From positions 124,001 through 188,000 of the forward strand of contig BCIN01000005.1 of the NCBI GenBank assembly GCA_039545335.1: a stretch of DNA of 64,000 bases. The letters are read 5' to 3'. Within the stretch, counting starts at the first letter, position 1, and each line of letters starts with the position of its first letter. Shown here piece after piece: positions 1 through 64,000 of this stretch. Made by a program: the position numbers and the translations under genes. Below the pieces are notes generated by a model that saw only the letters and a program-made list of their open reading frames with translations, did not search any database and was not told the DNA's origin. The stretch comes from Kondoa subrosea. Lineage: Eukaryota.

Positions 1-834
1 ACTTGAGGTGCTGTTGAGGTAGAAGCAAGAATAGGTGGTAGTGTTGGAGGAGGATATTCCTGTCTTTTGATTTTCACAAAGTGGAATAGTCTGTGTCTGA
101 GAAGAGTACTTACATATTCACTAAAGACAACTGGGAAATCAAATCGAGGTAAATCAATGTAAAGATACATTTTTGTCGATTTCTTGGTCTCGACGTTGTG
201 TATCTTCTCTATCTGACGAAAGGCGAGTTTGTCTAACCAATCCAGTCGAGGTATATCACCACTTTCGTGCTTCTTAACTAGCTGTACTTGTTCGATCAGC
301 TTGCACTCGTCATCTGGTTAACAGGCTCCAATTGACCTTCTCCAATCTGCCTAGCTCATCTGATTCTCCTGCCGCTAGAGGTACTTTGCTAGGTGTAGAA
401 GACTGAACTGCAGCATCCGCTCGTTTGTCGGGCCAAAGATAAAGCCTCTGTTTAGCTCGCTTGAGAGTACATTTCTTGCCGAAGAGCTTGAAAGTCGTTC
501 CGCCTAAAGGAACAGCTGAAGGTGAAGCAGAAGGATTAGCTTGTGGTTTATAGACGGTGAAAGTCAATTGAGCATCCAAAGGTAGATCTTTATATTTGAC
601 AGGTAAAGTCAAAGATTCGTTCCATGTGTACGAAGATTTGAAGCTTTTATGTGCCGTACGAAAGGGAATTGTCAAAGGTTTGTTGCAGCTCCAGAGTTGG
701 CAGACGGCATAAAGATCCAACAAGTCATTCGCATCGAAGTTGGGCACTTGCAAAGAACTGATTCGTAGGGAGACAGGAAAGTCTAGCTGAGCAGTGCGTG
801 CTATAGTGATGCTTGCATTGCTGTCGGCTTGCAT
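1..834 (-). CDS. VPS34: Phosphatidylinositol 3-kinase class III (Vps34), 5' part; runs off the window
   Basis: ORF 310-834 has the PI3K C2-domain pattern (PLTIPFRTAHKSFKSSYTWNESLTLPVKYKDLPLDAQLTFTVY...KRAKQRLYLWPD...DELGRLEK). After an intron it continues LVKKHESGDIPRLDWLDKLAFRQIEKIH...LYIDLPRFDFPVVFSE, typical of Vps34. Confidence 0.93.
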
Positions 835-1089
835 CGCATTGGCCTCAACTCTTGCCTAATGTCTAATATTGCCTCGTCCTGCCCTTCTCGCTTATCTCCA
901 CGCGTTTCCTCCCCTAAGATGTGCTCTTCTATGTCCAGACGGCCGGTGCTGACTTGCTTAGAGCGCTGTAGCGGTATTAAGTGATCAATCTTAAGTCCGC
1001 GTCATGGTATCAAACAAAGCAAGCTGCTTTTTGTTTCCTTCTTGTTCTTGCACAGTAACCTCATCTGCACCCCTCACTCACATCCCAAT

Positions 1090-2307
1090 ATGACAATCAC
1101 AATCTATGGAAACGTGAGCAGCTTATCAATCCTCCTTCTCGTGCTGATGTGACTTCGATTTGTCTTAGCCAATGTGAGCGGGAAGCAAGCGTTGACTGCG
1201 AGCATAGACTGAGCGCGGTATTAGGTCTACCTGCACTCAGCGTGTCATCGCAGGTGAGTTGCTCTCACTTCAGCTATGGCCTACGTATGCTTATACTTTG
1301 CATGATTCTAGTTTGCAAGGCTAAACAGCTCGACTACAAGATCTCAGGTTATTCTGGAAAAGAGGGTTTTGATTTCATCAAGGTAAGCTCATTCTTGTGC
1401 TTTACATTGGGTTCGGCTGTTGATGAGCAATTATATCAGGATCCCAAGTTCATCGAAGAGAAGCAGCCTTTCGGTCAAATGCCAGCCATTGACGAGTATG
1501 TCGCATTCGTGTTCATACTCCATGCAGTCTCCTGACAGAATCCATCTTCAGCGATGGTTTCTCAATGTTTGAATCAAGAGGTGAGCATCAATCTCAAAGC
1601 TTCCCGTCATCACCTTCAACTCATGTGTGATGCCTCTCAGCTATATGCATTTACCTAGCGACGAAGTACAAGGTTAATCTTCTCTATTCTCAGTGGTCTC
1701 ACAGGTCTGACCCAAAGTACTATCAGGACCAAGGTATCGATTTGATGCCCGCATTCGATGCTGAAGCTATGGCTGCTTTCAACCAAGGTCTGACCTTCTA
1801 CATTCTCTTCCCTATGCATCGCTCAACTTCCATCTAGGCATGTTCATTGAGGCGTTCAACTTTGACAAGCACGCTGCAGCCATTGTATACGAGATCGTTT
1901 TCAGCCGTGTGTTGTTTCTGCTGCATGTTGGAACGATGCCCTTACAATGACTTATAGCAATGTACGGCGGAAAACCTGACGAGGCTATTATCAAGAAGGA
2001 AACCGACATGCTCGATAAACGTCTCAAAGGTCTTGACATTCTTCTCGGAAAACAAAAATACATTGGTGGTAACCACTTGACTGTTGCTGATATCTTTGCT
2101 TTGTGCGTTCCGCTGCCTCATTACTTGTACTGCAGCTGATGGAGATTGTTTAGACCTTATGGTACTATGAGCGAAAACGTTGGGAAAGCTGATGGACTCA
2201 AGACCAACAAGAATGTAGCTAGATGGTGGAATGAGTTGAAGAACCTCGATTACTGGCAATACGCCGCTGCTGAAGCTAAGAAAGCTCAGGAAGCTATGAA
2301 GCACTAA
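1090..2307 (+). CDS. Glutathione S-transferase (Phi-like), about 11 exons
   Basis: Spliced model: MTITIYGNPMSTCTQRVIAVCKAK...EKQPFGQMPAIDDDGFSMFESRAICIYLATKY...KQKYIGGNHLTVADIFALPY...NVARWWNEL. Contains the GST N-terminal PFGQxP and FESRAI motifs and the C-terminal N-capping motif TVAD. Confidence 0.92.
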
Positions 2308-2548
2308 AGAAAAAGATGTAGTACATCTATTTACTTGATATAACGAAAGAGAATGCAAGACATTCTGCAACCATTCACTGCTGCATCTTCACTCTTTTGA
2401 TCGCTCTCTTGTTATTGAGCTTTGTTTGATTTTCGCAATCCAACTTTGTCTTTCCGTGTGTCTCATTTTGGCTCTCAACACATTGCTATGGAAAGCCCTA
2501 TGCACATTCATTCATTCTATAAGCTATGGACAATCACTGTATACATCC

Positions 2549-4850
2549 CTATGCAAAGACATTCATTCTATACGCGCTCAGGGCAACCGCCAGACCAGCC
2601 GCGAGAAAAGTGAACTGAGTGAAGGCAGAAGTAGCGTTCCTCAGTTTTTCACCACCGATCTGCGAATACTTGCTATAATCGACTTTTCGTGTTCTAGCCC
2701 AGAATTCGAGCCATAAACCAGGTTTAGTAGCTGTGATTTTGCCATCCATACCGTTCCTATACCAGGAAGTGCATTGAGAGAAAACGCTAGCGATTAATCG
2801 ATCTTGAATCTCCTTGTTGTATTCCTGCTCAGCCTCTTCCTTAACTTCTAAGCTACGAACGCCTTTCTTCGCTAAGGGACGAAGCAATTGTTCCACCATA
2901 GTGATCTGCATTTCCGCTGAACCAAGCGCAGAATAATTGCCTGAACCAAGGTTGGGACCAATAAGGGTGACGAAATTAGGAAAGCCTGCCATGGAAGTAC
3001 CGAAGTAGGCTTGCGGTCCACCTTTCTGGCTCCAAACTTCCGTTAGAGTCTTCCCGTGTCTGTAAATCACTCTTTAGGCGGCAAAAGAACTCAGAAATGA
3101 GGAAACCTACGCAGTCAAATCCAACGCAACCTGATCACTTGATAATTGAAAGCCCGTGGCCAGACAAATCACGTCAACTTCGTACTCCGTTCCATCAGTA
3201 CATCGTACGCCCTTTTCTGTGAATGTTTCGATCTTTTTGTTGGTCAATTCGACATTAGGTCGGTTCAGTGATTCATAGTAGCCTGGGTCGAGGATAATTC
3301 TCTTGCAACCCATAGGATATTTCGGTGTGAGCATCTCATGATATTTCCTGCTAGCTCTGTCAATAGACGGCTTAACTATAGAAAGTCTGATCTTACTCAG
3401 GCACCATCGATCTCATTCGCGCAAGCAGCCTCTTCTCTACACCTTTTCTTACGTTTGTCCCCGCAGGCGTCCAAGCGAACCAGCTCGCATCACCCTAGTC
3501 AATGACGTCAGCTTCATAATTTGATCCTTTGGGTAGGCTAACCCTAGCAATCAGCAGATTTCGATAGATCCACATCACAAGTGGAATATTGCGGAATATC
3601 CATTTTGTCCTTTCGCTGTACTTGAATTGATCTCTAGGAACATACCACGAAGGCGCTACATGAGACATTACTTAGTTAGTGCGGACTGGTGAAGCCAACG
3701 AATGCTTACTCCGCATGAAGTTGACGATCTGGATAGAAGGATCTTTGGACAAGACAGGTACAATTTGGGAGGCCGAGCAACCATTACCGATTAGAGCGAG
3801 TTTCTTGCCTTTCAAATTGACCGAATGATCGTATTGAGCAGAGTGGAAAGCAGGGCCCTTGAAGTCCTCTAAACCTTTAAGTGACTGTTTCTGGAAGTTT
3901 GGATTGGAGAGACTGCCTCGAGGTCAGATCAACTCGAATGGCTCAAATGAAGAGACAAACCCGCCAGCCGCGCTGATGAGGAAGTTCGCATAATCGGTGT
4001 ATTCCTCGTCTGGATTTTTGCTGTTGTATAAAGTGATGTTCCAGATGGACTTTTCCTCGTCCCACTGCCCATGTGTTCATAAGCGGTACCCAGCCTGATG
4101 AGGAAATGCCAAATGCCTTACCGAAGCATTCTTGAAAGTCCGATTGTACACAGTCCTTTCATGCAGGTTATTCTTATTGTAGATATTCTTCCAGTCTACT
4201 CTACAGTGGGTAGAGAACAATACTGATAGTCAAACCGCTTACATCGCTTGATTTCAGGCTGCGACGCAAACTTCGATTCCCACTCAGGGTTCAATCTGCA
4301 CTAAAAGGTCAGCACAATGCTTCATGTAGCATTAGATGACTTACTCTGTCGACAGACTGTACCACTGCGCAAAAATTAGGATAGGCCCAGGCAATATGAA
4401 AAAGAGATCTTACGTGAGAAGCGACATCCTGCGGCACAGCCGATTAGATTACGGCCTCAAGCTGAAGGTTGGACATACGCATGCACATCCCTGCAGATAT
4501 TTATGTCATTCGCAATCGCTGAGCAATGCAGTGTGAGCTCACAGGATAGGTATTGTCTCTCCAGGCTTTGTCAGTGATCAGCGCAAGCGATATCTATGAC
4601 GCATTGGCACTTACTACCTCCATCTTCCTCAGCTCTTTCGTAGATCTATACCATTCATCAGCTTTCATTATCGTTATCGAGATTTGCGACTCACAGTGAA
4701 GTTTTGTAGTCCCAGATTCTTCTTCATGCGAATAGCCATAGCAGTACCGCTCATTCCAGCGCCTGCTCGCCTCAGTCATTTTCGCTAGAATGCTCAGAGT
4801 AGAGCTCACATACCGATAATGACGACTCGTGGTTCTGATGCTTGCACCAT
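2549..4850 (-). CDS. Flavin-dependent monooxygenase, Baeyer-Villiger (BVMO)/FMO family, multi-exon
   Basis: Reconstructed N-terminus MVQASEPRVVIIGAGMSG (FAD Rossmann motif), then [22 protein letters not shown], the BVMO-type fingerprint FKGPAFHSAQYD, a second Rossmann motif ALIGNGCSASQIVP, PKYPMGCKRII, DVICLATGF and GFPNFVTLIGPN. Confidence 0.93.
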
Positions 4851-4967
4851 ATTGATCAATCGCCGTGTACAATAGAAGCAGGGAAGCGCTTGTTGCAGGA
4901 TATCAACCGTATGATATCAAAAAACGGAGACCCCAATTTCAGGCACCGAACGCGACTTATTTCACGT

Positions 4968-5919
4968 TCATCCTTCATCAAGCGTCGGCTCGGCGGCCTC
5001 AATATTGATGAGCTCACCGACGTACACTCGCTCCAACTGTCCAATATGCTCGCGTATTGCTTTGACTCTGTCGTATTGCGACAGGAAAACTGAGCAGAAT
5101 ACATTTCGAAAATTCGGCACTTTCGAGTGCTTTGACTCTGCTGTATCGAGTAGGCGCATTTCCAGTACACGCATTTCCATTCTACCTTCATCTGTAGTCT
5201 CAATCAGCCTGGTCATTTGCGTTCTGGCGAAACACCGAAAGAAATCACATGTGGTGTCGGAGCAGAACAACTTTGGATCAGCTGTGTACTGTGCTCTTTG
5301 AGTTCAAGTCTTGCGTTTGCATCACGAGTGCTTTATAGAAAGACGGACATGAGCATAAGACTGCACCGCTAGCAATACGATGATGTTCATTGGCAAGCGA
5401 CGCGCTTTGCTTTCTTAGACGTTGCAGCAAAAGCCAATGCCGATACGAGATGATGCATTTCTCCATTGCCTGATATTATAGCCCAGTTCAGCAGTTCGAC
5501 GAGGAGTTCAGTTCCGAGCACTTTATTGGGGAGGAAGGTATAGGAAAGGGAGACCACACAGCAAATACAGTGGTCAAGATAAGACGAAGAGAAGGAAATG
5601 AAAGGGACCATAGGCGAAGCAGAGAAGCAGGAGCAGGACGTCAGACTCCTTGACTGAACTCCAGAAGCCATTGCTCTGCGTAGCGAGATCTCCGGCCAGT
5701 GCACTGCAGCTGTCTCAGAACATACATACAATCACGCAATGTGTAAAGACAAGCCTTCAGAGAGTTCCGGACGAGCAGTCAGACCTTGATCCCTTGAGTA
5801 ATTTGTACGAAGCAAGTTGGAACCGTACGCCGATGCCTTTGAGCCATGTCCTTGCTTTCGAACTATGCCTAGAACATTCGGACACTGCTAGCCAGCTCTT
5901 GTAACGCACGTCCGCTCAT
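4968..5919 (-). CDS. Hypothetical spliced protein
   Basis: Coding-like last exon (TRLIETTDEGRMEMRVLEMRLLD...EPTLDEG*), with upstream GT-AG-bounded segments that include hydrophobic stretches. Start and exon structure are uncertain. Confidence 0.4.
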
Positions 5920-6480
5920 GAGATTGTGGTCAACTCGGTCGACTGCATGACTTTTCGTGAATTGGCGCATAACAGATCGGATATCACTCGTTGATGCCGT
6001 ACTCTAATTCATGATCTATGATTCTCTGTCTGTCTATCTCTGTCAGTGCGCTACGATTTTTCGTGCCTTTTCAGTTCTTTCAAGAATTTATGGTGCGAAG
6101 TCATGCAAGCTATCATCATCATCCAATGCCTATGGATTCGCCTGTCCACTCGCACTATCAATGCCTCGTACATACTAGCGGCTGTCCGTTTTGGTGCCTT
6201 GCTCTAGTATGAGCTTCTCGAACCACTATTCCCTTGTTACGATTTCAGTACCACCTGTTTATCGCTCTGCCGTGAGCTCGGCTCTGTCCTTTTGGCTCAA
6301 AGAGGAAAGAGGAAAGGGCTAACTAGATTCCAATTGTGCCCATTGGGCTGAAAGTGCTTGATGACAAGTCTGCTCAAAACCCCTTCTTCAGCTCTTTTCT
6401 CGTCTCTTCTTCTTCTCATCTGTCGCCAACCTCTCTTCTGCTTTGATCTCCACTACATTTTTCAAATACCTCATCTTCAA

Positions 6481-8490
6481 CAATGTCTCATCTCAATGCA
6501 ATCCCTCGACCGATCGAGATTCCAGCAGTCCTTCGCGATCGTCTTCCAGGAATTTATTGCTGTTTACCCTCTCTCCTCGCTGAAACTCTCGTCGAAGAGA
6601 CTGTCAACATCGTATACTCTAGGCTCGATGCGAAAACCGGTCCAGTCGCCTTCGGTTACGCTTCATCTATTCTCCTCACCTTTGCTGAGTCGGAAAAGGC
6701 TTCAACTGATCAAGTACTAGCTTACAAGAATGTGAGGCACCTCTTAGAGCAAAGTTTTGGTCGATCAAGAACTTCAAGCTTGCAGTCCTCAACCTGACAA
6801 TTCTACCTTTCGATCAGGCCTTTCTTCCCTACGCATACAGATATACCGGTTGCACCGCCCCACTGCGGTGGGAGTCGCCTGGTACAGTAGCGGAGAAAGG
6901 AGTGCTCAGACAACCTGGAAGCTGCCTTCGATTACATTCTCTTGCCTATCGTTGCAATGAGACTGACGGAAGTGCGCTTCTGGTAATGGTTGTCAACAGC
7001 AACACTGGAAGGCAGAATTGGTGTGGTTGGGAATGAAAGCTTGAAGAGACTGATCAATCAACGCTGGGCTTTCTCTTCTTCTTTTGTATACTGTGCTGAC
7101 ATTTTGCTCGTTTCCAGATATCTCATTGGTCTGCGCTTCTCTTTCGAATCAGTAAAACTACACAGAAGGATCTGCTCTTTCCCCTCCGCGATTTCGCTCA
7201 AACTTTCTATCCTTCTGTAAGCTCTTACTACTTATGCCTATAAACTGAGTCTTAATGTCTTTTGGCTCTGGCAGAAACAAGAATTCAAGCCTAAGCCAAA
7301 AAAGAGCAAGTTCGTTCGATCACGGGATGATGATTTTGAAGCAGGTCCTTCTGTCAAGAGTTCGTTTTCATTTTGTTTCAGCTCAAACAACTCTAACTCG
7401 TTTCCTCTAGAACACAAACGATCCACTCGCAATTCTTTGCCGGAGATCGACGCGCAAGCTTCTGCACATTCCAGCCAACCTTCTCAGCCTTTTCGAGACG
7501 AAGCCGTTCCTTCCCCTACAGCTACCACTCTTGATCTCGGAGAAGTTGGCGACTTGATTGCTCAAGAAGTAGCTCGGGCACTCAAAGCAGCCGAAGATGA
7601 AGAAGCCGAAGATGAAGAAGTTCTCGCCCAACTTCTTCCCTCTCGAAACCCTGTCCAACCCAAGACTGTTGCTCTCGCTCCTCTCACTACTGCCACTGCA
7701 AGTCAGAACTCGACATTGGTGGTCAATGGAAGTGCAGTGGCCGAGTGTGTGATTGGATTGGCAGGTGATTTGGCGCGTTTGATGGGAAAGGGATTGAAGG
7801 AAACTGCTACTTTGGCTTTGAAACATCCGGTACAAGTTCTTGTGTGAGTCATGTTGCTTTATATTCTTCGTGCCTTCGCTGACTGAAGTTCTATAGATTG
7901 ACTGGCGGTTGTTTNTTATTTATGCAAATCAACGACATACTTCACTGCATCAAGTTGGATTTAGAAACTCTCATGTCCAGGTTAGTCTCTCTCTTCTCTG
8001 TCTTCAATCTCTAGAGCTTAAGATGTCTTTCTAGAAATTCTAAACTTCTCCACCTTGAAGCCTTCACAACATTGCTAGCTTCCGCTATCAACAAGGCTTT
8101 CGAAACGTTGTCTTATAGCTCAATCGTAAGCTTCTCTCCCCTATCTTTCACATGAATATGAGCTTATTCCCGCTTCTTGCATACAGATAAAAGCTTTCTG
8201 GTCGAAAGTTCAACCTGAAGACATACTTCAACCCGCAAAACTGATGGAAACGACTCAAAAGACATGTTATGGCCTTTCAATGCTCTACACAACTTTCTCT
8301 TTCGGACAACGCGTGATCGCAGCCCGAAATCCAGCAAACCGACTTCAAATTGCTCGCTGAAAGAGATGATTTTGCAGCTTCTTGGGTACTGGTGTATAGT
8401 GTGGGAAAGGTATTCTCTCTGTAATGAATTGACTGATGTTTCACTTGTACATACTACATCATGTTGATAGCATTGCTATTATTTTGCCTC
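6481..8490 (+). repeat. Left arm of a ~2-kb dispersed inverted repeat
   Basis: By-eye alignment to the reverse complement of ~58490-60501. The ORF track also gives paired near-identical ORFs (6990-7220 vs 59763-59993; 7437-7847 vs 59139-59546). The 3' boundary is approximate. Confidence 0.95.
6483..8360 (+). pseudogene. Orphan gene copy A (paralog of 58624-60499), probably disrupted
   Basis: MSHLNAIPRPIEIPAV... through ...NRLQIAR* aligns with the reverse complement of copy B. It has an in-frame TAA in EVRFW*WLSTATLEG and a 1-nt deletion relative to B near 6918 (CTGGAAGCT vs CTGGAAAGCT). An N lies at 7915. Confidence 0.55.
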
Positions 8491-8636
8491 TTTCGAATAA
8501 TGTTTGCAGCGAGACAATATCAGATTTGATGACATTCATAGATATACAATGCATTTCTTTACATTACATACAAGTCTTCTATATGACCGCATACCTTGTC
8601 TGTTTCCCTTCGACGCAACAGTGCCATTCCAATTAA

Positions 8637-9811
8637 TCATGGATCCGATGAAAGCGATAAATCGATTACGACTTTAGCTTTCTTCTTTGGTCTCGATTGC
8701 TCTTCTTCTTCTTCAACCTCCTTCCCCTTTTTGGCTTGTGGAGGAGGAGTGTTGGCAATCGCTTCCATTTCTGCTGCTTCTACCTCGCGCAAGAAATCTT
8801 CATCTGCTTCGTTAAAGTCATCTTGTTCGAAGGAATGATCCATTTGATCGAAATCAATATCATCCAGTAGATCAGCGTGGTTATTAGCTGGCGGAGGAGG
8901 GGAAACAGGAGCTTGAGGCTGTACTGCTTGACGTGCAAGAGGTGGATTAGCTTGACCTTGAGTTGTCGCGTCTTCTTCTTCACCATCTTCAGCAGCTATC
9001 TCTTCAGGTTCAATTCTACAAATATCCAGTCAGCTAATACAGCCATAGAGATTGAAGTAGAGAACATACCCTAGACGCTGATTCAGATCAACTTCAAAGA
9101 TCGCTTGCCTTGCTTCGTCCAGTTCAGCTACTTGCATGCCTTTTACCGTAACGCAAGCCGGGGTAAGTAGCATAATTCCTCTGAGCGTCTTAACTTCCTT
9201 CAGCAGCAACTAGAAAGCAGATTCAATCAAAGATCAAATGAGAGACAACCTTTTGAACCGACTTTGCAACCTAAAGCTGTATCTTCCAAAGAGAGTTCCG
9301 GTATTCGTTTATACTCAATCGCCTTGAGAGTAGTGAATCCATCACTTAATTGCAATGAAAGCATAGCTCTAGGAAACTTGATCGTCTTGCCTGCTACATT
9401 CTCTCCTTCTTCCTCTAGATTTCCAACAATTCTCGTTCTTTCCGCTTGTCCACCTTTAGCTGTGATTCTATCTTCTTCTTTCCTTTGCTCATGAACATCT
9501 TTCAAAGATTGAGCTGATGAACCAATTTCAGTTATCCCAACTATTTGTACCAACACAGCTTGTCTAGTCGGTCCAATAACGGATTGTAAAGTTTCAGATA
9601 ATGACTCAGCAGGTAGAGAACCAGTATCGCATATTTCTGACAAAGAAGCAAGCAAGATTTGTTCTTCGACTTTCTTGATAGTTTGATGTGGTGTAAGAGT
9701 AGGGAAAGTAGTAGTCACATAATCACAGCAATCTGTTAGCCAGTCTGAGTTTAGATGCAAGGTTGGATAGACTGAAGAGAGCCAGCGCGACACATTGGTA
9801 GGAATAGGCAT
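8637..9811 (-). CDS. RMI1: RecQ-mediated genome instability protein 1
   Basis: N-terminal LNSDWLTDC...VEEQILLASLSE; OB-fold VLVQIVGITEIGSSA...FPRAMLSLQLSDG...AIEYKRIPELSLEDTALGCK, then after an intron LLLKEVKTLRGIMLLTPACVTVKG. Acidic C-terminal tail. Confidence 0.88.
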
Positions 9812-10157
9812 GTCATGTCGTCGCGTCAAGATGAGCTTGTGAGGCAAAGTTCGAGCACAAAGTATGGCAGCATGAATAGTGTTACATCATTTACACGTTA
9901 TGCGTGGTATACAATGCCCGAATTGGTCAATATAATTGTTCGATTGCTTGCTGAAGTAGCTGAACTCTTCCCCTTGCATTCAAGGGAGAGCTCTTGATTC
10001 TCTCGATACAGCAGAAATATGACATAGCCTGCGCAAGTACAGTCATTCAGCAGAGTGACGAAAGCTAGATCTGACAGACTGACCTAAGCTACAAACTTGA
10101 TTGTTCGACTGATGAATTTGGCCAGTACTTCGACCTCGACCACTGTTCTCCCCTCTT

Positions 10158-11049
10158 CTACGATCCAGGCGTCACAGGAACCAGATCTCCATGCTTGTTT
10201 CTTCTTGCTCGGCTGTACAACATGTTAACTCGGAGAAAGTCCTAAACATCCAAAATAACTTACAAGAAAGTATAACTCAAGACGATATCGTCCACATCCT
10301 TCATTGATGGATCATCAACAAAATCTCGATCAATAAAGAAGAAAACAGGTAAGTCGACTTCTTCCCCTGCCAGCAGTTTCTGTTCGTCGAAGCAGAAGCA
10401 TTCTACTTTAGCGAAATAGGGTGCAACCTGTGAAACAATACACCGAAATCATGAATTAGATACTCATGAGTCGGAAGATCTGCTCCACCTTGTCTGGCAT
10501 GACATTATAAGTCGCAATACCAATAATATCCTCTTTGCTCTTGTTTGTAGCCGTATAGAAAGCCAAAGCAGTTTCACCAGGTAAAACGTGAACTTCTCTT
10601 TGCGAAGGTGAGAAAGACCAAGGTAACATATCTGAACAATCTGCATTGAAACTGATTCGAATCCTTTTCCCTTCTCCATTCGTTGTAGCTATCAATCTTT
10701 CCGCTTCAAATTTCGAATTGTGAGATGCACCAGGTCCAGATGTTATTGGTACTCCACCAAAACCAGTAGCGGAACAAAAGAGTCGATAAAGTGGTACAGC
10801 TGCATAAGTTACACCTATCCCCAATACGAGTACAGAAGCAGAGTACATGAGAAGATTGCGATTTCGGGCTGAATAGGTCGCATTGCGTGCTTTTAGGTAA
10901 GCTGCTCGATTGGCCTCTGCTGTTCCAGTCGTGGCGTATGAGAATTTTGGGTAAAAGGGAGTTGAGCGTCTAAGAGCTAGAGGACTTGATGAAGGGCTTG
11001 ATAGGGTTATTGTACGCCGACACAGCGTTCGCTGAAGTGTGGCAGACAT
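10158..11049 (-). CDS. COX11: Cytochrome c oxidase copper chaperone Cox11
   Basis: Mitochondrial presequence-like N-terminus, TM segment followed by YAAVPLYRLFCSATGFGG, PGETALAFY, ATYNV; the next exon holds YFAKVECFCFDEQKL (CFCF copper motif) and LSYTFF. Confidence 0.96.
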
Positions 11050-12163
11050 GGTTGAGAGTACAAGAAAGTCAGAAATGCAGCTTGCTCTTGAACAATGTCT
11101 CGATACTCTTGGGATCATTCCGCCAGCGCACTGATGTATACCAGAGTCTGGATACCTATCTTGACTCGTCGCTCGAGGAAATAGACTATATTGTCGAGCT
11201 GTCCGCCCAATCAGCTGGACCAACGTACTTGATATGCACTTGTTTGGCTTCGCTCCGACTGTCTCTGTCTCGATCTCTGTACCGTTCACTGTATCGCACG
11301 TTGCTATGTCCTTAACGACGTTGTGTTGTCAAAGACAAGGCTCTGGCCAATTTGACGCAAATCTTGATGTCTTCCATGACTGTCCGCCTGACTGTTGCGC
11401 ACTTGCGCTGTCTCGTCTCTCAGAATGGAAAGCACATTCCGTAAAGTGTATCAATCATTATCAATCAACCGGTCGGCAGAGACATTGCAGCCAGCCAATC
11501 GGATGCACTAACCCATGGTGTCTCCTTTCCGTCCGCGTGGCAGTCTTGCGACATTGCTTTACAATGTGTCATCTTCACCTCCATGGTTATCTGTTAGTCA
11601 CTGAAGAACATCAATACGGCATGAAATATTAGTGATCTCATTTCCAAAGCGATATGATCCTGTCTTTCAAGAGCATCGCGTCATCAGATGATTGATACTG
11701 GACTTCTGATCATGACTGTACATCCGTGCCTGTACAGAAGTTGTATCTGTCGAGAAGAAGCTATCGGATATTGATGTCTCAAGAAGGGTTCATCCATGGG
11801 GCTGCGTAGGCGTGATTTTAGAGTGAACGCATTGTAGCTGCGAGCCTTGTACAGTGACAATCACTACTAGAGCAGTGATCCACGACCGCTTTGATCACTC
11901 TTGATCGCGCGATATCCGAGCACAATTAGATTTCGTCTTCCTTGCCCTTCACTCCGACCTGCCATTCGCATTATACCATCTATCTGGAAGCTATACCATT
12001 GCTTAGACTGCCTGTGATTAGGCTCGCTAATCAAGGGGAAGACAAGGTTGTGCGAACCGGGAAGCACAGGCAAGGACTCAAGAAGCAGAGCCGCCTTTTC
12101 TCTTTATTGTAACGGGAAAGCTCTCAGACAGCTCTCGCGACGTAGCAGCAAGCACGGCACGCA

Positions 12164-14485
12164 ATGGATTCTGCAGCCGAAGTGCCAATCATACAGGCTG
12201 GCAAGATAGGATCAACACGATGTTATTGGGCCTTGCTGGATTCCGAGCTTCACTTTCGATACATGGAACCAACCTTAAGCGCTCACCTAGGACAGGTAAG
12301 CAATCATACTTGAATCTGTTCTCGGAGAAATGCCAAAGGAGAGATAAGTATGCGCAATTAATTTGCGATGCTTCCTTTTGGGCGATCGATCATAGATCTC
12401 GCATTACATTTCCTCGATCACTCCGCTCCTCAGATCTTCCCTTTATTAGTCTAATGTCATGTACTCATTGCGTGTTTGCTTGTTTGTCACAGCAAGCAAT
12501 CCCTTTACTTGAAACCGGTTTGTACGATTGGATTCATCCAGAAGAACTCCCCGCTTTCAAAAGAGACTATCAAAACTTCCTTGAAGGTCGTACACTGTTC
12601 GGTACAGTGACTAGGTGAGTCATACTTACAGTATAGACGCGGTTTTGGATGAACATTGACGCGTTTTTGTGACGAGGATAGATGTCGTTATAGCAAAGCG
12701 AATTACCTCAAGAAACATTTGGGCTACGAGGATGAAGTTGAAGCTATACTGGATGATCAGTGGTCCTTGGATGATCAGGTAAGTGTTTATGTCGGCTTGA
12801 GCGATACTGGTGCTAAATTCCGCGAGAAAGTACATGCATCTTCGGATTGTCTCAAGCTGGATTGGCGAGAAGACCATCCTTTGTTTCTTTCATGCTGATA
12901 CGGGTGAGCAGCTCCTCGAACAGTGAGAAGATTGACTGACTTAATGGAACAGATATCTCGGAACTCGATGGGGATGAAACAGCAAACAGTCATTGGTCCA
13001 ATTGGTGTGGACCTAAAGTGCAAGACGCTACGCAATATTTCACAGCTCAAGATGCCGAAAATCTCGAAAATGTACTCAATGCTATAGAAGGCGACCAGAG
13101 TATAGCAAACCCTCGTTCTCGATATACCTTTCAGATGATTGCTTTCACTCAACCTTCTACAATTCTCTTCTCCTATCCACACCCACCTAAAATAGAAGGT
13201 GAACAAACAGCAGAAGATTATGCTAGATTAGCTCGTGATGTTTGGGAAAAGCCAAGGGAAGCTAACGAAGATGCAAAGACGAATTGCACAAGGAGATACA
13301 GGGGAAAACATCCAGTGTCGGTTATCAAGCTTACCTATTCAAAGGGGAAACTGACGCCTTTTTGGTAGAACGCGAGCCGGTGCTCTGACTACTGTAGATT
13401 CAGTTCTCTTCCGATGGGGTCCTTTCTGCTTCGTCTGCTTCCAGGTAGCTGGTGTACTTGGCAACCGAAGCACTCTACCGGAAGCTGAGTTGATGCCTTA
13501 TCCGACGGGCTATCTCGACTCTCGTCGAAACAGCAAAGTCAAGCCAGCTCCTTTGGCGTTTGCTCAACCAGAACAAGGAAATGGCACTCTTCATCCAAAC
13601 TACAATAGACGATGGCCTGAGCAAGAGCATTACGAGAATGTCATTTCACCTACTGTTGCCAATGGAGCAGCTATACTTGGCTCTTTCACCAACTATAGAC
13701 CGGCACCTTATCCTGTGCACGCCAATTACACGCCTTATCCTCCACCTCATCAGTCACAAGCCTCTACCAGTCAAATAGACCCCACACGAAATCACGAATA
13801 TCATTACACAACTGTCGATCCCCAATTACAACCTGAAATTTATCCACGGCCAGTCTACCCTCAAGCTAATGGGCACTATCATTCTCTCACTTATCCACCT
13901 TACAACCCTTATTCGTCAGCGCCATATCAGGAAATGCCTCATGCGCAAATGCCGCCGCCTCCTCTTCATCAACAACATCACTCTCCTTTAGAACCATCGC
14001 CAGGTCCAACGGAAGATTCACCTCAGTCTACTTCTAGTCAGCTTCTTATGCCTGTTTCAGCTACTACTTCAGCTTCTTCCGCGCCTTCTGCTGGGCTACA
14101 ACCACCGCCTAAGAGAAGAAGAGAAAGAAGGGATGATGGAATAGCTAGAACGTGCTCAAGCTGCGGGACTGGCAATTCACCTGAATGGAGGAAAGGTCCG
14201 AATGGGACTAAATCTCTTTGTAATGCTTGTGGTGAGTCTTCTTTTTCTCTTCTACTTCGTCTGTTTGCTAATATGATGTACGCAGGTCTGAGATTCGCTC
14301 GATCTCAAGCGAAGAAACCGAAAGTCGGAGGGTCTGATGCAGAAGGACCACCAAAGAAGAAACAAAAGAAAGCTGATGCTGCTGTATCTAGAGGCTCTGC
14401 AGTCCTGGAGCAGCCTCAAACCTTTGGCTATGAAAATGGGTCGTATCCTGGTTATCCTTTGTATGAGAATATGGTCGGGCAATGA
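12164..14485 (+). CDS. GATA zinc-finger transcription factor with N-terminal PAS-like region
   Basis: C-X2-C-X18-C-X2-C finger [35 protein letters not shown]-like [10 protein letters not shown]; Pro/Gln/His-rich linker; start [27 protein letters not shown]. Confidence 0.85.
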
Positions 14486-14649
14486 CGGTGTCAGCTGGTC
14501 TGATGGGTGTATAGGAATTGTAAATATGTGTAATATGATAACGATTGGCAGGAATGTGTGCAATCCTCCCGCCCTATGCTTGATTGTCGTTGTGAACTTC
14601 CTACCTGCAAAAAGAAAGCTTGTGCTAAACGCTGCAACTAAAGCTAAGC

Positions 14650-14654
14650 AAAAA
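14650..14654 (-). terminator. Pol III oligo-T terminator of tRNA-Leu
   Basis: TTTTT on the minus strand, one base after the discriminator A73. Confidence 0.75.
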
Positions 14655-14655
14655 T

Positions 14656-14797
14656 TGAAAAGAGGGGGATTCGAACCCCCGCCCGAAGACCGCCGGTTTA
14701 CTAAAGAAACCTTAAGACGGCGCCTTAGACCACTCTGAGGAGGAAATGAGTTCGTGGACATGCAAAATATGACAAGCAACTTACCGGCCATCTTTCC
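14656..14797 (-). tRNA. tRNA-Leu(AAG) interrupted by two introns: 50-nt GT-AG at position 13/14 and 14-nt canonical at 37/38
   Basis: Removing 14735-14784 and 14696-14709 gives GGAAAGA TG GCCG AGTGGTCTA AGGC G CCGTC TTAAGGC GGCGG TCTTCGGGC GGGGG TTCGAAT CCCCC TCTTTTC A. All stems form, the anticodon is AAG (14711-14713), the B box is intact and the discriminator is A. Confidence 0.93.
14735..14784 (-). other. Spliceosomal-type (GT-AG) intron inside the tRNA-Leu D-arm
   Basis: Sequence GTAAGTTGCTTGTCATATTTTGCATGTCCACGAACTCATTTCCTCCTCAG: consensus GTAAGT donor, CTCAT branch-like motif, pyrimidine tract and CAG acceptor. Its 50-nt length matches the mRNA introns in this window. Confidence 0.85.
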
Positions 14798-15128
14798 GTT
14801 TTACAACTGGTGGCGGGTGCTCTTTTGCGTGTCAGAAATGCAAATACAAAGTCTGTAGGACATTTGCCTTTTTTCTTGGCCGCGTAGTCAGTGCTGGATG
14901 CCTTAGTGCTCCGTAAGCCCTGGCAAAGACAATCGAGAATCTCGTTTCATCGTTTCACCGCGAGGACTACTGCGACGTATCGAATAGTCAGCTGTTTGCT
15001 TGAAACGGCTCGTCGTGTACGCAGAAGAGGCTCCTTAGTGTCTTTTCCATTGAGTTGGCCAGAAACTGCCCTCAAAACCATATGTCGTGCAACCTATGCC
15101 CTGGAATGCACCTTCAGGAATTTGCCCT

Positions 15129-16990
15129 TTACAATCTATAATGCCTGGTGTCCTTTTCTTCGTCTTGTCTTCTGCTTACTAGCTTCGCTGTGTCTTCTCC
15201 CCAAACCAAATCTGGGTCTTCATCTCCGACAAGGCATCGCTTTTCGTGCCTGTTCGTTTCTGCGTCAGATCAAGTAGAAAAGAGTACTCCCGAACACACT
15301 GATCTGCTTCATCTCTCTCAAAGAGGACGCAATTTGACCAAGTAAGAGGCAGATCCTTCTTCCATCGAGCCAGTGCAGGTTTAGTCGGTACTTTGTACTC
15401 GGGTGATACGATAGATCGACCCTACACTGGAAATCAGTCATGTGTGAAACATCATTTGTCTGCTTACTCGATGCAGTTCGTCGACCAGATACTCTATATC
15501 TTGCTCGCTCAAGGGTATTTTCCTACTCGAGATTAGACCACGTCTAATGATACGGCTCAGACTCACTGCGTTTGATGTAGTCTCATCTCCATTGCCGACA
15601 ATGCATTATATACCGATCTATAGACCTTCGGTCGATGTCTGGCTATCTCGTTCAGCTCGTATCGAGAGCTGTAGAGGGTCACTTACTTGATGGCTAATGG
15701 TTCCATCGTCAATCCCCCCAAATCACTAACGATATAAGCTGCTATCGCTTGCCCAAACATGCCTGCTTAATGAGCTAACATTGCACTTCTGTTCAGAAAG
15801 TTGATTTACCTGGCAATGGTCCCAGACAAGGCAAAATTCTGACTCTAAACTGGTCCAGAGCACTCAGTTCCTCGACTTTGCCTTTCTGAAACTCCTCTTC
15901 ATCCAGCGGAAGCAATCGAACATTCTCTGCCGTTCTTTCCGTAGAGTAAACGATCGGAATACCCGAAGCCACAGAACTCGATAGCTTTAATCGACGACGA
16001 ACGGCACGTGCCAAGGGGTCTTCAAAAGTATTCGATAAATCGCAAATTTGAATTCTCGAAGGATCGCATTTCGATGCTGCTCCCATCGCTGAAAAGACCT
16101 AGGAAGTGTCGTCAGTAGCAGAAAGTATTCGAAGCGAAGGAAAGCGCACTTTAAGGTTGTTCTGTTTGCAGTATTGTAATAGTTGAACCTAAAAAGTACC
16201 GATTAAGAAATGCGGCTATGATGTATACCAAGATACGAACTTTAGAGGCGATGTTGTCTATGCAGTCAATGACCCAATCCGGATCACCACTCAGTAATTC
16301 TGGCGCGTCATCAAGCGAAAAGAGTTCCGTTCGTGCGTCGACTTTGACCCAAGGAGCTACTGACTTGAAGAAGCGTTTCGAGCAGACGACTTTAGATGTT
16401 CCGACATCCGAAAGAGTAGCGTGGGCATGTCTCTACCATTCTCCTCAGCATAGTGCAGGGCCGAGACGAAAAGCGCTGACATTGAGTGATGATAAAGAGA
16501 CTTGATCAAAGTCTATCAATCTGATCCGTCCTATACCACTCCGACAAAGCATCGTAGCGCTGTGAGTAAAGCGAACCACCCAATCAGAACCAACCTGATA
16601 GGCGATAAGCCATGCTCACCATGCACTTCCAACTCCTCCGAGCCCAACGACTACCACAAACTTATTTCTCAAGTTCATGCATTGCTCGTCGCCCAGGAAA
16701 GCGATGTTTCTAGCCAAGAACTCTCTGATGAGGGTATCATCAAACACATCTTCCCCTTCGTTTTCTTCTTCGTCCAGATCGAAAGGCAATCCCAGCGAAT
16801 TCAGAGAATCGTCTTTTGATTGCGAGTAGCGAATATCGTCCCTCAATTGCTTGCGTTTCCGACCATGTCGATAGTCTTGAGCTGAGAAGACGAGAAAAGC
16901 GGTTATTGCTGATGAGAGAGCAGCGGTGAAGATTAATTTCTTGGATGGGATAGAAGCTAAAGAGAGCGAAGAGAAATAGGAAGAAGACAT
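15129..16990 (-). CDS. tRNA threonylcarbamoyladenosine dehydratase (Tcd1/Tcd2, ThiF/E1-like)
   Basis: N-terminal TM anchor; LIREFLARNIAFLG, VVVVGLGGVGS, RLIDFDQVSLSSLN|RHAHAT, DWVIDCIDNI, MGAASKCDPSRIQICDLSNTFEDPLARAVRRRL, IVYSTE, FRVRILPCLGPLP. Confidence 0.9.
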
Positions 16991-17314
16991 GTTACAGATC
17001 TCGAGCGAAGTCGAACGCGCAGGTAGACCAATCTGATCAGTCTGCTAGAGCGCAAGCAGGAAAGCAGAGATTCGATTTCAGGCCACAGCGATAGAGCGCG
17101 CTGAACACTTGAGATACAGGCAGATGAAGACAGAGAACGGGGAAGAACAATAAAATGCAAAAATTCAAAATGCTGCCCTTGTCTGCAGAGAACCATCTGC
17201 TACCTGTGTGAGTATATCACGGCGACACACATACCTACCTAGATCTAGAGACTTGGAGTATTCCCTAGACGCTGCTGGAAATATCCGCCTGCCTAGAGCC
17301 ACTTTTCGACAAAG

Positions 17315-19971
17315 ATGAATCGTGCGTTCAGCATATAAGACAGTCTTACGCATGATTTTGATTCCTTGTTGCACAGCCAATGCACAAGGCTGGCAACCTG
17401 GTCAATCATTCAGGCCGAATGTTCGTACGTAGACCTCACAATGCATTCATCTGTGCTTTGAGCTCATCTCGAATTCTAGCTGCCTTTCAACCTACCATAC
17501 TGAGACCAGGAGATCCACAAGGAGGTTATCCAGGCCAGCAACAACAGCCCTACTACGCTCAACAGCAACATCAAGCAGGCTATGGTCCACCTCAAGGTTA
17601 TGGCCAAGCTTACCCACAACAAGGCTACCCTTCACAACCTCAGCAACCTTACCGTGATCAGTTTCAACAATTTCAACAGTTCTCCAATCAAGGACCTCCG
17701 CCGCCTCAGATTTTGAATCGTAATCAAGAAGTGCCTCCAGCTTCGTGGGATGATGAAGCGCCTGCACAACCTCCACAACCTTCAGCCGCTAAGATCACAC
17801 TGCCACCCCCATCAGGAGAAGCTAAAGCTGTTTCATTGTCAATCGGAGGTTCTAAACCAGCAGCAGCTAAATCGCTTTCTATTGGAGGTGGATCAGCCGC
17901 ATCTAGCAACAAAGGAACTCCTCCAGGTACACCTAAACCAGCAGAAGCCAAAAAATTAGATACAACACCTTCCACTTCTACCTCTTCTTCTTCGACCAAA
18001 CCGGTTGCTGGAGAAGCTAAAACAGCAGAACAGAAAGCAGATGCACGAGCAGCTCGAAATCAAGCTCCATCTACTGCTGATGCCATCATGCAAGAAACGC
18101 AAGCTGCAGCTGATGAGGAAGCTTTGAATGATTTGTACGGTGCAGATGAAGTTTCGGATAAAATGCACGTCAACATTGTCTTTATTGGTCATGTTGATGC
18201 AGGCAAATCTACCATGGGTGGGAACTTGTTGTACCTGAGCGGGATGGTCGATAAGCGAACAATGGAGAAATACGAAAGGGAAGCAAAAGAAGCTGGAAGA
18301 GAAAGTTGGTATCTTTCTTGGGCTTTAGATTCCACGGCGCAAGAGCGAAACAAGGTGCGTAGATTGCTCATTGGGCCTTATATATAGCTGAAGCGAGCGA
18401 CCCTACGTACAGGGCATTACCGTTGAAGTTGGTCGAGCATACTTTGAAACACCTAAGCGAAGATACACCATCCTCGATGCTCCAGGTCACAAGAACTTTG
18501 TTCCTTCTATGATCAGTGGAGCAGCTCAAGCAGATGTCGCTGTTCTGGTAGGTTGCTCGGTTGTATCTAGATTCGATCAGATCTGATCGCATCCTGCAAA
18601 CGCACAGGTCATCTCAGCGCGAAAAGGGGAGTTCGAAACTGGGTTCGAGAAAGGTGGTCAGACTCGTGAACATGCTATGTTGGTCCGAACGGCTGGTGTT
18701 CAACGCTTGATTGTTGTTGTGAATAAGATGGACGATCCTACTGTCGAGTGGTCGCAGGAAAGGTTCGTTCATTGTTGTTAAGCATGTTCTGGATCTCAAA
18801 AGGTAGTCAACGAATAGATACAAGGAAATTGTGGACAAGATGACGCCTTTCATCCGCACAACTGGTTTCAGCAACAAGATGGTTACTTATATTCCTGTTT
18901 CCGCTTTCACTGGCGCAAATTTGAAAGAAGTAGTGTCCAAGGACATATGCTCGTGGCACAAGTGAGTCATGCATGCTTATGAACATAAACTTTGACTGAA
19001 ACCTCTCGTTCAGCGGCACTTCACTTCTTGGCCTGCTTGACGAACTACCAATGACCGATCGAGACGTCCATGCACCTGTAGCTATGCCTATCTCAGAGAA
19101 GTATAGGGATATGGGAACGATTGTAGTTGGCAAGATCGAGAGCGGCCGATTGCGCAAAGGATCAAGTTTGCTTCTCATGCCAAACAAGGTCAGTCGGAAG
19201 CATGCGCCCCTTAGTCTGGACTAATGTGAGTGCTATCTGATCAACAGAATCAAGTAGAAGTCACCGCGATCTACAACGAAATGGAGGAAGAAGTGCCTTC
19301 AGCTCTTGCCGGTGACAATATTCGAATTCGATTACGTGGTGTAGAAGAGGATGAGGTTCAAGTTGGTTTCGTGCTTACCGATGCTCGCAAACCTGTGCAC
19401 GCTGTCACTCAGTTCCAAGCTCAACTTGTCATTCTCGAACACAAGAATATCATTTGTGCTGGTTATGGAGCTGTTCTTCATGTGCATACTATGGCGGAGG
19501 AGATCACATTGACAGTGCGTCCAATATAGCTGTTGCTATACTCAGCTAATGATTGCTATTGATCGGACATACAGGCGCTGCTGCATTACTATGACAAGAA
19601 GACTGGACGAAAGTCGAAGAAACCACCTCAATTCGCTAAAAAGGGTCAGTCATATGTCTCGCCCGTTTCCCTCCTCTTGATTCATTGTGTTTTGATGCTC
19701 GTCTTGCAGGTCAGAAGATCATTGCGTTGATAGAAACCGCTGCACCGATTTGCATTGAGCGATTCGAAGATCGTCAAGCACTTGGTCGGTTCACATTGCG
19801 AGACGAAGGTAAATCTAACCACGCAAGGCCTTTACTTGTACTGATGTTGTCTGACAAGGCCGGACGATTGCTATCGGCAAGGTTACGAAACTCATCGAAT
19901 CCGGTTCTGAGGCTTCTGCTGATATGGCAAATTTGCGTCTCGAAGCATCCTCGGGGCAGAACGCAGTCTAG
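17315..19971 (+). CDS. SUP35: Translation termination factor eRF3 (Sup35)
   Basis: GTPase motifs [48 protein letters not shown]-terminal [22 protein letters not shown]-rich N domain. The start MNPNAQGWQP is inferred from splice sites. Confidence 0.96.
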
Positions 19972-20324
19972 ACTAGAAGTAAAGACAATGTACATGGGAA
20001 GATTAATGCACATATGATTGCATATTTACAACTACAGTTGAGCATGAAATACATGCTTCTAGGATCTAACCGAACGTCATCCTATTCTGATCTCTATTCT
20101 GATGAGACGGCCACTGGCCTGCTCTTATCGAAGCCAGACTCCCTCTCCAAGATACTTCGCTTCTTTGTGCAGAAATAGGAAGAAAGCCAAGGAGTAGGTA
20201 AACCAATTGAGCCAGTGGGAGTGGTGCACAGGCGTAGACTTAGCTAGAGTCTTCGGCGACTTTAGTCCAGAACTAGACGGAAATTCCTCCAAATGTTCGA
20301 TAGTCATCCGCTGTTGTGGCTTAT

Positions 20325-21610
20325 TCATACACTTGTTCTGCTGTAATCATCCCCTTGATAAGTTGAATCGACTTCTTCTGATTCATGTAGTGCATTCAAA
20401 GAAGGAAGATATTGTAAAGAAGCTGAACCACCGGAGCCATTTCGACTGCCAAGTTTCGGTCGGACGTCGTGTATCTCTGCTTCAATCTTCAAGCTGCTCA
20501 GATCATACGACTGATCTTTCTTTTCAGTGTAGCTGATCTCTGCTGGTGTTGGTGAAGAATCATCAGAGGTAACGACCATTTCGGTAGTCACTTGAATACT
20601 GTTTGGTAGTTTCGGCTGGAAGTTCTTAAATTGAGTAGAGATCCGTTTGCCGCGCTTCAAGCAGTGAAGAACTGAGAGTGTGTAGAGAGATGGCAGCCTG
20701 CACGGAAACCAATTAGCTGTAGCAGCCGTATACTAATTTGCTTCACTTACGGATAGACAAAACTCCAGAACATAGCAGCGTACAAATTCAATGGACCGTA
20801 AGTTGTAGCTATCTCCAGTACACTTGCTATAACTCCCATAGTTGAGGTTAAAGCTGCAGTTTCTAAGCTTAGTCTGACCAATTGACTCAATAGTCGATGG
20901 TTCCGCTGGCTTGTGTCTTTTCTTGACTTCCAGAAATGTCTAACCAACACAGCACTAATCGAAACATCTGTACCGGCACTTGCTGCAACAGATAGTTAGT
21001 AATGGTATTGCAAGATATCGCTGAAAGACGGACCAAGGAGCCAAATTTGGGACGATTTGATCAGGCCAACGTCTCTCAAAGTGCCAGTGATATAGCGGTA
21101 GCTGAAGATTGTAGTCGCTATCGCAGAGCCTAGGGACAACGCCATACATAGGGCGATGTAGATGAGAAAGAACTTGTTGCGATTCAACACCAGATAGGCT
21201 CGTTTAGCGAAGAAGACGTGCGCAGTAGAAGCGACCACGGCAATTGCGGTCGGCACCAAAGAATCTACATTCGTAAAGTCATAAATTGCGATGTATGTTC
21301 TGTCTTGCGTTGTGCCGTAATGAAAGAATTCCTGAAAATTGAGCCCAGTACAGACTGTGTTGCCAATAAGGAGGATGATGAGCAGGATCTTGAGGTCCGT
21401 AGCTGGGTTGTCTTTCAGCTTGGAGATGCCAACGCTCAAACAATAGCCAAATAGCATGAATTGAAGTGCCCATCCGACAAACCTGAGGATTGTCCGTGTT
21501 AAGCATTGTGCACTATTGGATTCATGATCAAAAATCGCTGACCATGGACCTAAGGCTTTATCCGCTATACTTTGAGGCATAACATCAAATGGATTGATTT
21601 CGTCCGCCAT
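20325..21610 (-). CDS. Multi-pass membrane protein (basidiomycete DUF6534-like family)
   Basis: LGPW/FVGWALQFMLFG opening, several TM helices, AHVFFAKRAY, LSQLVRLSLETAALT and LPSLYTLSVL. The family call comes from recalled patterns only. Confidence 0.65.
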
Positions 21611-22168
21611 TTCCAGATGACTGTAGTTGCTCAAGAGTAGATTAGTAAGATCAGGATTGCTAAGCGCAAATCATCGATATGGTTGGCATTCGGCATAATA
21701 CCCATATGTGATCGCCGCCCGCCCGCCGAAAACCCAAAAACCGTGGGACAAAATATGCAATTCCGGCATATCGATCTGATCCCAAGCTATGAAAGCAGTA
21801 CCAAGCAGGATGATACGCCGAAGAGAAGTGCAAAAGGAAAACAAGGGAAAGATTCAAAGCTAAGAAAGCTTAAACACAGTTCAGCTGGCGATCAGAGTCC
21901 GAGGCAAAGCGCGGTCTTGAAATAGTAGTTGTGCAATATAGCTTCATGCAGACATCGCAAGCTAGACAAGTAAGCTTCATATGATAGTGCGGCAGTAAAA
22001 AGACCAGCCAGTCAAATCGAGCCTTTCCCTCTTCCTGCAATCTTTCTAGCAATAGGCATGATTCAACAGTATCATACAGATCACAATTGTATTTGAACGG
22101 GGTCATATGGGGGCCACTGGATGGACAACACGGGATTACAATATTTCTTTGAGCTTTGTCATGACCCA

Positions 22169-22784
22169 ATGGCAAGCAATTCAGCAATTGAGCGGCTGAG
22201 AGCTAGAGATGAGGATCTAGAAGAGACACTGGCGCAAATCATGGACCTCAGTAGCGAGATCTTTCTCCCCGAAGCAGACTCGAAGCATGCGAGCAAATCC
22301 CTTTGGCTCGAGAATCTATCCCAAGGCTGCATCTATTACGCTCTTGATCCGCTCACTTCTTCCGTGTCCTCTTTTCTCTTCACTCATCCTAGAAAGTTTG
22401 ACCAACCACTCGTGTTAGGCGATGCGAGTGTTTCTGTTACTTAGTAGGCTTTTCGAAATCTCACCGAAGGATGCTGATCGCGAGTCCTCTCTCAGTCACA
22501 TCTGGCTTAGCGGCACTACCCCTGCCCTGCGAGGGAAAAATCTGATGTCGAGTCTATTCCACAAGCTGGAAGAAGATCTCCTTCAAAACTCTGCCGTGCC
22601 CACTGTTATTGTGAGTATCTCCAGTGCCTGTTATCACCCCAGCTAAAAGATGCAGTCTGTACGAACAATTCCTAAGAGATTCACTTCCATGGTTAGCTGG
22701 CTCGACAAGGAAGGCTTTCAGCAAGTGTCGGAAGATTCGCCAGGAAAGTATCTTTACATCAAGAAGATAGAACGAGTGAGCTAG
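22169..22784 (+). CDS. GNAT-family acetyltransferase
   Basis: Motif A-like HIWLSGTTPALRGKNLMSSLF; C-terminal SVRTIPKRFTSMVSWLDKEGF; 3 exons. Confidence 0.65.
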
Positions 22785-23060
22785 CCTCTCAACAGATGTT
22801 ACTACCTTCTGTCCTTTGAACACGCGGAACATTTCCTTACTGGCATATTTTTGTCAGAATCCTTCTTCTGGTTTGTGCTCTCACGAATGAAAAGTAACAA
22901 GAGCTGTACTTCTATCATGGCACGAGACTTCTTCTTCTCGCTTACTGTACTACTTTGTGTCTGTTTCAGTTAATTCCCTAGTTGTCTCTCTTTTCTAAAG
23001 ACTTCTCCTTCACCGTGTCCCCTATATCGTTCTCTTCAAGGTTCACTTGCAACAGCTACC

Positions 23061-24613
23061 ATGGCCGTTCTTTCCCTCTTTTATCTCTCTCTGATGGCTG
23101 CATCTCTGCTCGGTGTCCGCGCTCACTCAGATCTCACTTGTACCGACTGGGATGGAAAGAACGATTGCAACAAACAGACTCAAAGACCATCTCATCCAAA
23201 TTACGGTAGACTAGGAGCTGATTATAATTATGAGTGAGTAATAAGCTTCTTCGTCATGACTATACTTACTTCGCTCTGCAGACGAAGATACGCTGGTCCT
23301 CTTTGTGCTCCTTATGTCAATAATGGTACTACCATCGGAGCGTACGTGATCAATATAGCATCCTTCGAATGACGATAACGATAGATTCGTCTTTGTGCAG
23401 GCCAAGTTCTCCTCAACCCGCTGGAGCTATAGCGGGCGAAAAGAAGACTATCTTATGGGGTATGTCCGTGCCAGACTAGTCACAAATCTTGTTGATAGGA
23501 TATGTACAGCCTGCAATAGACATTGCCAATTCTTCAACCCTGGTGATAATGCGAACACTCAAGCTTTCCTCTGGCATTCTCCAGATGATAACCCAGGCAG
23601 AGATCTTTTCTCCACGTAGGTCTACACATCGGTAATCGAGAGATGACATCTGATCACTTCCCAACAGTACGCCTCTTGTGCAACTCAACTGGAACCATTG
23701 TAGGCTTCGCAGGTCATAGATGAAGTTCTGCAATACTGATCTGTTTATCATGCTCAGGCTGGAACAATACTAATTCAGATGGAAGCTATAAAGTCACTGC
23801 GTGTGTTGTTTTCTTCTGTTATTGATTAATTTCGCTGATACTTTGTTGCAGTGATGCCTCATCCCTAAAAGAGGTTCTTTGTTCTGGTGAATTCCCGGTT
23901 CCGTAAGGTTTTCTGAGTTTAGGCGAAACTACCTGCTTATAGTCAATCAAGCGAAAACCTCAAGTCGGGCATTCACACCTTTACGTGGGCGTGGCTTTGG
24001 AATGGCGACTATTCACGTATGGCATATTCTCATTCTATGTTCAAGATAGTAAACTGCTTTTCATAGTGATGAAGAACGATATCGTTTACCTGTCTTGCTT
24101 TCAATACGATGTCACTGGTATCGGGGGAAATTACCCAACAGAGAAGAAAACGCCCAAAAGCACCAATTTCTTTCCCAAATTGACTAACTACAAAGATGCG
24201 GATCAGAAATTGCTGGACAGTGGACCAAACGGTATATTAGTCGTTTCAAAATTAAATGTACAAACTGACGCTAGTGCACAGGCATCGTCTACCCTACTTT
24301 GGGCGATCCCGTAAGCGAGAAGATCTCCCCAACTTCGCCTACTTCGCCTACTTCCAGCTCCAGTTCGACTGCTCAAGTCCTCACAGCCACTTCGAGCACG
24401 CAGGTAAAACAACCAATGAGTCCTTCCAAGATCATCAAATCTACTAAAGCTGCTGCTCCGACTCCTTTACCTGCTGAGTCCAATATCGTCAAATTACCTG
24501 TTCAAGCTACTTCTGCTGCTGCTGCTCAGAGCAATGCAATGCCCTCGGGTTATTATAGTTGGTGGATTCAAGCCTACAAGAAATATCTCAAGACGCACAG
24601 CAAGAGTGTTTGA
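23061..24613 (+). CDS. Secreted Cys-rich protein with His at the predicted mature N-terminus (LPMO-like) and a Ser/Thr/Pro-rich tail
   Basis: Signal peptide MAVLSLFYLSLMAASLLGVRA followed by HSDLTC; later CSGEFPVP..ENLKSGIHTFTWAWLW..YLSCFQYDV; S/T/P-rich linker in ORF 24299-24613. Confidence 0.6.
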
Positions 24614-25516
24614 ATCGAGATCTTGTGGTAAGCTCGGGTTGGCTGGGTATCTCGGTATCTGGGTATGGATCGAGGTCATAAAGAAGTAGTTTCAGTGCTT
24701 TTGTCTGACTTTGTGTAAGTTGGGACGAGAGGAGGGTCTAGTGGGATTCAAATGCATGCTCAGGCCCCAAATTATTGTGCGGTAATCCCAAACATGTAGC
24801 TCTCTCACAACACTCTACGTACTCTTACTGGACCTTTGTATGACCATGAAGAGCATGCAGAGCCACGATTGAAGGAAAGACACAGGAAAGACAAACGACC
24901 CTAAACGAGCTTGGCAGCTTTCTAGGTTGTCTGCCTGATTTGACGAATGCGCAACGTTCTCAGCAGACAGACGAGTACGGAAATTTGCAACGAAGAGACA
25001 TTGCAATAGCCGAACACGCTCGGACAGGAAATGTACAACGAGACAAAGCAGAAGCAAACAGGAAAAGCGAGAAGAGTGGATCATAGTACTCTCATAGTGT
25101 ACAATGAGTGTTGCACCGGCAGGAATACCAAGTTATGAATGGCAGCCCGGATTAGTCAGAACAGAAGCTCTAGAGACTGGCTGTGCGAAGCGTTTCATCT
25201 AGCTCATGTCGAAGGAACATTGAGCAGAGCCACTGCAGAGCCTCTTCTCTTTCCACACTTACCAACCGAGGTCACCTTTGCAAAGGTACACCATTAAAGG
25301 CGGCCGAAGCTGTCAGTCATCCTCATACGGCGAGCCTTTCTTGGATATACCACCTGTTCCTTATTACCTTCATGCTTCTGCAGTAGTACCCTACTTCGAC
25401 CTTTTGTCTCTTGAAAGCCTGATCAGTGCACGATCATTTCGGCTTGAACTGAAAGAAAACATTCGCAACCGATTGGCATCCACCAGATCCGCTCTCACAC
25501 GCTCTAAGCAGCAGCA

Positions 25517-28500
25517 ATGAAGGGCCGTAATCGCAACAGGCCACAAGGGCAACATAAGGCAGTGCCTATATCGATACAAAGGAAGCCGAGCAAACTATCG
25601 CGAATCTTCTTCAAATGTGCGCCCAAGTGTTGGATATACTAGGCTTTTCGCTCATATAAACTTTGCAGTGACTGACTGGAGCTTGCTCTCCCTCTTCGAT
25701 GCTAGGAGAAGGCCGCCACTACCGAGAACAGTCCTCTTCGGTCTGCCTTTACCTCATCAAGCTTGGGCAGCGACAAAGAAGGGTAAGAAACAACTAGCAG
25801 ATGGTGCACCTGAAGATCAAGTGGATCGCAAGGTACACAAAACGGCAGATCCTGCTTGGCAATATCCGACGAATCAAGTTCGCTATACTTTCCATCTGTA
25901 ATCAAGCATCTCGCTCATCCTTGTCACAGGTCGTCACATCAAAATATAACCTACTCACTTTCCTACCCAAAAACATACTCGAACAATTCAGAAGAATCGC
26001 TAACGTTTTCTTCTTGAGTGCGCTTCCTTCCCTCTCTCTCTTGGCATGGTAGCTTGCTTACCATATGAGCGATAATAGTTCTGGTCATTCTTCAATTCTT
26101 CCCCAGGTTCTCAAACGTTTCACCTGCGCTAGCTGCTTTACCGCTTTTGGTTGTTTTGGGCATTACTGCTTTGAAAGATGCATATGAAGATCTCAAGCGT
26201 CATCAAAGCGATCGCGCAACTAACAATCAACCGGTCAGTATCTTCGCACCATTTCTGGTCAATTGTTCTGACATTGCGTACAGGTCCGAGTTCTGCAATC
26301 AGAGCGATTCCATAATCCGTGCGTTGAACAATTGCCAGCTGTGGTATGATGCTTAAGCATTCTTGACACGTACAGCAATATCACTGACGCCAAAGACGGC
26401 ATTATCTCACTGAAGACATTCGGTCTCGGCTGGCTAATCACAGGCAATCGAGCTTCATCCAAATCAAAGAAAGAGAACGCAGCACTAGAAGCTGGTCAAG
26501 GTCCTTTCCCATCTGGCAACCGAAATTGGTGGGGATCAAAAAGAAGGAAACGCATCTCAGGCGTACCTAAATCTATTCCAGGCGGTGGTGATTTAGCCTC
26601 AGCGAAAGCAGAAGCTGGTATACCTGTCAAAGGTCGAACCAATGCTCATGATGCTGGTGAAGAAGAAGACTACGATGATGCTGCCCATGAAGCATATGGA
26701 AATGGTCAAGCTGGTGCGAGATGGTTCAAAACGACTTGGGAGAATTTGAGAACGGGAGATTTCGTCAAACTTATCAACAACGAAGCTGTTCCTGCTGATA
26801 TTATCATTTGTGCTACTTCAGAAGAAGAAGATGTTGCCTATGTCGAAACCAAAAATTTGGACGGTGAAACAAACCTGAAGTCGAGACATGCTGTACCGGA
26901 ACTTAATCACCTCAGAACAGCGAATCATTGTGCCGACGCTCGATTTTCTGTCAACGCGGATGCTCCTTCAGTCGATATGTTCAAGTACAATGCAGCTGTA
27001 CATCTTGCAGATGGTCGATTAGCTAAAGATGGCATTAAGCCGCTTGTCGCTCCTGTTTCTCTCAACACTGTCTTACTTCGAGGTACAATCCTACGAAACA
27101 CCGAATGGGTCATTGGTGTTGTAATGGCTACCGGTGTTGATACCAAGATCGTGCTCAATTCTGGCGGAACTCCAAGTAAACGAAGCAAAGTCGAAAGACA
27201 GATGAATCCTCAAGTCTTCCTCAATTTGGGTATTCTGGCTCTGATGTGCATCATGTGCGCTGTTGGCGATTCTATTCTTGAACAACGCTATTATGTTGAT
27301 GGTGCACCTTGGATGGCTTTTGCGGATCGATCAGACGATAATCCGCAAATCAATGGTCTCATTTCTTTCGCCAACGCAATGATTACTTTCCAGAATATCG
27401 TTCCCATTTCGCTTTATATTTCTATCGAATTCGTCAGATTGGCTCAAGCCTTCTTCATTTGGGCGGATGACGAGATTTATTACGAGGTCAATAAGCGTCG
27501 GACAGCCGCGAAGAGTTGGAATCTGTCGGATGATCTTGGTCAAATCGAATACATCTTTTCAGACAAAACTGGAACATTGACTCAAAACGTCATGCAATTT
27601 CGACGGTGTACCATCGCTGGCAAAATCTACAAAGGTGACAACATTATGCCCGAAAACGTCCTGCTTGGTGATACGGAACGCGTCACTTCCTCTGAATCCG
27701 GAGGGTCATCGGAAGATACCCGTGTCAACCCATCTGAGAAGGCGAATTCGCTCACTGCATTGCAAAGCAAGGATAAACTTCACAAAGAACAGCATCATAA
27801 GACGAAACAGCCGATGGAAATTGCACCTTTCCACGATGCTGCCTTACTGGAAGATTTGGCTAAAACCGGTTCGCATCAAGCTAAACTCATCGATGGCTTC
27901 TTCACCAATCTGGCTCTTTGCCACACCGTTCTAGCACAAGAAGACGAAGATGGCGTTATTCAGTATAAAGCTCAATCACCTGACGAAGCTGCTTTGGTAC
28001 AAGCTGCTGCAGATGTTGGCTATATGTTCATCGGTCGAGATAAGAATATCCTCAAGATTCAGACTCCTGCAAGCTCAGACCCTGTAGAGTATGAATTGCT
28101 CAACATTGTCGAATTCTCGAGTGCAAGAAAACGTATGAGTGTCGTCGTTCGGAAGGTTGTTGGACACGATAACAAGGTTCTCCTATTAATGAAGGGCGCT
28201 GACAATGTCATCTTTGAACGTCTTGCTCCTGGTCAAGATGCTGAGAAGGCTGAAACTGATAAACGCCTCGACGAATTTGCCAATGAAGGTCTTCGAACAC
28301 TCACTCTTTCCTACCGTATCATTGATGAGGAAGATTACGTTGATTGGGAGCGTCGATATACTCAAGCATCGGTCGCCATTGATGAGCGCGAAGAGAAAAT
28401 GGAAGCTGTTGCGGATACCATTGAACGAGAAGCTACTCTCCTTGGTGCCACTGCTATCGAAGACAAGTTGCAAGACGGCGTACCCGAAACGTTGACTGAT

Positions 28501-31080
28501 CTGAAGCGAGCTGGCATTAAAGTATGGGTCTGCACAGGTGACAAATTGGAGACCGCTGTTGGTACGTGTTATATATGGCTGCTTTTGAGATCTTCGCTTA
28601 TGCATTCTTTAGCCATTGGCCTCAGTTCCAACCTTCTCGCACAAGATATGAACCTCATCATCGTTCGGGGCGGTGAATATGGCGAAAAGAACAGCGCTTA
28701 CTCTCAAATGAAGCGAGCAATCACCGACTTCTTCAATGAAGGCGCCGATATTGTTGACCAGCTCGAAGATCTGCATCGGGATATCATTGGTTATAGTGAA
28801 AAATCAGACCGACCTGGTTTGCCTCCTCGCCAATCCACCGGAGCTATGTCTGGCATGTCTGAGATTGTCGGAGACGATAATGGACAACGACCTGGTGGCT
28901 TTGGTCTGGTCATTGAAGGCACAGCCCTAAAACATGCATTTGCTGAACCACAAACCAAAGAATTGTTACTCGAACTCGCAACTCGCTGCAAGGTCGTTGT
29001 ATGCTGTCGAACATCACCCTTGCAGAAAGCGCTTGTAGTCAAGCTTGTCCGAGAAGGACTTGGCGCGATGTGTTTAGCTATCGGTGATGGTGCAAACGAT
29101 GTGTCTATGATCCAAGCTGCAGATGTTGGTGTTGGTGTTGCCGGTGAAGAGGGACTTCAAGCTGTCAACTCGTCAGACTATGCCATTGGTCAATTCCGCT
29201 TCTTGCAAAAGTTGTTGCTAGTGCACGGTCATTGGTCTTATATGCGAAACTCGAGCATGATGTGAGCACTCATACAGTAAGGCTCGAGGATCAGCTGACA
29301 TGTGCCATAGCTGCAATTTCTTCTACAAGGAAATCATCGGCATTGGCATACTCTTCTTTTTCCAATTCTACTGTGCTTTCTCTACAACCACTGTCTACGA
29401 ATATACTGTATGTATTCCACTTTTCACACTGTTTCTCTCAGTCTGACCGCTGGAGAACAGTATATTCTCTTCTGGAACGTCTTCTGGACGCTTCTGCCAG
29501 TGCTAGCTATCGGTATTTTCGATCGCAACATCAACTACCACGTTTTGGTTCAAGTCCCTGAGCTGTATCATTACGGGCGAGAAGGGGCTTTGTTTGGTTT
29601 GAAACGCTTCAGCTACTATATGATCGATGGCGTTTATCAAGTGAGCACGTTTATGCGCAGTATCTTTTCCTACTAATCTGTTGCCTAGTCTGCGATATGC
29701 TTCTTCTTCGTGCTCTACGCTTATCAGACAACATCGACGCGATCCGATGGTTATGATCCAGCGCTTTACGAAATGTCGACGTTGATGGCTTTAGCTGCTG
29801 TCTTTGCGGCCAATTTGTACAACGGTTTCAAGTAAGCTCTTTTACCTTGTGCTCTGACGCCGGCTCATCTTTCTTTCCTAGCACTCATGCCTGGACTATC
29901 TTCCTTTGGGTGTCAATTGCTGTCGGACCCGTCCTTATCATGGTCTACACTGCCATCTACGACTCAATCAGTCCTACTAGTGTATGTCCTGCTTGCTACC
30001 TTTTTGACATTACTGATGACTCTCGTAATTGCAGACCTGGTCAACAGTCTACGGAAACAACGTAAGTCAACCATCACTGGTATATGGTAAACATCTGTCT
30101 AATCTTCCGGATAGCACTATCTCTTCACCTCTGCAATCTTCTGGTTCGGCTTCCTATTCACCTTGATAGTTGCTTTAGCTCCTCGATACCTTGTTCGATA
30201 CTACAAAGAGCTTTACAGACCGTCAGATGTCGATATCTTGAAATGGGTCGGAAAGAAAGATCCTGATCAGTATGTTCCTTCGTACAACTTTGAGAGACCG
30301 TTCTCATGCTTATGCGCAGCGATTTCTACCATGATCCATACATTCCAGGTGGAGCGGCAGCTCTAGCAACAAGACAGCGGACAAGAGAGCAAGGTCTAGG
30401 TGAAAGTCAGCTTGGACGACCTTCCTTGCAGCGAGTGCGAACAGACATGTCTGGTCTTGCACCAATTGCTAGTAGAGGCTTTGCGTTTGATCAAGAGGAT
30501 CGAATGGGAGAGACGGTCGTAGGACGCAATCTGCGGACGTATACTTCAAGTCAGTTTTGAACTCGGCGATCTTCGTGGCATAGCTGAAATTAGCTCAGGT
30601 CTGCATGAGCGAACTTCAGAATCAGGTAACAGACCGCGGAGTGGCTCCATGAGAAAACTAGCTATTGCGTTAGGAGCAAGCAAGTATGGCTCAGCCTCAT
30701 CTCCCGATAAGAAGTCAAAAGAAGGCACCGACCTGCGAAAGAAGAGTATTCTTTCGCTAGGTCGGAATCGAGCCTCGAGCCGCGCAGATGCAACTCAACC
30801 TCCATCTAATCCATCTAGTCCAAGTCGTCAGCAGCGGCCGGTCACTCCCTCTTCACGACCTATAACTCCAACTCCCGAAATGCGATCAGTCACGCCTACC
30901 TCTGCGAACAGCAGCTCTCCTCCTCCTTCTTCTCTTCGACCAACTTCGCCAGATGACACCTTCACAACACCTTTATCGAGTCAAGCAGTATCATCTCCTC
31001 CTGCTCAGAACTCAACACCAACCGATTTACCACCATCGATACCTAACCCATCTTCTTCAGATCAGCCGCCTGCATATTAG
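25517..31080 (+). CDS. P4-type ATPase phospholipid flippase (Dnf1/Dnf2-like)
   Basis: TSKYNLLTFLPKNILEQFRRIAN, ETKNLDGETNLK, FQNIVPISLYISIE, IFSDKTGTLTQN (catalytic Asp), SPDEAALV, TGDKLETA, AIGDGANDVSMIQ, LLLVHGHWSY. Confidence 0.96.
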
Positions 31081-31270
31081 AGCAAGACGGCTTCTTGTAT
31101 AGAGGACTTGTATGAAAACTCAAAAGAACAATCTTCAGACCCTTTGTGTACATATAAAAGCACGATTTTTTAGGTAACCAGTTTTTATGAGGGGCGAGGT
31201 TAGAGAAGTGAGCATGTACAACATTAATTTCAATGTACACGAGCTTTTATCGTTCTCCGTCGCGACTAAT

Positions 31271-32139
31271 CTATGCACGTACTGGTCTTTTCCCGTCTCC
31301 TCCAAATTCTGCTTTGCGACGGAAGATCGCTTGATCTCGTAGCCAAGATCGATCTGTAAGTCAAAAGTCGGCGAGTGCTAAATCAATAGCCTTATGACTG
31401 ACATGCTTTCAGAGAGCCGATCTTCTCACCATAATAGTCAGGGATAGGATTTGATACCTAGAAAGAAAAAAGCTGAGTGAAAGGAGTTGCTCGAAGAAGT
31501 GTTGGACGTACTGTTTGTCTAGAAGGATCTGCTCTATTCCTCTTGATATCTATATATCTCATCGTTTTCAGTCTCGTTCAAACTTGTATAAAGATTGGAG
31601 CAGACTCACGCTCAAAGAAATCCCTTTCCTTTGCTTCAAGCTGAGCAGCTTTCGATCTATGTAACACCTTCCAAACCCAAGTACCTAACGGACTCCCTAA
31701 TAACCAGCCTAGCCCTGTTACGGATCCATAAGCTACCTTTCTACTTGAGAGCTCGAGCAGACCGAACCTATTGTACCCATTGTCGCTAATCCATAAACAT
31801 AAACAGGTTCAATACCCATGATCTATTCTCTCCTATTAGTATTCCACAGTCTATTTGAATTGAGTACAGAGTGAGACGCACTAAACTAGTTGGATCTGCT
31901 TCTATTGTACCAAAGTAGCTACCACCAACTACAGCACCTAAAGCAGTAGTAGGAATAGAAGCTATAATTCCTGCTCTACGTTGAGAAGTCCTCATTGATA
32001 GATATTCAGGCCAAGTGAGTTCTTTAGTTTGAGATGATGCAGGTGTAGGGGAAGTTGAGGCCATTCGGGCGGAAGTGAGAGAAGCAGGTCTAGTGTTGAC
32101 TAGCCGTAAGAGCTGTCGTGTTGCTATGCGCGTATCCAT
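31271..32139 (-). CDS. PAM17: Presequence translocase-associated motor subunit Pam17
   Basis: Presequence followed by LTWPEYLSMR, two TM segments, YIKRNRADPS, NPIPDYYGEKIGSL and YRSWLRDQAIFRRKA. Confidence 0.9.
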
Positions 32140-32431
32140 TGTAATGCTTGTGAGTAGAGGATCAAGGTAGATGACTTGCAATTTCGAAAATTGCATTGCA
32201 AGGCTTCTTTTACACAACCATCCAGCTCAGGTTTTTTCTCTTCTGAGAAAAAACAGAAGTCTGCTAATGTCTAAGCGACTTTAACGGTATCTTTAACTGA
32301 GAATGGATTGGTTAGATCAATTTTTGTAATCGTATCTACGGCTTGATAGAGTTCCTTGTGGATTCAAGGACCAAATCGTTCGTAAGATTGCATACATTTA
32401 AGTGCAATGCATGTTCTACTAGTATCACTTC

Positions 32432-33897
32432 TCACCACTGCTCTTGTTGCTGTTGCGGTAATGCATGTTTTCGAGATTTTCTACGTTCAGAAGAATGACT
32501 AGGAGTAAAGAAAACCATCTCCGCTTCTATGTAACCAATTTCCCTCAGCTCTCGATAATAAATCTGAAAGAGAACGGGAGAGACTCACCTGATGTTGAAG
32601 TACCCATATCTCTTCTCGAAGGGAATAAACGAGGCATAACGAAACCTGCGTCATACTCTGCCAATACTTCTGCATGAATCAGAGCTCGATCTTTTACTAG
32701 ATGTTTGTAGGCGTAGATGAGGACTATTTCCTTGACGGATCAGCTGAAAGAATGTGTATAATCTAACAAAGAGAGCGCACAATTGGTTTGTAAGGAGAAG
32801 AGAATGATTAGGATTGGTCCTGCTAGCCAGCCTATCGAGTAGATGAAGTGCCTGCATTGATCTGAGCATCATGTCTCTTCGCAAGAGGGCGGCACATACC
32901 AAGCTAGTGCGACTGGCGGTGAATAAGTTCTGTCGAAATATCAGAAACCATATCCAAGCAGCAGCAGATCAAGAGAACGCACGAAAAGAGTGCTAGTGCT
33001 ACATCTGACGGTGTCCAGACATCGATTTGCAACACTCGTTCCGCTTTCAATTCCGCTGAAATTCCAAAGACCCTATCCCTGTGAAAAGCACTCTCATTGT
33101 AAGCTCGGAAGAAGCTAAGAGGGAGTTTCTTTCACTTTATCCAAGACCAAAAGGAAGGAGTAACAAGAGACATATCCGTTTCTACCCAATGCGCGTTTGG
33201 CGAAGTGACTGAATCTTTACGTAGATGGAGACCTGTGCGAAGGCCAACGAACACATCAGCTTAAGCTGATTGGTTAGTATAGCCACGCACGATACGGTCT
33301 TCGCGAGAGAAAGAGATGCAGCGCATTGAGGAAAGACAAAAGCACCAAACAAAGCGAAAGCAACGTCGTCTGTAGTCTTATGCGAATAAAGATGCGTCTA
33401 AGCGCCCATTACCGAGTAGGGAACATACCAACGAAGCCAATCTTGAACCAGGTTTAGCCTTTGCTTGTAATTCCTGTAATCGTTCACTACTACCAGCACT
33501 TCCTAAAGTCTTTGCGCTCATCCAACCTTTCTGTTGTAGAGTTGGAGGTTTGGACAACCCATAATTGAGCATTTTAATGAATGCATGTAATCCATTCAGA
33601 GCTATACCAGCTGGGAAAGCCAAAGAAGACAAGTTTAAATTGTCTATAGCGATTTCTACTCGAAGGATCAAATCAGAAGGTAAGTCTTTCAACCTAATGA
33701 GCTCGTTGTGTATAAGCTGTACTTCCAAGACTACAGCGAGAGAGAGCGAACCGTTGAGTGAAGGGTTTCTTTCTAATGAGCCGTTTTGTGCGACGAGGTG
33801 TTCCACTGCCAGGTGAAATGTAACCATTCGTGAGCTCATCTCTAGAGCTCTGAGCTGGGAATCTTCTACTGGGTCTGCCTTGTCGAGGGGTATCCAT
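32432..33897 (-). CDS. Nuclear rim protein Nur1/Mug154-like (DUF2418)
   Basis: RRLIRKKP-like N-terminus, TM segments (LVLLSFLNALHLF), VTSPNA, LQIDVWTPS, YSPPVALAW, RALIHAEVLAEYDAGFVMPRLFP...DMGTST. Confidence 0.72.
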
Positions 33898-33968
33898 ATA
33901 TTTGGTATCAGGTCAAGATGACCGAATTTCGAAGGCGCGTCAAATAATGTGCATGTATGCGAATATGT

Positions 33969-36900
33969 TTACAATTGTTGTACAGGCAACAAAGCGAATC
34001 GTGGTCCGGGTTTGACTAACGCTATCCCATTGCTCACTTGTTTTGACGCAATAGGTGGATTACCAAGTCGAAGAAGTGATGTGCTGTCTTTGTTGCCTGT
34101 CGCAGAAGAAGGTAGGAGAGGCGCAAGGATGTTTTGCATACGTTTGACTTGATTCGATGCGTGATCAAGAACTTCGGATTCTGTTGCTTGTAATGCAGAA
34201 TCCTAAGTGCTGACATCAGTAGCTGCAGAAAGCTAAGGCAACATTGCTCACCTTGGTACTGAGCACTTTCAACACTTCGCCAATCTTCTCCGACTTGCAC
34301 ATAGACGTCAAGAAACAAAGGTCGAACTGCAGCTGTTTGTGCGACGCATTCTCGTCCAAATTTTCTATTTGCGCCAGTAGCTGATCACAATAGGTGTTCA
34401 GGAAACCGGATAGTAGTTCTTGACCTTGAGCAGAAGAAGCTTGCTGTCGCCCTAGCGATTGAACTGCTTTGGCTAAAAGATGCAAAGCGGAGAAAAGGGA
34501 AGGACTAGGATCGCTGAGTACGACATCGACTTCATCTGTTCGATGATGTAAGAAATATCAAGGGAAGAGTACGTTGAAGAAGCTACCTTCGCTTTCCGAT
34601 TGACGTCGTTTGCCCTTCATAACGGTGAGATTTGTGACGGCAATCGCTCGATCAATAGCATCTTTCCTCCACGCTTCAATGCAGCTGTTTTTTAAATCTT
34701 GGAAAGCGAAACGAGGCACTGCAGAGTGTAAGAGATTAGACAACAAAGTCAGGAAAGCGAAAGTTGCTTACTCTTTTCCGAGCTGGAACATAATAAGCTA
34801 GCGAAAGACTCTTCCTCTTGTACCTTCCCAAGAAGGCGTAGAAGGAAGATCAAGCTCGCGACTGTATACCATTTTAATCAGATTGTCTCCCGCTGTATGA
34901 GACAAAGTAAAGCCTACCATTCTCAGTTTCTTTGACTCTTTGTTTCATCGCGTTCGTCAATTCATTACACCAACCCTCATACATCTCTTCATACATTTTC
35001 TTGACCCTTTCTTCAGCTAACCAACCTTTGATCTCTTCCGCAAGGGTTTTCGACTGTTTTTCTAACCCATTCAAGAATTCATCAAGTACATCCGGTCTAC
35101 CTTGAACTCTTTTTGTAATACTTTGCAAGAAATTCAAGAAGGGGGCTTGATGACTTCTCAGCACTTCGATCTCGGATGTAGAGGTAGTTGGAATCCGATT
35201 TGGGAACAAAGGTAATTTTGAGAAAAGATGTTTGGCAGGGTATAAATCTTCTTCGCTTGTTTCTAATCGGGTCAAAGCATGATTTAAACCGGTGTTGAAG
35301 GATTGCAAGAGTGCGGAAAGGGAAGAGGAGATGACTTTTCCTAGACGATCTTCTAGGACTTGTTGGAGTGATGATCGGAGTGTGTTGAGCTGAGGAGTAG
35401 TGGAAGGATATGCGTTGATGGAGGTTGATAGAAGAGCAAGGGAAGAAGCTTGATCGACTTGATCTAATCTGTCTTTGAGATTGGAGATCAGTTTTGAGCT
35501 GGCTGTTTCAAACCAAGTTTGGGTCTCTTGGTGTAGTAAATCAGAGGAAACCAGTGAACGAGTGTCAATATAAGGAGTAAAGGATATGATAGAATGTGGA
35601 AGATAGCGGAGGAGGTGATGCATGTTGGGCACCGTATGAAGAATGGGAGGAAGTTGAGCAGGAACAAGGGCATCTCGAGGATTGTACGGTTGAGCTGGAG
35701 CTGGCAGAGCTGTAGAATACTGTTCCAGTCGTTGAAGAATAGCTGAAAGATTGTCTTGACCGTCTGAGAACAGCTGCTGACTGTGTTCGAGTGTCGAAGC
35801 AATAAGACCGATGGAGTGTATGAGATGTTCTGGAGTATTATTTGATGTTGTTTTCATGGGATCTTCACCCAGCAAGTCTTCCAAAGCTGACAGCCGACGT
35901 GACAAGAGAAGCGAGAGCATTTTGGGTAATGGGCTGTTTTCCAGCAAAACCAGACAAGCTAAGGTTTGACCGGTGTGCTAGGGGCATATCAGCACACTCG
36001 TAGAACATGACAGAAGCTGCTTACAAAGGCTGAAGTGTCTGATCTTGTCAAACTTGCTTTCGCTCGCTTGACAATTTGACTATTCAGGCCAGAAAGATTT
36101 TCCCAATGTCGTTCAATCAGCGGAAAGGCGGCCTGGTGAGAGCCTTTTAGTCTTGTTATAGAATTCTAGATACGAAACAAACAAGAACAGCAGCATCTGG
36201 CTCTGGCTTTTCGCTTGCTGATACAAATTCCCGATAGATGATCCGACCAAGACCTTCTAGACGAGCAGCAGATAGGAAGTCATCGTGTTCCAGAGCTCGC
36301 CAGATGTATTCTGGGCAATCGAGTAACAACTTGACAAGGGTTGCCAGAGTATACGGCGCTGAAAGAGAGATGTCCTCTGTTGAAGCATGCAAAGGTCGAG
36401 GAGCTTGATCTGTGCAGCATGAGCAATCTTCTTGGGAATACAGCACAGATGCCTTACAAGATTGAGCCTTTTCCGTCATAGAATCTCTCACGCAATCCCT
36501 CTGTACGCAGCTCAAACCTTTCAAGAGCGTTCCAGAGCTCTTCTTCATCCGTATGATGGAATCTGCAGCGCTCAAAAGATCCCTGTAGCGTTCGCCAACC
36601 ATTGTACGCAGATCCTCGCGCTTCTTTTCCGCTTCACGTTTGCTCATATCCTCAATATCCCTCACATCTCGGGAAGAGAACACAACGAAAAGACTGTCTA
36701 TATCGCTACCATCGTTGGCAAGCGATAAACGCATAAGATCTACATCTCGAGGATTTCCAGCTAAAGGCGTTGCAGCTAAAGTAGCTTTGCGGCTGATATT
36801 AGGACGATTGGTCCCTGGCTTGACATTACGAATAGTGGAAGCATCGCTGAGCAAACGTTGACGCTTGAAACTTGAAGCAGTAGGGGAAGAGCGCGAAGGT

Positions 36901-37004
36901 CCGCCTCGCAAGGAAACGCTAGGACCAGGGCTTGAGGGCGTGTAGGAGGATAAGGATGCTCCAGAGCTCGTCCTTGCTGGCGAATACGGAAGATCCGACG
37001 ACAT
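33969..37004 (-). CDS. COG1: Vps51/COG1-family tethering subunit (probably COG complex subunit 1)
   Basis: Vps51 domain EAEKKREDLRTMVGERYRDLLSAADSIIRM; KLLLDCPEYIWRALE; long helical body with QLQFDLCFL; C-terminal KPGPRFALLPV. Confidence 0.75.
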
Positions 37005-37441
37005 CGCTTGAGGACAAGCTTCTCATTTCACTTTCTAGGCTCTTCCCAAACAAGCACTACTCATGCCTCGGATGATCTTGACCAGCTTATCTTCGCTTGC
37101 TCGAGAGCTGGACACGGCTTGACCAAAAAAGGCTCTCTCAGCCTGTTCTTGAAAAGCTGTCGACTGTTCTTGTGTTTTTGGACCGAACAGACATTCACTG
37201 CTTCCAGCACCACTCTCAACTTTGTTCTGGAATTCTCACTGTTAGCCTCTATCGTCATGTCTCGCTAGTCTTCGGGAGGCTGAATTGTGTATGGGGGACA
37301 ATGAAGCAACATAAAACGCAAGCAGGCTATCAAGCTTGCCAAGAGAAAGGGTCTCTAGTACCTTATCCAGCTGGGAGATACTTGGACCTTTCTATCAACA
37401 TTCCTTTTCCGTCTCCAGTTGAAGCTGCTCTCGACACAGTG

Positions 37442-38444
37442 ATGGCGAACGAAGCGGCTGATCTATCTGGCCTCGCTTTGAGAGAATTGGAAAAAAGATA
37501 TCGAGTCTTAGGAGAGCTTGAAGAAGATCCAGCCGAAATGTATCTCGTCATCTTGAAGGGGTAGATCCTGGACGTAGGTCCAGTTATGGAACGTTCAAAA
37601 GAGGATGCTGGACGGCACAAATTTTGTTTGGAATTTTGGATCTTGCTCACAAAGCTATGCTCCAGAATCCGTCAAGAGCTTGAAGACAACAAGAGGTATG
37701 TATGCTCAAGCTACTTTTAAGGCGCTGACTCTAGCTACACTAGATGCAATCCGGCCGCGAGCAGGCAATGACTGTCAGTGATCGTTCTGCACCTTCACCA
37801 GAAGTCTCTTCCAGTCGCACGAACGCAACTCCAGTCAAATTCTCTGGCTCCGTCTTCTTTGGACAAATGCCACTATCTTCAGCTCATCAACTCGGTTTCT
37901 TAAGTCCCATGCTGATGATGGGAGGGCAGATCAGCCAGCTTTGCGAGGTCAAAACGAAACGTTGAAAAAGCCTGCGATCTTAACGCACGCTTCCCAGTGA
38001 TACGATGGTTCGCTTCTATTGTACTGCTATCTATGTTCATGCGATGGCTCACACTTCACTCCGCACAGGTTCCGACCTCTAGCCTCAGATGCGCAGGTAC
38101 ATCTGCTGGTACATTTGCAATAGAAAATGCCGAGAGCCTTTTGAAGATCAATGTTGTTTGCTCTTTGGATTTGGATGTCGATTCCCATCGTGCGAAAGCT
38201 TTCTCATTCGAGCCTACGAGTGCAGATGCTCTTATTCTGTTCAGCTACAAATCTGCCATTCCGAAGTTTATCTGGTGTCTGGAGCAATGGTCTGATGCTT
38301 GAGTCCGATAACTTGGCGATCTCACGCCCTGATCTTGTCATCCAAACTCTGTCCAGCTTCATCAACAGTCAAAGATTCTCCGGTCGATATCCGGTTGTCC
38401 AAGCCACGTTTCTTCTGCGCTCCACCTCAAACCAGCTCACCTAG
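37442..38444 (+). CDS. Hypothetical spliced protein
   Basis: MANEAADLSGLALRELEKRYRVLGELEEDPAEMYLVILKG followed by several GT-AG-bounded coding-like segments ending ...FLLRSTSNQLT*. No family recognised. Confidence 0.45.
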
Positions 38445-38697
38445 TGTCAGTGAGGCCTCTGAACGATCGTGCGATGCCTACATCAGTCTCAGACTAATTT
38501 GAAGAGGTAGAAGAGACAGAGGCGGGATGAAAACGGAGATTTTTGCAATTCCAAATTAGTACAGGAGGGAGGGAAATGGTGTAGATCGCTAGATATGATG
38601 CTATAACATGCGTACTATACTAGTCAGACGTCAATCGCCACAGTTCACCTCTGAGACATTCCGACTCTCTTTTGGTTGCCAAAACCGATGGCCTTCA

Positions 38698-41600
38698 ATG
38701 TCACTTGGCCTAGCAGTTGGAACACGCACTCGTCCTTCCGCTCTAGATCTTAGGTCGTCGTCCGCAGCGCCAGTGGATCCTTTACTCGAAAACGAACGAA
38801 GTGCAGGCTTGTACTTTTTACCTCGAACAGAAGTCCTTCCTCTGCCGCCTTCTCAAAAGGCAGGCGGTGTATCGTCCACCAAGAGACCTTTCGATACTTC
38901 ATTCTCAGAAGGGACCCTGGCTCGAGGCAAGAGGCCAAAGGCAGTCAAGTTTAGGTTAGTTGTAACTCCATCAAAACAGGGGGAAACGCTGCGCAAATTT
39001 CTCTAGGATAGGCTAATCTTTGCTTTACGCCTCACACAGTCCATCCAAAGGAAAGAGGTCTGCTCGCATTGTAGCTGGAGGCAATTCAAACGGTTTTTAC
39101 GCTTCACCCGTTGTATGTCGTCGTCATGACCTCTGTTGCGTTTCATTGAAGCTCTGGATCTAGGTCAACGACGATTTCTGCGAATCCTGTGGTGGAAAAG
39201 GACATTTTCTCTGTTGTGAAGGTTGTCCGAGGTCTTTTCATTTCAGCTGCCTCGACCCTCCGCTCGATCTCGACGAGATCCCACAAAACAGCTGGTTCTG
39301 TAAAGTTTGTCAAGCAGCTAATGTCGGTTATGCTATGGCACTTGTGTTTGAGCTGGGCTAATGCCGAGCCTTTTTCGCAACAGAACCCGCCTCGAAAAAG
39401 TAAACCTCCGAACGCTCTTTTTGCTTCTCTTTTGGAAGACGCCGCTTCATCAAATCCTAAGCAGTTTGTTCTCCCTTACAATATCAGAGCATCTTTCGCC
39501 CATAGTAAGCTCCAAAACAACCGGTAACGGCTTCCGAAAGCTTCCTTTCTGACGCACATTCCTTTCGCGTAGTCGTTGCGACTGAATCTGGTGATTATAC
39601 AGACAATTCTACCTCCAAAGCAGTCAAAGTAACGTAAGTCTCAGAACATTGGTGGAAATCCCGGAAATATTTTCACTGACGTTGCAAAAATAGCAAACAC
39701 GGTCTGTTCGATTTGCCTGACCCATATCGCGTGAAAGACAAACACGGTCAAGTCATATCTTGCTACCTTTGTGATCTGTCGGCCTCTCATTCGGAAAAGA
39801 AGCAAATCATCTCTTGCGATTATTGTGAAGCTCATTGGCATTTGGATTGTTTGGACCCTCCTCTGAGTGTTGCACCTGCTAAATCGAGAAAGTGGATGTG
39901 CCCTGTACATTCTGATCACGAAGCAGTAAGTCGCAGTGAGACTGTTGAAGTAAGCTGAAATATGTTATTGCTGCAGCCTGTATATCGAAAACCCAAAGCA
40001 CAGCAAACAATGATTGTAAATGAACGCAATATGCCAAACAATGGCAACATCACTATCAAAGCTAGACCAGCAGTGACAAAAGCCGAACCTCAATGGGAAG
40101 AGGTCGTGCAGAATGGACTGCGCTATCAAGTGCCAGAAGAGACGCTGATATTAGACTTTTGGGCCAAAGTGCGAGGTGAACCGAAAGTGTGAGTCACAAG
40201 CAGATCTCTTCTTTTTGGACGCTCATCATCAGTACAGCGCGAACCCTTCTTATCGCGAACAACTGGCTAAGCAGCTGGGCGTTGGCTCTTCAGCAACTCT
40301 TGCTACAGCTGGTGAAGCAGAAGATCCTGGTCATCTTTCGGATTCATCTCTCAGTTCTTTAGCATCCTCAGATAAAGGCTCACCACCTCCTGTTCCTGTT
40401 GTATCAGCAGAAAGAAAAGGGCCTGGCAGTCTAAGAGTAATACCGAGGGAAATAGCCAACTCGAGTCAGCTTACTGCTTTGCCTACAGCCGATAGAATAG
40501 TCAGTTCTTCTATATCACGGCATTAAATTGGCTGATCATGTATGTAGCCTTCACCTACGCCGCAATTTGAGATTGCTATCGACCAGCGAATACGGTTGCC
40601 ATCACCGACACCGGAAGTCGAGACCGCTGCGTCAAAAAGAGCAGCTCGAAGGGCTGCACGAAGTGCAGGAACCAATGGCATCAACTCTCGAGCAAACGGA
40701 CCGGCAGGTCATTCACCTTTGAAGCTCCGCTTGACATTGCCTTCGAAAGGCAAAGGCAAGGGCAAAGAACGGGCCTTTGAAGATGTTCCTGCTACTGTTC
40801 AAGCTGAAGTTGGCTCTTCCGGCTCGCAAAGTGCAGTATTACCGCAACCTAAAGCTCCTACAATACCGCCAGCTGGGTCGCGAAGCGCACTTTTAGCGCC
40901 TCCTCTTCCAGTGGTCTTGCCTCCTGGAGCTTCGCCTTACATGGGCCATATTCCAGCACATCATGTTCAAGCTCCAGAGCCAATCATTCCCTCTGTCTTT
41001 CAGCCTCCACAGCATCAATTTCGGCAGCAGCCTGTTTCAAGAGGAATGCCCGCTCGCAATCCCGTTATAGTGCAGCAACGAATGCCAACTAGAGTTCAAT
41101 ACAGTACGCCTGTCAAAGCCCAATCGCCTGAAGTAGACAGAGCAGCTGCCAAAGCGGACAGGACTCGTACACCAATAAATAGGTCTGCTTCTGGCTCTTC
41201 GACCGCTAGCAATGGTCTTCATCAATCGCTTCCTGCATCGACTCTTCCTTCTCAACCCAACGCTCCATCTCTTCCATCTCCACAACAACCTTCCACATTC
41301 CCATCTGTTCTAGGTCAACCTGGCGTATCTCGAGCCAGAAGCACTGAATCACCAGCTGCTGATCCTTCGCTGGCAATACAAAGTAAAGAAGACCTCAAAG
41401 CATTATCGCACGTTCGCAAGCTGTTGAAAGCGGAAGGCTATGCGAATCAGAAAGACAGTGTGGTGGATTTCATCATGTCAGAAGCACCTGTTGTTCCAGT
41501 TTTGGATTTCTTGGGAAACGCTAAGCAGCCCTGGTGAGTCTTCAATACATGACAAGAAACGTAGAGAGACCAACATTATCGAGATAGGGAATTGCCTTGG

Positions 41601-41759
41601 GATGGTACTCAACCGCAAGCTGCTCCTCTTTCTACAGCCTCTACAATTCCGCCGAATGGTCATATTGCGGCTCAAGCGAAACAAGTCGATCTTCTACCTC
41701 CCGTGTCTGGCAACACGGCTGCGTATGATGAAGGTTCAGATATGGATCTGAGCAGCTGA
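38698..41759 (+). CDS. RCO1: Double PHD-finger protein, Rco1-like (Rpd3S complex)
   Basis: PHD1 NDDFCESCGGKGHFLCCEGCPRSFHFSCLDPP...WFCKVC; NPKQFVLP; PHD2 CYLC...IISCDYCEAHWHLDCLDPPL...KWMCPVH; NNGNITI; YQVPEETLILDFW. Confidence 0.85.
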
Positions 41760-42103
41760 TGACATGATGAAGGGCAATTCGGATCTTGTTGTGCATATAG
41801 CAGTTCGCTTTAAGACAGCAAGTGCTTGTCTCCTTTCAGCATCGTTATAGCCAAAATCAATATAGCTCTCGAGGAGCTGTCGAGTTCTTCCTTTCCAGTT
41901 GTTTTTCTTTACCCACCAAGCTGCTGATTTTCAATATCTGATACCACGTATGTTATACCCATAGTCTGAACTGGCGGCCACCGCCCGTCTGGCTTGGGCC
42001 GACAGGGCACATTTGCTCTTCGCTTATTGGATCGCTTTGCTCAATAGCAAGTCTCAAATTTGGGACTCAACATCCTACACGCTCCTGATACAATTCTACT
42101 GCT

Positions 42104-42948
42104 ATGTCACATGAAGTAGACTGGGATGCTGTAGAGGGTGGCCAGGTTTATGAAATGCGAGAGCGGGCGTCGATGGAAGATGCAATTGGACTAGGCAGCG
42201 CTGAACAAGTACCTTGCGGGCGGAAAAGCTTGCTGATCCTGGTCTTGGCTAGATGGTCTAATCAGCATCATCTACTGATCATCAGAGTAAGTGCAAGTTT
42301 TTATTCTGCAGCCAATCAACTGATTTTATTCTGTTAGCTTTGTACTGAACCCAGCGCCGACACATTGAACTGCTACCACTCACCATTCCCGCAACCGATT
42401 ATTCCATGAGCGTCATATCTGAGAGGGGTCCGCAGGTTTGGCCTACATTTCTCGGCAAGCATTCTAGGTCCTACCTTGACAAGAATTCATACTACACGAT
42501 TGACTCGAGTCAGGTTCAACTGCTCACCACCAAGGCAGGTCCGCTGAAAATGAGGAAGGGCGACTACGACCACCTGCAATTGCGTTTCCGCACCATGGTC
42601 CAGTCCATGCTATCAGACTTGACGAGCAGCAGTAGCAGCAATCGCTTCTTTAAAAGTGCTTCGTTCTCGGCACAACCCCAGTCATACTTGAGGACTCGTA
42701 GCGAAGCAGATGTTGGTACCGCTCACCAGCAGCAAGTCAGCCAGTCCTGTCCGTCATGTACTACCGACGACTTTCTGAATAAGCTAAACATCTACAAGAA
42801 GGACAGCGACTTGGCAATAGCATGGCAACAACAGGAAGAGGACGATGATGATTTCGCAGAAGGTGATATGGGCTATTTGGATCAGGAAAAGAAAGATCTC
42901 ATTGCAGGTTGGCTGCGTACTGGGAATTACTGTTCTTACCACAGCTGA
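42104..42948 (+). CDS. Hypothetical protein
   Basis: Exon 1 MSHEVDWDAVEGG..., intron ~42287-42337, then a long open exon to TGA at 42948. No family recognised. Confidence 0.5.
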
Positions 42949-43155
42949 TCGAATGTATCACAAACTTCTTTTGCGTCGTCAATCACTCTCCTGTAACTTG
43001 TAGCCTCGGAATATCACCTGACACGCAACAACGGGCACTGATTACATTAATCTGCTCTGCAAAGTCGCGCTGCATGTCTTGCAAGAGGCTACCTCTATAC
43101 CAGAGCATAGATTGATACCCTTCCTCGCTTGCATTGAGCTTCTGGCGTATAAACC

Positions 43156-46100
43156 ATGTTCTCGCGGACAAAGAGAAATCAGATCTCTGAGCCTGTGCCA
43201 GTGCCGTATGATCAAAGACCAGCAGCTACGCCTCCAATACCTGTTGCCTCACATGGCTTCGACTTTACAACGCCAAAAGCCAGTCGAACAAGTCAAGATC
43301 AACCTATTGAGCCCTCTGCAAATCCCTTGGCTCCTCAGCGATCTATACGCTCAGTCAGGTCTGTGCATGATACACGAGAACGTAGGCAACGAGATGCGGC
43401 TTCATCAGAGTACAGCAATGGACCTGTAGATCAGCGAAGTTATACACCAAGCTCACGCACAAGTAACGCAAGTGATACTTCGAGCTCTTACTATCAAGGC
43501 AACCCAGTCTCTACAAATTCTCTGGAAAGTCAACGGGATCCTAATGGCACAGTATCCTCTAGAACCACAAATCACTCAATGAGCAGTTCAACCAGTTCTT
43601 ATGCACCTTCAATACGATCTGTAGCATCCAGCGCAGCCAATTCTTCTTCTTACTCTATTCATTCGACAGCTACTGGTCAAACTACACCTCAACCAGCATC
43701 AACACCTCAAATGGGTCATCCACCACCTCCTCGTCAACGACCTAGCAATACTCCTTCGCATGGATTGCAAAACAGATCATCTAGATCAAGTCTCATCATC
43801 CCAAACTCACCTGTTCCTTCTATCCCAGCTGGTTTTGATTACCCTAGACCAGACTCACCTACCGAAATAGAATTGCAATTTGCCGAATTAGTGAATAGAA
43901 CAATGCAAGGAACAGCTAAAGATGAAATGCTTCAATGGTCTTTGGAAAGGAAATGGAACCTAGTTTTAGCCGATAAACAAAATGATGCTCTTAGTGCCAA
44001 AAAGGGAAAGAAAGTACTAGGTCACGCTCCAAATACATCTTCAAGGCATTCGAAATTAGGAGGAGGGGGAGGAGGAGGAGAGCAGGATAGTTTACTGTCT
44101 ACTTTGGTTGATAAAGCAAAAGGCAAAGGTAAAGCTAGACCAGACGGACCAGACGCTTATTTGGGAAGCTTCTTTGATAATACGGTCGATGCTGCAAAAG
44201 TTGCTGGTCTGGGTGTAGCATTGAGATCTTATGATGTCAGGTGAATTTCTTCGATCTTGGTAAGCATGCAGGTCATCGCTAACATGAGACACATGAAAGT
44301 TGGCTCAAGGCGTTCTTGAAGCTACGTGGTCAAGCTGTGTTGGCGGATGCTCTGCACAAAATCAACAAACCTCAGCAATGGAAAGAGACTGACCTGTCTA
44401 TAGAGCACGAATTGCTCAAATGCTTGAAAACGATTCTGAACAGTAGAGTGTGTCAGAATCGTTTAATCTACAGCTGTCGTGCTGATTATATTCTCAGGCT
44501 GGTACCGAAGATGCTATTCAACACTCATCTATCGTCACTAGCGTGGTCATGTCACTCACTTCTCCTCACATACCCACTCGCAAAACAGTTCTCGATCTAC
44601 TCACGTTCTTAGCCTACTTTGAAAACGGTGCAAAAGGGCACCCTTTGGTCTTACAAGGTCTCGATATGCTTATGAAAGTACGGAGTGAACAAAGTAGATT
44701 CGATGCTTGGTTTGCGACTTTTGAAGCAACCATCGATGGAAGAGGTCGAATGGGCAGTCTTGTTGGAGCAAGCGAAGAGATTCGAAGTCTTCGCGGCAAG
44801 GAAATCAAAGCTGCAATGCTAGCTGCTGCTGGGAATGGACAGATTGATAGCGTTTTGAGTGAATATGCTGTACGTTGACTTGGCCCTTCAGTTCTCTATT
44901 TCGCTGATGAAAACACTTCAGCTATCGAATATCCTTCTTATCAACGGTCTTCTGCAACATGTCGATGATCTGGACGTGAGAATACACTTACGAAATCAAA
45001 TGGAGGCTTCTGGTCTACATCGTATCCTTGAGAAACTACGAGCTTTTGGTCATCCCGTGCTCGATTCCAACTTGAAGAATTATGATGATCAAGCTGCCTT
45101 TGATATGGCTGAGCTGAAAGAGAACTTCGCACAAGATGTTTTGGAAGACCTCGGCGATCCATATGATGTGCTGAGAGCTATTCTCTCATCTGTCGAAGGC
45201 ACAAGAGCGCAAGACTTCCTTATCTCGACCCTGAAACATCTTCTGCTCATCCGTCAAGAAGGAGATCAGCGAGTGCGATACTTTCAGCTAATAGATCAGC
45301 TCGTGACTAGTATTGTTCTTGATCGAAAGACATTAGAGAACGACTTCTCCCAAGTATTGGGTGCAAGTGTCGCGGATATTGCGTCTCGCTTTGCCGATCA
45401 AGAGAGACTGCAGCAAGCACTTGAAGAACTGTCAACTGTCAAGACACAAGCACAGAGGCTGCGAAATCAGAAAGAAGATCTCGAAGAAGCGATGGCTGCC
45501 AATCAAGGTGGAAATGTTATTCAGCTGAAGACCCAATTGAGCAGAACCGAGCAAGATCTAGAGGTCTCAAGAAAAACATCCTCTGCTTTGGAAGATAGAT
45601 TGACCAGTATAGAGAAAATGTTCAAGGATAAAGAAGCCCTGCAAGAGATGCAAATTCAAGAATTGTTTGCAATGCTAAAAGAAGCGCGTATGCTGGAAAG
45701 CGTCGATGTGGATGGCACCAATATGCTTGATAGAAGAGAACTGCTTACTCTGATGGAGAAGAAAATGGAACGTACTCGTGCTTTCTATGCTCTGGAAGGA
45801 AAATCGATAGAAGCTGAAGCTGAGCGGAAAGCTAAGTCTTCGAGTGGCAGCCAGGCGAGCAATGTCACTAGAAGAAGTTGTTTCGAGGATGCAGAAGATG
45901 AAGCTGTTCGGCACCATATCGAGAATCGTCTTGCACAAGAAGCAACTCAATTGGTAAGTCAATTTTATCGGTAGATTTCGTGCCAAGCTGATATCATACT
46001 AGTCACCATTTCGAGCTAAGCGCAATGGATCCCCTCAAAGTACTCGAACTCTGCCTAAAGCCAACAGAGTCATCACACCAAATGCTCGTTTGCAGCTTAC

Positions 46101-48733
46101 CCAGCGGATACTCGATAGGGACGAAGATGAAGAGCTCACGCCTCAACCTAAACGATATCAGCAAATGGTCTCATTGGGCGTACAAACACAACCAACCTTC
46201 TCATCTCATCAGACGTCTCCTAACCGGAAGCCTTCTATGCCTATGGGTCTTCTCGATCAGATCAAAGCTAAGAACGCTTCGCGGCTACCTTCTCCACCTC
46301 TTGACGACGATGAAGATACACCAGGTAGGTCAAGCAATCGATCAGACAGTGGCTTCAGTCAATCGTCGGGCATAGAATCTCTTGGGCGACCTACCAAATC
46401 ACCGAAAAGAGAATCACGTCTACGTCAAGGTGCTTCCGAGTCGTCAACATCGAGTCGTGCCAGCTCGCCTATTCTTGCGCCTATAGTTGCTGGACCTCCT
46501 CCACCACCTCCTCCTCCTCCTTTCCTGCCAGGTCCTCAGCTTAACAATGTAGTTTCTGTACCTCCTCCGCCTCCGCCTCCTCCAATGATGAATTCGCTTG
46601 GTATACCAGGCGCTTCTCTAGCGCCCTCTCCAGTCATAACACCTACTGGCTCGCCTGGCCGTTCTCCCTCTCCTTCTTCTCCTGGCCGCATACCAGATTT
46701 CGCTGCTCAATTCGCTAAAGTTCAGCTCAAGAAAGTCGATCGATCAGGTTCCGATACAATGGTCATTCCCAAAGGAAGTATGATTGCGCCTGCAGGTAGC
46801 ACGATTCTCGCTCCTGCTCCTCCTATGCCGCCGCCGAATTTCCCAGGTCGACCGAATATGCCTGCGCCCCAGTTAGCCAATCTTCGCAAGAATGTGCCTG
46901 TCGCAGCTAGTCAAAGAACCAATCAAGTCTTCTGGGAAGCTATTTCCCAGAAGGATGTCTCTGTTACAGTTTGGGGTCAAGGCACTCTCGATGAAGATGC
47001 ACTGGCTCGTATGCTGAAAGCTGATGGTGTCTTTGATCAAATGGAAGATGACTTCAAAGCAAAACAAGCTGTCAAGATTGGAGCACCAAAGAAAGCAGCC
47101 AGCCTCATATCTGTTCTTGATGCACCTATGCGACAGCGCATAGAGATTTTGCTGCGCAAGCACACTGCCGCGACAGCTGTCACCGATGACGCTGATTTCA
47201 GAAAAAAGTTGGCTGAGCTTTCCTCTCAACTACTGCGCTGCGATCGAGATCTATGCACAGAAGATTTCCTATCCGAATTGCGACTTGTTCTGCCGAATGC
47301 GACTGTTACAGGTCAGCTGAGTGTCTACAGACAAGCTACTAGAGAAGTTCTGGACACCCTACACAAGGCGGATCAGTTCTTGGTTGAACTGCTCAAAATC
47401 GATCGCTTGAATGCCCGAGTCGAGGGTTTACTTTACAAGACTCGCTTTTTCGATAACGCTACTCGAATTAGCGCCAATGCAACTCGAATCATTGATGCTT
47501 GCCAGTCTCTCAAGACAGCACCTCACTTTGCTGATTTGCTACAAATGGCCTTGACTTTGGGCAATTTCTTGAATGCTTCCGGACGAGGTGGAGCGTACGG
47601 ATTCAGAGTATCTAGCTTGAACAAGGTCAGTGCACACTTGACGTACGGTAATCAAGCTAAATGGTTCTATAGTTCGTTGACACGAAAAAAGCTGGCGGGA
47701 AGACATTGTTGCATACGCTTGAACAGATCGTCACTGCTAAGTTTCCAGAGGTTCAAGGGTTCGAGCAAGAAATTGCCGGGGCAGTGGATTGCTACAAATG
47801 TCAGTACAATTGTTGCCTCATCATGAAGTCATTGACGTCCAGCACAGTGAGCTTGGATGAAGTGCGCAAAGACTTTGGTGATATTAGAAAAGCATTCGCG
47901 TCCACATCCCAAGAGTTGGATGATAACTTCCAAGATCCAGACAAGCTGTCAAGCGATGATCATTACCCGAAAACCATGACTCGATTCTTACGCGAAGCAG
48001 GAGAAGAGATCAAGTCAATACAAGATAAGATCACGCTAGCTGTAGCTCTATTCGAAGAAGTGCTCAAACTGTATCAAGAGAACAGAGGAAGTCAAGGCAC
48101 CGTCGAGTTCTTTGGTATATTCAAGACTTTTATGGTCTCTTATCAGGTCGGTTTTTTTATTGTGACAGCTGTCAGAAGTTGCTGATGCGATAACTTCGAA
48201 ACTTGACAGAAAGTCAAAAAAGAGAATCTCGCGGCATCAGAAGAAGAGCGTGCGATCGCGAAGCGGAAAGAAGTAAGCTATTGCAATCATTTGCATACTT
48301 CGGCTAATGCTCTCCACAGGCCAACGAGGCTCGAAGAGAAGAGCAAGCAGAACTCCAGCGGCAGCGAGAAGCTTTGCAAGCCAGTGGCGATGCATCAGGT
48401 CTGGACCAAATACTCACTGCTCTACGAACATCGAAAGCTTTGGGCAACAAGCGGGACAGGAAAGCTCGCAAGAGGACTTCTTCCCTTACTACCGCGCCTC
48501 TGTCTGCATCGCTGGACGATGTAGGCGATGTTGCATCAGAACTGCTCAAGGAACTTGGGGTCGACGGTGATGAGATGTTCTCTCCTCCTCGAACACCTCA
48601 AGGATTCACATCAATAAGAAGAAGTCGAAGGCTGACCGGAAGCGATCAGGCCTCGTCAGAACCAAATACGCCTAGAACACCTGGAACAGCTGGAACAAAC
48701 GAAACACTAATAGAAGAAGAAGATGAGGATTAA
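43156..48733 (+). CDS. Diaphanous-related formin (Bni1/SepA-like)
   Basis: GBD/FH3 (LERKWNLV, HELLKCLKTILN, GRGRMGSLVGASEE, RIHLRNQMEASGL), coiled coil, FH1 polyproline runs, FH2 (QVFWEAI, LTLGNFLN..GAYGFRVSSLNK, EFFGIFKTF) and DAD-like LDQILTALR plus a basic stretch. Confidence 0.95.
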
Positions 48734-48927
48734 TATCAGCGCATTGGAGATGTATTATGTTGAGTTGTAAGTTTGTGTATGAAAAGGGATTTGGCATGTA
48801 TATCATTTTCGCATAAACGCATACCTAGCATGTCACATAAATGGAAAACAGCTGGCTTGTCACAAAGAGATTTGTTTGAGTGCATTATGAATTACAGAAT
48901 GAGGAGAAGATACATGTGAGAACGCGT

Positions 48928-50138
48928 CTAGAACATAACATCCTTGTCAGCCGTTGCGAGCAGATCTTGCTGCTCCTGATCGCCTCCTCCAAGTTCTTTC
49001 TTTTTTTGTTCCGTTTCGGCATCTGCTGCTGCTGCACGCTTCGACTTGGCGGCTTGGACTTTCTGTAGTGGATGGTCAAACTTGATCAGCACATGCTGAA
49101 ATTTTTACCGGTCCCTACCTTTAGCCTGAAGAAGTCTTCTCTGTCCATTTCATCCAGCTCGGAGTTGATGTATCTACCGCAACCGTCGGTTCAAACTACT
49201 AGCAGAATAATTTCCTTGTGAGAGCTCACTTGATAGTATTCTCTAATCTAGGTATCACAACATGCTCCAAAGCATTGACTCTTCTGTTAGTCATTTGAAT
49301 AACTTCATCCAAGATGACAAAGGCCGTTTGCAAACTAGCCAATTCGACCAAAGTTTCCATAGCTTTAGCATAAATTTCCCTCGCTTTCTGAATCTGTTGA
49401 CCACCTCTACCTAAACCCGTCAAACCGAAATCACTTGCTGCTCCACCAGAATCGTTTTTGGTTCGTTTAGCTTTGAAAGAAGGTAGAATGACACCTGAAA
49501 CGTTTTCTTGAGTTGCTTCAACTGTGAAAGTAGCTTCTCTGGCCGCTTCTTGAATTTGATACCCAATGTCGCCTGCAGAGTAAGTGACTTCCGCTAGAGA
49601 GAAAGCTGCCAGTTGCATGATTCGTCCCATCTTGCGCTTTGCCTGTTCGTATAAAGTCACCAAAATATGAATGTGAAACTCAATCTTTGTTGCCCGAACG
49701 GACCTCATCTATCTTGCCTGTGATGACTCGGAAACGTTTCGTCAAAGCATCGGCTTTCTTCTTCCTGTAGATTGGAGGACTGCTCGAGCTGAGAAACCAG
49801 CAAGCGAAGTCAGTCACCTACAGCAACGAATGTCCAGCTGAAAGACTTGGTCAGTCCGATCACTACCAAGCCTTGAATTATGTCGACGCACTCTGAGCAC
49901 CCTTCATTCGAGTCTTGATGTTTGTGAGATTCATTCGTCTGTGCAATTGGAGTATGTCAGCTTTAAGTACAGCTTGAAAACAGACACAAGCGTACGTTGG
50001 GAACACATCTGAGTTGATAGAGCATCAGTCCTAAACCACATAGAGCTTCGTTATGACCTACTCTCGCGAGCTCCTAAGCTTCGGCGTCAGAGGGTGAAAT
50101 CTAGGCAAATGGCGCAGTTTCTCACCTGTTCCAGACAT
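48928..50138 (-). CDS. VMA8: V-ATPase V1 subunit D
   Basis: Spliced N-terminus MSGTGGARENVFPTRMNL...KGAQTGHSLLKKKADALTKRFR; AKRKMGRIMQLAAFSLAEV, ENVSGVILP, GLTGLGRGGQQI, TNRRVNALEHVVIPRLENTI, ELDEMDREDFFRLK. Confidence 0.96.
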
Positions 50139-50373
50139 GTTGAGCTTCTACTGGTAGTGACTAGGATTCTAAGGAGATAGAGCTGCAGGAAGAGAGCGCA
50201 CCAAGAGTCTCGTGTTGGTCGTATTTGGTTTGTAAGATTTACTTTGTGAATTTAGGAAGATGGAGAGAGAGCGGCTTCCCTTCTCTTCAGCAACGATAAG
50301 CATACGAGAGCTCGGACTGGCATATATTCAGCTGCGCGATATCTGATACCCTGTCTTTGTGCGCGCGATCACA

Positions 50374-53300
50374 ATGCTACTCGTTCGTCGAGCTAGGTCG
50401 ACTCTGCAGTCACGTACGAGCAGGGCTATCACGTCTCAGCGCTTGATCAGTACCACTGCAAGAACTCTGTCTGTTGCAGCCAGCCCAAACCTGATCAAGC
50501 ATCACGACGCAGCTCTGCAGAAATCCATCTCTGAATCTATCTTTACCCCTCTCGATAGGTAGCTACTCCGCTGCGAAACAACAGTACACATACCGATGAT
50601 GCGTATCGTAGCTTCACTCCTAGACATATCGGACCTCAAGAAGCAGATGTGCAACACATGCTCGAGAAATTAGGCTATGACTCGCTCGAGGCATTCACAG
50701 CTGCAGCCGTACCAGCTTCTATCCGTATTGATTCCAAGACTATTTCGGACGACACTATGCCTCCATTGAGCGAATCCGAATTAGCTAGAAGGGCGAATGA
50801 ATTGGCAAATGAGAACCAGCAGTTCACGAGCTTTATTGGTCAAGGCTATCATACCAGCGTTACACCGCCTGTCATCAAGCGCAATATGTTGGAGAACCCA
50901 GCTTGGTATACTTCTTATACGCCTTATCAACGTTCGTAATATACATTTCCTGTCAGCAAGCGCATGTCTGAACTCTACAGAACAGCGGAAATCTCGCAAG
51001 GCCGTTTGGAATCGTTGATCAACTTTCAAACAGTCTGCTCTTCCTTGACCGGATTAGATATCGCCAATGCTTCTTTATTGGATGAAGGAACAGCAGCAGC
51101 AGAAGCCATGGCAATGTGTTACTCGCAATGCAAGAACAAGAAGAAGACTTTCCTAGTAGATGAATCTGTCTACCCTCAAACTCTTTCAGTCATTCAAACT
51201 AGAGCTGCACCTTTAGGAATCAAAGTCATTCCCTGTAATGTGGATAATTATGTATCAGACTCCAAGAATGATCATTCGGATTTGATGGGCGTCTTACTAC
51301 AATATCCAGCAACGAATGGCAATCTGGTCGATTATTCTTCCCTTTCCCAAAAAGTACATGAAGCGGGAGCTTTAGTTTGCGCGGCTTCCGATTTACTCGC
51401 TTTGACGCTCTTGAAACCACCTGGTGAATGGGGAGCAGATATTTGTGTGGGTAATTCAGCTAGATTTGGTGTTCCTTTAGGTTATGGTAAGTGAATAATT
51501 CTCAATTCGGTGCAAATGTCTCAGAGCGAATGGACGATAGGCGGACCTCATGCTGGCTTCTTTGCTTGTAAAGATGAATTGAAAAGAAAAATGGCTGGCA
51601 GATTGGTTGGTTTGAGCAAAGATGCCGATGGAAGACCAGCTTATCGATTGAGTTTGCAAACAAGGTGAAATCTTCTGTACATTCGGACAGCTGAAAATGT
51701 GTGCTTAAGTCGATGTATACTTACAGAGAACAACATATTAAGAAAGATAAAGCGTGAGTGCATTGCTTGATCATGTCTCATATGGTCTATATCTTGTTTC
51801 CCAGCACATCCTCAATATGTACAGCTCAAGCCTTGCTGGCAAACATGGCGGCTTCTTATGCTGTATATCATGGTCCATCAGGACTCAAGCGAATTGCTGC
51901 AAAAGTCCACGCACTCACCACGATCGTCAAAGCTGGAATAACCAAATTAGGCCATGAAGTAATCAACGAAACCTATTTCGACACTCTCACCATCAAATTG
52001 AAAGATGTTGGCGATACTATAGTTCATGCAGCAGCTGAACAAATGCGTATCAATCTTCGAAAGATTGATGAAACCACTGTCGGCATCACTCTGGATGAAA
52101 GCACTACTCTCGAATCTGTTACAAATCTGCTCAATGTTTTCGTCACTGTAGCTAGCTCAGGTCGCGACAAGAAGACGATTCCCTCTTACGATACTCAATG
52201 CGTTCTCAAATTAGCTGAGGAACTAGAAATGTCATCTTTGTCAACAGCAGATGTAGCTTCTTCTGCTGCTATACCGGCTTCTCTCAAAAGGCAATCAACT
52301 TTCCTTACTCAGCCAGTCTTCAATACCCACAAGAGTGAAACCGAAATGATGCGTTATCTGAACTACTTACAGTCGAAAGATCTATCTCTGGTTCATGCGA
52401 TGATGCCTCTTGGATCTTGGTAAGTAGATTGAGAAGTGATTGTATAGCACTTGCTGATAACACGTGACACTATCTAGCACCATGAAGCTCAATTCAGTAT
52501 CTTCCATGTCTATGCTTTCTGATTCGCAATGGAACAACATACATCCCTTTGCCCCTGTAAGTCAAGCTCAAGGCTATACTAAAATGATGGAAGAACTCTG
52601 CAGCGATCTGTTACGCTTGACTGGCTTCTCTGGTGTTTCGTTGCAACCAAATTCCGGCTCTTCTGGAGAATTTGCTGGACTGTCGGTTATCCGAGCTTAT
52701 CATCATTCTAGAGGTGATAAGCACAGAGATATATGCTTGATTCCACAGTCTGCGCATGGCACTAGTAAGTTCTTCGCCGGTGTCTAATACTTCGTTCTAA
52801 TCAAATGTTCAGACCCGGCCAGCGCGATTATGTCTGGCATGAAAGTTGTAGGGATCAAGAACCTTGCAAATGGCTATCTGGACATAGAAGACTTGAAGGC
52901 TAAAGCTGAAAAGCATAAAGATAATCTTGCTGCACTTATGGTATGTCAGAGTGTCGGAAGTTATACTATGTCTCATCACTTTGAATAGGTCACCTATCCA
53001 TCCACATTTGGTATTTCGCTCTATGATCTTTTCGATGCTCTTGCTCATTTTAAACGCTTCAGGTATCTACGAAGATGTTATTAAAGAAGCATGTCAGACA
53101 ATTCATGATAACGGTGGTCAAGTTTATCTTGATGGTGCAAACATGCAAGCGCAACTCGGTCTTACATCGCCTGCTACTGTCGGAGCCGATGTCTGTCATC
53201 TGAATCTGCATAAGACGCTTGGTATAGCTCATGGTGGTCAGTAATCTATGTTTGCTATGCACTAACTCTAAATCACGATTTTTGAAAGGTGGCGGTCCTG

Positions 53301-54076
53301 GAGTCGGACCGATATGCGTGGCCGAACATCTTGCGCCTTACTTACCTGGTCATGGTATCGTGAAGACCGGTGGAAAAGAAGCCATTACTCCAGTCACTTC
53401 TGCGCCTTTTGGATCTGCCAGCATTCTCACTATTTCTTGGGCCTATTGTAAGATGCTTGGTGGAAATGGTCTACAATATTCTTCGCAAATCAGTCTTCTC
53501 GCAGCCAATTATCTTATGAAGCGCTTGAAGGATCATTATACTGTCCGATTCGTCAATGACAAAGGACTTTGTGCACACGAATTCATCCTTGATCTAGCAG
53601 AATTCGACAAGAAAGCTGGATTGAAAGTTACTGATGTCGCCAAGCGATTGCAAGACTTCTCGTTCCATCCACCAACGTGCAGTTGGCCCTTGACAACGGC
53701 AATGTTAGTGGAACCAACTGAATGCGAATCGCTCAAAGAACTAGATCGATTTGCTGATGCAATGATCACCATTCGAGGGGAAATTCAAGAAATTATCGAT
53801 GGCAAACAAAGTCGGGAGGACAACGTTCTTAAGAACGCTCCTCATCCTCTTCGAAGACTGTTAGAGAGCAACTGGGATAGGTCGTACCCTCGCGAAAAAG
53901 CTGCTTTCCCAGATCCCAAACTTCAGCTGAACAAGTTCTGGCCAGCAGTTGGTCGATTGCAGGAGAGCTACGGTGATCTGAACTGTGAGTCGTGACCCTA
54001 TTGACGCGAAAGACATGCTCATGCCTTACTCTCAGTGATCTGTGAATGTCCGTCGGTCGACGAGCTTTCCGAATGA
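50374..54076 (+). CDS. GCV2: Glycine decarboxylase (glycine cleavage system P protein), mitochondrial
   Basis: [70 protein letters not shown], the PLP-lysine motif [19 protein letters not shown] and EPTECES. Confidence 0.97.
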
Positions 54077-54231
54077 TCCTTCTGTTCACAACAAATATAC
54101 ATCCATTCAACTGGGATATCTAGCATAGCATTCAACTGGGGCACATTGTGTAGTATAGATATCATAGCATCAGATTGGCATTGGCAAAACACTGATTTCA
54201 TTAAATCTTGCTTCTCTTTCTTATAAAAGCC

Positions 54232-55807
54232 ATGGCGAAGAAGACTGGTCTCGTTTTCGAGCTCGATAGACCGACTCAATCTTCAAATAATCGAGCGCGG
54301 GCTGGTACACTCACTTTCGCAGGCTCTTCCCATGAAATCCAAACTCCTGCAATATTGCCAAACACCAAGCGAGGCTACGTAGAGCATCTGACGAATGATC
54401 ATACTCTGGCGTTACCTGCAGAAGCTCTGTATCTCAGCTTGGAACAATTGTCGGCTTCCCTAGAACCTCAGCTGGCACTTAAGCTGATTCTGAGGGCGTG
54501 AAAACAGTATGGATCAGTCAAGCGCAGCCTATTCCAAATGTCCTTTCACTCTTCGGCGCTATCTTGGCCTGCCGCCGCTCGACAAGAAAGGACCTCTCCT
54601 GTTCATGGGACTCAAAGATCCAAGTCAAACACACGAGACTTCTCTACCTTCGTCTGAAAGTCATGCAGTCATCAGTACTTCCCGAGGGCTATCGAAGGTG
54701 GGGAGCATGTTGTCTGATCAGGACTCGGCTAAGCGGATCACTTTTGCTGATAGATCACGGTGCAAGATTTCCTAGATACAAACGCTTCGCATCCACCTGA
54801 TATATTGCTGGCAATGTCTGATGAACCTGACGTCCCATCTCCAAGCAAGAAGCGCCTTCACAAAAGTATAACGAGATCAGTCAAATGGGCAGATACAGTT
54901 ACAAAATCCGTCAGTATATGCTTTTCACCTCTAGTCTTGTGTCTGACACAGCTTTTAGGCTATATGCGATGTCTTTGTCGATCTGGTTGGCTCAAATAAT
55001 GCAGCAGCGAGAAGAGCTTACACAAGTCAACTGTTAGAGAAGAATAACGCAGGCGAATCTATAGATCAGCGTATATCAGGTTACATGCTACACACAACAC
55101 CCTTTCATTCTCTTCCAGCTAGCGATCTGACAGAACTTTTCCTAAGCAGTCTCGATACTCTTTCTCCCACTAAACCGCGAATGTCATCTTGCACATCCGG
55201 TCCACATCAAATCTTGCGACTAGTTAAAGACGTTGGCCTAGATCTCTTCATCGACCAATGGTCTTACACACTTGCTAATCTCGGCATCGCTTTGGATTTC
55301 GATTTCCCTCTTCCCACTTCCTCCTCATCCAATCTCCTCGGTATCAACCTTTTCCGATCCGAATTTGCTCAAGCTTTCACTCCAATATCTTCTTCAAGTC
55401 TAGCTAAATCTTCAGAAGCAAAACAACCAACCACAAGAGCTTATTTACATCATTTACTGAAATCGCACGAATTCTCCGCTCAAGCTTTCTTATCTCTACA
55501 CAATAGTCGATTGATGAAATCCTTCATGGCCAAGATCCGTCAATCCATCCTAGCTGGTACGATAGATCAAGATGCTGAAGCGTTCTTCCAAGCGTATGAA
55601 GAAACTTGTTCGGCTGCAACCGAAGCGAAGGAGATGTTGGACGCTGTTGAACTTGAAAGAGGGAAAGGAAGAATGAAGCGCGAGAGGGAAAAGGAATTGG
55701 CCGCTCAGATTGCTAAAGGAGAAGCGGTGCCGTTGACTGATCGATTAGAAAAGAAACCTTCAGGAGCTTGGGAGATGAAGAGTTCGACAGCTACGGTAAA
55801 AGTGTAG
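54232..55807 (+). CDS. Queuine tRNA-ribosyltransferase accessory subunit (QTRT2/Qtr2-like)
   Basis: ARAGTLTF..IQTPAILPNTKRGYVEHLTND, PDILLAMSDEP, KRLHKSITRSVKW, KPRM..GPHQILRLVKDVGLDLF, TRAYLHHLLKSHE..LSLHN. TGT fold without clear catalytic motifs. Confidence 0.8.
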
Positions 55808-55845
55808 ATTTGGAGTTGATCGGCATATGCATGAAGTTTTGCTTT

Positions 55846-57269
55846 TCACATCAGATCATCATCTTCATCTTCATCCAAAGGCAAAGCAATCTTCTTCTCT
55901 TCTACGATGTCCGTGTGGTAGACTAGACAGTCTATTTCTCTATCCCAGCACTCCTCTTCGAACGTGAACCAGTTTTTCCTCGTTTCGAAAGCAGACTGTA
56001 GTACGTGCTTAGCTTTGTAATATGCAGGACGATGGGTTAGCTCACTCGTCTTTTCTTGACTCTGATGGCCTCAAACATTGAACTTGACAAAGTAGCAAAT
56101 CTAACTTCTAATTTCTCTAGACTTGGTAATAAAGGTAAAACAGCTTGAACTTCATCTGCTTCTTCCCATCCATCTCCCATTCCAGCTTTCGGTGGAACGA
56201 CCATTTTGAGCGTTTGTAGATTAACAGGAGAAAGAGCTGCTATCATATTTACTCCAATTCCGAATTCATGCAATACTAAAGTCTTCAATTTTGGGAAAGA
56301 AGCATTGATATCTTGATACGCTCTCGGATCTTTAGCTGGTACGCAAGTATAAGCTTGTCGACCAGGTACAAGATCGGTGTAAACTAGTTCTAAATGAGTT
56401 AGAGATTCTGAACCCAAGTTGCATAAAAGATTAAAACGATGCCAAATTGATTCCGTCGTATCCGTCATTGTGATCTTGAGACTTTCCACATTTACACAAG
56501 CTGGTCGAAGTAGTTTGGCTAGATTCGCTGCATGGCTTGGAACTTCTTGACCGGTCAAATTATCTTTTTGCAAAAGATGTAAATGTAATTTGCGAAGCCG
56601 AGTGTTGGTCATCGGAAAAGAAGAGTGATATTGATATTTGTGAGCTAGCGGATCTACAACCAGTGATAGCTGATCGAAGCCTTGAAAGCGGGATATGATC
56701 TTTGAAATGTCGTGCAATTCAGAAGGGAATGAGAGGATAAGTGATCTGGTATATATTGAGAGCTTTGGACGAAGAAAGAACAGGTCGAAAATGTTATTGC
56801 CTTCTGGTCCTGTTGGTTTGTAATCTGGCAAACTTGCATTGAAGGAGATTAAGGATGAAGGAATTTGTGTTAGAATACGTTCGAGATCAAGAAAGAGCTT
56901 TTTTGAGGCTTTGGCATGTGGAATTGCGATCTCTAGATGCCGTATATGGTGAAACGCAGCTGAGGTCAAATCGGCTAGATGAGCGGCTTGTCGAGCTGTT
57001 AGAATCTTGACTTCTCTCCATAGTAGAAGTCGGCCAGGTTCTAACCAAGCTTTGCAGACGCCCATTAAGCAGAGACATTGCTCTGTACAAGTATCAGCTT
57101 TGACAAGCTCACGACTTCACATTCTCTCACCTTCTCTAGATAAGCTGACGAGTCCTCTCCTGCTCCGTAAAGATTTATACTTGATCGGCCTGTGCTTGTA
57201 ACTGTCTTCTAGCGTATGTCCAAACACCTGAAGCAGCAATTCTGTGGGCAGGTCATCAAATGAAGTCAT
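55846..57269 (-). CDS. F-box protein with LRR-like C-terminal region
   Basis: F-box MTSFDDLPTELLLQVF...VCKAW...LLWREV; repeated LxxLxL units (LRKLHLH, LTHLELV, LKTLVLH, LEKLEVR). Confidence 0.8.
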
Positions 57270-57423
57270 CGTCTCTTGCTGAAGCGCTGAAACTGATTCT
57301 TCTTGTCGAACTCGATGGCTAGCACAGATTGAATTGCGTAGTCAATACCCGTCAGTCAATCGCTTGCCCTGTTCAAGTCCAAGCAAGAAATCCAAAATCC
57401 AAACTGAGTCTCAACAAGCAACG

Positions 57424-58361
57424 ATGAGCGCAACAGAAACGCAGAGTGTCCAAAAGATTCAGTACAAGAAGCCCAAGACTGCTTTGGCCTATTTGACGCC
57501 CAACAAGTGAGAGAGCTCTGTTATGTCGCTGTTGTTGGTTAAAATGTTGAAATCTGGCCAAAGTGTTGGAACGCTCAGAAAGATCAACAGCGTCGTCTTG
57601 CCTGTCGCATACAGTGATAAATTCTACAAAGATGTATGTTATATCCTCAGATTCTTCAACAAGAGACAGCTGATCACCTTCAAACCGCAGGTCTTAGCAC
57701 CTGAGTTGGAAGACTACTGCTCCTTGAGTGAGTCTCGCTGCTGCGCTGCGGAGTATATAAATTGAGAGCGTGCTGCAGTTCTTTACAATGATCTTTACGT
57801 TGGTGCTCTGGCCTGCAAGTTCGAAGATCCTTCTGCTGCTTCAACTCGACTCTACATTGCTACGCTCAGTGAGTATTCCTCTCATACTTCCAATCCTTTC
57901 CCTGTCACGTCTGTGATCGAATGTTTTGCTAATCTTCTTTCGCATAGGTATTCTTGCACCTTACCGTAATCAAGGTCTTGGTTCTAAATTGGTCAACAAC
58001 CTACTCGATCGAGCTTCAGCTTCGCACACTGGTGGTGCACCTTCACCATTTACTGGTATCCCAGTATCTACCAAATCGCTTACAAAAGAAAAGAAAGCTT
58101 TAGCTACAAAACCTGTTCAGATGAAGATCATTACTGGAGCATACTTGCATGTGCATACTGCTCAGCCTGAGACTAGAGAATGGTGGGAGAAGAAAGGATT
58201 TGAGATGAAAGAGACGGTTGAGAATTATTATGTAAGTACATTCCCTTTGGCGAAGTGAAGAGGAAGAAGCTGATGACAATTTATAGACTAAGCTGGAACC
58301 CAGGAGTGCTTGGTTGATGCAAAAAGATATTAAAGCACCAGAAGGAGCTTCATCTGCCTGA
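57424..58361 (+). CDS. NAT5: N-alpha-acetyltransferase Naa50/Nat5 (NatE)-like
   Basis: LTPNNVGTLRKINSVVLPVAYSDKFYKD, YNDLYVGA, LYIATLxILAPYRNQGLGSKL, YLHVHT, WWEKKGF..VENYYxKLEP. Confidence 0.85.
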
Positions 58362-58489
58362 ACGTTTGCCGAAGCAATCGCATGGTCAATCTCAATATCA
58401 CCCTTGAGCTGTTCAGTGGGATCTGTAATTGAATATGCAGAAGGTCAGGTCACTATAGTCGAACAAGAGTCATCAAGTTATAGAGATAA

Positions 58490-60501
58490 AGACAGAGGCA
58501 ACAGCATGGCTATTCATTTCAGCTACTATGTACAAATCATAAACCGTCGATCAGTTGATTACAAAGAGAATACCTTTTGCATATTATGAAACAGTAACAC
58601 AGCAAGCTACATAATCATCTCTTTCAGCGAGCAATTTGAAGTCGGTTTACTGGATTTCGAGCTGCAATCACTCGTTGTCCGAACGAGAAAGATGTGTAGA
58701 GCATTGAAAGGCAATAACATGTCTTTTGAGTCGTTTCCATGACTTTTGCAGGTTGAAGTATGTCTTTAGGTTGAACTTTCGACCAGAAAGCTTTGATCTG
58801 TATGCAAGAAGCAGGAATCAGCTCATTTCATGCACATATAAGATGGAGAAGCTTACAATTGAGCTATAAGACAAGCTTTCGAAAGCCTTGTTGACAGCGG
58901 AAGCTAGCAGTGTTGTGAACGCCTCTACATGGAGAAGTTCTAGGGTTTCCAAATTGACACATTTAGCTCACGAAAAGCTTGAAAACACAAAGAAGGACTA
59001 ACCCGGACATGAGGGTATCTAAATCCAACTTGATGCAGTGGAGTATACCGTCAATTTGAATGAACAGAAAGCACCCGCCAGTCAATCTATAGAGATTGCA
59101 ATCAGAAAACACAAATAGACAAAGTAAAGCAGCAAGTCTCACACAAGAACTTGTACCGGATGTTTCAAAGCCAAAGTAGCAGTTTCTTTCAGTCCCTTTC
59201 CAATCAAACGCGCCAAATCACCTGCCAATCCAGTTACACACTCGGCCACTGCACGTCCATTGACCACCAATGTCGAATTCTGACTTGAAGTTGCAGTAGT
59301 GAGAGGAGCGAGAGCAACAGTCTTGGGTTGAAGAGGGTTTCGAGAGGGAAGAAGTTGGTCGAGAACTGCTTCATCTTCATCTTCATCTTCAGCTACTTTG
59401 AGTGCCCGAGCTACTTCTTGAGCAATCAAGTCGCGAACTTGTGCGAGATCAGGAATGATAGTTGTAGGGGAAGGAACGGCTCCGTCTCGAGAAGGCTGAG
59501 AAGATTGGCTGGAATTCGCAGAAGCTTGCGCACCAATCTCCGGCAAAGGATCTCGAGTCGATCGTTTGTGTTCTAGAGGATACGAGTTAGAGTTGTTTGA
59601 GCTGAAACAAAATGAAAACGAACTCTTGACAGAAGGACCTGCTTCAGAATCATCATCCCGTGATCGAACGAACTTGCTCTTTTTTGGCTTAGGCTTGAAT
59701 TCTTGTTTCTGTCAGCGCCAAAAGACATTAAGATTCAGTTTATAGGCATAAGTAGCAAGAGCTTACAGAAGGATAGAAAGTTTGAGCGAAATCGCGGAGA
59801 GGAAAGAGTAGCTCCTTCTGTGTAGTTTTACTGATCCGAAAGAGAAGCGCAGACCAATGAGATATCTGGAAACGAGCAAAATGTCAGCACAGTATACAAA
59901 AGAAGAAGAGAAAGCCCAGCGTTGATCGATCAGTCTCTTCAAGCTTTCATTCCCAACCACACCAATTCTGCCTTCCAGTGTTGCTGTTGACAACCATTAC
60001 CAGAAGCGCACTTCCGTCAGTCTCATTGCAAAGATAGGCAAGAGAATGTAATCGAAGGCAGCTTTCCAGGTTGTCTGAGCACCTCTTTCTCCGCTACTGT
60101 ACCAGGCGACTCCCACCGCAGTGGGGCGGTGCAACCGGTATATCTGTATGCGTAGGGAAGAAAGGCCTGATCGAAAGGTAGAATTGTCAGGTTGGGAATG
60201 CAAGCTTGAAGTTCTTGATCGACCAAACTTTGCTCTAAGAGGTACCTCACATTTTTGTAAGCTAGTACTTGATCAGTTGAAGCGTTGTGCGACTCGGAAA
60301 AGTTGAGGAGAATAGTTGAAGCGTAGCCGAAAGCGACTGGACCAGTTTTCGCGTCGAGCGTAGTGTATACGATGTTGACTGTCTCTTCAACAAGAGTTTC
60401 AGCGAGGAGGGAGGGTAAAGAGCGGTAGATTCCGGGAAGAAGATCTTGATGGACTGCTGGAATCTCGATTGGTCGAGGGATTGCATTGAGATGAGACATT
60501 G
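58490..60501 (-). repeat. Right arm of the ~2-kb dispersed inverted repeat
   Basis: Reverse complement aligns to ~6481-8490. The boundary at ~58490 is approximate. Confidence 0.95.
58624..60499 (-). pseudogene. Orphan gene copy B (paralog of 6483-8360), possibly disrupted
   Basis: Starts MSHLNAIPRPIEIPAVHQDLLPG... ORF 59997-60203 and ORF 59763-59993 are in the same frame, separated by TAA-TGG. Ends ...NRLQIAR*. Confidence 0.5.
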
Positions 60502-61515
60502 GAAAGATGAGACTGTGACTGGTTGAAGGTGAGAAGCGATGCAGGAAGATGAGGTTCACTTACCTCGACAAAAGGGCGACTTCGACAAAAGGGCGAGTTG
60601 GCTGAAATAAGCAAAACAATCGAGATATATTGAAACATCGCAATTTCGATCGCAATGGCGTTCAACCTCATGATCATCAATAAACCACAAGCGAATTTAG
60701 AAGCGAAACAAATTGACAATCTCGATGCACATGTGTACTAGAAGTCCTGGCCTGACATTCTTTAGCCCATGGGGTGACATCAATGTTAATGGAAAGCCAG
60801 AATGGTCCGATTACAAAAAGACAAAAATATGCAAGACACGAAGCACATCATGCATATGCATCATGTGCCACTAGGGAAATATGGAAAGAGGGACACAAAG
60901 AGAGGAAGGAAGAGGAATCTAGAAACTATCCGCGTTTGCTTTCCTCCTATCGAGGGTATAGACAGCCATACTTCACTCTGAGCGGAGGATATAGCCGTTG
61001 AAGTTATCACACCCATTTAGAGCCCCTGCCTGGTATCTTCAGAATTCGAGAAATTGAAAAGGGTTACAATTTGAGTACTGTTTCTGATGGCATCACTCGC
61101 CCAATGCTGATGACCGAGCCTGCGCTTAATATAGATATAGACGCCATGAAAGACAATGTCTTGTTTAGCACGAGCGAAATCCTAAAGCTAGATCTTCAGA
61201 TATCGAATGTATTTTCCAAGCGCCTTGCCAAGGCATGGATACCACAAGACCTAGCACAGGTTGGAGATATCCATAGACTGATCTGTAAGATGCCCTCGTC
61301 AGCTAGCAAAGGCACTCACAAAGAAGAATGAGAAAAAGAAGTCAGCCAAATAGCAAGGCGATGATAAGCCTATGCCAGTTCAACGAGGCCAGAAAAGGAA
61401 TAAGAAGGGAATCCGATAAGGGGATTAAGTACTACTGGCCGACACGGTTAAGAGGCAAGTGATTTGAATATGAATACAGCATGTACATTGAGATGACTCT
61501 ATAGGACTTCCTGAT

Positions 61516-62169
61516 CTACACCTCTGGTAGGTCATCGTCCTCGTCGTCAAGCGCTTGCCTGGCGGGCGGTTTCCCTCTTGTAGCCTCTTCTTCTTCACTA
61601 TCCCCTTCATACCGCGCCGCAAGATCAATGTCACTGTCATTAGAGCCTCCCCGTGTTGTACGAGCTGGTTGACTTGTTCGCGTGTTACCAGCTTCCGTTC
61701 GACTTGTCTCTTTCACATTGACTATGGGCCGCAATTAGCTCGAAGACAAGACAATGACAGCGATAAAGCTTACCATCCTCTGCTGCATCTATCCACTCTG
61801 AATAGATATCGATAGGTTGTGAGAGGTCTGATCGCTCCAAACATGTGAGTTGGGCATAAGACAACGTCGGAAGAAGAAACGCACGATTGATAGGCGCCGA
61901 GAAAGTAGCAGCGCATACTTTACAGTCTAATCTTCCCATACGGTCCTTCTTGTCCCTGTTGCCATGCATCAGAAGCATTCCTGAGCATATTGAAGGGAGT
62001 GCATTACATTTTGACAATGATGGTTCCAGGATGCTGGCAGAACAGGCAACGAAACGTCTTGTCTAGACCAATGCATGAGCGATCAGCTAGGATGTCTCGA
62101 CAGGAGCTGACCTAGCGGTGCTGGGCCTTTCTTGCTTTCCACTTTCTTTGCTGATTTGCGTTTGCCCAT
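61516..62169 (-). CDS. ELF1: Transcription elongation factor Elf1
   Basis: [30 protein letters not shown]...[34 protein letters not shown] (zinc ribbon) plus an acidic tail. Confidence 0.93.
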
Positions 62170-62654
62170 GATGACGCTATTCAAGCTGCTTAGGCTTGAG
62201 AGCTTCTCAATGAATAGATAGGGCTAGTCGAGGGAGGAGGAGAACGTATTATCGCACGCGAGTCACGGTTCGAAGCAAGCGAAATCAGCACATCACAGGC
62301 TAAGCGAGAGCATGAAGGCACGAAGCCAATCTCCAAGTTTGGCATTAAGGCTGAAGAATATACAAATCAGCGCTACTGTGCTCTACTTTGTCCTTCCTAA
62401 GCCTGCAGCACATCACATCGACTAGTCTCAAGCGAAAGATTGAGACAAGATGTGCGCCCAGAAGGGATGATCTGTTCAACAGCATGGCGTAAGAGGTGGC
62501 CCCAAGACAGGCCAGTCAGATGTACGTACTGGTTGCAAGCGACCCCGAATTCTGCTCCATCTTGCAAGCACTTGGTAAAAGTGCGATCTGTTTAAAACGT
62601 CTTGCGGAAGCTTAGCGGCCATCATATGCTGTGCGATCACTAAATCATCATCAG

Positions 62655-63832
62655 ATGGATAAATACGACATGTTTAACTTTGCAAACCGCATTCTTCCGC
62701 ATAACCAGCGGGCTAGATAGCATTAGATAAGGTCGTTATTGTGAGGCCGCAAACCTCACCGTACTACCGAAGAGAACCAACTGCCCATTTTCTTGAATAT
62801 GATCGAACAAACGGGAAGTCAGATCAAGGAAAAAAGTTCCCACTGCTAGAAACTTTGGCTGCATTCGGGGGTCGTTTAGGGCAATAAGATGTTCCAAGAT
62901 CAAAGAAAGACCATGCAGCAAATGAAGCTGACTCTTATGCTTCGTCAAGTCAGTATAAATTGCAAGCAGAAGATTTGGGCCATACCAGAGCTAAAAATCC
63001 ACCATTCTGCTCGACCTTGGATTCAACGGTACAAACCCGAGCGCTTAGCCCGGCTGCGACCTAATGATCAGACTCAGAGGTGTTTCTTTCAAGAAGTTCC
63101 GCTATTGTACTCACCGAGAGAAGGTCTACGTGTATGTCAGGTTGGCGACGAGCAAGTATTTCGATAGCCGAGGCAATCTGGACATATTCGGTATCTAGTA
63201 TAGGTCTGCTGTCGTAGTGTAGCTGAAGACCGAGAGGAGCTAGAATAGAGACGCCAATTCGGCCAAGTTATGTCCGGTCCCCTGAAAAAGCCTACCCATG
63301 GAATAATGAATCGCTGTTGTAGGAAATGAGCTTCTTCTCGTCTTGTAGCGGAAAGATAGATAATTTCTTTTACGTGGATATGGTGGATGAGAGCGAAGAT
63401 TAAGCTAGCGAAATGGCAAACAACGCCAGCGAGATGAAAGGGAGATGGAGTATGTCCGAGACAGAATTAAAAGCAGAGAGATGGAGCTGGGAATAACACC
63501 AAAAGAGCATGCCAAAGAGCTGCGAATCAGCCATGCCAGATGTAAAGCTGAGTGGTGGAAGTCAGTTGCCCAGTCATACCGTAAGAGCATATGCACGAAG
63601 GGACAGAAGCATTGGAATACAAGTGATGTACATTGCAGCATTTCGCGCAGGCGAGCGAAGAGATTCCCGAAGCCAATGGACTCAATCTGACTCATTGCGA
63701 GTTCAGGTCGACACGAAACAGTTATTTCGCGATGGATGGACGACTAGAGAGATGGAAGACAAGGCTGGATTCACTCCCAGCGTTGGCACTTCCCACAGAT
63801 TACAGCAGATCAGTCCCAGAGAAGACAGTTGA
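62655..63832 (+). CDS. Possible hypothetical or degenerate gene
   Basis: Coding-like pieces (e.g. MEYVRDRIKSREMELGITPKEHAKELRISHARCKAEWW) in different frames. No consistent exon model found. Confidence 0.3.
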
Positions 63833-64000
63833 TGGAAGAGTCAACAAAAATTTGGATGAGCGGGTTGCAAGGGCTCTGCTGCGATTGTCGCTGGTGGAAG
63901 AGGAGGGAGAAGATCAGGCAGAGGCTGCACCTAGACCTTCACCATTTCAGCTGCTCTTGTCTGCCTTTGTCGTGCTGCTGCATAGGTATACTTCCGATCA

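Follow-up and report, generated by a model that had tools for sequence, protein, structure and literature searches.

A leucine tRNA gene from a Pucciniomycotina-like basidiomycete with a candidate spliceosomal intron in the D-loop and an endonuclease-type intron at 37/38

A leucine tRNA gene with two interruptions

The window, by which we mean the whole 64-kb stretch of DNA analysed here, carries on its minus strand a tRNA-Leu(AAG) gene that is interrupted twice, by 50 nt at tRNA position 13/14 and by 14 nt at 37/38 (Table 1). That a gene for this tRNA lies here, split by a 50-nt GT-AG insert, had been proposed in an initial annotation of the DNA, and the sequence and ARAGORN both bear this out. 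When the 50 nt were excised by script, the program called a 78-nt tRNA-Leu(AAG) with a 14-nt intron at 37/38. The excised segment sits where the D-loop begins, between nucleotides G13 and A14, and the exact cut at its GT and AG borders restores the tRNA, as had also been claimed. The further claim, that the rest of the cloverleaf pairs fully, holds in part: every one of the 20 base pairs that make up the acceptor, D, anticodon, and T stems is of a standard kind, but only after the 14-nt intron (14709-14696) has been removed as well. Once both inserts are out, the conserved U8, A14, G18, G19, and U33, the G53-C61 pair, and the T loop are present.

Table 1. Parts of the tRNA-Leu(AAG) gene and their positions in the 64-kb window.
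Feature	Position	Strand	Basis or remark
tRNA exon 1 (positions 1-13: acceptor 5' strand, U8, G9, D-stem 5' strand, G13)	14785..14797	minus	sequence GGAAAGATGGCCG; ARAGORN
50-nt spliceosomal-type insert at tRNA position 13/14	14735..14784	minus	signals; intron statistics; no bulge-helix-bulge (BHB) motif
tRNA exon 2 (A14 to G37)	14710..14734	minus	begins AGTGGTCTAAGGCG; anticodon AAG at 14713-14711
Canonical endonuclease-type intron, 14 nt, at 37/38	14696..14709	minus	ARAGORN; exon-helix geometry
tRNA exon 3 (position 38 to discriminator A at 14656)	14656..14695	minus	9-nt variable region; T arm
T5 run, Pol III terminator-like	14650..14654	minus	sequence

Nuclear leucine tRNAs are class II tRNAs with a long variable arm, and their genes are served by a type 2 Pol III promoter. 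The B box of the gene in the window (GGTTCGAATCC, 14667-14677) is an exact match and the sole exact one in the 64 kb, where a search for exact B boxes returned no other tRNA-like locus. A T5 terminator had been noted initially and is present; it begins one base after the discriminator, a single extra A lying between the discriminator A (14656) and the T run (14654-14650). With the B box exact and the T5 run intact, the A box is split by the 50-nt insert into TGGCCG and AGTGG. The variable region is 9 nt long (TCTTCGGGC) and can form a stem of 1-2 bp closed by a TTCG loop, to be compared with 15 nt and a 4-bp stem in the second gene described below. Nine nucleotides are short for a leucine tRNA, and this shortness may be a sign of decay.

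Neither of the finders that we applied to the uncut window recognizes the gene, in keeping with the expectation of the initial annotation that standard finders would miss genes of this kind. ARAGORN reports 0 tRNA genes, with or without its intron option, and Rfam yields 0 matches at the gathering score. At a loose threshold (E up to 0.1), Rfam recovers only T-arm fragments of the tRNA, and at the same threshold it points to no other intron-bearing RNA gene in the window. One such match, to the family ‘Plastid-psbl-rps4 3'UTR RNA’ at 14656-14701 of the plus strand, was set aside as spurious; it scores 28 bits where the gathering score is 68, and it covers the T arm of the tRNA in antisense.

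Several protein-coding genes surround the locus. Upstream of the tRNA gene, and likewise on the minus strand, is a ThiF-family gene with at least 3 exons (15793-17044), which presumably resembles a tRNA threonylcarbamoyladenosine dehydratase gene. The gene on the opposite flank, which encodes a GATA zinc-finger protein (13355-14485, plus strand), is convergent with the tRNA gene, and its stop codon lies 170 nt from the tRNA 3' end. A gene for a P4-type phospholipid flippase (25668-30548, plus strand) has several introns of 45-61 nt, one of them with a CTCAT branch motif, and a formin gene (Drf_GBD, FH3, FH2) occupies 43156-47826. An inverted duplication of ~1.97 kb, with 90.4% identity between its copies, spans 6470-8432 and 58551-60511. 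Its left copy contains the only N of the window (7915), and three plus-strand open frames of that copy gave no match in Pfam.

The phylogenetic position of the window was judged from an ATPase exon. Among the 120 matches listed for this exon, the best identities, 61-64%, are to proteins of Microbotryomycetes and Mixia (Pucciniomycotina), as against 51-58% for other basidiomycetes, and among the same 120 matches the number of ascomycete sequences is 0. On this comparison the window comes from a Pucciniomycotina-like basidiomycete, one that has no close sequenced relative among the proteins of the searched collection.

The D-loop insert and the mRNA introns of the window

Read along the minus strand, the 50-nt insert opens with GTAAGT (14784-14779), continues through a T4 run (14767-14764) and a branch-like CTCAT (14750-14746), and closes with CAG (14737-14735). 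Its 3' end reads CTCATTTCCTCCTCAG, and the branch-like A at 14747 lies 12 nt before the end of the insert. These signals were compared with 23 other segments of the window, each of which connects open reading frames and has intron signals by loose criteria; we treat these segments as putative introns. The hexamer GTAAGT, which fits GTRNGT, is the most frequent 5' hexamer among them (4 of 23). Their main branch motif is CTGAT (9 of 23); CTCAT is a minor form (3 of 23), and others occur as well. The spacing of 12 nt between branch A and intron end, found in the insert, is also the commonest in the comparison set (5 of 23). Over all 24 segments, the insert included, the median length is 52 nt with an interquartile range of about 50-58 nt, next to the 50 nt of the insert. 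Introns of the P4-ATPase gene, whose borders were mapped with the help of homologous proteins, resemble the insert too. The initial statements that CTCAT recurs in mRNA introns of the window, and that donor, branch, CAG, and length are those of this genome's mRNA introns, are thus upheld by the same counts.

How often such a segment would be expected was estimated with strict criteria, namely a length of 40-70 nt, GTRNGT at the 5' end, CTNAY at 8-20 nt from the end, and YAG at the 3' end. The window contains 56 segments of this description, equivalent to 1.4e-5 per position and length, and Markov-1 shuffles give 3.5e-6. At these rates, an arbitrary insertion would look like an intron about once in 100,000 cases. 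The exact register of the insert carries one ambiguity: a cut placed one base further left yields an identical tRNA product. Of the two, only the GT..AG register satisfies the spliceosomal rule.

An introner, or another repeated element that generates introns, would be marked by many similar copies, a target-site duplication, and characteristic ends or structure. The insert has no stable fold (z = +0.5). Further copies of it are absent from the 64-kb window, where the next best matches are words of 8-14 nt with E >= 1.9, and its borders show no direct repeat. T5 runs are absent from this insert and from the D-loop insert of the second gene, an observation that is uninformative since only 2 of the 23 other putative introns contain one. 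A protein-coding reading was also considered and rejected. The insert does join two minus-strand open frames, of 54 and 160 codons; neither gave a Pfam match, and the 160-codon frame runs antisense over the 3' end of the GATA coding region, for which two reasons we take the joined frames to be a coincidence.

The insert in the tRNA-Leu(AAG) gene is real and not a product of chance, and by every sequence test applied here it is an intron of the mRNA type, lodged in a tRNA-Leu gene that is otherwise intact. The initial reading of it as such an intron is supported in part, by its signals, its length, the absence of a BHB motif, and the second locus; that reading had overlooked the second intron, the shortness of the variable arm, and the splitting of the A box.

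A second locus with the same architecture

Metagenomes were scanned with a split-tRNA pattern consisting of GGCCG, GT, a gap of 35-65 nt, AG, and AGYGGTYTAAGGCG, which covers position 13/14 only. Two loci, L001 and L002, were returned. The former lies in coding DNA of bacterial appearance in which no tRNA was called; we discarded it as a chance match. The latter lies on a 79-kb contig, of which 4 kb were examined, and reads GGACAGATGGCCG, followed by 51 nt of the form GTTCGT...TTCTAAC...CAACAG and then by AGTGGTCTAAGGCG, with T5 and T8 runs after the gene. Removal of the 51 nt leads ARAGORN to call a tRNA-Leu(CAG) with a 17-nt intron in the anticodon loop (37/38) and a full 15-nt variable arm. 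In the uncut sequence of L002 ARAGORN calls no tRNA, so the prediction that such genes escape standard finders is borne out at this locus as well.

Several features of L002 lie outside the demands of the pattern: the GTNNGT hexamer, a CTAAC branch motif at 10 nt from the end of the insert, the C before AG, and the tRNA itself. The same pattern applied to prokaryotic sequence gave 1 chance match in 596 billion bases, situated in an aminotransferase-like gene with no tRNA called, and 0 matches in viral contigs. The interior of the L002 insert is unrelated to that of the window insert, and the insertion point, 13/14, is the same. This agreement in position is partly a matter of design, since the scan covered 13/14 only. 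Comparison of the two tRNAs over their 20 stem pairs finds 13 pairs identical, 1 with a one-sided change, 6 with two-sided changes, and 0 broken. Neither blastn nor tblastx detects synteny between L002 and the window beyond matches of 17-36 nt inside the tRNA genes.

A neighbouring gene on the L002 contig (3224-4069, minus strand) encodes P0121, an orphan-like Zn2Cys6/KpeA-like protein of 548 aa for which Pfam gave no hit. At E up to 0.001 this protein has 398 relatives. The closest named ones, at 31-32% identity, come from Leotiomycetes, namely Zn2Cys6-type proteins of Golovinomyces and one protein of Hymenoscyphus, and its nearest clusters in the Atlas are mostly from Ascomycota, which we treat as a lead only. 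From these relatives, the source of L002 is probably an ascomycete. The split tRNA-Leu arrangement would then occur in two fungal phyla and in two isoacceptors, the phylum of L002 being the probable one just named.

A single real case among the metagenomes indicates that the arrangement is not widespread at 13/14, and it makes an ancient and widely kept intron at this position unlikely. Rare retention, or recurrent gain, at 13/14 fits better than such an ancient intron. Taken together, the two genes suggest that leucine tRNA genes have, at position 13/14, a retained or recurrent intron site.

Proposed maturation of the precursor and competing readings

On balance, we favour the reading that the locus is a working nuclear tRNA-Leu(AAG) gene with two introns of two kinds, one a U2-type GT-AG intron and the other an endonuclease-type intron at 37/38. 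Function of the gene appears likely by a modest measure, and with the same reserve we infer that the insert is spliced. The precursor would be transcribed most likely by RNA polymerase III, as the B box and the T5 terminator suggest. The spliceosome would take out the 50-nt D-loop intron as a lariat, much as it removes the mRNA-type intron from the U6 precursor of fission yeast, itself a Pol III product. The intron at 37/38 would fall to the tRNA splicing endonuclease and a ligase, and the ends would be trimmed by RNase P and RNase Z. The more general proposition, that leucine tRNA genes of some Basidiomycota and Ascomycota contain a spliceosomal intron at 13/14 next to an endonuclease intron at 37/38 and that their pre-tRNA is matured by both splicing systems, strikes us as evenly poised.

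Some properties of the gene sit uneasily with this scheme. The T4 run inside the insert counts against a working gene. Since the A box is split, a correct Pol III start upstream of the 13-nt exon 1 is not assured. An A-box-like half at the junction of the intron with exon 2 could start transcription inside the intron, and exon 1 would then be lost. One possible way round the split A box is a precursor made by Pol II.

The main alternative, less likely than a working gene but to be taken seriously, is a dead or redundant copy. An excised mRNA intron would have entered a tRNA-Leu precursor by reverse splicing or some other form of capture, and the product would then have been returned to the DNA of one of several tRNA-Leu(AAG) genes. 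Such a copy would be mis-transcribed or left unspliced without having yet decayed, while intact copies supply the tRNA. An internal Pol III promoter whose A box is divided, an unusually short variable region of 9 nt, and a first exon of only 13 nt are what a dead copy might present, and a lone further metagenome case at 13/14 is more easily reconciled with sporadic events than with an intron conserved from early on. Against a dead copy, no other decay is seen in either gene: the 20 of 20 stem pairs, the loop residues, the exact B box, the T5 run, and the three splice signals are intact. The recurrence of the same position in two phyla would moreover require that both copies be young, or that insertion be strongly site-specific.

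A working gene could also be reached by way of Pol II, a route that we regard as improbable. The tRNA would here be part of a capped non-coding precursor, or of the tail of a neighbouring mRNA, that is spliced and from which RNase P and RNase Z then free the tRNA. Spliceosomal splicing is normally coupled to Pol II, and the A box is split. A suitable neighbour exists in the ThiF-family gene, which is upstream on the same strand (17044-15793) and whose last recognisable exon ends ~400-1000 nt before the tRNA. Opposed to this route are the Pol III hallmarks of both genes: in each, a T5 run lies no more than one base from the discriminator, and the B box is an exact match or close to one. The minus-strand frames joined by the insert (54 and 160 codons), lacking a Pfam match and with the longer one antisense to the 3' end of the GATA coding region, likewise speak against this route.

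Excision of the D-loop insert by the tRNA endonuclease, as a non-canonical BHB intron of the kind found in archaea, Cyanidioschyzon, and nucleomorphs, is very improbable. BHB introns do occur at non-canonical tRNA positions, the D-arm included, and the initial annotation had named cleavage by the tRNA endonuclease through a BHB-like fold as an outcome that would count against a spliceosomal intron. We examined both genes for bulge-helix-bulge geometry at the insert borders and at shifts of -2 to +2. In neither D-loop insert did this test find the motif; the central helix reached at most 3 of 4 pairs, and never together with a paired exon helix. The introns at 37/38 of both genes, which served as a positive control, gave an exon helix of 4/4, the 14-nt intron of the window combining a 4/4 anticodon-stem helix with a 3/4 central helix. 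Minimum-energy folds contained no BHB motif either. With the fold absent by both approaches, endonuclease removal of the 50-nt insert was rejected, and under it the full set of spliceosomal signals would be an unexplained coincidence. The present gene does share with the BHB introns of archaea, Cyanidioschyzon merolae, and nucleomorphs a tRNA intron outside 37/38 and more than one intron per gene; it differs in that those introns are defined by the BHB fold and cut by the tRNA endonuclease, whereas here that fold is absent and GT, branch, and AG signals are present.

Chance resemblance or an assembly artefact, to which one might be inclined because sequence is all that was examined, is scarcely credible in view of a chance rate of about 1e-5 or less, the same architecture in an independent assembly from another organism (L002), and an insert that has no other copy in the window.

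Spliceosomal introns in non-coding RNA genes

No tRNA gene with a spliceosomal intron is reported in the literature that we searched, in agreement with the initial statement that none is established; the search covered subscription journals thinly, and an older report is possible. Recent accounts describe the three intron types as apparently wholly unrelated (PMC12530127, 2025) and tRNA splicing as a process that does not use the spliceosome (PMC10275265, 2023; PMC13149111, 2026). If the reading of a working gene with a spliceosomal intron is true, the spliceosome acts on a tRNA precursor and the rule that separates spliceosomal from tRNA introns is broken. A tRNA would then join the non-coding hosts of mRNA-type introns (U6, U1, U2, U5, U3, and rRNA), and the gene would be a second example from nature in which the spliceosome processes what is probably a Pol III transcript.

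There would be a practical consequence as well. The description of tRNAscan-SE 2.0 sets out a search for non-canonical introns for archaea only (PMC8450103). Since ARAGORN and Rfam miss the split genes and the non-canonical search of tRNAscan-SE 2.0 is confined to archaea, such genes would be absent from fungal annotations. They would be invisible to every standard tRNA finder, and fungal tRNA gene sets would be under-counted.

An mRNA-type intron in the U6 snRNA gene of Schizosaccharomyces pombe was reportedly described by Tani and Ohshima in 1989, and this intron is reported to contain a match to the B box (Frendewey et al., 1990). The snRNA genes of Rhodotorula hasegawae (U1, U2, U5, and U6) likewise reportedly carry mRNA-type introns (Takahashi et al., 1993, 1996; Tani and Ohshima, 1991). 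The tRNA gene of the window resembles the S. pombe U6 gene in encoding a short non-coding RNA, in bearing Pol III hallmarks, and in containing an intron with ordinary spliceosomal signals. The two differ in their hosts, a tRNA here and an snRNA of the spliceosome active site there. As a tRNA stands outside that active site, closeness to the catalytic centre cannot explain the insertion; a host that is abundant and yet outside the active site would, for this reason, offer a clean test of intron gain. They differ also in promoter structure, in that the intron splits the A box here whereas a B-box match lies within the U6 intron, and splicing of the tRNA intron is inferred. R. hasegawae offers the likeness of a fungal lineage with spliceosomal introns in several small non-coding RNA genes, for which reverse splicing has been proposed; its hosts are snRNAs, none of them a tRNA.

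Removal of the S. pombe U6 intron by the spliceosome is stated in a review, which also lists U2, U5, U1, and rRNA genes as further hosts of mRNA-type introns and considers reverse splicing their likely origin (PMC5855946). Spliceosomal introns are likewise described in fungal U3 snoRNA genes (PMC5832005) and in the rDNA of ascomycetes (Bhattacharya et al., 2000, as cited in PMC5855946 and PMC2586383). Like the tRNA genes reported here, U3 snoRNA and ascomycete rDNA genes combine normal spliceosomal signals with a location inside structured non-coding RNA genes and a small number of recurrent positions. They belong to other host classes, and the U3 introns are widespread and conserved across fungi, in contrast to the two tRNA cases found here.
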